Assembly (NCBI GenBank): GCA_951406725.2
Contig: OX597838.1
Span: 20,274,001 to 20,338,000 of the forward strand
Length of the DNA: 64,000 nucleotides
Direction: 5' to 3'
Origin: Octopus vulgaris
Lineage: Eukaryota
Below are positions 1 to 64,000 of this stretch, one piece after another. Numbering within the stretch: the stretch's first letter is position 1; each line of letters starts with the position of its first letter. Position numbers and translations under genes: made by a program. Under the pieces are notes generated by a model, which worked only from the letters and a program-made list of their open reading frames with translations, ran no database searches and had not been told where the DNA came from.

Positions 1-95
1 GTTCGGCAAGAACTCGTCAAAACCGTAATCTGACGCCCACAGCAGAACAATCAACCATATATGTATGCACATATGTATGTATGAATGTGTATGTG

Positions 96-135
<40 letters not shown>

Positions 136-189
136 GTGTGTGTGTGTATGTGTGTGAAACAACACCCTGTAATTTTACATATTGTGTGA

Positions 190-448
190 TATTTCGAATT
201 AAATTTTCCTTATCAAACAGAAACACGTAGTTATAAAAGTGTTATAATGTGTAATAATGTACTTACAAGAGAATTTGAGCTTTCTAGAATCGTACCAATG
301 AATCAAAGTTCAGCGCCTGTCACAAAGTGGGACGCGGTGAACTTTGTTTAAAGTTTAAATTCTCATATAAGTGCATCATTACACATTAGAACACTTTTAT
401 AAGTGCACTTTTTTTTTTTTTGGTAAGGGAAATTTAATTCGAAATATA
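190..448. mobile_element. Palindromic MITE-like element
   Basis: atatttcgaattaaattttccttatcaaa (~190-218) is inverted at ~419-448; inner arms ttataaaagtgttataatgtgtaat / attacacattagaacacttttataa are also inverted. No coding capacity. Confidence 0.6.
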
Positions 449-468
449 TTTAAAATCGTAGTCTGGTA

Positions 469-499
<31 letters not shown>

Positions 500-760
500 C
501 ATACATACATACATACATACATACATACATAGGAGCAAGAGTGGCTGTGTGGTATACACATTTACTTGTTTCAGTCATTTGACTGCGGCTATGCTGGAGC
601 ACCGCCTTTAGCCGAGGAAATCGACCCCAGGACTTACTCTTTGTAAGCCTAGTACTTCTATCAGTCGCTTTTGCCGAACCGCTAGGTTACGGGGACGTAA
701 ACACGCCAGCGTCGGTTGTCAAGCGATGTTGGGGGGACATACATACAGACACACAAACAT

Positions 761-806
<46 letters not shown>

Positions 807-879
807 GTATAAAAAATATATATAAAAATACAAAATGGGACAAGAAATCGACGACATATATATATATATATATATATAT

Positions 880-931
<52 letters not shown>

Positions 932-1095
932 TCGGACATTTATTTATGATAAATGTCCAACTTATTCAATATCTATTCACACACTACAGCTGAGGTCCCC
1001 ATACAAATCTGGCAATACGTATAATACTACTAGTTAGCGCTGGGTGAAATCTGAAGGCAGACGACCTTTATTTTGTACTCTGCTACGTTCTTAAT

Positions 1096-1598
<503 letters not shown>

Positions 1599-2149
1599 GC
1601 AGAAAATAAAGGAATTCTCTGATGCAGGTTGGCTATGAAGATATCATTAGAAAAACTGGTAAATGCCCTTTGGAAGACGGAAAAAAGTGGCCAGAAATCC
1701 TCTTCAGGGAATCGAGTCTTGCACCTCTTAAATTCCGGCTGAGCTAAGAGACCCCTGCCAGCAAATACCGTGTTTTTATAACGCGACGTCACTAGTACCA
1801 AGCTGTATCGACCTTTGCTTTTATCTTGGATAACATCGGTGGTGTGGAGAGGGGAGGCTGGTTTGCATGGACGATCGCTGATCTTCCATAAACAACCCTA
1901 CCCGGACTTGTGCTCGGAAGGGAACATTCTAGGTTCAATCTCATGGTCATTTATGACCGAAGGGGGTCTTTTTTTTACTCTCTACGTTAAGGGTACACGT
2001 GTCTGTGGAATGCTCAGCCACTTACACGTTAATTTCACGAGCAGGCTGTTCCGTTGATCGGATCAACTGAAACCCTCGTCGTCGTAACCGACGGAATGGC
2101 CGCTATATACGCGCGCACCGACACAGAGAGACAAACAGACAGACAGACA

Positions 2150-2224
<75 letters not shown>

Positions 2225-2617
2225 AAACAGAGTTTAAAAGTAGTTAGTTAAATTACAGTTTTTAAGCTTTCTTACGGTGGAGCTGCAAAAAGAATGTAAA
2301 CACATCTTACTTTCTTCCAACCCAGAAAGGTTGTTCTGACATGTACTTCTTTGAGGACAAGCAGTCCTTCTTTTCTCTTATCACAAAGAGAACTGATAGC
2401 AATTAGCCGTTTAAATCACACACCAACTGGATCTTAGCTGCATTGACTAGACTAATTTGCAAACTGTGCGTTTGTCGGCGGAGAGATTAAGCAATTAATT
2501 ACCTAATTAAATAACTGATAAATATTTACGCACAGCATGTTTAAAAAAAGAAACCAAAATAAATTTAAAGGAGTTAAACTACTCACACACACGCGCGCGC
2601 GCACGCAAACATATAAG

Positions 2618-3131
2618 TACCGTAAATCCTCGAGTATAGTCCGCCCTTGAGTATAATACGCAGGGGATTTTTAGGGGGATGTACCTCTGAAAAACCTAAA
2701 CCTTGTGTATAATACGCACCCCTTCTCTAACTCGAGTCGTGCATAATGAAGCCAGCAGCACCTAGTCGAACAAACACTTCCGTGCATGCATAATACAATA
2801 ATGGTGATGTTCTTAACTGTTATATGGGAATGTAAATATGTTTGCAAATTGTTTTTGTTACATGTTATTCTGTGTTCTGAATACTTTTATTTTAATAAAT
2901 GTTGCTTACTGCAAGTTATAGATGATTCTTTTATGACTTCATTGCTTTCAGGCTTAGCTTAAGGTATTTTCGCGCCCGACATCACAAAATGCATCTGAAT
3001 AAACATTGCCGGACAGCAAATAGAGACTCGGACATTGCTTACAAAATATTTTTCATTTTTAACCTCGTATATTGTGCGCACTAGGGATTTTGACCTTTAA
3101 ATTTTGGGAAAAAATGCGGATTATACTCGAG

Positions 3132-3133
<2 letters not shown>
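2618..3133 (+). mobile_element. Tc1/mariner-pogo-like MITE (TA-CCGTA termini), right end truncated by a microsatellite
   Basis: Starts taccgtaaatcctcgagtatagtccgc and ends gcggattatactcgagga before (CAGA)n; colinear with the copy at 29715-30241. Confidence 0.8.
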
Positions 3134-3173
<40 letters not shown>

Positions 3174-3184
3174 TAGATAGATAA

Positions 3185-3311
<127 letters not shown>

Positions 3312-3826
3312 TGGTTAGAGTTGTGTGTTCTTTCATTTTTAAGATGGCACTGTGCGAATAGAGGATATCTTGGGGGCTTTTCCATTTTTTTTTCTAACAG
3401 GGTTAATGGTGAGTTAATGGTTAATGATTGATAGTTAATGGTTAAATGTGGCGTAGTTAAAGATTGTGTTACTGCCGCCAATGGTGGCAGTGATGCTGGT
3501 GGTGCTGTAGTGGTGTTGAATTCAGTGGTGATGTTGCTGGTTGTGGTGATGTTGCTAGTGTTGGATTTAGATGGTGGTGGTGGTGGTGATTGTAGATGTG
3601 ACGGTGACTGTAGTGTGTCGGTCGTGATGGCACTATGACTAATTCTTATGGTGGGTGGGGGTTGGCGGTGGGGGGTCGGGAATTCAGTTCAAGCAGCTAA
3701 TAGGGTTTCAAATGTCAAAGGTCAGACTTTTAAGGAGAAGGAAGACCATGAGAATGAGACACGCTGGGAAGTTACGTAAGCACGGAGGCGGTCGTTGACA
3801 CAAGTTTGTATAAGACAGGGGGAGAG

Positions 3827-3921
<95 letters not shown>

Positions 3922-4364
3922 CAGAAAGAGAGGAAGAGAGAGAGAGAGGGGTGTATGGGGGAGGTAAATATGTGAAAAGGAGGACAGAGGAGGAATCGCA
4001 TGTAGATGAGTGTGAAAATGAAAAGATTATGTCTCTATATTTCGAAATAATTTTCTCGTATATTTACATTGAGGAGTGGAACGTACAATTTCTTGCAATT
4101 CACAACCGCCTTATGGTCCCAGAAAACAAACTGGAAAAGGCGTTGCCCCGGAGGATGGCGAGGGTGATTGCGCTGGAACAGCCTCCCTGACTCACGGGGC
4201 TCGCGGGATAGCCATCTCCGCCCCGATAGCGGTCTCCACTGTCTTTATGCTGTACGAGGAAATGGTGGATAGGCAGACAGAGAGATAGACGGATACGCAG
4301 GCTATAGATTTGATAGCTGGATGTTTTGTTGTCGACTTGCGTTCTTCTCCCATTTTTTGTATTG

Positions 4365-4424
<60 letters not shown>

Positions 4425-4431
<7 letters not shown>

Positions 4432-4630
4432 TAATCCAAACAAGAAAACAAAAAGACAACAACGCGAGGATGTGGAACAAATAAAGTATTATTGGGCGCT
4501 CAGGAAAAAAGGGAAGAAGGAGGGTATGACGTTTCGAGCGGAGCTCTTCGTCGAAAACATAGGAGAAAGAAAGATCCCGAGGTGGGAGGACAGAGGGAAA
4601 AAAATGCAAGTGGTCTTCACGAAGTCACAT
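4425..4630 (-). mobile_element. Probable Penelope-like terminal fragment with degenerate hammerhead motif
   Basis: Abuts (TA)n. Minus strand 4524-4558: GUUU-UCGACGA-A-GAGC-UCC-GCUC-GAAA-CG-UC-AUAC. A truncated relative lies at ~40660-40755. Confidence 0.6.
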
Positions 4631-4693
4631 ATATATATAAGAAATACTAAATTTCTAAATCTCTCGTTGAGACATGTACGGTGGTGGGGCGAT

Positions 4694-5033
4694 AGAATGG
4701 TTGTATACTGTCAATCTAACATGAACGTGACAGTAGGGGGGTACACCACCGCTGTATAGCCCTAGGAAGCATCGACGCCTCCTGATGGCTTTGACACATT
4801 TTCCCCTGTGTACATTTACGAAGCCGAAGAAGGACAATGATCCTGAAACACGTGTCCCTAGATGCAGCTCCGGCGGCCGGGGATGTTTGTCTCCCCTTCG
4901 TAAATGTATATAAGGACACAGGGAAAAATGTGTCAAAGCCATCAGGAGGCGTCAATGCTTCCTAGGGCTATACAGCGGTGGTGTACCCCCCTACTGTCAC
5001 GTTTGTGTTAGATTGACAGTATACAACCATTCT
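4694..5033. repeat. Fold-back element with ~130-bp inverted arms and a hammerhead-like motif in the loop
   Basis: Arm 4694-4823 is the near-perfect reverse complement of 4896-5033. Loop on + strand: CCGAAGA-AGGA-CAAUGA-UCCU-GAAA-CACGUG-UC (4824-4856). Confidence 0.85.
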
Positions 5034-5055
5034 CTCTCTCTCTCTCTCTCTCCCC

Positions 5056-5113
<58 letters not shown>

Positions 5114-5336
5114 GTGAAGGCACATTCTGACTGTCATTGCCTGCTATTCATTGTTGGTCAGTGACTTGGCATTTGGTTGTAATTCACATAACTTCTCTTC
5201 TTTCACTGAGGGGTGCGTGGATTCCTTTGGTATTGTATATTGTACAAGCGAGTCAGGAATTAATGTCTTCAAAGAGAAACTATATACATACACATATATG
5301 CATACATATATGCAGACATATGTATGTATGCGTATG

Positions 5337-5388
<52 letters not shown>

Positions 5389-5455
5389 TGTATGTATGTA
5401 TGTATGTATGTATGTATGTATGTATGTATGTATATATATATATATATATGCACAG

Positions 5456-5685
5456 GGCGGCGAGCTGGTAGAATCGTTACCACACCGGGCGAAATGCTTA
5501 GCGGTATTTCGTCTACCGTTACGTTCTGAGTTCAAATTCCGCCAAGGTTGACTTTGCTTTTCATCCTTTTGGGGTCGCTTAAATAAGTACCAGTTATGCA
5601 CTGGGGTCGATGTAATCGACTTAATACCTTTGTCTGTCCTTGTTTGTCTCCTCTATGTTTAGCCTCCTTGTGGACAATAAAGAAC
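5456..5685 (+). mobile_element. tRNA-derived SINE family 2, monomer
   Basis: Head GGCGGCGAGCTGG.AGAA.CGTTA, B-box-like GAGTTCAAATTCC, conserved body (family consensus GTCGACTTTGCCTTTCATCCTTTCGGGGTCGAT, possibly a Meta-type SINE domain), tail ...AAAGAA. Other copies at about 9815-10037(-), 11092-11486, 12416-12618, 14160-14590, 15465-15620, 19865-20072, 24206-24381, 26075-26275(-), 34650-35295, 44317-44918, 45457-45690(-), 46400-46935, 49602-50265, 53608-53832, 58381-58790. Confidence 0.9.
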
Positions 5686-7326
5686 TATATATATAGTTCC
5701 CAACCACATGATTCCGGGTTCATTCCCAATGTGTGGCACCAAGGTCATATGTCTTCTTCTATAGCCTCGGGATGAGCAAAGCCTAATGAGTGGATTTAAT
5801 AAACGGAAACTGAAAGAAGCCCATCATATATGTGTGTGTTTGTCCCACACCACCACTTGGCAACCGGTGTTGGTGTGTTTACGTCCCTGCAACATAGCGG
5901 TTTGGCAACAGACCCCGATAGAATAAGTACCAGATTTAAAATGTGTACTACTGGAATTGATTCATTGAACTAAAAATTCTTCAAGTCGATGCCCCAGCAT
6001 GGCCACAGTCTGATGACTGAAACAAGTAAAAGATAAAAAAAAACAGACGCAGACATGCACACGCACACACACATACGTATATATATCGAGAAAGCGAGAG
6101 AGAGAGAGAGAGAGAGAGAATGTGTGCATGCGCGCGCATGTGTAAGGAGGCATGTGTATGAAAAGTACACATTACTGGTGCAATGTCTTGAGATGATGTT
6201 GCCTGAGTAATACACGGTTGGAATGGCGCCAGAAAGTTGCACGTTAGAGTAGAAATAACTGTTTATTGTCACAGCAGAAGGTACACAAACGTACGCCAGC
6301 AGTGGGTTACACAGGCAGACTACGGTGGATACACACGTGTTTGTGTCGTCTGCCAATCAAATTGCTTGCATCTTTGTTGTTGAATCCGTCCCGTGGTACC
6401 ATGACCGTGTTCAGTGCATAGTACTAAGGTATGTGATGAACAACATATGTCTTGGTGGTGGTGGTGGTGGTGTGTGTGGTTTGAATGGTGGTGGTGTTAC
6501 CCCTTGTTTGTATGTAAGTGTGTGATGGTGGTGGCGAATGAATGCTGGAAAGTGTATCATGCCGATGGTGGTAGTAATGATGCTGATGGTGGTTGAGGTG
6601 ATCGTGATGGCGATAGTAAAGATGGTGACGGTGGTAGACGTGACGTAGGGTCTCATCTTTGTTTTTCATTCTTTTAGGATCGTCAAATTAATACCAATCG
6701 AGAGCGGTGAATTAGTGGAATTGCTGCAATGTCAGTATTTGTTCCGGTTTATTGCTTTCTAAGTTCAAAAACCCACCTTGGTGGTACCGGTGTTGCTGAT
6801 GATAGCTGGGGAGTAGTACTAATGGAGGGGGTGCGTGGCTTAGTGGTTAGGGTGTACAGCTCCCGATCGTAAGGTTGTGAGTTCGATTCCCGGTGACGCT
6901 TTGTGTCCTTGAGCAAGACGCTTCATTTTCACGTTGTTCCAGCCTACTCATCTGGCAAAAATGAGTTGTACCTGTATTTCAAAGGGCCAGCTTTCTCACA
7001 TTCTGTGTCATGCTGAATCTCCCTGAGAACTACATTAAGGGTACATGGGATCTTTGTGGTTATCGTAACTGTCTACAATTTTGTTCCAATTGTTTTCAAA
7101 TTTGATATATGGATTAAGTTTTGTATACTAATTATGAACATGAAATTAATTTTCCCTATAAATTCAAAATTAAAAAGTTATTAGCCATTAAAATTTGAAA
7201 AAATTGGGTTATTTTAGCCAATCAAAGCGAGAACTTCACCGTAAAGTTCTGCTAGCATATTAAGCAAAGAAGCACCACGTGTTCCATAACTGATTGCGAA
7301 GAACTCTGCTTCCATAGCAACCAAAG

Positions 7327-7653
7327 ATGCTGCGTATGCGCACAAGGAGTGTAAACAAGGTCTGCATTCGACACTCAGTTCTTCCAGGAACCACTATCTT
7401 CAGTGACCTGTGGCGAGCTTATAATCATATCCCAGAAATCGTGGGTTATGATTTCAAACATAAAACTGGGAACCATAGTATTGAATTTATAAACTCAAAA
7501 GATGGGACTCACACTCAACAAATTGAAAGTACCTGGGCATCTTTAAAGCGTGGAAGCAAACGCCGGTGTGGAACATACCGTTCCGTGGTTGACTCTTATC
7601 TTTGTGAATTTACGTGCAGAAGGAGATATGAGAAAGATAATTTATTTTACTAA
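7327..7653 (+). pseudogene. C-terminal fragment of a Merlin/ISXO2-type DDE transposase
   Basis: PGTTIFSDLWRAY...HKTGNHS.EF...GTHTQQIESTW..LK...SYLCEF..RR matches IS1595-family motifs (SDxWxAY, VNHS, HTQxIESxW). The N-terminal part with the first catalytic Asp is absent. Confidence 0.9.
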
Positions 7654-7739
7654 GTCCTAGTGTGTATTGTAAACTTTCGTTCTTGGAATTTTTAAAAACT
7701 AATAAATGTCTGTTCTAAGCAATGTTTTAACTGTCATTT

Positions 7740-9100
7740 CTAGCAACTCCTGTTGGTTTGTTCATAGTTTTTAAATATTTAATTTGCTCGCGAATGTTTT
7801 AATGCTTTTCATTGTTTTCACTGTTAACTTTGCTAGTATATATTTTAATGTTTTGACTGATATTTCTAGCAACTCCTGTTGGTTTGCTCGTAGCTTTTAA
7901 ATATTTAATTTGCTCGCGAATGTTTTAATGCTTTTCATTGTTTTCACTGTTAACTTTGCTAGTATATATTCTAATGTTTTGACTGATATTTCTAGCAACT
8001 CCTGTTGGTTTGCTCGTAGCTTTTAAATATTTAATTTGCTCGTGAATGTTTTAATGCTTTTCATTGTTTTCACTGTTAACTTTGCTAGTATATATTTTAA
8101 TGTTTTGACTGATATTTCTAGCAACTCCTGTTGGTTTGCTCGTAGCTTTTAAATATTTAATTTGCTCGTGAATGTTTTAATGCTTTTCATTGTTTTCACT
8201 GTTAACTTTGCTAGTATATATTCTAATGTTTTGACTGATATTTCTAGCAACTCCTGTTGGTTTGCTCGTAGCTTTTTGAATATCTAATTTGCTCGTGAAT
8301 GTTTTAATGCTTTTCATTGTTTTCACTGTTAACTTTGCTAGTATATATTTTAATGTTTTGACTGATATTTCTAGCAACTCCTGTTGGTTTGTTCATAGTT
8401 TTTAAATATTTAATTTGCTCGTGAATGTTTTAATGCTTTTCATTGTTTTCACTGTTAACTTTGCTAGTATATATTTTAATGTTTTGACTGATATTTCTAG
8501 CAACTCCTGTTGGTTTGCTCGTAGCTTTTAAATATTTAATTTGCTCGTGAATGTTTTAATGCTTTTCATTGTTTTCACTGTTAACTTTGCTAGTATATAT
8601 TTTAATGTTTTGACTGATATTTCTAGCAACTCCTGTTGGTTTGCTCGTAGCTTTTGAATATCTAATTTGCTCGTGAATGCTTTAATGCTTTTCATTGTTT
8701 TCACTGTTAACTTTGCTAGTATATATTTTAATGTTTTGACTGATATTTCTAGCAACTCCTGTTGGTTTGCTCGTAGCTTTTGAATATCTAATTTGCTCGT
8801 GAATGCTTTAATGCTTTTCATTGTTTTCACTGTTAACTTTGCTAGTATATATTTTAATGTTTTGACTGATATTTCTAGCAACTCCTGTTGGTTTGCTCGT
8901 AGCTTTTAAATATTTAATTTGCTCGTGAATGTTTTAATGCTTTTCATTGTTTTCACTGTTAACTTTGCTAGTATATATTTTAATGTTTTGACTGATATTT
9001 CTAGCAACTCCTGTTGGTTTGCTCGTAGCTTTTGAATATCTAATTTGCTCGCGAATCTTTTAATGTTTTTCACTGTTTACTGTAACTAGTTTAGTTTTGA
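7740..9100 (+). repeat. 126-bp tandem repeat array, ~10.5 units, inside the Merlin element
   Basis: Unit start ctagcaactcc at 7740, 7866, 7992, 8118, 8244, 8371, 8497, 8623, 8749, 8875, 9001. Confidence 0.95.
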
Positions 9101-10260
9101 CATGTCGGTGCTCCCTCCCCCCCAGCCCGCTTTCTAGCAACTGTGACAAATGATGGAAGATGCAGAGAACAGGCTGTTTCCTGACTGGCTGAACATTCTG
9201 AAAATTATCAAAATTTGAACGCCTGTAACATTTTCGCAAAATTTTTCTGGAATAAATGAATAACAAATTCCGGTTTCAGCGTAAAAAATTACATCCTACT
9301 TGATGCATAAACATGTTTTTTTAAACATTTCGACATGCAGTAATGATAACCACAAAGATCCGGTACGTGTGTCTGTGGAGTGCTGTTCCGTTGAAGAGAT
9401 CAACTGAAGCTCACGTCGTCGTAACTGACAGAGTGTCAGCTTTTAAGTTTCAAGTACCAATAGGTGCAAGTGTGGCTCAATGGGAAGAAGTTTACTTTCT
9501 AACCACATGGTTCCGGGTTCATTCCCACTGCGTGGCACATTGAGCAAGTGTCCTCTACAATAGCCTCGGACCAACCAAAGCCTTGTGAGTGGATTTGGTA
9601 GACGGAAACTGAAAGAAGCCCGTCGTATAGGCGCAGGCGTGACTCTGTGTTAAGAAGCTTATTTCGCAAACACATGGTTCCGGGTTCATTCCCACTGCGT
9701 GATACCTTGGACAAGTGTCTTCTATAGCTTCGGATTCACCAAAGCCTTGTGAGTGGATTCGGTACACGAAAACTGAAAGAAGCCCGTCGCATATTTATAC
9801 ACACACACATATATATTTCTTTACTACCCACAAGAGGCTAAACACAGAGGGGACAAACAAGGACAGACAAACGGATTACGTCGACCCCAGTGCGTAACTG
9901 GTACTTAATTTATCGACCCCGAAAGGATGAAAGGCAAAGTCGACCTCGGCGGAATTTGAACTCAGAACGTAACGGCAGACGAAATACAGCTACGCATTTC
10001 GCTCAGCGTGCTAACGTTTCTGCCAGCTCGCCGCCTTATATACACATATATATACACATACACACACACACATATATACACACACACACATATATATACA
10101 CACACAATATATATATAAATATATATGTATATATTTATGAGTGTGTGTCTTTGCTTCTGTGTCTGTTCCCCCACCATCGCTTCACAACTGATGCTGGTGT
10201 TTCCGCCCCCGAAACTTAACGGTTCAGCAAAACGAGGGGTCGGCGATATAAATTTACATA

Positions 10261-10492
10261 TACTGGGTTGGTGCATAATTATTGTGGCTTTTTATCAACA
10301 AATTTTATTCAACAAAAACAATAACAATATTTAACAAAAGCATCTTTAAATGACGGTCTGACCGTCTGCGAAGCAAATGGGAAGCAGTAATTGAAGTAGA
10401 TGGTGAATATGCTCCGGAATAATCATTTAAAGATGTTTTTGTTACATGTTGTTATTGTTTTTGTTGAATAAAATTTGTTTATTATGCACCAA
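10261..10492 (+). mobile_element. Mariner-derived MITE
   Basis: Inverted ends ttggtgcataat / attatgcaccaa and inner inverted arms; the centre encodes ...DRLRSKWEAVIEVDGEYAPE*, typical of a mariner transposase C-terminus. Confidence 0.75.
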
Positions 10493-12317
10493 TGCGTCAT
10501 AGGTGATATGGCGAGGGAATATTGTAAATTGGTCATACTTCTACAATGCACTGAATACGATCGTGGTAGTAATAGAGAACGAATTCAACAAGGAAGTTAG
10601 CAATTTGATTGGCAGACGACACAGACACGTATCAACCAGTCTACGCGCATAACTCACTGATGACGTACGTACCGCGTACCTTCTGCTGTGACAATAAACA
10701 ATTATTTCTACAGCTTAACAATTTTGTTTTGTTATAATTCCTAATTATATCTAATCGTAAAAATGAATAGATTTTTTTTTTTTTAAACATTGTGCCCCAG
10801 TAGAATAAAATAGGAATGAAAGGGATCCATAGCCAAAAAATGGTTGAGAATCACTGCTGTAGGGTATGATTTGAGGAAAATTTGGCTGCTGTTATAGGTG
10901 GTCATTGTTGGAGATGACAGCAGCTCGGTCGTGTGTGGTGCGTGTGAGGTGTGGGGTGAGGTAGTGGGACAAAACTTAACCTTAGGAGCACATAAGATTT
11001 AATTTCTTTATCGCTAAGTCAGGTGAGAAGGACAACACTCATGGTACTTTATAGAACCTTTGAAGCTTTGAGGGCGGCGAGCTGGCAGAAACATTAGCAC
11101 GCCGGGCGAAATGCTTTGCGGTATTTCGTCTGCCGTTACGTTCTGAGTTCAAATTCCGCCGAGGTCGACTTTGCCTTTCATCCTTTCGGGGTCGATTAAA
11201 TAAGTACTAGTTACGCACTGGGGACAATATAATCGACTTAATCCGTTTGTCTGTCCTTGTTTGTCCTCTCTGTGTTTAGCCTCTTGTGGGTAGTAAAGAA
11301 ATAGGTATTTCGTCTGCCGTTACGTTCTGGGTTCAAATTCCGCCGAGGTCGACTTTGCCTTTCATCCTTTCGGGATCGATTAAATAAGTACCAGTTACGC
11401 ACTGGGGTCGATGTAATCGACTTAATCCGTTTGTTTGTCCTTGTTTGTCCCCTCTGTGTGTAGCCCCTTGTGGGTAGTAAAGAAATGTATACTACACCAG
11501 TTCATAGTAGACCGAGGAGTAACAGTGACTAAGACGAGGCCTCACACTCCTCAAAACCCTAGAATTCCCGAACCAGGGTCTCCCTACCAGATGCAGTTTA
11601 AAGACATAGCCATCCGATCCTTGGTTTAAATAAAAAGAACGAATTAATTTCAAGAAAGAGTCCCTAATGCAAGACAGAGAACTAGTGCGAATAGCCACCA
11701 CCTGGAGTTATGTCCGTAATCTGTAAGCTACTGACGTGTACAGTGGATCGACGGAACGAAACCTTGGGCCGGTAAAATGCAATCGTTATTTATCTCACAA
11801 AAATCCACTTATATAAGTTCTCCCATACAATTGCGTTGAATTGTTTACGTCTTTTTGTAGTGTAAATGAGGTTACAGGTAAAGTGTAACACAGTTTTCTC
11901 GAAGAAAAAAAAAAAAAGCATGGCTGAGAACAAAGAAACAATGACTTGTAAACGTATTTATAGACTTTCAAATGCATTTTCGAAAATATAGCCTACCTCA
12001 CCTCCCCCCACATACATACCTAAGAACATATATACATACATGCATAGATATGTAGATACCTGCGAATGAAGTTGTATTGACTGGTTTTGATACATTTTTT
12101 ATAGCACAATACAAATAAAGCTATAAATATATGCGCGGAGGCGCATATGTATGTGTATATAAATGCATACATACATACATATATACATACATACACATAT
12201 ATATACACGTATGTATATATGTGTGTGTGTATACACATATACAAATACATATATATATGTAGACACACACATATCCCTGGGTATATGTTTGAAGGAACAC
12301 ATATATATGTTTGTGTG

Positions 12318-12349
<32 letters not shown>

Positions 12350-12777
12350 TGTATGTATGTATGTATGTATGTATGTATGTATGTATGTATGTATAGATAC
12401 GTATATATGTATGTCTGGCAGAAATGTTAGCACACCGGGCGAAATGCTCAGCGGTATTTCGTCTGTCTTCATTTTGAGTTCAAATTCCTCCGAGGTCGAC
12501 TTTGCTTTTTATCCATTCAGGGTCAATAAATTAAATACCAGTTACGTACTGGCATCTATCTAAGCGACTGGCCCCATCTCCCCAAATTCCGGGCTTTGTA
12601 CCTGGAGCAGAAAAGATATATACGCATATGTATGTATGTATGTATATAAACGTAAAAGACTTGTTTTATTTCAATTCCTGAGCGCCATACTAATACAATT
12701 GTTTGTTTGTACTCCACCTGCCTTCGTCTTTTGTTTATTTTCGTAAAGCTTCCCTATATATATATATATATGTATAT

Positions 12778-13059
12778 AAACAATTGCAGCGTGTGGAAGG
12801 TGTTTGTAAGCCATTTAAGAAACACACAAAAGCCGTTCGATTCACTTCAACATTTAAGTTTAACTTGTCAAAATATTTTCGTCGCTTTAAGACCGCGACC
12901 TGTTCACTGACAAAAATCCGTGCTTGACAAATTAAACTTAAATGTTGAAGTGAATCGAACGGCTTTTGTGTGTTTCTTAAATGGCTTACAAACACCTTCC
13001 ACGCTGCAATTGTTTTCGTTTCAGCACACGATCTCAGATCAAATCACTTGCTATGCAAC

Positions 13060-13095
<36 letters not shown>

Positions 13096-13134
13096 GATCT
13101 CAGATCAAATCACTTGTTATGCAAGTACATCTCC

Positions 13135-13188
<54 letters not shown>

Positions 13189-13207
13189 AGATGTACTTGC
13201 ATAGCAA

Positions 13208-13256
<49 letters not shown>

Positions 13257-13310
13257 GGAGATGTACTTGCATAGCAAGTGATTTGATCTGAGATCGTGTG
13301 CTGAAACGAA

Positions 13311-13315
<5 letters not shown>
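12778..13315. repeat. Fold-back cluster (~94-bp inverted arms plus shorter direct and inverted segments) among (TA)n tracts, probably Penelope pLTR-derived
   Basis: 12778-12871 is inverted at 12924-13015; segment gatctcagatcaaatcacttg recurs directly (~13030, ~13097) and inverted (~13255-13315). Confidence 0.85.
12865..12913 (-). ncRNA. Minimal type I hammerhead-ribozyme-like motif with G3-C8 core
   Basis: UUGUCA-GUGAACA-G-GUCGC-GGUCUUAAA-GCGAC-GAAA-AUAU-UU-UGACAA: 6-bp stem I, 5-bp stem II, palindromic stem III (AAUAUU). Confidence 0.7.
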
Positions 13316-13377
<62 letters not shown>

Positions 13378-13665
13378 GCAGAGAAAGAGAGAGAGGGGAG
13401 ATAGTGATGCAGGTAAACACAGGTAGGCTTGGAATGTGTATATTTACATAGAGTACAATACGGAATGAAATATATATTATATAATGAATTAACGTGACAA
13501 TTGTCTCAGGAAGCCATGACTTACGTAATAATCATAATTGGCAGGTGATATATGAAACAATGATGGGTATGCAACATTTCTGGTCATATGATGATATCAC
13601 AATAAGTCCAGGAAACGGGAGCCGGGCTTACTGTAGTATTTTCATGTATGCATGATTGTATATGT

Positions 13666-13925
13666 GGAGGCGTTTGGCTTAGTGGTTAGGGTGTCAGCAT
13701 CATGATCGTAAGATTGTGGTTTCGATTCCTGGACCGGGCGGCGCGTTGTGCTCTTGAGCAAAACACTTCATGTCACGTCGCTCCAGTCCACTCAACTGGC
13801 AAAAATGAGTAACGCTGCGATGGACTGGCGTCCCGTCCAGCTGGGGAACACATACGCCATAGAGACCGGGAAACCGGGCCCATGAGCCTGGCTAGGCTTT
13901 AAAAGGGCGCATTTATTATTTATTA
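13666..13925 (+). mobile_element. tRNA-derived SINE with V-domain-like body
   Basis: tRNA-like head TGGCTTAGTGGTTAGG...GTTTCGATTCC; CTGCGATGGACTGGCGTCCCGTCCAG resembles the V-SINE domain; (ATT)n tail. A related tail occurs at 30621-30920. Confidence 0.75.
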
Positions 13926-13969
13926 TGATTGTATGTATGCAAACACACACACACGTGCTTGCGCTCGCA

Positions 13970-14057
<88 letters not shown>

Positions 14058-14949
14058 AAAAGAATAAAGGGAAAAGGAGACAACACGCACAAAACAACAC
14101 CACCACCAAAACCTGAGCGAAGCACGGGTCAAAATAGCTTGTATATTATATAACGTGAAAAGGCAGTGAGCTGGTAGAATCATTAGCACGCCGGACAAAA
14201 TGCTTAGCGGCATTGAGTTCAAATTCCGCCGGGGTCGACTTCACCTTTCATCCTTCCGGGGTCGATAAAATAAGTAGCAGTTGAACACTGGGGTCGATGT
14301 AATAAATTTACACCTCCCTCAACATTTCTGGCCTTGTGTCATAATTTGAAACCAGTATATTATGTAACGTGGAGAGGCGGTGAGCTGGCAGAATCGTTAG
14401 CACACCGGGGAAAATGCTTAGCGGCATTTCGTTTCATTTTACGTCGTGAGTTCAAATTCCGCCGACGTCGACTTTGCCTTTCATCCTTTCGGGGTCGATA
14501 AAATAAGTACCAGTTGAGCACTGAGGTCGATGTAATCAACTTGCCCCTCCTCCGAAATTGTTGGCCTTGTGCCAAAATTTGAAAGCAATATATTATACCA
14601 CGCATTTTTATTATGTAACAATGTGATATATATTGCATATTATGCAGCACTGAATTATGTATTCCGTGTATATTATGTCACAACACATTGTGTAATATGG
14701 AAATTAAGGTTAACCTGTCGTAAAATGTTTTTATATAACTTTATGGCGCATCCCTTTTGTATCCCCTTTATAATAAGTCTATTGTATTTATGTAAGGACT
14801 CTGGTAACGAAGTAAACGAAATTATTGTTGTTTTTGGGAAAGAAACATTCGAAAGTCTGCACTGTTATGAAAAACTCAGCTGAAGAAAGAAAGAGTGAGA
14901 ATGCTCCATCTATTGAATATATTTATGAGGCAGACGATTATAGAAAGTG

Positions 14950-15450
14950 TGGGAATTATTGAGTGGCGCCCTGGACCGACAAACTGGTCAGACTGCTTGA
15001 GTTTTGGTTCGGTCAAGATCTTCAGTTGGAGAGGAACTAGGGCGAGGTTACAAGTTGAGTGTCAGTTTCATACAGAAACAGGCTGAGAGCAAGCTGTCCC
15101 TGAGAAGTCGAGCAGAGATAGCAAACACCTATGTCACCGTTAACGCCTAATTCTTGCGCCTTACTCTAATTTTCATGTGATCAGATTGGAGCCATTGTTT
15201 TCCCACTTCTTGAGGAAGAGACGCAGGGGATCCATCTGCCTTCAACACTCTTGCATGTGTGCTCGTTACACAGACATGTACTGAGTCTCATCCTGGACGG
15301 TGACTGCGTCTGATCGCTTTTTGTCAGGTGTGTTTTTTCACAGCTCATCTCTTTGACGAAGATAAAGTCTCGGATCAAGTAAACACTAAAACTGGCTGCC
15401 TAGCATTTGGAACGTCGCCATGCGCTTACAGCGCTCTACCTGTCGAGTAA
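14950..15450 (+). pseudogene. Degraded Tx1/L1-like LINE ORF2 fragment (downstream of the RT core)
   Basis: Translation across stops and shifts gives WTDKLVRLLEFWFGQDLQLERN*GEV...KLSLRSRAEIANTYV, matching the L1/Tx1 pattern LGVWFG...NW...LSLxGRA. Confidence 0.7.
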
Positions 15451-15719
15451 TAAGAGTGGTAGACGGGAAGCCGGCAGAAACGTTAGCACGCCGGGCGAAA
15501 TGCTTAGTGGTATTTCGTCTGCTGTTACGTTCTGAGTTCAAATTCCGCCGAGAGCGACTTTGCCTTTCATCCTTTCGGGGTCGATAAATAAAGTACCAGT
15601 TACGCACTGGGGTCGATATAAACATTTTCCCAGTAAGAGAACTAATCTACATCATTGGATGCAAATGAAGTAGCATGTCATTCTTAGTGCTACAGGCGTC
15701 TGTAACCTAGTACAACCAG

Positions 15720-16530
15720 CTGCATGGTCGTGCTGCCGGCGACATAAATGGAAACCTTATCAAGCCTGCTTGGAAAAATGGGTGCTGTTCGTTCGTCGAA
15801 ACAAAATTCCTCAACACAAAATTCTAAAATTTTTACTAAAGCAACGGTCATCACATTTTTTATTTGAATCTTCTTGTCCTGTTGGGTATTGCCTTACCTA
15901 ATCTGGTTCAGGTAAGCTTGAATTCAAGAGGACCTCTCTCATGTAAAAACTACATAAATCTTGGCAAAACTGATGCACGTTTCTTTATCAGGTCTGCAAA
16001 TGAATGTTTGTGCTTATAAAATCGATTTTTGAGTGTCAATTCAGTTATTCCAGTATATACTTTAAATTAGTCTCTGTTGTTTGTTTCTGCCTTAGCGCTG
16101 TATACTTTCGACTTCTCTAAACAGTTTTTATCTAGCGGACAGTTCTCACGAATCCTAAAGTTGTAAAATTAATGTTGGCCAGATGTTTGTCTACAATTTC
16201 ATCCAGCCTTACAGCTTTTTATAAACCTTTGATATAACAACGGAAATTCTTGCAAGTTGAATAACTAATGTTAACATATTTCCTATTTAATGATTTTATA
16301 TACTTATGCCCCGGCGGAAAATGGTAATTTATCAAATTAAGTAATTCGTTATCTATATTGGTTTTTGCTGTTAGATTAATACTGGTTGTACCATAAGATA
16401 TTCCTGTCCCTATTCTTAATGCTAAGCTTTATGCTATCAGTGCGTTTTTACATATCTAATCTTACCGGAAAACCTAGAATTTCTAAACGCTTCGTTGCAA
16501 TACCCAGCTACAAAAGCATCTTTATATATT
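15720..16530 (-). pseudogene. Penelope-like element ORF remnant (RT C-terminal region, linker and GIY-YIG endonuclease)
   Basis: Minus strand: RNILWYN...KTNIDNELLNLI..HFPPGHKYIKSLNRKYVNISYSTCKNF...RENCPLDKNCLEKSKVYSAK...KVYTGITELTLKNRFYKHKHSF; corresponds to RNIIWFNPP/HFP/CPL..CL/VY-YIG motifs; many stops and frameshifts. Confidence 0.85.
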
Positions 16531-16677
16531 CATACACACACGGGCGCACCAGGCACACACACACACACACACACACGGGCGGGCGCACGCACACACACAT
16601 GCATACATATATATATACACACACACATATGTGTGTGTGCGTACGTACGTCTGTGTATGTCAATCTGAGTGTGTGCG

Positions 16678-16712
<35 letters not shown>

Positions 16713-17340
16713 TCTCTAGTTTCAGCTCAGAGCTGCGGCCATGCTGATGCACCGCCGTTTTGTGCTCGAGCTGTTCGACAAAACCCTACAGGGTGGTACG
16801 GTGGCCAAGGATGGCCGCAGTTCAACGACCGAAACGAGTTAACGACGGAAATTATAATTAAAGACGGAAATTAAAGACGGAAAATATAATTAAGAAAAAA
16901 CAGTTTTCTATGTTCAAATAATATGTTTCAATGTAACCTCCTTCTGTTAGTCTTGCAACATTTTGGCAACCGATTGGCAAGGCAAGGCTACGAATCAGCT
17001 GCCAAGTTATAATGAGAAAAATGTTCTCATACAATTCCATGCACATCTAGAATGCATTGTAGGAATAATGGAGCCCTGCACTTTATTGCATCGGCGCTGG
17101 AAGGTTGAAAGGCAAGGTCAACTTCAGCGAAATTTGAACTCGGAACACAAAGGGATGTAACTCCCCAATCCACTGTCAGTGGATTTGGGAGAATTTAAGG
17201 ATTCAAGATTCAAGGATTCTACCAATCTGCTTTCTGTTTATAAGATGGCACAGTCACACTCGGAATACATCTGATAATATGTGCTGCTGATCTGGCACTA
17301 AACATCATCATCATCCTCATCGTCATTAATACCATTAACA

Positions 17341-17393
<53 letters not shown>

Positions 17394-17424
17394 CATCACC
17401 ACCACCACCACCACCACCACCACC

Positions 17425-17475
<51 letters not shown>

Positions 17476-17485
17476 GGCACTGAGA

Positions 17486-17805
17486 GTCCATCGGTTACGA
17501 CGACGAGGGCTCCTGTTAATCCGATCAACGGAACAACCTGCTCGTGAGATTAACGTGCATCTGGCTGAGCACTCCGCAGACACGCGTATACTCTTAACGT
17601 AGTTTTCAGGGAGATTCAACGCGAGACAGAATGTGACAAGGCTGGCCCTTTTCTTTACAGGTGCTACTCGGTTTTTGCCAGCTGAGTGAACTGGTGCAAC
17701 GCGAAATAAAGTGTCTTGATCAAGGACACAACACTTCGACAGCAATCGAACCCATGAACTTACAATCGTGAGCCGATTATCCTAACCACTTAGCTACACA
17801 CCTTC
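17486..17805 (-). mobile_element. tRNA-derived SINE (same head and tail type as the 6826 copy)
   Basis: Reverse complement of head (TAGCTAAGTGGTTAGG...GGTTCGATT) and of tail ...CTCGTCGTCGTAACCGA. Confidence 0.75.
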
Positions 17806-18044
17806 AACAACAACAATAACAACTCTGCACTAAACTACTCTTTTTACTCTTTTACTCTTTTACTTGTTTCAGTCATTTGACTGCGGCCATGTTGGAGCAC
17901 CGCCTTTAGTCGAGCAATTCGACCCCGGGACTTATTCTTTGTAAGCCCAGTACTTATTCTATCGGTCTCTTTTGACGAACCGCTAAGTGACGGGGACGTA
18001 AACACGCCAGCATCGGTTGTCAAGCAATGCTAGGGGGACAAACA

Positions 18045-18150
<106 letters not shown>

Positions 18151-18379
18151 TACGACAGGCTTCTTTCAGTTTTCGTCTACCAAATCCACTCACAAGGCAT
18201 TGGTCGGCCCGGGGCTATAGCAGAAGACACTTGCCCAAGATCCCACACAGTGGGACTGAACCCGGAACCATGTGGTTGGTTAGCAAGCTACTTACCACAC
18301 AGCCATTCCTACGCTACACTATTTTATAAGAACACAACCTCTATGCGACCATTTGTCTTGCTAGATATAACAGTTAAAT

Positions 18380-19271
18380 GGATCTTTACCTTTTGACCGA
18401 CAGATTTTAAAAATAAATTTTTGTAACTAAACACTTTCAAACTTCGGACACTGGTAGAATGTGTCATATAAAACATGTTTTTCTCTTAGCATTTTTGAGA
18501 AAAACTTATAAATAGGAAGTTATTTCACGTTAAAGTTGTATTTCGGTAATTTCAACCAATCAATGACGTACATTCAGCTGAATAAAATTACTGCTGTTGT
18601 TTGTCAACAACAACTATCAGCGGTGTATTTTTCATTCGTCACTCTTATTTATGACATCGTTCGTGCGTTTGTACTGGTTTTAAGGTTATAGGGTTAGGGT
18701 TTTGGGGTTAGGGTAGTCATAAATAACAGTGACAAACGAAATATACACCGCCGGAAGTTCTTGTTGACAAACAACAGCAGTAATTTTATTCAGCTGAATA
18801 CACGTCATTGATTAGTTGAAATTACTGAAATACGAGAACTTTAACGTGAAATAACATCGTAAATATAAGCTTTTCTCAAAAATGCTAAGAGTAAAAGATG
18901 TTCTATATGACACATTCTACCAGTGTTCGAAGTTTGAAACTGTTTAGTTACAAAAAAAGTACCAGTTATGCACTGGGATCGATGCAATCGACTTAATCCC
19001 TTTGCTTGTCCCCGTATTTGTCCCCGATAGTTGTTGTTGACAAACAATGGCAGTAATTTTATTCAGCTGAATACACGTCATTGATTGGTTGAAATTACCG
19101 AAATATGACAACTTTAACGTGAAATAACTTCGTAAATATAAGTTTTTCTCAAAAACGTTAAGAGTAAAAGATGCTTTTTTATATGACACATTCTACCAGT
19201 GTCCGAAGTTTGAAAGTGTTTAGTTACAAAAAATTATTTTAAAAAATCTGTCGGTCAAAAGGTAAAGATCC
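18380..19271. mobile_element. Long-TIR fold-back MITE with GGATCTTT termini and TTAGGG-like core (composite copy)
   Basis: Ends GGATCTTTACCTTTTGACCGACAGA / TCTGTCGGTCAAAAGGTAAAGATCC; ~270-bp inverted arms; second right arm at ~18717-18955; partial copies at ~20355-20774 and 43896-44145. Confidence 0.85.
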
Positions 19272-20940
19272 CAAATTTATGATGTTTTTGCATGTCAAGT
19301 AGAAAATGGTAGCCCTTCTTGAAGATTCTAGCTGCTAGAATATTTTGGGGCCAATTTGTCATCATCGTCTATTTGTCTTGGTAGCTCCGGCTACACTCGC
19401 AGCCGATCTGCTTAAAGAGTACACCGCTACTCTCCTGCAGGCGCTGCTGGTCAACAGAAAAACTAATTTATATATAGCTGTTTTCTTTAGAGACAAAAGC
19501 ACCGAAAAATGAAATTGTTAATGATATCCTGTTCTGAGATGCAAGTGATCACTACTTGCTGACGTCATCTATAATTGAGCGAATCCTGTTTGTGTTCTTT
19601 GGTTATTTTTGCATTCGGTTACTATGATCCGGATTTTATTTTTAAGCAGTGGTTTGAAACCAAATATTCCTGCTACAAACCGAACATTTAAAAGAAATTT
19701 TGTAATGTTGCTATTTATTTTATTTTATTTATTTATTTTGCAGCCGACATTCTTATATGTCAGCCCTTAACTTATTTGAGAAAATCAGTGCCTGTCAGAA
19801 GTTTTAATCGATAGCATCGTAAAATAATTACACATTTAACTTGCAGTATTTCATCACATATAAGTCGGCGAGCTGGCAGAAACGTTAGCACACCGGGCGA
19901 AATGCTTAGCGGTACTTTGTATTTTGTTCTGAGTTCAAATTCCGCCGAGGTCGACTACGCCATTCGTCCCTTCGGGCTCGATAAATTAAGAACCAGTTGC
20001 ATACTGGAATCGATCTAATCGACTGGTCCTCTCCCCCAAAATTTCGAGCTTTGTGCCTAGAGTGGAAAAGAATATTTTTTTGTATTTAAGACTTTCAAGC
20101 GTGTTCTTGAATTCGTCGACTAAATCATTTCACTGGTGACCACTCCAAAACAAGAATGTCTTGCAAGTTAACTGAAACTTTCTTTTTAGCTGGTGAAGGA
20201 GCTCAATCGCGAGTTGTAATTGTTAGTGACACCCCTTCCCCTGCAAAATAAAAGGGGACTTACTTTCAAGAAATTGAGGAATAATATCTATTTCTTTATT
20301 GCCCACAGGGGACTAAACATAGAGGGGACAAACAAGGACAAAGGAATTAAGTCGATTCAGCTGAATAAAATTACTTCTGTTGTTTGTCAAGAATTTCCGG
20401 CGGTGTATATTTCGTTTGTCACTGTTATTTATGACAACCCTAACCCTAAAACCCTAACGCTAACCCTGAAACCAGTACGAACGCACGAACGATGTCATAA
20501 ATAACAGTGACAAACGAAATATACACCGCCGATAGTTGTTGTTGACAAACAACGGCAGTAATTTTATTCAGCTGAAAACATGTCATTGATTGGTTGAAAT
20601 CACCGAAATACGAGAACTTTAACGTGAAATAACTTCCTAAATATAAGCTTTTCTTAAAAAACGCTATGAGGAAAAGATGCTTTATACGACACATTCTACC
20701 AGTGTCCGAAGTTTGAAAGTGTTTAGTTATAAAAAATAATTTTTTAAAATCTGTCGGTCAAAAGGTAAAGATCCGCTAGTTGGTATAGGACGTGTTCAAT
20801 ACGTGTATCGTACGTACCATCCAATATCGCTGGCTTGTCGCCTCTAATGCTAATCAGTAGTATGTTTTATACACAAGTGGCAAGAGCTTCCTTACTACCT
20901 CGTTAAACTTTTCCAATTACGAGTGATTTATAATCTTCAT

Positions 20941-22821
20941 GATGAGCAAGAATACGAAAGATAAAAGCACTGATAAAATTGACTTAGGTTTAACTTCGAC
21001 AAAGAAATGAATTAAATAGTATAATCGTATATTATCGAACAAACTTTTATTGGATTTTCGATTTTCATCATGGTTAGAACCAAGTAAAACAAATATCGAA
21101 AGAACATACAGTAAATTTTGTTGTGAAATTCAAGACAGTGTAACTCATCTGGAGAAACACGGGACACGGAAAAACAATGTTAATTCAGAAAGTAAAAGTG
21201 GAAAACTGACCGACTTTTTGCAGCCTACAACTTCTGTTCATATTACAAACGCAGCAGTTGCGGAGCTTAAGCTTTGTTCCTTCATTACAGAACATAACTT
21301 ACCAGTGAGACCTGGACTAATTCAGAATGTATGTCCTGATTCCAAAATAGCTACAGGCATTAAATGTACAGTAACCAAACCTACACAAATATATAAAAAA
21401 TGTTTTAGGCCCTTATTACTCTGACAACCTCATTAAACAGTTAAAAGTGTGCAAGTTTTCATTAATTGTTGTTGAAACTACTGATGTAAGTACAAAATAA
21501 AAACTTGTTCTGTTAGCTAGATTTTATGATTGTAGCACTCAGAAAATTATTGATAGTTATTTAATTCTTTTAGAAGCCAAGGATTGCTCTGCTAATGGAA
21601 TTTTTCCCTCTATTGAAAGATTCTTCACCTTACGTGATATTCCTTTTGAAAATTGGATAGGATTTGCTAGTGACAATGCTAGTGTAATGATGGGACAGAA
21701 GGGAGGTGTGCAGATATTACTGAAGAACAAAGTTCCCTCTCTTTTTATTCAGGGTTTTGTCTGTCACTCTATGCATATCCGTGCATCAAAGCCAAGTTCA
21801 GAATTACCTTCATATTTAGAAGAACACGCTAGAAGCATATATTCATTCCTCTCAAATAGCCCAAAGAGACTGCAAGAATATGAAGAATTTCAGGCATTTA
21901 CTCAAACAAATCTTCATAAATTATTACATGTAAGTTGTACAAGGTGGCTATCTTTAGAACAAGTTGTCAAAAGAATAGTAGAACAGTGACCTGCGCTAGT
22001 GTTATTCTTTACTACTGCTGCTATTGAAGATAACAGTGCAGCTTCAAATGTGCTCAACTCATTAACAAATCCACTCACAGAGATGTATTATGCATTTTTA
22101 GTATATATTTTGCCAGATGTTACTAAGTTGAACTTAGATTTCCAATCAGAAAGCTCTAGAATGCACAAATCTATTACATATGCTGTTATGGGAATATTTG
22201 GCAATTTTGTTTAAAAGATATTGTGAAAAATAAAGAGCTATATGAAATTAACAATAATGATCCATCAGTGTATCTTCCCATAACTGGAATTTAGAGGAGC
22301 AAAAGTTGAAAGCATCTACATAAAGAAAGCTTCATCTATTAGTTCAACTGGATTGAAAACAAAAATGGGACAAGAACGCAAAATATTCAGACAGTTAGGT
22401 GATACAAAAAAAGGGACAACAAAACATCCAGACAGACGATACAAAGGAAACAAGGACGGGTCATTCGGAGTTTTCTATCCTCAGTCGAATTCCAGCCGAA
22501 ATTGCAAAGATAACCTGGAGCTCCGAATGACCCGTCCTTGTTTCCTTTGTATCGTCTGTCTGGGTGTTTTGTTGTCCCTTTTTTGTATCACCTAACTGTC
22601 TGGATGTTTTGCGTTCTTGTCCCAATTTTGAAATTTTTATATATAAAATATAGCGGCATACGTATAGTTTGGTCTCTCATTATAAATAATATATATTATG
22701 CATTTCAGTTGATTTACAGGCGAAATATTACAAATTTAAATTCTGGTACTTTTTGAGCAAAATTTGGTACATTTATTTTGCTAAATCTGGTACTTTCATC
22801 AAAAGACGTTTGGCAAGCCTG
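20941..22821 (+). pseudogene. hAT-superfamily transposase pseudogene (ZNF862/ZBED-like) with right TIR
   Basis: Motifs FSSWL (degenerate Zn finger), AELKLCSFITEHNLP, FSLIVVETTDVST (normally FSLIVDE), GFASDNASVMMG, VCHSMH, TRWLS; stops and frameshifts; right end TTGGCAAGCCTG (22810-22821) preceded by sub-terminal tggtac repeats. Left TIR not found. Confidence 0.9.
22362..22629. repeat. Fold-back element (~109-bp inverted arms) interrupting the hAT element
   Basis: 22362-22470 is inverted at 22521-22629; single-arm relatives at ~26860-27020, ~4305-4367 and ~825-855, each next to (TA)n. Confidence 0.85.
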
Positions 22822-23467
22822 CTCCAGTCGAGAGCATTGGGTTTTTTTTTTCCTTTCGTTTTTCAGACAATCATCCAACGCGTTATATAAATACATAAGA
22901 TTTAACTCTTGTTTACAACAGGTTAAATGATCACGCAAATACTTTCATGTTGGCTCATAGATTTGCGCCGATCTCCTGCAGACGACATTTTATTTTACGG
23001 CGTTGTTGTGTGTGTGTGTGTGTATGATTGCGTGTATGTGAAATTTTCAGAAATTTTAGCTCAGAAGCTCTGCCTTTCATCCTCCTCACGAAATCGATAA
23101 ATAAAGCAGGCCAGTTGTAGGTCGATTCCTGTCTCTCATTCCCTTCTGTTTATGTTTGTCTCTATCTATGTGCTTGTCTGTCTGCCTGTCTGTCTCCCTT
23201 CCTTCTTTCCTTCCCTTCTTCCTTTCTTTCTTTCTTTCTTTCATTCTTTCTTTCTTCCCTTCTTTCTTTTCCTTCCTTCCTTTCTTTCTTTCTTCCTTCC
23301 TTCCTTCCTCCCTTTCTTTCTTCCTGCCTTTCTTTTTTCTTTCTTTCTTTCTCTATCTCTCTTTCAGATACACACACTCACACACATACACTTACACACA
23401 CACACACACACTCACACATACATACACACATACACTTACACAAATACACTCACGCACACACACGCAC

Positions 23468-23556
<89 letters not shown>

Positions 23557-24133
23557 GCCAGAATGCTCATCGTCGAGACTGACGGGGAATTCGCCACTTT
23601 ACCCAGTGATTTTTAAGTTTGATTCGACGGGGGATTTACTAGTTATTTCTAGCAGGTTGAGAAAGATCACGCAGAAGGGGCCCTCTTTCCTTTTCAATAC
23701 TGTCGCTATACTACCTACCATATGTTTACTTTCGAGGGAATACACTTTCGCTGCTTAAAAAAACAAAAAGCAATAACAAAACAAACAAAACACTTCAATG
23801 CTTTACTCAAGAAGAGATAAACCTTCTGTAGTTATAAATTTGAAAAAAAATACCCACAGAAATAAGGACAAAATAATACAAGAGAAAACGAAAAGAACTA
23901 AAAACAAAACACTCCAGTTAATTCTATGTTCTCTTTAAAGCTATAAAGGAAAAGGTGTTAAAACTTCGCATCCGTCTACTTGAAAACATATTACATTAAA
24001 AGTAATCTATGGCTACTCTTGTTTGTAAATTTTTCTTAGCTTCCGGTTCAGCTATCTAAGCTATCTTAATGTAAGCAATCTTAATGCAAGCTATCCTACT
24101 ACTTGCCCATCAGTCTATCTCTCTACATACCTA

Positions 24134-24206
<73 letters not shown>

Positions 24207-24382
24207 GTCTGCCGTTACGTTCTGAGTTCAAATTCCGTCGAGGTCGACTTTGCCTTTCATCCTTTCGGGGTCGATAAATTAAGCACCAGTTACGCACTGG
24301 GATCGATGTAATCGACTTAATCCGTTTGTCTGTCCTTGTTTGTCCCCTCTGTGTTTAGCCCCTTGTGGGTAGTAAAGAAATA

Positions 24383-24434
<52 letters not shown>

Positions 24435-24435
24435 C

Positions 24436-24585
24436 CGCTTTTTTTCACGATCCCTTTTGATCGGAATTCCCCCCTTTTTTCACGATCCCTTTTGATCGGA
24501 ACCCCCCCTTTTTTTCACGATCTCTTTTGATCGGAATCCACCCCCTTTTTTTCATGATCCCTTTTGATTGGAATTCGCCCCCCTT
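24436..24585 (+). repeat. Minisatellite, ~35-bp unit x4
   Basis: Repeated tttttcacgatcccttttgatcggaa(t)cccccc. Confidence 0.85.
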
Positions 24586-24714
24586 TGTTTTCTTTTTCTT
24601 TTTGTCCCCCTTCTCTTCTTCCCCAAAAGAAAAGCTCTACTTTGTATTTTGTCCCTTCTGCGTTTAGCCCTGCGTGGCAAATAAATCTATCTATCTATCT
24701 ATCTATCTATCTAC

Positions 24715-24760
<46 letters not shown>

Positions 24761-24769
24761 GTCTGTCTA

Positions 24770-24864
<95 letters not shown>

Positions 24865-24889
24865 ATCTATCTGTCTGTCTGTCTATCTA

Positions 24890-25112
24890 TACGAGTGGGT
24901 GCTGAAAAGTTCCTGTCTTCGAGTAAAAGAAAATACAGGAGGATCAGTTAATTATGATTTTATTTCAACGTATTTTCCTCTCGGATTCACACACTTATTG
25001 CAGCGGTTCTTCAGTTTTTCTCATCCCTGCAAAAGACCTCGGAAGTTTGGGTATCCAGTCAGTCCTTTCACGACACCCTTAAAGCCAGGAATTTTTTTCA
25101 GCACCCCTTCGC
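24890..25112. mobile_element. Mariner-derived MITE family (also ~29169-29407 and ~42480-42705)
   Basis: TA-CGAG.GGGTGCTGAAAAGTTCCTG... / ...CAGGAA.TTTTCAGCACCCC.TCG ends; interior encodes a mariner-like C-terminus (approximately L..RCNKCVN..G.YVE). Confidence 0.8.
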
Positions 25113-26416
25113 ATATATATATATATATATTTTGATATTAGAAGAAGCGTTTAACTCAAGATGTAAATAAACATGTTTTATCGTATGCTAGGTCGTTATC
25201 CGTCGCCATGTTGCCGGTAAAAATATTTGTAAATTATGCTCATACCTTCATAAATGGTTCAAATAATGTTTAGATTGACTTTTTCAGTGGAGATTATAGG
25301 CGTAGGAGTGGCTGTGTGGTAAGTAGCTTGCTTACCAACCACATGGTTCTGGTTTCAGTTCCACTGCGTGGCACCTTGGGCAAGTATCTTCTACTATAGC
25401 CTCGGGCTTGTGAGTGGATTTGGTAGACGGAAACTGAAAGAAGCCCGTCGTACATATGTATATATATATGGGTGTGGGGGTGAGTGTGTACGTTTGTGTG
25501 TCTGTATTTGTCCCCCCAACATCACTTGACAACCGATGCTGGTGAGTTTACGCCCCCGTAACTTAGCGGTTCGGCAAAAGAGACCGATAGAATAAGTACC
25601 AGGCTTACAAAGAATAAGTCCTGGGGTCGATTTGCTCGACTAAAAAGGCGATGCTCCAGCACGGCCACAGCCAAATGACTGAAACAAGTAAAATAGTAAC
25701 AGTTTGAATACAGTTGAACAATAGCATTCATTTAAAACACCTTCTTTTTTTGGTAATATTCTACAAGATAAGCATATTCATTGAAAAATATCTCGTCTTA
25801 TATGCTCTGGTTGGCCGTGCATAACAATATTACGGATGTTAGTAGTGAAACTGTTTATGTGCCCTGTGTGGTAAGGCTATTTAATAGCTGAATGTTATTT
25901 AATAAAAGCCTCGTTAGTTACTATGCTGACAACTCTACCTATCCAACAATCTTTCACATGAAAGGCTTTTTTAAAACTGTGCTGCGTTGCCTGTATGTTG
26001 AGAAACATACAGAAAAACGCACATACAAAGAGAAATACACACTTCACACTACCAACCAAAATTAAATATATATTCCTTTCTAATCTAGGCACAAGGCCCA
26101 ACATTTTGGGGGAGGGGAGCCCAGTCGATTAGATCAATTCCAGAACGCAACTGGTACTTAATTTATCGACCCCGAAAGGATGAAAGGCAAACTCGACCTC
26201 GGTGGAATTTGAACTCACAACGCAAAAACAGACGAAATACCGCTAAGCATTGCGCCTGGTGTGCTAACGTTTCTGTTATATAGTAAAAAATATTTTTTTG
26301 AAGTCTGTGTTGCGTTATGTCGACAGATTTGCACTTAAAATTCCCGCATTTTTAAGGTAGGGTGTTGTCACTGCGGTGACGACATCTTGTCGATCTATCT
26401 TTCACACACACACACG

Positions 26417-26462
<46 letters not shown>

Positions 26463-26649
26463 ATTTCTTTTTTAACAACTTTTTCTCTTCCCTTTCTTTC
26501 CATCCTTCACATATATCTTGTGACAGACAGGCGGAGATAGATCAGCTTGTCTTTTATAATATTAGATCGTCCACTTTTTTCTGGCCGCACATATGCTTGA
26601 AACTTGCTAACTTCCTACACTTGGATCCATGCATCGTACTTACCTCTTG

Positions 26650-26707
<58 letters not shown>

Positions 26708-26789
26708 TCATATGTACACATAAATACACATACATACATACATACATACATACATACATACATACATACATACATACATACATACATGC

Positions 26790-26860
<71 letters not shown>

Positions 26861-27062
26861 AAATGAGAGAAGAACGCAAAACATCCGGACAGCTAGGTGA
26901 TACAAAAAGGGACAACAAAACATCCAAATAGACGATACAAAGAAAACAAGGACGGGTCATTCGGAGTTTCCTTTCCTCCGTCAAGCACCAGATTATCCTC
27001 GCAATTTCTGCTGATTCATACATACATATATGTACATAGATGAGCATATATACACACATACA

Positions 27063-27125
<63 letters not shown>

Positions 27126-27327
27126 GTAGCTGTAATTAAATATAGACGTAGACATTGCGGAAATTACTGAGCGAAATTTCAGACTGTATCCCGAAATTAG
27201 TGGCTATATTTTATAATTTACGAAAGCGTGATGACATTGTGTTTTTTTTTTTTTTGCATGTGTGTGGTGGGGAGGATTAATTCGAATAAAGAGCCTGTAT
27301 CTCATGGCCTTCGTAGTTCTTCTAGAC

Positions 27328-27632
27328 CAGTGATTCTTAACCGGGGTCCATACGGCTCCTGAGTATCGATATTAGATTTTGGGGGATCCATGCAACAAAA
27401 TAGTAAACTTTAGATATATGTATTCGTATGTATTGCAAGAATCAGCTAGGTTTCTTTCTCTAATATTTTTACATAGTTCAACCTACAGAAGTTAAGGTAT
27501 GATAAACAAAATAGGAATTTTGAAAGAAGTATCTATAAAACTACTTTTTAAACATCGAATGCCTATGGGGGTCCACCAGAATGAAATATTAATCAAAGGG
27601 GTCCGTGAATAAAAAATGGTTGAGAAACCCGG
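27328..27632. mobile_element. hAT MITE
   Basis: CAGTGATTCTTAACC / GGTTGAGAAACCCGG ends; 8-bp TSD TTCTAGAC / TTCGAGAC. Confidence 0.8.
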
Positions 27633-29101
27633 TTCGAGACCGAAAAGATTGACGCTGTTACTGCTGCTTTTAAACAAGGCAACGGTTACACTGGAAACTA
27701 AATACAGCAAAGGAAATTCGACAGAGTCAACATTTTAAGAAGAAATAAATTGAATAAATTAGTGTAGTGATTGTGCGAGGCTTGAGAGTGCACACAATAT
27801 GGGTGACGGAAATAGTATAGACGACTGGGTCGGTATATCTGAATAGAAAACACTTGACCCGGGTGCCACGCAGTGGGACTGAAACCGGAACCATGTGGAC
27901 TTGCAACACTAGCAAAGCCTGCTGTACTGCCAACTCCCCTTGTCTATAAGTCAGCCGGTTTCAGTCTCCTTGAAACCAAACCTTTATAATAAGTGCAATA
28001 TAACAGTCAACGAAAGATCCCTACCCCCCAAAACATCAGCTATTTTTTTTTCTCACGCTGAAATCCTTTATTCCACTTTTTGAACTTGTTTTGCCACTTA
28101 ACTAGATAAGCAGACGGCCATCACTAATTTCTACTGTTTCACTTTGCCATAAACATTTTAGTTCACTTAACGCATTGTTTATTTTAAAATATAAGCGAAA
28201 ACAAATATCAAGTGATTCGGAAGACAGTCATTACAGACGAAATGCCGCTAGGCGGTTTGTCCGGCGTACTAGATTCTGCCAACTCACCGCCTGTACAAAT
28301 ATAATAATCCCTTCTACTATAGGCACAAGGCCTGAAATTTGAGGAAAGGGAACCGGTCGATTACATCGACCCCAGTACTTAAGTGGTACTTAATTTTTCG
28401 ACCCCGAAAGAATGAAAGGCAAAGCCGACCCCGGCGGCATTTGAGTCAGAACGTAGCTTATCTTTCATCTTTTACTTGTTTCGGTCATTAGCCTGTGGCC
28501 ATGCTGTGGCACCGCCTTGAAGAATTTTTGGTTGAATGAATTGCCCCCTGTGCTTATTTTCTTTTTAAAACCTGGTACTTATTCTATCGTTCGCTTTTGC
28601 TGAACCGCTAAGTTACGGGGACGTAAACACACCAAGACCGGTCGTCAAGTGGTGGTGGCAGACAAACACAGACACAAACAGAAATGTAGGTGCAGGAGTG
28701 GCTGTGTGGTAAGTAGTTTGTTTACAAACCACATGGTTCCGGGTTCATTCTCACTGCGTGGCACCTTCGGCAAGTGTCTTCTGCTATAGCCTCGGGCCGA
28801 CCAAAGCCTTGTGAGTGAATTTGGTAGATAGAAACTGAAAGAAGCCCGTTGTATGTGTGTATATATGCATGTATGTGTGTGTATATATTTGAGTGTTTGT
28901 GTTTTTCCTCCAACATCCCTTGACAACCGATCGCTGTGTGTTTACGTCCCCGTAAATTAGCGGTTCGACAAAAGAGACCGATAGAATAAGTACTAGGCTT
29001 CCGAAGAATAAGTCCTGGGGTCGATTTGCTCGACTAAAGGCGGTGCTCCAACATGGCCGCAGTCAAATGACTGAAACAAGTAAAAAAGTAAAAAAAAAGA
29101 A

Positions 29102-29139
<38 letters not shown>

Positions 29140-29714
29140 GTACGCACGCATGCACGCGTGCTCACTTATACGAGGGAGTGCTGAAAAGTTCCTGGTTTTG
29201 GGTAAAAGAAAATACCGGAGGAACGACATATTCCCGTCTTAGATTCACGCACTTATTGCAGCGGTTTTTCAGTTTTTCTAAGCCCTGTGAAAGAAATAGG
29301 AAGGTTGGGCCTCCAACCAACCAACCAACCAACCAGCCAGGCCTTTCGCGGGACCCTTAAAACCAGGAACTCTTCAGCACCCCCTCGGGATTCTTTCACC
29401 TACTTCCTACCAAATCCATTCACAAGGATTTTGTCGGCCCGAGATTATAAGTAGAAGATACTCGCCCAAAGTGGGTGACTGAACCCGGAACCATGTGGTT
29501 AAGAAGCAACTTCTTAACCACATAGTCACGCCTACACCTAGCTACTAAAAAGAAAACTAGAAACAGTATACTTTAACTTACGTCGGTAACTGTATCCAAG
29601 GTATGCGATTTAACTCGATAAGCGATGTATCACGAAAATAAACATTAAAAAAAATAGTATATACCTATTTTAATAAATGATTACCCTGCACGCGTGAGCG
29701 AAATCAGGGCATTG

Positions 29715-30241
29715 TACCGTAAATCATCGAGTATAGTCCGCCTTTGAGTATAAGACGCAGGGGATTTTTAGGAGATTGTACCTCTGAAAAACCTAAACCT
29801 TGTGTAGAATACGCACCCCTTCTCCTACTTGAGTCGTGTGTAATTAAGCCACCAGCACCTAGTCGAACAAACACTTCCGCGAATGCATAATACAATAATG
29901 ATGATGTTCTTAACTGTTATATGGGAATGTAAATATGTTTGCAAATTGTTTTTGTTACATGTTATTCTGTGTTCTGAATACTTTTATTTTAATAAATGTT
30001 GCTTACTGCAAGTTATGGATGATTCTTTTATGACTTCATTGCTTTCAGGCTTAGCTTAAAGTATTTTCGCGCCCGACATCACAAAATGCGTCTGAATAAA
30101 CATTGCCGGACAGCAAATAGAGACTCGGACATTGCTTAGAAAATATTTTTTCATTTTTAACCTCGTATATAGTACGCACTTGGGGTTTTGACCTTTAAAG
30201 TTTGGGGAAAAAATGCGGATTATACTCGAAGATTTACGGTA
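29715..30241 (+). mobile_element. Tc1/mariner-pogo-like MITE, full length
   Basis: TA-CCGTAAATCATCGAGTATAGTCCGC ... GCGGATTATACTCGAAGATTTACGG-TA; TA TSD. Confidence 0.85.
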
Positions 30242-30620
30242 ATCACTCGTCTTAGTCTGTCTGTGTGTTTGCAAAAATACTGGAAAACGGCTGAACGGAT
30301 TTTCACCAAATTTGGTAGAAATACTCATTGGGTGAATGGTTCGAAACAACGAAAATTTGGTTTGATTATCTTCAAATATACATAAATACATACATAGATA
30401 TGCGACTGAGTGTGTGTACAGTGATGGATTCGAGGGTTTTGTTTATTTACGAGTTGATTTCTTAATTTCACCGTTCTTAGGCTTCTAATCTTCTTTCAGT
30501 GAAACACTTACAAAGCTTAATTCAGTTCATGGGTAAGCAACGCATTGTAAGCCACTCTATAATTTGCGAAAAAATTTATCTGCGCCCCGCCGATGGCTTT
30601 CTTTTTCACTTGTATATATT

Positions 30621-30920
30621 TGGAGACACATGGCCTAGTGGTTAGAGCAGCGGACTCGCGGTCGAGGGATCGCGGGTTCGAATCTCAAACCCGGCGATGT
30701 GTGTATTTATGAGTGAAACACCTAAGCTCCACGCGGCTCTGACAGAAGGTAATGGCGAACTTCTGCTCTTTCGCGACAACTTTCTCTCACTCTTTCCTCC
30801 TGCATCTTGCAGCTCACTTGCGACGGACCGGCGCCCCGTCCAGGTGGGGAACCTATACGCCAAGGAAACCGGGAAACCGGCCTTTATGAGCTAGGCATGG
30901 CTCGAGAAGGAACAAACATG
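30621..30920 (+). mobile_element. tRNA-derived SINE: family-3 head with V-domain-like tail
   Basis: Head TGGCCTAGTGGTTAGAGCAGCGGACTCGCGGTCGAGGGATCGCGGGTTCGAATC; tail TGCGACGGACCGGCGCCCCGTCCAGG...GAAACCGGGAAACCGGCC. Confidence 0.75.
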
Positions 30921-31600
30921 TATTTTATTTAATTTTACAGTTGTGTTTATTTTCAGTTTTTCTTTTTAATCTTTAAATATGATCGCTGAAATCAACGTTC
31001 CGTTTATTTCTTAAAAGAACGACGTAAAGTCGAAAAAGACGTAACTCGAAACGATGTCAGATAGGTGTGCCTATAATTTATTCTATGTTATGGCTTTAAC
31101 GAGCCGAATAAATATATTTTCGAATGAATATTACCTAGCCCCTTTCAATATTATTAATTTTCATTACCCTACTTTAGCTTCCTATTTCAAACATGACATA
31201 CGAACTTACACAAATATCGTCTGTTTAATGTAAACTGACTTAAGTCGCAGCCGAGTATTACCACACGCAACACACCGCGTCTACTCTATGCACATCCGTT
31301 TCTCAGACTAATTGTAAATAGAGTAAAATAAAATAAAATAAACAGAAAATAAACAGAAAATAAAAACAGAAGAAATAAGTGCGTTAAATCTTGTGATGTT
31401 TTTTTTAGGTGAGAAACTGGGACTATTTGTGGGAAAGTCGGCGGATTAAATATAGAAACAACAAAAAAGAGGAAGGGGGGAGATTGTAAAAAATAAAGAC
31501 TAAAAGAAACTAATAAATGAAAAAAAAAAGGTCGTTCGTTTACCAACAAAAGACTGGAATCTGAAACACATATGTATATAATACACACGCATACACACAC

Positions 31601-31643
<43 letters not shown>

Positions 31644-31958
31644 ACTTTATATATAAAACTATATATATAAATATATATAAAAAATATATATAACTATATA
31701 TATATATAATGTGGAGTAGATGAAACAGGGGCGACTGAAGAAGGGGAATATTCTTTATGTTGTGTGTTTTGTTTCTGTTTTTTTCGTTGTCCCCCCACCC
31801 AAAAGTTCGTTTCCATGTTTTTGTTTTTGTTTTCGTTTCTCATTGTGTTCAACGTTTTTTTTTATGTCCTGTACCCATATATGCATGTATATATACATAT
31901 ACATGTAGGTATGTACATATATGTATGTATATATGCATATATTTATATTATATTATAT

Positions 31959-32012
<54 letters not shown>

Positions 32013-33358
32013 ACTAAGGCTAAATGCCTTTTTGCTTGCTGAGTGCCGTCACGCTTTAGGAATGTTAGAATCAGCGAAGTTGCAGGCAAAAGGCGAGGAC
32101 AGAGAGAGAGAATTAAAGCATTTCTTTGTTTATACTCTGTGTGTATTTGCCCTAGTTTTTTTTCCTACTTCAACTGCAGGCTCTATATTTTATCGTTCAT
32201 GCATGCTGTTGCCACCATGATGTTGTTGCAAGCTGATTCGAAGTTGCTCCGTCCGACATTGGAAGCCTATCGCCGTAAAACGGATCTCGAACGTTCAGAA
32301 CTTCAACTGAGAATATTAGTAGCCTGCTTACCCAACGCTCTAACAATTCTGCGAATCGTTTCGTCTCAGACGGCTTCATTATTCACGTTAGTTCAAGAAC
32401 AGCGGATGAAGGAGGTGCAGAATCAAAATTTGCACTCTTCTATTTTTCAGAAAAAGGCATTATTTTGTATTTTCGCATATATTTTATTTAATATTACAGT
32501 TGTGTTGTGTTTGTTTTCAGTTTAAAAAAAAATCATCTTTAAATAAAATATGATCGCTGAAATCAACGTTCCGTTTTTTTCTTTTTTTTTCACTCTAGTT
32601 TCAGCTCAGAGCTGTGGCCATGCTGAGGCACAGCCGTTTTGCTACACTGTTATTACTAAGAGCATCCTCTAATATGTGACGCTTGGTGAAGAATGCAGTT
32701 TGATATATCTACCCTCATTTGCACCTCTTGCCGTGAGGTAGGTTCATCTGGGACTCTCGACAGGAAGACTCTACCAGCTCACCGCCTGTACAAATATAAT
32801 AATTCCCCTCTACTATAGGCACAAGACCTGAAATTTGGGGGAAGGGAACCGGTCGATTACATCGACCCCAGTATTCAATTGGTACTTAATTGGTTAAGTA
32901 TTCAATTGGTTAGTCGTAGAGTTCCAGTTACTTGTGGCTGACGGGACACAAACATACCGAAATACCGGTGTCACAGAATGCTGTGCATCAATGAGACGAG
33001 TATGTTGAACACACTGTTGTCGTAAAAGGGAAGAATTATTCTCCTAAGACATACACGACAGCAACTAGCATACTTTGCGTCTCAACCTATTCAGACGTGT
33101 TAAGAATACATGTGCAAATATTCATTGTATAGATACACTCAGATCGATCGATCGATCCATCCATCCAGCCAGCCAGCCAGCCAGCCATACCCACACACAC
33201 ATACATACATACATACATACATACATACATACATACATACATACATACATACATACGTACGTACGTACGTACATACATACATACATACATACATGCATAC
33301 ATAAATGTGTGTATATATATATTGTCTTCCTGTATCTGCTGGTACTTCAGAGTGCATG

Positions 33359-33409
<51 letters not shown>

Positions 33410-33459
33410 TTATATACTAGTGCGAACACGCTGTCTTTAAGATAGCATGTTTTACATTG

Positions 33460-33509
<50 letters not shown>

Positions 33510-33512
33510 ATA

Positions 33513-33555
<43 letters not shown>

Positions 33556-33559
33556 AGAT

Positions 33560-33960
33560 AATGATATAAATAAGCAAAGAAACGCGCTTGGGCTTCATAT
33601 ATAACATATATGCATACATATATACAGGTAAATATATGTATAGGGCTATATATAGAAAGAGAAACAAAAGCTGACCTTTTATATATAAGTACATAGATAT
33701 TTATATATTTGCTGAACAGATTTACATGAAGTACAAAAGATACGGGAAACTAAGTGAAGAGGGTGTAGTATTTCAGGTCCGACAGCTATTTCTGTAGACA
33801 CAGAATTATGTAATAGTCGTAATGTTGGCAAATAGAGTGTGCAAAGAGTCATAGATAAGCAACCAGAAGTGGATGCATATAAACATTACCGTAACCCCGG
33901 CCTCCTTCTTCAGGGTGGGGAGATAGCCGTATTTCCCCTCTGAAGGCGCACGAACACATG
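33560..33960 (-). mobile_element. Probable Penelope-like terminal fragment with long-stem-II hammerhead-like motif
   Basis: CUGAAGA at 33913-33907 and GAAA-UAGCUG-UC-GG at 33792-33779 on the minus strand. Confidence 0.45.
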
Positions 33961-34218
33961 CACTAACACGCTATCATAAATACACCGGGGTGTTGTAAGA
34001 AAGAATTCACTTCAAACAAACTGTTTTTTTTTCTTTTTTGCTCATTAGGCGCAGGAGTGGCTGTGTGGTAAGTAGCTTGCTAATCAACCACATGGTTCCG
34101 GGTTCAGTTCCACTGCGTGGCACCTTGGGCAAGTGTCTTCTACTATAGCCTCGGGCCGACCAAAGCCTTGTGAGTGGATTTGGTAGACGGAAACTGAAAG
34201 AAGCCCGTCGTATATATG

Positions 34219-34272
<54 letters not shown>

Positions 34273-35774
34273 CGTGCGTGTATGTTTGTGTGTCTGTGTT
34301 TGTCCCCCTAGCATTGCTTGACAACCGATGCTGGTGTGTTTATGTCCCCGTCATTTAGTGGTTCGGCAAAAGAGACCGATAAAATAAGTACTGGGCTTAC
34401 AAAGAATAAGTCCCGGGGTCGAGTTGCTCGACTAAAGGCGGTGCTCCAGCATGGCCGCAGTCAACTGACTGAAACAAGTAAAAGAGTAAAAGAGTATTAC
34501 ATCATTTCGATCGTATTTCAGAATGTCATTCGTTATTTTCCTAACTGAGTCAAATGGTGGCTGCCAGGAAATGCGCAGATAATTGTTGACAATTTTTCAG
34601 ACCTTTTATATTAGCTCAAATACAATCACTTGGATTATTTATACAGAGGAAGGCAGTGAGCTGACGGAATTGTTAGCACGCCGGGTGAAATGCTTAGCGA
34701 TATTTCGTCTGCCGTTACGTTCTGAGTTCAAATTCCGCCGAGGTCGACTTTGCCTTTCATCCTTTCGGGGTTGATAAATTAAGTACCAGTTCCGCACTGG
34801 GGTCGATGTAATCGACTTAATACCTATGTCTGTCCTTGATTGTCCCCTCTAAGTTTAGCCCCTTGTGGGTAATAAAGAAATAGATATTTCGTCTGCCGTT
34901 ACGCTCTGAGTTCAATTTCCGCCGAGGTCGACTTTGCCTTTCATCCTTTCGGGGTCGATTAAATAAGTACCAGTTACGCACTGGGGTCAATATAATCGAC
35001 TTAGTCCGTTTGTCTGTCCTTGTTTGTCCCCTCTGTGTTTAGCCCCTTGTGGGTAATAAAGAAATAGATATTTCGTCTCCCGTTACGTTCTGAGTTCAAA
35101 TTCCACCGAGGTCGACTTTGCCTTTCATCCTTTCGGGGTCGATTAAATAAGTACCAGTCACGCACTGGGCTCAATATAATCGACTCGGTCCGTTTGTCTG
35201 TCCTTGTTTGTCCCCTCTGTGTTTAGCCCCTTGTGGGTAGTAAAGAAATAGGTATTACGTCCTTCTTTACATTCTAAGTTAAAATTCCGCCGAGGTAGAC
35301 CTCGTCTGTTATACGTTCAGAATAATAAAATAAATGGTAGCTGAGCACTGATGTTAATGTAATCATCTTATAGCCTGTTCTGGAATTGCTGGCCTTATGC
35401 CAAAATACGAAATCATTATTTCTACAATAGATTTTAAAAAAATTAATAACAATGAAAAAATACTGTGCGGTATTAAAAAATAAAAATTATTTGTTTGTAA
35501 GCTTAAAATAGGCTTTTATTAACCATGTATTATTGAAAATGCATTCATAGAGTACAGAATGGTTATTATCAGATTAGCCTAGAAACAAGTAAATTTGGCC
35601 TAGTTTAGGCTAGAGAAAGTTAATTTGACTTTAGTCGTTTTTCGACTTAAGTCGTATCTCCTGGAACCAATTAACGACGTAGGGTGAGGTATGCCTATAT
35701 ATATGTAAAAATAAAATGAGACAACAAAACCAAGGAAGTGTAAAATTTCTGGGACATTTATAAAGAGAAAGGTA

Positions 35775-35822
35775 GTCTTACAGCTGTTTCGGGGATATGA
35801 GGGATATCCCTTCACCAGAGAC
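35775..35822 (-). ncRNA. Minimal type I hammerhead-ribozyme-like motif (A6G variant)
   Basis: GUCU-CUGGUGA-AGGGAUAU-CCCUC-AUAUCCCC-GAAA-CAGCUG-UA-AGAC: 4-bp stem I, 7-bp stem II, palindromic ACAGCUGU stem III, GUA triplet. Confidence 0.75.
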
Positions 35823-35925
35823 GATATGGGAGAGTTACATAGATGGAAACAGAGTTCAATATTAGAAGTTATTTTGGGAAGGGAGAAATACAGGAAGCAT
35901 AAAGGGAAATATGAGAATAAAAATG

Positions 35926-35986
<61 letters not shown>

Positions 35987-36009
35987 AGAGAGAGAGAGAG
36001 AGAGATGAT

Positions 36010-36160
36010 CGTGGGTAAGGCCAGACTAATTCGTTAATTTCCTGAGGATGTGGTCATAACCCCGAAATATTGAATGTAAGGCAAGTCTACATTAGTTCAT
36101 ATATTTGTTTCCTTGTGATTTGCCTTGCATTTACTTCGCATTGTTCTGGCCTTACCCACG
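36010..36160 (+). mobile_element. Short inverted-repeat-bounded fragment containing a hammerhead-like core
   Basis: 16-bp perfect inverted repeat CGTGGGTAAGGCCAGA / TCTGGCCTTACCCACG; CUGAGGA-U-GUGGU-CAUA-ACCCC-GAAA-UAUUGAAUG-UA at 36042-36078. Confidence 0.6.
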
Positions 36161-36211
36161 GTCCTTTATACAGTACATTCTACACAATGCTTCACAGTAA
36201 CTATATCCATT

Positions 36212-36244
<33 letters not shown>

Positions 36245-36370
36245 CACACACACACACACACCTTGTGCCTATGAAGGACTGCATTAATCCAATGCGACTG
36301 TCACAGTTTTTTTGAGCAACATAGTGCATAATGGTTTTTCTGCTAGGTTTTGATTGATTTTGTTGTAAAG

Positions 36371-36434
<64 letters not shown>

Positions 36435-36617
36435 AAACCGACTTGTAAGCTATCATACAAAAGTGTGTTGCTAAACGTGAGACAGCCAAGATTTAAGTTA
36501 TGGGTGTGGACACAGGAAAACGTCTTGTTAAATAAAAAAAACAGCTTCTGTTTACAAAACTTTCTTTCACCGACTTGGTCAAGGAGAATATTTTGTAGGT
36601 CAAGCCGAGTGGTTTAT

Positions 36618-36724
36618 TTATGTATGTATGTATGTATGTATGTGTGTATGTATGTATGTATGTGTGTATGTGTGTATGTATGTATGTATGTATGTGTGTA
36701 TGTATGTATGTATGTGTGTATGTA

Positions 36725-36755
<31 letters not shown>

Positions 36756-37317
36756 ATGTATGTATGTATGTATGTATGTATGTATATGTATGTATGTGTG
36801 TATGTATGTATGTATGTATGTATGTATGTGTGTATGTATGTGTGTATGCATGTATGTATGTATGTGTGTATGCATGTATGTATGTATGTGTGTATGTATG
36901 TATGTATGTATGTATGTATGTATGTATGTATGTATGTATGTATGTATGTGTGTATGTATGCATGCATGTATGTATGTATGTGTGTATGTATGTATGTATG
37001 TATGTATGTATGTGTGTATGATGTATGTATGTATGTATGTGTGTGTGTATGTATGTATGTATGTATGTATGTATGTATGCACGCATGTATGTATGTGTGT
37101 GTGTATGTATGTATGTATGTATGTATGTATGTATGTATGTACGTATGTATGTATGTATGTATGTATGTATGTGTGTATGTATGTATGTATGTATGTACGT
37201 ATGTATGTGTGTGTGTGCATGTATGTATGTATGTGTGTATGTATGTATGTATATGTATGTATGTGTGTATGTATGTATGTATGTATGTATGTATGTATGT
37301 ATGTATGTATGTATGTA

Positions 37318-37348
<31 letters not shown>

Positions 37349-37470
37349 ATGTATGTATGTATGCACGCATGTATGTATGTATGTGTGTATGTATGTATGT
37401 ACGTATGTATGTATGTATGTATGTGTGTATGTATGTATGTATGTGTGTATGTATGTATGTATGTATGTGT
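36618..37470. repeat. ~850-bp compound (TATG)n/(TG)n microsatellite
   Basis: Direct inspection; it accounts for the long MYVC/HTYI ORFs. Confidence 0.98.
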
Positions 37471-37559
37471 AAACTAACTGACCAAATAAACAAGTATTTC
37501 TATTTCTAATCCAGCTATGTCAATTAATCCTGTTAATGCTGCTATTTTTAGCATCGCCA

Positions 37560-37770
37560 ACCATCACCACCACCACCACCGCCAGCACAACTGCCATCAC
37601 TGCAACAGCAACAAGTGCAACAGAACTATTTCTAACACCACCACTACCACCACAACAACAACAACAACAACAACAACAACGACAACTAAAATTACGACTA
37701 CAACATGCTTCATCATCATCATCATCATCATCATTATTAACCACCACCACAACAAACATAACTGCTGCTG

Positions 37771-37818
<48 letters not shown>

Positions 37819-37955
37819 ACACCACTACTACTTGCATCGTATTCATCATCATCATCATCATCAACAACAATTAAAATTACTACAACATGCTTCATCATCA
37901 TCATCATCATCATCCTCATCAACCACCACCACAACAAACATAACTGCTGCTGCTG

Positions 37956-37997
<42 letters not shown>

Positions 37998-38190
37998 GCA
38001 CTGTATTCATCATCATCAACAACAATTAAAATTACTACAACGTGCTTCATCATCATCATCATCATCATCATCAACAACAACCACCACCATAACAAACATT
38101 TATACTACTACTACTATTACTACTACTACTATTGATACTACTTGCACCGTATTAATGATGAACCACAACCACAACCACAACCACAACACA
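37560..38190 (+). repeat. Tandemly triplicated cassette of mixed trinucleotide repeats
   Basis: Linkers aattac(t)acaacatgctt, acaaacataactgctgc and cttgca.(c/t)gtatt recur three times between (CAT)n, (CAC)n and (CTA)n tracts. Confidence 0.85.
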
Positions 38191-38325
38191 CACAAACAAA
38201 ACCAATTCCTCATTAAGTTTCTATTTTTAGCGCCAATTCTCAGGAAAGGTTTTATTCGCACAGCAAATCAATGGCTTTATGTTGTTGTTTTTGTGCGAGT
38301 GCATATGTATCTACCTGAGTGCCTG

Positions 38326-38361
<36 letters not shown>

Positions 38362-38546
38362 TAAATATTACATAATATGAATATACAGGTGCAGACGTGG
38401 CTGTTTAGTAAGAAGCTACCTTCCCAACCACAAGATTCCTGGTTCAGTCCCACTGCGTGGCACCTTGAGCAAGTGTCTTCCGCTGTAGCCTCGGGCCAAC
38501 CAAAGCCTTGTGAATAGATTTGATAGAGGGAACTGAAAAAAGTCCG

Positions 38547-38623
<77 letters not shown>

Positions 38624-38961
38624 ATAACAATTTAATAAATAAAACATATGCATACATACATACATATATGTACATACCTACATCTATATGTATATATACA
38701 TGCATATATGAGTACAGGACACCACAAATAAACGTAGAACACAACGAGAAACGAAAACATAAAACCAAACAAAGAAACGGACTTTTTTTTAACAACGAAA
38801 AAACAGAGTACAAGACAAACAACACAAGGAACATTCCCCTTCTTCAGCTGCCCCTGTTTCGACCCAATGCGTGTTTCGAAGGTAAGGGCAGAACACGACC
38901 ACGCCGAAGCAATCCTTCTCGCAAAATGAATTAAATAAAATTTAGTATATATATATATATA

Positions 38962-40203
38962 CTAGCAAATGCACCCGTCCTTTGGACGGTTTAAGTTGCT
39001 TTCGTGGTATTTTTTTCACCAAATAATTGAACTACCGAGAAGGTTTATGTGTAGCATGGTAATCTGTTTCCGATTAACCTAGGAACGGAAAATCAAATTG
39101 AAGGCTTGTTATTGTGGAGGTCGTTGCACTTTGATTATCATAGAATATATAAGTTTGCAAGCGATGTAAAGTAGAGCTACTGAAGTGTTTTGGGAGTAGA
39201 TTACGGATAATGACTACAAAATATAGTTGTTTACATGAAAGCGAAATTTCTTGTCAGAAACAGCCACATAAATGGTGTAAGGAAATTGAAGGAAGATGTT
39301 GAAACTTCCCCTCTGCGAGTTTATTTTTTTCAACAGCAAAGAGAGCTATTTTTTTGTTGTTGTTTGAGAGAGAAAAGCTAACAAAAGCCCCTTTATTTTA
39401 TCTTCCTACATAGCGTGCACATAAACTAACAGCGAATGCTGCATAAAGTTAAATTGGTATGTAGCTTCCTGAAAGATACGTATAGCTTTCGCTAGTGGAA
39501 GCAAAACTTTTATTTAAAGGTTGATTCTATGGGATGAATCATATGTGAGTGCTTAAAAAAGGCTAGAATGACAATGCTAAAACCTATTTGAAACAACGGA
39601 CAGCAGCCGAAATATCATAATGGCTGGGTAAAGAAGCATCCTTAAAGTAAAACAACGGTATCAAAGGTAAAAAAGAAGGTATCAACAATCAGAAGAGAGA
39701 GAAGGAAACATCACCTTTCAAGTAACTCAGAATAGGTAAAGGTAAGCTTGCCAGAGTTTAATGCAGTTTCAATATGCAGATTAAGATAGTTTGGTATTGG
39801 ATATTCCTCACGTATATTTTTCCTAGTCAACTGAATGACCGTCGTAAGTGGACAGCAGAAATAAATAGACGAAATCCTTTCACTTTTATGAAAAGATTAA
39901 AAAGAAAATGAGGGCAAAAAGCACACGTTTTTTCACAATGTTATCACCCTCTTGTACTGTCTCATATCCCTCCCCACCACTACACACTCAATAACACTAT
40001 AAAAATGGTCAAATTTTTCCACAAGAACTTAGTTCAATTTGAAAACTCCACTAGAATGGACGAAAGCGCTATTATATGACATATGATATATGATGTATAA
40101 AAACATGTAATATACAAATAAATATCTATAAATATAAAACCATCCGAATTTCTGAGTACCTCATTTCTTCTAATATAAAATACCTGTACATCATCTCCAA
40201 ACC

Positions 40204-40230
<27 letters not shown>
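38962..40230 (-). mobile_element. Non-autonomous Helitron, ~1.25 kb
   Basis: 3' CTAG (38962-38965) with hairpin CCGTCC-TTT-GGACGG about 10 bp inside; inserted in (TA)n; the 5' end merges with (TA)n near 40210-40230 and the TC terminus is not clear. Confidence 0.65.
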
Positions 40231-40242
<12 letters not shown>

Positions 40243-40465
40243 TTTCTTTTTGTACTTGTTTCAGTCATTTGACTGCGGCCATGCTGGAGCACCGCCTTTA
40301 GAGCGGCGAAAGAGTACAGCAGGGATCACCACCTCCTGCCGGAGCCTCGTGGAGCTTTTAGGTGTCTTTTTCGCTCAATAAACACACACAACGCCCGGTC
40401 TGGGAATCGAAACCGCGATCCTCCGACCGCAAGTCCGCTGCCCTAACCACTAGGCCATTGCGCCT

Positions 40466-40594
<129 letters not shown>

Positions 40595-40749
40595 GAGAGG
40601 GATATATTGATAGATAGATAGGTAGATTCACACACAGATACACGTGTATATGTGTATATAGCGTCAATAATACTTTAATTGTTCCACGTCCTGCGTTGCT
40701 GTGTTTTTTTCTCTTTTTTTCTCTTTTTTTCTGTTTTCTTGTTGGATTA

Positions 40750-40784
<35 letters not shown>

Positions 40785-40814
40785 GCGCATGCGCACTCAC
40801 GAAAACCCACGCAT

Positions 40815-41200
40815 AATCTCAACGAAGAGCGCGCATGTAACTCTGCAGGCCAGAGCTGGAAGCACACAGGCGACCACATGGCTCACAACGATAGTCTGCT
40901 GTCTAGATTGAGGTGAATTCTGTCCTGTGATGTCTGTTTCTTGCAGCAGCGAGACGCTGTCGTCTGTCTTCTTCGAAGGCAGCTACTGCTCATGAGGCGA
41001 ATGACGTCGACGCTGATCTGTCATGTTTGCATAGACTAATGCTGTTCCATTTGAGATTGTTTTTCAGTGTGCTCTTTGTACCATAGTTTACGCCTTCCTT
41101 GTTCGTGTGAACTGTACACAAGCTCACCGTAAAACAACTCCATGGGTACGCGGCTGTCAATTATTCTAATGGCGTGGCCAATAATTTATTGTAAATGAAC
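40815..41200 (-). pseudogene. RTE-clade LINE 3' ORF remnant
   Basis: GHAIRIIDSRVPMELFYGEL...QGRRKLWYK..LKNNLK...AFEEDRRQRL...YRCEPCGRLCASSSGLQSYMR: RTE C-terminal motifs and degenerate terminal C2H2 finger. Confidence 0.85.
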
Positions 41201-41378
41201 TTTCAGCAGCATTGACTTAATGCTTGTATATATGCGTGTGTGCGTATACAAAAGTATATGTATGAATGGATAGACACGCATGATACATTATTGAAAATTT
41301 GGCATTCTCATTCATATCTAATTTAGATTTTTCGGCTTTTTAAAAAGAATTAGGATCTTTTCCTTTTGAAAGGATAAT

Positions 41379-41894
41379 TACCGTAAATCCTCGAGTATAA
41401 TCGGCATTTTCCCCCCAAAATTTAAAGGTCAAAATCCCTAGTGCGTACTATATACGAGGTTAAAAATGAAAAAATATTTTCTAAGCAATGTCCGAGTCTC
41501 GATTTGCTGTCCGGCAATGTTTATTCAGACGCATTTTGTGACGTCGGGCGCGAAAATACCTTAAGCTAAGCCTGAAAGCAATGAAGTCATAAAAGAATCA
41601 TCCATAACTTGCAATAAGCAACATTTATTAAACGTTATTACTGTTATTTCTTTATTTTCTGCAAACAAAATGCACAAAAAAGCTACACGTTTGCATCATG
41701 TTATATATACAATAATAATAAAGGGCGTTACCGTATACGTTTTTACAAACCAAGGACGTTATATAGACCTCCTTCACTCAAATTAGAGAAGGGGTGCATA
41801 TCATACACAAGGTTTAGGTTTTTCAGAGATACAGCCCCCTAAAAATCCCCTGCATATATACTCAAAGGCGGACTATACTCGAGGATTTACGGTA
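41379..41894 (-). mobile_element. Tc1/mariner-pogo-like MITE, variant interior, nested in a GGATCTTT-ended relic
   Basis: Same TIRs as 29715-30241 in opposite orientation; ~41633-41785 differs from the other two copies; flanked by ggatcttttcc (41353) and aataaagatcc (~41928). Confidence 0.85.
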
Positions 41895-42952
41895 GTTTCT
41901 GACAGCAACTTTGAAAGAATAAAGATCCTAAATTCATATTAGACGTGTCCGGGCCTTCAATGTCCTATTTCAAAAATTCTTTCGTCTTATTCCGTTTTTC
42001 TATGATTTTATTTCAAACATCTTTCATTATTTATCTTTTACTTGTTTCAGTCGTTTGACTACGGCCATGCTGGGGCACCGCCGCGAGGGTTTTAGTCGAA
42101 CAAATGGACCCCAGGACTTTTTTTTTGTAAGCTTAATACTAACTCTATTGGTCTCTTTTGCTGAACACCGGGACAAACACAGACAGACAGAATGACACAC
42201 ACACACACATGTATATATACATATATATATAACATATATATATATATATATATATATTACACATACATACATACATACATACATACATACATACATACAT
42301 ACATACATACATACATACATGCATACATACAAAAATACCCATTTGTTGATGCTGAAATTCCAATGAAGGGGCCTTTGATCTAGGTTAGAAACAGGATCTT
42401 TCTCTGTTAGCAAGAAATCTTGAAAGAAAGCTGAACAATAACAGACAGACAGACAGACAGACAGACAAATAGATAGATATACGAGGTGGGTGAGGTGAAA
42501 CGTTCCTGGCTTTAAGAGTGTCGTGAAAGGCTTGACTGGAGGCCCAAACATCCGGGTTATTTTACAAGGCTTAGAAAAACTGAAGGACCCTTGCAATAAG
42601 TGTGTGAATGTGAGAGGGAGGAATATGTTGAGTAAAACCATAATTAACTGATCCTCCTGTATTTTCTTTTATCCATAACCAGGAACTTTTCAGCACCCAC
42701 TCGCATGGGTAGATAAACACTATCTATAGAAACAAGTTATAAACATGTTATAAACAAGTTATACAAGTAAGTTATACAGGCGTAGGAGTGGCTGTGTGGT
42801 GAGTAGCTTGCTTACCAACCACATGGTTCCGGGTTCAGTCCCACTACGTGGTACCTTGGGCAAGTGTCTTCTACTCTAGCCTCGGGCCGACCAAAGCCTT
42901 GTGAGTGGATTTGGCAGACGGAAACTGAAAGAAGTCCGTCGTATACATATAC

Positions 42953-43004
<52 letters not shown>

Positions 43005-43139
43005 GTACGTACGTATGTATGTATGTATGTACGTATGTATGTACGTATGTATGTATGTACGTATGTATGTATGTATGTATGTATGTATGTATGTATGTAT
43101 GTATGTATGTATGCATGTGTGTGTGTGTGTGCGTGTGTA

Positions 43140-43195
<56 letters not shown>

Positions 43196-44153
43196 TGTGT
43201 TTGTGTGAAAAACTTTAGCTGTCAATGTCCCCCCAACATCGCTTGACAACCGATGCTGGTGTATTTACGTCCCCGTAAATTAGCGGTTCGGCAAAAGAGA
43301 CCGATAGAATAAGTACTAGGCCTACAAAGAACAAGTCCTGAGGTCGATTTAGTCGACTTAAGGCGGTGCTCCAACATGGCCAAAGTCCAATGACTGAAAC
43401 AAGTAAGAAACTACTTCAGAACACAAACAAGTTATACACAACTTCCTTAATCGACAGCTTGAATAGTATGATATTGTATTGCTCTTAAATGGGCGGAGTA
43501 GTTAGGTAACAGCAACAATAATATTGCCAAGCTAAGTCTATTACCTATAGTAACTGTTACAATTTCATTTGTAGCTCTATAATGCATTATCGTAATACAT
43601 TGACAGCTGAAGTTTTGCACAGGTTGACCTAAATGACAAGAAAAGCACAGCCTTTCAATCGTTGATCAAAATCTTTTGTAACGTTCTCAGAAATGACACA
43701 GCACAAAAAAAAAAAAAAAAAGAAAAGAAAAAGGAAGAAACATGAAATAATATACCAACGGCAACTAAGAAGATATCATAATATTACGTATATTCCCACA
43801 GGCTTATTGAATAGAAAAATGATTTGAGTACTTAAGCATGGTCGTATGAATAAGAAGTTCGCTTCGCAACTGCGTTTTTTTTTAAAAAAGACTCGGGATC
43901 TTTACTTTTTGACCGACATATTTAAAAAATAATTTTTTGTTTCTAAACACTTTCAAACTTCGGACACTGGTAGAATGTGTCATATAAAACATCTTTTACT
44001 CTTAGCAGTTTTTGAGAAAAACTTATAAATAGGAAGTTATTTCACCTTTAAGTTCTCGTATTTCGGTAATTTCAACCAACCAATAACGTGTATTCAGCTG
44101 AATAAAATTACTGTCATTGTTTGTCAACAACAATTATCGGGGACACACACTCG

Positions 44154-44252
<99 letters not shown>

Positions 44253-47179
44253 ACACACACACACACAAATGCATGTACATCAGGTTTCCTGAGCTAGAAT
44301 ACAATTCCATTTTGAAGGCGGCGAGCTGGCAGAATCGTTAGCACGCCGGGCGAAATGCTTAGCCGTATTTCGTCTGCCGTTACGTTCTGAGTTCAAATTC
44401 CGCCGAGGTCGACTTTGCCTTTTCATCCTTTCGGAGTCGATAAATTAAGTACCAGTTACGCACTGGGGTCGATGTAATCGACTTAATACCTATGTCTGTC
44501 CTTGTTTGTCCTCTCTGTGTTTAGCCCCTTGTGGGTAGTAAAGAAATAGGTATTTCGTCTGCCGCTACGTTCTGAGTTCAAATTCCGCCGAGGTCGACTT
44601 TGCCTTTCATCCTTTCGGGGTTGATAAATTAAGTACCAGTTACGAGCTGGGGCTGACGTAATCGACTTAATCCCTTTGTCTGTCCCCTCTATGTTTAGCT
44701 CCTTGTGGGCAATAAAGAAATAAGAAACGTTAGCACGCCGGGCGAAATGTTTAGCAGTATTTCATGTGTCTTTACGTTCTGAGTTCATATTTCGCCGAGG
44801 TCGACTTAGCTTTTCATCCTTTTGGGTTCGATAGATTAAGTACCAGTTGCGTACTTGGGTCGATCAAATCGACTGGCCTCAAAAGTTTCGGGCCTTGTGC
44901 CTAGAGTAGAAAAGAATATAGTCGTCCTCTCTTTGTGGTAAATAAAAAAAATCAGTTATAATAATATAGTCCGAATGATCATAACAGGCATGGCAATATT
45001 TCTTTTTTCTAGAAGCAGACTACAGAAGACTTGACATATCACCAGACCAGTCGCACTACTAAGAAAATTCAAGGTAGTATTTCGTTGGCGTGCTATTCAG
45101 AAAGTCGCGTGGGCCGCAGTTTGCCCATGACTGATGTATTATAAAATGGAAATGCTTGATCGGATGATTTATTAGTGAACTATAAAATTTTTAAATATTT
45201 AATTTGCCAGGTAATAACGTCTGACGCAAATCAAAAATAGCGGAAACGCACTGTTTCCTGGTCTCTGCACCGGCAAATTTGTTACAGACAAGTTAGAAAT
45301 ATTAATAGATTTATAGGGAATTACGATTTTCCGCTTTCATTTTGTAGTCATAAACTGAAAGAATATTTATGATGTTTATCAACACTGGAAGGAAGATAAT
45401 GTAAAGTTGATCTCATCGAGATTTCAGGCTGGGATGTAAAGGGTCGTAACTAAATACCTATTTCTTTACTACCCACAAGGGGCTAAACACAGAGAGGACA
45501 AACAAGTACAGACAAACGGGTTAAGTCAGTTACATCGATCCCAATACGTAACTGGTACTTATTTAATCGACCCCGAAAGGATGAAAGGCAAAGTTGCCCA
45601 CGGCGGAATTTGAACTCAGAACGCAGCGGTGGACGAAATGCCACAAAACATTTCGCCCGGCGTGCTAACGCTTCTGCCAGATTGCCGCCTTGTCGTAACT
45701 AAATACCGTTAGACATTCGGTTCGACCAATGGTTATGTTGATAAGCTCAATGTCGACTCCGATTGAGCCGGGTTGGTACAAAAGCTTTTCAGTCAATTTC
45801 TTTGTTGATAAAAAGAAGGGACGATACGAGGACAGACAAAACAAACATTGGGGTCAGAGTATCGAATGAGACGAAACACATGAATAAACAAACAATTAAA
45901 ATATATACAATTAAATGAGAACGACAGATTTACAAAAAATGAAGCGGGGGACGCGGTCGACTCCCACAAACCACATACTCACACTGAAGACTTTGCTTTC
46001 TCCTTTTTATATTCTCGTTTAAACAGGTTCTTTCACTCGCAGCATACTTGCTATAGACTTCCATCTTTTACGAAACACACTTTGTGACAGGCATTTCTTC
46101 TGCAGCCTTATTTTCCGTTTCATGTGGAAAACGAAAAAGGCGATTAGCTCGAGACTCGAGATGAAGATGCCTTAACCATTCTGCTTTCTCTTTCACATGA
46201 CACACGGCATCAAGAACAGCGTTGTCTAGTGTATCCTTCCCTTGTATTCTTAGGACGATAGAACGGATGATTTGAGGGAGATGTGGCTGTTATTCGAGTT
46301 ATTTCAGCTATTTGAGCAACTACATCGTTGATAGTGGAAGCCACTAATTAAAATCATAGATGATGTTATCAATATTATCTAATTTATTGAGGCAGCGTGC
46401 ACTCCGGGCAATAATGCTTTTCGGCATTTTGACCGTCTTTACGTTCTGAGTTCAAATTCCGCCGAGGTCGGGTTTACCTTTAAGGCAGCAAAGCTGGCAG
46501 AATAGTTAGCATGTTGGGCAAAATGTTTAGCAGCATTTCGTCCATTTTTATGTTCTGGATTTATGTGTATAATGGTTTGTAATTTAGGCTCAGAGTAAAA
46601 GCGGCGAACTGGTAGAATCGTTAGTACACCGAGCAAAATGCTTAACGGCATTTCATTTGTCTTTACCTTCTGAGTTCAAATTCCGCCAAGGTTGACTTTG
46701 CCTTTTGTCCTTTCGGGGTTGATAAAATAAACAGCAGTTGAGTAGTGGGGTCGGTGTAATCCACTTACCCGCTCTTCCGAAATTGCTAGCCTTGTACCAA
46801 AATTTGAAACCAATATTATCTAATTTATTGAGGCGGCAAGCTAGCAGAACTGTTAGCACAAGGCGGCGAGCTTGCAGAAACGTTAGCACGCCGGGCGAAA
46901 TGCTTAGCAGTATTTCGTCTGCCGTTACGTTCTGACTCTAAAACCACATTAAATGTTCATATAGCACAAGGAGAGAAGACAAAAAGACAAAATAAAACTA
47001 GTAAAAAATTACTGGATAATTTTTTGAATTAGATCCTGGCTGCTATTTTCAGCATGGCGGTATCTCGTAGATACCCTAAATTATAATTTTAATAGTAATT
47101 ATTACCTTTGAAGGTGTTTATTTCCATGCTGGCCAATAAAAAGATCGTTATTTAATTTAAATTAACGATCTTATCTTTA

Positions 47180-47553
47180 TCTCTCTATATATAAACGGCA
47201 GTTTGTCTGTGCGTGTTTCTGTGTGTCTGTTTGCTTGTACCCTCACCCTGACCACAGCTTTCAACCGATTCTGATGAAACTTGACACACACATAGCCCAA
47301 TGTCATAATTCAAAACTAACGCAGCGAAAATTTTGAAAAGTTCCCCCAGTTCTGAAAAAAATCGATAAATTCGACATGGGGTCGAGAATCAGAAACACGA
47401 ACCACAAACTGTCTAGGAGACGCAACTCCACCTTTTTTAAATCTCAAAAAAAAATTTACCATCATTTTTTTCCATTTTTTTGCTATAACTCTCTAAAAAT
47501 GCTTTATAGTTATTTTCCTTACAAACCTGAGCAACGCCGGGCGATACTGCTAG
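47180..47553 (+). mobile_element. Non-autonomous Helitron
   Basis: 5' A|TC, 3' CTAG|T, subterminal hairpin CCTGAGC-AAC-GCCGGG, no TSD. Confidence 0.85.
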
Positions 47554-47948
47554 TATATATATAAAGGAGTGGCTGTGTGGTAAGTAGCTTGCTAACCAAC
47601 CACATGGTTTCGGGTTCAGTCCCACTGGGTGGCATCTTGGGCAAGTGTCTTCTGCTATAGCCTCGGGCCGTGAGTGGATTTGGTAGACGGAAACTGAAAG
47701 AAGCCTGTCGTATATATGTATATATATATGCATGTGTGTGTGTGTCTGTGTGTCTGTGTTTGTCCCCCTAGCATTGCTTGACAACCGATGCTGGTGTGTT
47801 TACGTCCCCGTAACTTAGCGGTTCGGCAAAAGAGACCGATAGAATAAGTACTGGGCTTACAAAAGGAATAAGTCCCGGGGTCGAGTTGCTCGATTAAAGG
47901 CGGTGCTCCAGTATGGCCACAGTCAAATGACTGAAACAAGTAAAAGAG

Positions 47949-48020
<72 letters not shown>

Positions 48021-48612
48021 GAACTTTGCAGAATAACAAAAGAGGAAGACAGGTGTATGAACAACAAAGTGTATTAGTTTGACTCTCGGGAAAGTGGGGG
48101 TCGATTCGTTCCACTAAAACCGTTTTAGGAGGTGCCCCAGAATGGCTACAGTCGAATGACTGAAACAAGTAAAAAAATAAACGATAAATGGTGAACTATA
48201 GCGTCGTTAGGCACAAGTTTTCAGCAGACGTAAAACGCCGGTTCATTGATTTTCTAAAGGTGACAGCGTCAATGGAGTGTTTTGTAACTTGGAGTAGAAT
48301 AAACATCCACTTCAAAGAAAAACAAACTATACACTTCCTCAATCCACAACAGACATAAAAAGACGTCTCATTTTGTCATGTCGGTATAGCAAGGGTTTAG
48401 ACTATCGCAATAATTAAAAACAAACAACGACTTCCACCTGTCACGGTCTGATTAAATCTATTAATTACGCATCAATCATAATTACTTTCGCATCTCTGCT
48501 TTGTATTAAGCCTCGTTGGTAGTTCGCAATATTACGTAGGTTACGTTTCGAAGGCAAAGAATGACCACATAAAATATTCACTGTGCGTGTGTGTGTGTGT
48601 GTGTGTGAGTGA

Positions 48613-48647
<35 letters not shown>

Positions 48648-48650
48648 TGA

Positions 48651-48701
<51 letters not shown>

Positions 48702-48748
48702 AGTGAGTGAGTGAGTGTGTGTGTGTGTGAGTGAGTGAGTGTGAGTGA

Positions 48749-48816
<68 letters not shown>

Positions 48817-50967
48817 TCTGCTAGTGTTGTGTTTGCCGCCCACCACCAACACCGCTTGACAACCGGTGTTGGTTTGTTTACATTCGGAAAAAAAGAAATC
48901 GATTGAATAAAAAATTGGGGGCGATTTGTTCGACTGAATCCATCACAGCGGTGTCCCAGCACCAATGACGAAAGCAAGTAACAAAAAAATAGTAAATATT
49001 TTATTCACTGGAGTCGATTGTAATATGCATGTGTACATTTACATATAACGTTTAACAGTTAGAAGTCTTCTATTATTCAACATAGGCGTGGGAGTGGCTG
49101 TGTGGTAAGTAGCTTGCTTACCAACCACATGGTTTCGGGTTCAGTCCCACTGCGTGACACCTTGGGCAAGCGTCTTCTACTATAGCCTCGGGCCGATTAA
49201 AGCCTTGTGAGTGGATTTGGTAGACGGAAACTGAAAGAAGCCCGTCGTATATATGTATATATATATATATATGTATGTGTGTATATGTTTGTGTGTCTGT
49301 GTTTGTCCACCACCACTCCGACAACATCGCTTGACAACCGATGCTGGTGTGTTTACGTTCCTGTAACTTAGCGGTTCGGCAAAAAAGACCGATAGGCTTA
49401 CAAAGAATAAGTCCTGAGGTCGATTTGCTCGACTAAAGGCGGTGCTCCAGCATGGCCGCAGTCAAATGACTGAAACAAGTAAAGAGAGTAATTTGAACTC
49501 AGGTCGTAAAGACGAACGAAATGCCGCTAAGCATTTTACCCCGCGTGCTAACGACTCTGCCAGCACGCCGCCTTTTTCACCATAATATATTAAGGTGAAT
49601 AAGGCGGCCAGCTGGCAGACACGTTAGCACGCTGGGCGAAATGCTTAGCCGTACTTCGTCTGCCGTTACGTTGTGAGTTCAAATTCCGCCGAGGTCGACT
49701 TTGCCTTTCATCCTTTCGGAGTCGATAAATTAAGTACCAGTTACGCACTGGGATCGATGTAATCGACTTAATACCTATGTCTGTCCTTGTTTGTCCCCTC
49801 TGTGTTTAGCCCCTTGTGGGTAATAAAGAAATAGGTATTTCGTCTGCCGTTACGTTGTGAGTTCAAATTCCGCCGAAGTCGACTTTGCCTTTCATCCTTT
49901 CGGGGTCGATAAATTAAGTACCAGTTACGCACTGGGGTCGATGTAATCGACTTAATACCTATGTCTGTCCTTGTTTGTCCCCTCTGTGTTTAGCCCCTTG
50001 TGGGTAGTAAAGAAATAGGTATTTCGTTCTGAGTTCAAATTCCGCCGAGGTCGACTTTGCCTTTCATCCTTTCGGGGTCGATAAATTAAGTACCAGTTAC
50101 GCACTGGGGTCGATGTAATCGACTTAATACCTATGTCTGTCCTTGTTTGTCCCCTCTGTGTTTAGCCCCTTGTGGGTAGTAAAGAAATAGGTATTTCGTT
50201 CTGAGTTCAAATTTCACCGAGGTTGACTTTGCCTTTCATCCTTTCGGGGTCGATTAAATAAGTGGACTGGAGTAACTTGAAAATAAAAAAAATCTTGCTC
50301 AGGGACAAAATGCGCCACCGAGAATTGAACAAACGACCTTGCCGATACCTTGACCACTAAGCCACTCGTCTTCACTTAATAAATAATTGCCATATTTAAT
50401 GTTGTTATCAATTTCGGATCACATTACGATGCCTTGGTTCTCTAATTATGAAAACCAATGCCCTCAACACGTCATATAACGTGTCGTCTTCTCGGCTTTC
50501 TTCTTTGTTTTTTCTTAGGCGTTATGATGTAAAGTTAAATATGATTTGGTTGCTATTTCTAGCTGGCTGAGAGACCAGGTAAAGGTTTTGTTTTCTTTGT
50601 CTTTGCTGATTTCCATGACAACTGTTTCGACCTACGACATGTTGGTAATGGATATCTGTGATTGGCTAAAATTTCATAACCTCAAATCCTTATAACTTTA
50701 TTATCAATTTCTAGGAAAATGAATAAATAAATAAATAAATGCAGGTTTTGTCATTAGCATGCAAGACTAGATAAGAACTACATTAAAAAAAAAAAAAACT
50801 GATCTCGTGAAAATTAAAAAAGCTTCGAGTGGCTGGAAAAAATTAAACAAGATTCAGAATGAGACCCGTTAATTTGATAACAATAACCGGCTTATAACGC
50901 TGTGCTTTCAGTAAATTACTTCAAAGATTTTAAAATAATAAATGAAATACATACATACATACTTACA

Positions 50968-51050
<83 letters not shown>

Positions 51051-51112
51051 GTTAAAGAAGAACAAACATTAAGGCAAAGCTAACATCTCAATTCGTATAC
51101 AATATTATTATA

Positions 51113-51164
<52 letters not shown>

Positions 51165-51167
<3 letters not shown>

Positions 51168-51530
51168 AGTTAGTTAGTTAGTTAATTTGGTTCAAAAGCA
51201 AATAGCAAGGCCATGTAGGGGGACATGGAGTTAAGTACAGGGTGGTGTTCATGTAAAGAGTTCAGGCCACTTGAGGTCCAGGGAGGCTTTGAACAAAGCG
51301 GTCGTCGGCATCTTCACCATCTCGTCTGGCAGCTTGTTCCACGGATCCGCAACCCGGACGGAGAAAGCTCCTCTCCTTCGATTGAGATGAAATCGTCGCA
51401 GGTAGAGCTTTTCGGAATGACCCCGCAGCCGACGCTCTGGAGCAGGAGTGAAGAACAGCTCTTTCGAGAAGTTACACTTTCCGCTTATGATGTTGTGGGC
51501 GAGAATGAGATCACCACGGCGGCGGCGTTT
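51165..51530 (-). pseudogene. CR1-clade LINE 3' end with (TAAC)n tail
   Basis: Uninterrupted frame KRRRRGDLILAHNIISG...RLRGHSEKL...FSVRVADPWNKLPDEMV...FKASLD...*, then a short 3'UTR and (TAAC)n; 5'-truncated, lying between (TA)n tracts. Confidence 0.92.
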
Positions 51531-51573
51531 ATATATATATATATATATGTATATGTATATGTATATGTATATA

Positions 51574-51609
<36 letters not shown>

Positions 51610-52339
51610 TGTATGTATGTATTTATGTTCTGAGTTCAAATTCCGCCGAGGTCAACTTTGCCTTTCATCCTTTCGGGGTTGATAAATTAAGTACCAGTTG
51701 CGTACTGCGTCGACCTTATCGACTGGCCCCCTTCCCCAAAATTTCGGCCCTTGTGCCTAAAGTAGAAAAGATGCACACACACACAGATATAAGTACTAAA
51801 TCACATTAAAATACAAATCCCAAACCGAGCAAAATAAAAACACGAGCAAAGAAAGAGGGGCAAAAAGAAGAAAAATAGGAAGAAAAAATTTTCAATTCAA
51901 CACTATGTGCTTCATTTTGACGCAGGAGTGGCTGTGTGGTAAGTAGCTTGCAAACCAACCACATGGTTCCGGGTTCAGTCCCACTGCATGGCACCTTGGG
52001 CAAGTGTCTTCTACTATAGCCTCGGGCCGACCAAAGCCTTGTGAGTGGATTTGGTAGACGGAAACTGAAAAGAAGCCCGTCGTATATATGTATGTATATG
52101 TGTGTGTGTGTTTGTGTGTCTGTGTTTGTCCCCCAACATCGCTTGACAACCGATGCTGGTGTGTTTACGTCCCCATAACTTAGCGGTTCGGTAAAAAAGA
52201 AACCGATTGAATAAGTAGTAGGCTTACAAAGAATAAGTCCTGGGGTAGATTTGCTCGACTAAAGGTGGTGCTCCAGTATGGCCGCAGTCAAATGACTGAA
52301 ACAAGTAAAAGAGTAAAAAAGAGAGTACACTGCGAAGTT

Positions 52340-52745
52340 CAACAGAACCTACTGAAGCAAGCCGACACACTCGCGGCATTACCGCGGGTGATGGCGAGGC
52401 TGAGGCGTTGGAACAGTCAAGCACTCCCACGGGCATCACTCGACACCTTTGTAAAGCGAGCCTCCAACGGCGACAGGAACTTTGCTGTCAGCAGCCCAGC
52501 CCTTCGAAACGCCTCAAACGTCACAGTGGTTCACCAACAAGTGCCGATACTTAAGGATTTTGTTCCGTTCGGTTACGGAAGCAGCGGCCCTCCCATTTAC
52601 CTTAGCATACTGGATTTGGGAGGAGCAAAGGAATCACAGACTGTAGCGTCCCAGAGAACAAAGGGTAAGGCTATTTGGTCTCTTCCGAACACTTCTAGAT
52701 AATCCCTAAAAAGGGCGGGCATTTTGAAGGGTAGCCCGGGCTTTT
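52340..52745 (-). pseudogene. CRE-type (restriction-like endonuclease) non-LTR retrotransposon 3' remnant
   Basis: GKRPNSLT...WDATVCDSFAP...AAASVTERNKILKY...LFQRLSLAITRGNAASV; matches the GKRPDG / WDAT / K..KY / QRLSLAIQRGNA RLE motifs. Confidence 0.85.
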
Positions 52746-54319
52746 TTGGCTTAGAAGACAAAAAGTTCAGAGAGGAAATAAAGGAAGTTGTTCTTTAATC
52801 GAGGACCTTGGTCCGAATTCTTGCAAAAGAATGGATCTCGTTAAAAGCTTCCAAGTACCAGATAGTGGCGCTAAACGGATTGATGGGTCATGTTGGCCAC
52901 ATGAGTAACGCACGTGAGATGAGTCACACATACGAACCGAGTCATGCACGCGTGATGAATCAGACAGGTGAAACCAATTTTGCTGTTCTTCTGGAGTTGC
53001 TAGGCAACAAAGAAAATGTAGCAGACGTAGAAAATTTGTAATATATTAGTAAAAATGTTATTTGTGCAAACACAAATAAATAGCAATTGGTACTTTGAGT
53101 ATTTTCTGTTATAGCCGGACCAAAGCTTTGTGAGTGGATTTGGCAGGCGGAAACTGAAAGAAGCTCGTCGTAGATATATACTCGTTACTCTCTTTTATTC
53201 TTTTACTTGTTTCAGTCATTTGACTGCAGCCATGCTAGAGCACCGCCTTTAGTCGAGCAAATCTACCCCTGGACTTATTCTTTGTAAGCTTAGTACTTAT
53301 TCTATCGGTCTCTTTTTGCCGAACCGCTAAGTTACGGGGACATAAACACACCAGCATCGGTTGTCAAGCGATGTTGGGAGGACAAACACAGACACACAAA
53401 CACAAACACACACACACACATATATACATATATACGACGGGCTTCTTTTCAGTTTCCGTCTACCAAATCCACTCACAAGGCTTTGGTCGGCTCGAGGCTA
53501 TAGTAGAAGACACTTGCCCAAGGTGCCACGCAGTGGGACTGAACCCGGAACCATGTGATTGGTAAGCAAGCTACTTACTACACAGCCACTCCTATGTATG
53601 TATCTATGTGGCAGAAACGTTAGCACGCCGGATGAAATGCTTAGCGGTATTTCGTCTGTCGTTACGTTGTGAGTTCAAATTCCGCCGAGGTTGACTTTGC
53701 CTTTCATCCTTTCGGGGTCGATAAATTAAGTACCAGTTCCACACTGGGGTCGATGTAATCGACTTAATACCTATGTCTGTCCTTGTTTGTCCCCTCTATG
53801 TTTAGCCCCTTGTGGGTAATAAAGAAATAGGTATCTATGTGTGTGTCTTTGTGTCTGTGTTTGCCCCCCCACACACACACACCACCACCACCACCACCGC
53901 CACCGCTTGACAACCGGTGTTGGTGTGTTTACGTCCCCGTAATAAAACGGTTCGGCAAAAGAAACGGATAGAGTAAGTACCAGGCCTTTAAAATTAAAAA
54001 AAAGGCCTGTGGTTGCTACATTCGACTAAAATTTCAAGGCGCCCCCCCCCCCCCCAGCTTATCCGCAATCTAATACTGAAACAAGGGAAAGTTTAGAAGG
54101 AAAAGGCTATCATCTCAACCATAAAAAAAAATAATTAATACACAGAAAGATAAGAAACGAGTGAGATAAGTGAAACATGTTGCATGACCTTAACTGTTAA
54201 CAGGAAATTAAGAATGAAACAGTGAGCTCATATATATTTTAAATGATAAACTTCTGGAAAGTTTTACAGATTTTTACAGTTCCAGTGTTGGATTGGTTCT
54301 GTCTGTCTGTCTATCTGCC

Positions 54320-54358
<39 letters not shown>

Positions 54359-54471
54359 ATGTATGTATGTATGTATGTATGAATGTATGCATGTATATAT
54401 GTATGCATGTATATATGTATGCATGTATATATATATGTATGTATATATGTGTGTATGTATGTATGTATGTA

Positions 54472-54502
<31 letters not shown>

Positions 54503-54714
54503 ATGTATGTAAGTACGTATGTATGTATGTATATGTGTGTGTGTATGTATGTATGTATGTATGTATGTATGTATGCATGTATGTATCATCCACAAAAATC
54601 AGAACTTAACTGCAGCTCTTGGTGGTCCAAAGCAGATAAGCAATCTATGTGGGTGTCTTTTCAAAACATCGACTGGTTTAAAAAGCCACATCTGACGCCA
54701 TGATAGATCTAAGG

Positions 54715-55096
54715 AAGCACTCCGTCGGTTACGACGACGAGGGTTCCGGTTGATCCGAATCAACGGAACAGCCTGCTCGTGAAATTAACGTGTAAGTGGC
54801 TGAGCACTCCACAGACACGTGTACCCTTAACGTAGTTCTCGGGGATATTCAGCGTGACACAGAGAGTGACAAGGCCGGCCCTTTGAAATACAGGTACAAC
54901 AGAAACAGGAAGTAAGAGTGAGAGAAAGTTGTGGTGAAAGAGTACAGCAGGGATCACCACCATCCCCTGCCGGAGCCACGTGGAGCTTCAGGTGTTTTCG
55001 CTCAATAAACACTCACAACGCCCGGTCTGGGAATCGAAACAGCGATCCTACGACCGCGAGTCCGCTGCCCTAACCACTGGGCCATTGCGCCTCCAC
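54715..55096 (-). mobile_element. tRNA-derived SINE family 3, full length with 13-bp TSD
   Basis: Head GGAGGCGCAATGGCCCAGTGGTTAGGGCAGCGG...TTTCGATTCCC; TSD GATAGATCTAAGG at 54702-54714 and 55097-55109; partial copies at ~40308-40467 and ~1982-2097. Confidence 0.9.
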
Positions 55097-55109
55097 GATA
55101 GATCTAAGG

Positions 55110-55310
55110 CAGTGGTTTTCAACCAGGGTTCCGCCAGTACAGTCCAGGGGTTCCGCAAGAAGTTACAAAAATGCTAAAACCGACAGTAATTTTTAAGTCT
55201 CCTGTGCAGATATGTGTGCATAAGACAATTAAATTATTGCACAGGGGTTCCTCGAGCCAGTGGAACATTTCCTTGGGGTTCTGCTTCAGCAAAAAGTTTG
55301 AAAAGCACTG
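55110..55310. mobile_element. hAT MITE
   Basis: CAGTGGTTTTCAA / TTGAAAAGCACTG TIRs; perfect 8-bp TSD ATCTAAGG. Confidence 0.9.
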
Positions 55311-55396
55311 ATCTAAGGTGTATGTACAAGAGGTGGTCAGACTCTGCACACAGAGTAGACAACCACCTTGTATGTATGTATGTATGTATGTATGTA

Positions 55397-55490
<94 letters not shown>

Positions 55491-56204
55491 GTATGGCGTA
55501 GATGTAATCAAATGAATCCCTCTACTTTGAAATTCACAGGCTTTGTATCTAAATTAGAATTCTTTTCGGCCAAGTCCGAGAGAGATAACTCCGTACGTGT
55601 TCCGCTATTTTATTTTTCTTTACATCATCAGCGAACCAGCAATAACCTTAACTGCAAATCAGTCAGTGAAGAGCTAAATGAATCATTATGTGGTGAATAT
55701 AACATGACTAACCGCTGTTCTGGGTCAAGCGCGCCTAAACTAATTTCTTTTTCTATGGCTAACAGTCGACAGACCTGCGTTGGTTTAAAAATAAAATTGA
55801 CATTTGCAAATGTCATATATATAATCTCAGCCAGTGCAAAACACACAGTAATGTTGTTTGATTAATCTAAATAACATCGTTTCTAAAATAGCTGACGTAA
55901 GGTTGTGATTCTTGTTTCTGGTTTGTTTTGCCTTCACGAAGTAAACAACTAATTACTAGAAATAGCAGCCAAATCACTCTTTGTCTTTGTCTCTGTCTGT
56001 CTGTCTCTGTTTCTCTCTCTTTCTCCTCTCACACCTTATCATATTTTGTATTTTACTTGTTTCAGTCATTTCGACTGTGACCAGGCTGGGGCAATGTCTT
56101 GAAGGGAATGTAGTCGAACAAATCGACTCCCCCCCCAACCCCTTTCTCCACTATTTATTAATTTGTTTAAACCTGGTACTTATTTTATCGGTCTCGTTTT
56201 GCCA

Positions 56205-56378
56205 AGACTGCGCTGTTGGAACAGGGTGAATATGCTGGGTTTCTTGGCGCGGTTGAGGACTTCGATGTTGATGGTTCGGTGGGTCCACTTGATATTTTAA
56301 GATACGCCTCAAGCTACCAATGAGTAAGACGTTGAGAAGCCACTTATGTCTGGAGTAGAGGCTCGAATGTCCCACAGG
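56205..56378 (-). pseudogene. RTE LINE ORF fragment embedded in a family-1 SINE
   Basis: SLYSRHKWLLN...LRRIL / NIKWTHRTINIEVLNRAKKPSIFTLFQQRSL matches RTE LRRILxIxWxDRxxNxEVLxRA. Confidence 0.75.
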
Positions 56379-56689
56379 TTGTCAAGCGGAGGGTGGGGGA
56401 AAAACACAAACACAAATACGTGTATATAAGGGTGTTTTACCCGATCCTCTACGCTGTTTTCACAACTATTTTCCCGCGTTCGAGATTTCTTTCATTTCTA
56501 CAATACCAACTCACTCGACGCTTCAATGTTTGTTTATAAAAATGTTCTCACACTCCAAAAGGTATTATTTATCGCTATAACAAACAAGAATCGTTTAACT
56601 CAATGGTACAGAGTTTGGTTCTCTGTAACGGCTTTGCTGGCCACTCCACTTCCGTCTATAAGGGTATTTTACCCGATATTCTAAGCTGT

Positions 56690-56759
<70 letters not shown>

Positions 56760-58860
56760 GCACACACCCCCACACACACACATCTACGGAGTTTTTTTTT
56801 TTTCAGATTCCATCTACCAAATCCACTCACGAGGCTTTTGGCTGACCCGGGGGTATAGTAGAAAATACTCGCCTTAGGTGCCGCACAGTGGGACTGAACC
56901 CTTGACAGCATAGTTGGGAAGCAATCTTCTTAACCACAGCCACCTATACTTCAAACACATCTTCAAAATCTCCGTCGAGTTTAGAATATGAATGGGACAT
57001 TGTGTTATTATTGAGTAGAAACATGACTGATTTATGCACCAAGGTCCAATATAATTAATCGATATGTCTTCTACGGCGAGTTGGCAGCAACGTTAGGATG
57101 TCGGATATATGCGTTGCGGAATTTGTTCCAGCTCTTTATATCTGATGAAGATCAACTTTGCCTTCGTCCGTCCGTCCGGAAACGATAAAATAAAGCACTA
57201 ATCTAAGAATAGGATCTATGGTACTGATTTAATCTGTCCCTTAAAAACTACTGGTCTTGTGTCTGAATTAAAAACCATTATAGAAGTCCTCGTCTTCATT
57301 ACTAAGTTACTCTTTTACTTGTTTCAGTCATTTGACTGTGACCATGCTGGAGCACCGCCTTTGGTCGAGCAAATCGACCCCAGGACTTATTCTTTGTAAG
57401 CCTAATACTTATTCTATAGGTCTCTTTTGCCGAACCGCTAAGTTACGGGGACGTAAGCACACCAGCATCGGTTGTCAAGCGATGTTGGGGGGTGGACAAA
57501 CACAAACACAGACACACAAACATATATACACACACATATACATATATATACATATATACGACGGGCTTCTTTCAGTTTTCGTCTACCAAATCCACTCACA
57601 AAGCTTTGTTCGGCCCGAGGCTATAGTAGAAGACACTTGCCCAAGGTGCCACGCAGTGGGACTGAACTCGGAACCATGTGGTTGGTAAGCAAGCTACTTA
57701 CCACACAGCCACTCAGAAGAAAGAAGAAGAAGAAGGAGAAGAAGAAGAAGAAGAAGAATAAGAAGAAGAAGAAGAAGAAGAAGAAGTAGTAGTAGTAGTA
57801 GTAGTAGAAGAAGAAGAAGAAGAAGAAGAAGAAGAAGAAGAAGAAGAAGAAGAAGAAGAAGAAGAAGAAGAAGAAGAAGAAGGTATTCGCCTGAACAAAT
57901 ATCTAAAAAATTGATAATAAACAACAGGAGAAATTAATTTCTGCTTGATTAAATCAATCTCTTGTTCTGTTGTTGTTTTTTTTTGTTTGTTTGTTTTTGT
58001 TTTTGTTTTGTTTTTTCATTTAAAAAAAAAATTATCTTGCACAGCATGTTCACAAGGCGTTAGTTAGTAAAACGTCGTTCAGAGAAGCGATGCACATAGC
58101 AACGAAGGTTTGAGAACCGCTCGCGTTACAGGATTGTAAAAATAAATAAATGAATAAATAAATAAATAAATAAAAATTAATAAACGTGAAAATGGCCGCT
58201 GTAGTACGATGGTGTGAAAACCCACTAGAGCGACTTTTGATTTTGATACATACAGAACTTAGATGATTATAGGGCACGGCTGTGTAATAAGAAGTTTACT
58301 TCCCACCAACCGCATGGTTCCTGGTTCAGTTCCACTGCGTGGCACCTTGGGCAACTGTCTTCTACTTATAGCCTCGGACCGGTGAGCTGGCAGACACGTT
58401 AGCGCTCCGGGCGAAATGCTTAGCGGTATTTCGTCTGTCGTTAAGTTCTGAGTTCAAATTCCGCCGAGGTCGACTTTGCCTTTCATCCTTTCGGGGTCGA
58501 TTAAATAAGTACCAGTTACGCACTGGGGTCGATATCATCGACTTAATCCGTTTGTCTGTCCTTGTTTGTCCCCTCTGTGTTTAGCCCCTTGTGGGTAATA
58601 AAGAAATAGGTATTTCGTCTGTCGTTAAGTTCTGAGTTCAAATTCCGCCGAGGTCGACTTTGCCTTTTATCCTTTCGGGGTCGATAGATAAAGTACCAGT
58701 TTCGCACTGGAGTCGATGTAATCGACTTAATACCTATGTCTGTCCTTGTTTGTCCTCTCTATGTTTAGCCCCTTGTGGGCAATAAAGAAATATATAGCCT
58801 CGGACTGACCAAAGCCTTGTGAGTGGATTTGATAGACGGAAACTTAAAGAAGCCTTTCGC

Positions 58861-58911
<51 letters not shown>

Positions 58912-59453
58912 TTTAAGCATATGTCCAGTAATAGAGTGACCAATGGTTTACTTTAGAGTGTTTGCTTCTTACACTGACGATGTGTGTGTATGTGTGTGTG
59001 TATGTATGTATGTATGTATGTATGTATGTATGTATGTATGTCTATGTGTGTGTGTCATTCAAGCGAGGTGGCATCATTCAAAAGCTACAACAATGCAAGT
59101 AAGCGCATTGTGACCAGCGGTGTACCACCACTTCCAATAGTCTGGTCGATAGCGAAATAGAGAGATAATTTTACAAATGAAGTTGCTTTGAAACGATTTC
59201 TGGATCATCTCGTTTCTTTTTACCTTTTTTTTCTTCACAATCTGTTTCAGTCATTAGACTGCGGCCATGCTGGGGCATCACCATGAAGAGCTTTTAGTCA
59301 AATGTATCGGCCCCAGTACTTACTTTTTATAAGCCTGGTACTTATTCTATCGCTCTTTTTTGCCGAACCGCTAAGTTAGGAGGACGTAAGCACACCAGCA
59401 TCGGTTGTCAAGCGGTGGGAGGGACGAACATAGACACAAAGACACGCGCTCGT

Positions 59454-59488
<35 letters not shown>

Positions 59489-60984
59489 CACACACACACA
59501 CACATACATACACAACACACATACATAAATACGACAGGGTTCTTTCAGTTTCCGTCAACCAAATCCACTGACAAGGCTTTGGTCGGGCCGAGGCTATAGT
59601 AGAAGACACTTGCCCAAGGTGCCACGCAGTGAGACTGAACTCGGAACCAAGTAGTTCATAAACAAGCTACTTACCACACAGCCTAGCGGATTATATCATA
59701 TCATTTCATGAACGATCATCATCATCTTGGCGAGAAAAGACAATGTAAAATCTTCGTGCTTAGCAAGAAGTGATCATTTTTAACACGTCTACCAAATCCA
59801 CTCATAAGGCTTTGGTTGACCCGAGGCTATAGTAGAAGACACTTGCCCAAGGTGCCACGCAGTGGGACTGAACTCGGAACCATGTGGCCGGGAAGCAGGC
59901 TTCTTACCACACTACTTAGAATCAACAGACTAATTTGACACAGATTAACGGGAGAGGATTAACGGAGTTTAACGAGAGGATATTAAGAGAGGCTAACAAG
60001 ATTAACGAGCAAAATATTTGTAATTTCGGAGTTTTAGCTCGTAAATTACATGATAGGAAAACGTTTTACATAAATCTTCAGAAACTCGTGTGTTATTCCG
60101 ACATAGCTCTAGTTTATGACACTAAGACAAATCCTTCGGGATTTTAATTTAAAAGTTGTATGTTGTATAGCGAGAATAAAATCCTTAGATAATGTTTTAA
60201 TTAAATCATCATTCTGAACTACACAGGCGTAGGAGTGACTGTGTGGTAAGTAGCTTGCTTACCAACCACATGGTTCCGGGTTCAGTCCCACTGCGTGGCA
60301 CTTTTTGGCAAGTGTCTTCTACTATAACCTCGGGCCGACCAAAGCCTTGTGAGTGGATTTGGTAGACGGAAACTGAAAGAAGCCCGTCGTATATATGTAT
60401 GTATATATGTGTGTTTGTGTGTCTGTGTTTGTCTCCACCCCCAACCAATGCTGGTGTGTTTACGTCCCCGTAACTTAGCGGTTCGGCTAAAAGAGAACCG
60501 ATAGAATAAGTACTGGGCTTACAAAGAATAAGTCCTGGGGGTCGATTTGCTCGACTAAAGGCGGTGCTCCAGCATGGCCACAGTGAAATGACTGAAACAA
60601 GTAAAGGAGTAAGATAGAGAGTGCGTTAATATTTTGTTTTGAACAATAAAACATCGCATTCGCTTAATTTGTGAGTTGAAAATAAATAAATAAATAAATA
60701 AATAACAAATAGAGATAACGAGAGGGGGAGAGAGGGAGAGAAAGAGAGAGATAACGAAAGAGAAAGAGAGAGAAAAAAAAAGCAGGATAGCAACAGTTAA
60801 AATGTATAAGTTACATTTGTGTTGAAATTTCTTAGTGCATGCACACGACCCATATGTTTGTTTAGCGCATGCGCAAATACTAATACCACTCGAACCAACA
60901 AGTACTTGTTTTGAATGTTTTCTGTTTCAGACCATAACGTTCGACTTATCCGGTTTTGGGAGAGATGACCTTCAACCTCTCATG

Positions 60985-61106
60985 CCTCGGATTCCGGATT
61001 TTACCTCAGATTCCGGATTTTCCTCGGATTCCGGATTTTACCTCAGATTCCGGATTTTACCTCGGATTCCGGATTTTACCTCGGATTCTGGATTTTCCTT
61101 ATATCC
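60985..61106 (+). repeat. 19-bp minisatellite x6 ending in a possible transposon terminus
   Basis: Unit cctc(g/a)gattccggatttt(a); ends ttttccttatatcc (reverse complement GGATATAAGGAAAA). Confidence 0.85.
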
Positions 61107-61687
61107 TGACAGAATAAGAAATAAAATCTCGCGCAAACTTTGAAACCACCACCTTCTCTATTAGAAAACAAAAGACTTATGTTATTTCCGGTTTATAAAC
61201 TTAAAGGAAATGCTACGTCATAGATAAAACTTCCCAATACGCTTGAAGTCCTTACTTTTTGATAACTTACTTCAATATATTTGTTCCTTGTTTAAACCCC
61301 ATCACCACTACGTACATACTTTCCCACGGCTTAGATAACAAGCAGTTAGGCCCGGCGATGGGAAGTGCGGGGCCCAATTAGAGAATTGTCAGTGAGGCCC
61401 TCTACTCTATGGAAAAAGCGTTGAGGGCTTGAGGCTCCACCATTAGCCGCAGTGATATACTAAAAGTTCATCATAGCGTCCTCTGCTTGGGCGTGTACGC
61501 GAGGCCCTCTCTTTGCGCGGGGTCCAGTTTGAGCAAGTCTGTTTAATTGGTTTAAAACCGGCACTGCATGCAGTTAACCGTCGTAAAAGAAAGTGAAAGT
61601 AAACTGTCCTAAAAAAAGATAAAAGTAAATTGCACTAGAAACCAAAAGTAACAACAGAATGACTATAGATGCTCGCCAAGAGGCTTA

Positions 61688-62297
61688 AGTAATTTTTAGG
61701 ATCAAACTGCAATAGACATGAACTGGAGTAAACATGAAATTTAATTTCGCAGTAAAATGGTTAAATATTTTCTGTGATGGATTTTAGCATTGCCAAACCG
61801 TCCCAAAACACTTTTTTTGATGTTTCGTTTCGTCTTTTATAAAATATAACCGTATGAAAGAAAACGAAAAGATGAATAAAGAAATATAGTAATTTTTAGG
61901 ATCAATCAAACTGCGATAGACATGAACTGGAGGAAGCATGAAATTTAATTCCGCAGTTAAATGGTTAAATCTTTTCTGTGATGGATTTTAGCATTGCAAA
62001 CCATCCGAAAATACTTTTTTGATGTTTCGTTTCGTCCTTTATAAAATATAAGTGTATGAAAGAAAACGAAAAGATGAATAAAGAAATATAGTAATTTTTA
62101 GGATCAAACTGCAATAGACATGAACTGGAGGAAACATGAAATTTAATTTAAATGGTTAAATCTTTTCTGTGGTGGATTTTAGAATTGCCAAACCGTCCAA
62201 AAACACTTTTTTTGATGTTTCGTTTCGTCCTTTATAAAATATAACCGTATGAAAGAAAACGAAAAAGATGAATAAAGAAATATAGTAATTTTTAGGA
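61688..62297 (+). repeat. ~200-bp tandem repeat x3
   Basis: agtaatttttagga at 61688, 61888, 62090 and 62284 with colinear units. Confidence 0.92.
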
Positions 62298-63030
62298 AGG
62301 GAGGGGCTTGAGACTATGGAATGTATATCAAAGGATCCCGAAGAGTAGAAATAAGGCTAGGAAACGCTGATGCAGACAATATACATATTGAAAGAGAGAG
62401 ATTGGTCCTTGAAGCTGACGTGGAGTAAACAATAGCCATATTTCTGTACTTTAGAGACCTCATCATCATCATTGTTCGACCCACCTACCTACCTACCTAC
62501 TTACCTACCTGCCTACATACATACATACATACATACATGCATACATACATACATACGTACGTACGTATATTCTATGCATACCTATCTACTGGTTGGTGTC
62601 TCCTTGTCTGTCTTTTCGCTTATTCATCGCTGCTCTACTTCTATACGCCATTAAAATGTCAGTGGATGTATTAAATAAGCTTTTATAACTGTCACCATTC
62701 TTTCTGTGACCAGCCAACAACAATGCAAGCTTTATCCAAGCTGTCACTTCAAGTCAGGGTCGTTGTCGTCATCATCATTATCATCATCAGCAGCATTATC
62801 ATCATTATCATCATTGGATCTTTTGTTTCTTTTATCCATGGCGGCGGCAAGTAGAGGGTGGGGTGTCGATTATATAAAGTACCAGTAAAATACTTCAGCC
62901 CACCTAATAATTGCTTTTACCTCTTTACCCTCCTTCTCAGGTGCGTGTCCTTGAGCCTCAGGGTACACCTTTATTAGTGTTGTTGTTGGTATTGTTGATG
63001 TTGACAATCTTCAAGCTTTGAACAACAAAA

Positions 63031-63331
<301 letters not shown>

Positions 63332-64000
63332 TTTTTACATTTTTACGAACATTGTATCAATATAATCCCGGGCAACATTATGTAATGTGTCTCTTCCTTC
63401 AAAATATCATAGGGGTGCCCTTTTAAAGAGGGTGGGGATTTGGCTATTGTTTTTGGCAGGCCGAGTAACCATGTGGACGCTCCATCATTGTTGTTGTTGT
63501 TTTTGATATTGTTGTTTCTGCTGTTATTGTTAACTGCTACGTTAAAGGAGAGTCCAATTCCCATCACAGTATATCTAGGACTACGTTGTCCAATGAAACT
63601 TTCTTCATTTAAGGCATCCAGGTGTGATTTTGAGGGGATAATTAGCTACCATTTCTAATCGTTCGGACAACCAAATAGGAGTTTCTCATTGGCTTGTGTT
63701 ACTCGAGCATTAATTTTGTTGTTGCTTAGCCTCAGGTCAGTTCATATCCAGAAGACCAGTGATCATAGTTCTGACTCTCTTGTCTACTCAGAGTCGAGCA
63801 AAACTGTATTGTACAGTCTGTTCTTACAGTTCTTGAGGAGTCGGAGTTCTTACAGTTCTTGTAGGTCGAAAGACCACGTAGAATTTCATCACTAGATCAT
63901 GACAATCAATTGTTGTTATTATTGTTCTTATTTAACTCTAGCTCAACGCAAAGGTGTTCCAGACTGGCCGTCTAGGTTTAACACACAGTTTATGGTCTTA

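Follow-up and report, generated by a model that had tools for sequence, protein, structure and literature searches.

EN+ Penelope-like elements (PLEs) are described as leaving insertions in which a 5'-truncated copy carries an inverted, likewise 5'-truncated copy at its 5' end, with a tail on one end of the insertion and (TA)n as target (PMC8557442, PMC3846280); the tail usually measures 30-40 bp (PMC8557442, PMC11167929). The typical PLE hammerhead has a short palindromic stem III and needs to dimerise (PMC4209133). Its function in EN+ PLEs is called still unclear in PMC8557442, where the origin of tandem and inverted PLE structures is called unexplained. For an anole PLE protein, PMC11167929 reports that both target strands are nicked and extended in vitro, that synthesis starts at two internal sites bracketing the tail and that mainly uncleaved RNA is used as substrate; the same source reports no anole RNA-seq reads ending at the cleavage site and normal insertion of ribozyme mutants in vitro. 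Inverted PLE ends with hammerheads have thus already been described, and the palindrome analysed here is best read as another such case. The interval 4641-5033 is probably a dead PLE end that was inserted into a TA/CT microsatellite as a head-to-head pair of cDNAs, both of them 5'-truncated.

The palindrome lies in a 64-kb stretch of Octopus vulgaris DNA, referred to below as the window, with a GC content of 34-46% in 2-kb bins, 146 rows of tandem repeats, 10% microsatellite and a CpG o/e of 0.93. It consists of a left arm of 130 nt (4694-4823), a single-copy loop of 72 nt (4824-4895) and a right arm of 138 nt (4896-5033). The arms differ by four substitutions (4722, 4723, 4773 and 4803 in left-arm coordinates) and by an 8-nt indel, whose letters (4909-4916) are exclusive to the right arm. 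Independent substitutions on both sides make it improbable that the palindrome arose as an artefact of copying. Folding of the corresponding RNA (4690-5040) gave -262.7 kcal/mol (z -31.6), a value reached by none of 100 shuffled sequences. Palindromes are common locally, with eight short-loop fold-backs in the window, this one among them. A TATA-like 8-mer (4907-4914) occurs in the right arm only, its counterpart in the left arm being removed by the indel; judged from its letters, it might have a promoter role.

Orientation was taken from the hammerhead strand. The direct copy measures 210 nt (4824-5033, + strand), the right arm being its 3' part. The inverted copy, which adjoins the 5' end of the direct copy, measures 183 nt with its extension (4823-4641, - strand), and the left arm represents a 5'-truncated copy of the element end, whose 5' end corresponds to position 4896. 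Past the left arm, the inverted copy runs on for about 53 nt (4693-4641) into a short (TA)n tract (4628-4640), an extension revealed by the arm comparison and confined to this copy, whereas the right arm enters a (CT)n(TA)n microsatellite (5034-5110, with repeats at 5031-5073 and 5073-5110). The extension is named the tail by its likeness to the 30-40-bp tail of PLEs (PMC8557442, PMC11167929). No target-site duplication was discernible at the arm ends, where the flanks differ and one arm runs on.

The loop opens with a type I hammerhead-like core (4824-4856, + strand), identified with a motif descriptor and by co-folding. From 4824 on it reads C3 C4 G5 A6 A7 G8 A9, i.e. U4C, followed by a stem II of 4 bp (4831-4834/4841-4844), GAA (4845-4847), a stem III formed by the 8-nt palindrome ACACGTGT (4848-4855) and C17 (4856). 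The type I conserved set (C3 U4 G5 A6 N7 G8 A9, G12 A13 A14, A15.1-U16.1 and H17) is present throughout, except for the change of U4 to C. Stem II is closed by an A-U pair, or else an additional U precedes GAAA, and the consensus G10.1-C11.1 is not matched; its pair probability was 0.8-0.9 for the core alone and about 0.5 inside the full hairpin. Co-folding of two copies yielded stem II together with an intermolecular stem III of 8 bp (-17.9 kcal/mol). Stem I is reduced to 1 bp, and its orphaned 3' strand, contained in the rest of the loop (4857-4895, + strand), has no partner of at least 6 nt within 4601-5120. The long arm was considered as a surrogate for stem I and ruled out, given the 39 nt between C17 and the arm. 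The first-pass annotation, which had described near-perfect long inverted arms, a U4C core with palindromic stem III and GUC at the start of the loop, an inversion junction immediately 5' of the core and a poorly paired stem I, was confirmed on all of these points; the 8-nt indel had escaped it. An ATG in hammerhead loop II opens a 42-codon frame (4837-4965, + strand), for which a homologue search found none.

With no more than one core mismatch allowed and a stem II of at least 4 bp required, motifs arose at a rate of 0.73 per 64-kb Markov-3 random window (both strands), and at 0.025 (5 of 200 random windows) once an 8-nt palindromic stem III was added, figures that overstate the significance because the descriptors were set after the motif was known. 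Rfam gave no hit at the gathering score in the whole window, and a search of 4400-5100 with Rfam returned one unrelated match (E 0.47) and no hammerhead. In the modelled fold of the whole hairpin, the probability of an open core was about 1.5e-3 without stem I and about 3e-8 with the 1-bp stem I. As the 5' strand of stem I has been replaced by the arm, having been removed by the presumed join, this ribozyme copy is probably inactive and unable to cut here. The U4C change itself is described as considerably lowering hammerhead activity in vitro in PMC3088659; in the viroid variant of that source infectivity was kept and the rest of the ribozyme is intact, whereas here stem I is lost. U4 is found in all 44 rows compared from the alignment in PMC4209133 and in all 34 rows of table S2 in PMC8557442. 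A T-to-C change after insertion seems an improbable source of C4, since it would have had to strike one given site and just one of the four arm substitutions lies outside CpG in this single copy. A motif on the - strand at 4554-4528 was considered as further support for U4C and was rejected, because its core is mismatched at two positions, its stem I is 1 bp long and U4 may have been deleted.

The locus shares several features with the inverted pLTRs of EN+ PLEs (Penelope/Poseidon, Neptune, Hydra and Naiad), as described in PMC8557442 and PMC3846280: head-to-head copies, a tail-like extension on one end, a microsatellite target without clear target-site duplication and a hammerhead in the terminal repeat. 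It differs from them in lacking an ORF, in comprising only about 210 + 183 nt, in the length of the extension (53 nt instead of 30-40) and in being assignable to no clade. With the minimal type I hammerheads of PLEs, which act in dimeric form (PMC4209133, PMC8557442), the motif shares a CNGANGA-type core, a short stem II, GAAA, a palindromic stem III and GUC, the ACAC/GTGT halves of stem III being those of Hydra-1_cRog and Penelope-17_HM (PMC8557442, table S2); it departs from them in C at position 4, the missing stem I and the absence of an Rfam hit, and its core differs from the Hydra-1_oBim hammerhead in the same table. Non-LTR retrozymes (bioRxiv 10.64898/2026.07.22.740005) are likewise described as non-coding, related to pLTRs and equipped with a type I hammerhead. 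They form head-to-tail tandems with at least two complete hammerheads, in contrast to the head-to-head pair with one incomplete core seen here, and neither a tandem array nor a second core was found at 4694-5033.

The designation of the palindrome as an inverted pLTR, proposed in the first-pass annotation, is therefore upheld as far as its anatomy goes (two copies in head-to-head arrangement, a tail on one side, flanking microsatellites and a hammerhead set back about 210 nt from the 3' end), while membership of the PLEs is unproven, because the window holds neither an RT or GIY-YIG ORF nor a second copy of the family. Among 291 frames compared with Pfam (one added to 290 of the 319 that qualified), none matched an RT or a GIY-YIG domain, and an ORF is not expected in a 5'-truncated end. 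As the family is represented by a single copy in the 64 kb, neither its native stem I nor its state at position 4 is recoverable from the window. The PLE reading is favoured by the dimer co-fold, which reproduces the palindromic form of stem III. The insertion between (TA)n (4628-4640) and (CT)n(TA)n (from 5034) is modest evidence, given the share of microsatellites in the window. Counted in favour were also the PLE families targeting (TA)n that are listed for Octopus, and a repeat-derived frame (60212-60625, - strand) that matches an Octopus vulgaris predicted protein with 52% identity (E 5.9e-26; one named match of two). The tail of 53 nt and the core-to-end distance of 210 nt, compared with about 100-190 nt in table S2 of PMC8557442, are both longer than published and were counted against it, as were the missing Rfam hit and the non-consensus closure of stem II. 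A 12-nt motif from the loop was absent from the supplement of PMC8557442, in whose text line wrapping could hide matches. Protein searches with two translated repeat frames returned no candidates, and the two matches of a third frame, a 1756-aa moth hypothetical protein (11 stretches, 35% identity) and an unnamed protein, were judged spurious.

A second palindrome (12778-13060) has arms of 94 and 92 nt, a loop of 52 nt, a tail of 45 nt and (TA)n flanks. Judged by its sequence, it belongs to an unrelated family with the same architecture. Its hammerhead (12907-12871, - strand) is complete and has a G3-C8 swap, stems I and II of 7 and 5 bp and a palindrome of 6 nt, which makes it a better ribozyme candidate than 4824-4856; motifs as complete were found in 3 of 150 random windows. 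G3 occurs in none of the 44 rows compared from the PMC4209133 alignment and none of the 34 rows of table S2 in PMC8557442, and among the full-text literature matches listed none combined 'Penelope' with 'G3-C8', a comparison outside which the PLE hammerhead variants of Lunse et al. lie. The direct copy of this palindrome starts 16 nt upstream of the core and the inverted copy at position 17, no more than 1 nt away from the scissile bond. Hammerheads were thus found in two of the eight palindromes, the loops of the other six giving no descriptor match. Three motifs in the window combine a stem II of at least 4 bp with a stem III of at least 6 nt, and two of them sit in palindrome loops (0.27 expected per random window). 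Further fragments of the tail of this second family, in both orientations and with (TA)n between them, were seen at 13095-13315, where the tail is extended by about 12 nt.

In the palindrome at 4694-5033, C3 is the first nucleotide of the direct copy and lies 33 nt ahead of the scissile bond; the inverted copy begins 39 nt beyond that bond. The first-pass annotation had placed the breakpoint at the ribozyme, which holds for the 5' edge of the core only. Since neither breakpoint coincides with the scissile bond, self-cleavage did not make the junction, and the direct copy came from uncleaved RNA, because cleaved RNA would have lost the core; this agrees with the substrate preference of the anole protein in vitro (PMC11167929). 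On the PLE reading, the two copies were truncated at different points, 72 nt apart, which accounts for the loop. In each of the two palindromes of the window that bear a hammerhead, the tail belongs to the copy that reaches less far in the 5' direction, which favours a join of two cDNAs. By this route, considered the most likely, a PLE protein would nick both target strands, and two cDNAs would be primed on element RNA that had not been cleaved, starting at the two internal sites by which the tail is defined. Each cDNA would stop in the structured hammerhead region, and the two would then be joined head to head, perhaps with the help of the 5-nt complementarity of CGAAG and CTTCG at the junction, on both sides of which CGAAG is present. 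The join would remove the 5' strand of stem I and leave the ribozyme copy inactive. This scheme is an extrapolation from the in vitro reactions described in PMC11167929. The tail of the right copy could have been lost later to the (CT)n tract, a point counted against the two-cDNA join.

A PLE end might also have been inverted by self-priming or fold-back of one strand, either the cDNA or, as Arkhipova proposed, an antisense template, at an imperfect inverted repeat, with later trimming of the tail of the right copy; self-priming is proposed in PMC3846280, and we regard this course of events as possible, if rather doubtful. The sequences 4825-4844 and 4881-4900 are complementary in 14 of 20 aligned columns, and this pairing ends at the breakpoint (shuffle p about 0.02); an equally good partner exists elsewhere, however, in windows ending at 4966-4967. 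The occurrence of CGAAG on both sides of the junction and a further palindrome (22360-22630) that turns at a short CCAG/CTGG repeat are likewise consistent with fold-back, but an exact event would not duplicate the 5-mer, and the location of the tail on the inverted copy in two of two cases is difficult to reconcile with it, as fold-back of a single cDNA cannot template a tail absent from its own start unless trimming followed. It is unlikely that the hammerhead itself set the junction, with template RNAs paired via the palindromic stem III, one of them self-cleaved, or both, and reverse transcriptases converging and stopping at the ribozyme. Such a process would account for the position of both breakpoints within about 50 nt of the centre of stem III in two of two cases, for the start of the inverted copy of 12778-13060 next to the scissile bond, for the favourable dimer co-fold and for the location of two of the three best-formed motifs in palindrome loops. 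Yet these are two loci with one exact coincidence, neither end lies at the scissile bond in 4694-5033, and short truncated copies end near a hammerhead in any case, hammerheads being located 127-210 nt from the 3' end. In addition, a solo copy (4428-4627) runs 73 nt past its core, and the anole data of PMC11167929, with neither RNA-seq reads ending at the cleavage site nor an insertion defect of ribozyme mutants in vitro, point away from it.

Other short-loop palindromes of the window look like DNA elements, e.g. the TA-bounded one at 10260-10490, whose ends we take to be mariner-like. The palindrome at 4694-5033 might by the same token be no PLE but a DNA element, either a MITE or a fold-back element, that has long inverted ends and carries a hammerhead-like motif by chance, in line with the missing Rfam hit and with the 0.7 relaxed cores that arise per random window. 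We consider this quite improbable: no target-site duplication was found to bound the terminal inverted repeats, one arm continues for 53 nt to (TA)n, a motif with an 8-nt palindrome was met in no more than 5 of 200 random windows yet falls inside a 72-nt loop, and an unrelated palindrome repeats the whole architecture. Read-through of the locus would give a hairpin of about 130 bp that would be edited non-specifically by ADAR. The earlier suggestion that long dsRNA from the arms is a potential ADAR or Dicer substrate stands in so far as it is true of any transcribed hairpin, ADAR being generic; its Dicer part is weakened by the reported absence of the endo-siRNA pathway in molluscs (PMC12479628), and Dicer-made siRNAs are unlikely if that survey holds. 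That the hairpin is a selected regulatory dsRNA is highly improbable, in spite of its stability of -262.7 kcal/mol and of the report that A-to-I editing in metazoans mainly targets young repeats that have an inverted copy close by (PMC9989829). Three of the four arm substitutions lie at CpG (p 0.003). As octopus methylation is reported for gene bodies but not for transposons (PMC9476566), this is a weak hint that the locus is intronic, offset by the CpG o/e of the window. No host exon was found by Pfam in the 291 frames, which short exons would escape, and the arms show an 8-nt indel and no compensatory changes.

As inverted PLE ends with hammerheads are known and the core has no stem I, the single locus matters little; its value is as a pointer to a testable pattern that it has in common with 12778-13060. 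Extrapolation from two unrelated families in one 64-kb window suggests that the octopus genome should hold many such junctions. Cores with U4C or G3-C8, if they prove to be features of families, would add to the natural hammerhead variants of the alignments compared. It may be speculated, at long odds, that both cores (G3-C8 in 12907-12871) are indeed family features of octopus PLEs and that the ribozyme organises integration, with an RNA dimer formed through stem III, two cDNAs converging on the dimer, one template of which is sometimes self-cleaved, and a head-to-head join. If so, the short palindromes of the genome would record, as fossils do, the dimerisation and cleavage of hammerheads in vivo and would bear on the open question of the role of PLE hammerheads.

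The solo PLE-like end mentioned above (4428-4627, - strand) is adjacent to the palindrome, lies between (TA)n tracts and carries a decayed minimal hammerhead (4554-4528). Related 3' ends were seen at 40661-40756 and, more weakly, at 12671-12760. Comparison of the four PLE-like ends gave similarity at shuffle level for five of six pairs and about 1.8 SD above it for one. A U3-A8-type hammerhead-like motif without stem I (40039-40071, + strand) lies outside the palindromes and is probably due to chance. A half core (CTGAGGA) in the palindrome at 22360-22630 has been lost from one arm by deletion, and related copies of this palindrome lie at 26860-26982 and 817-846.

Three of the 291 frames were assigned a family by Pfam, namely an IS1595-type transposase and two marginal DUFs. 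The former is an IS1595/Merlin-type fragment (7318-7650, + strand; PF12762, E 2.3e-08), followed by a 126-bp tandem array (7721-9078). Two frames that, by eye, presumably represent a broken hAT-type transposase (21020-22211, + strand) and a LINE C-terminus (51252-51635, - strand) gave no convincing Pfam match. A sigma-70 promoter scan stayed at chance level, its model being bacterial and irrelevant to a eukaryote. The short element at 10260-10490 has TA-bounded inverted ends and inner inverted repeats of about 60 bp around a 22-codon frame, which we assume to resemble the C-terminus of a mariner transposase. One repeat family with inverted arms around a telomere-like loop of TTAGGG units (18375-19279, 20356-20774 and 43895-44145) accounts for two of the eight short-loop palindromes, its copy at 18375-19279 carrying an extra inverted duplication. 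An older palindrome (189-447), with a 66-nt loop containing an inner hairpin, lies between (TG)n and (TACA)n. At 49490-49685, two diverged 5' parts of a dispersed repeat, which we take to be a SINE, stand back to back with no spacer and are identical at 79 of 98 positions.
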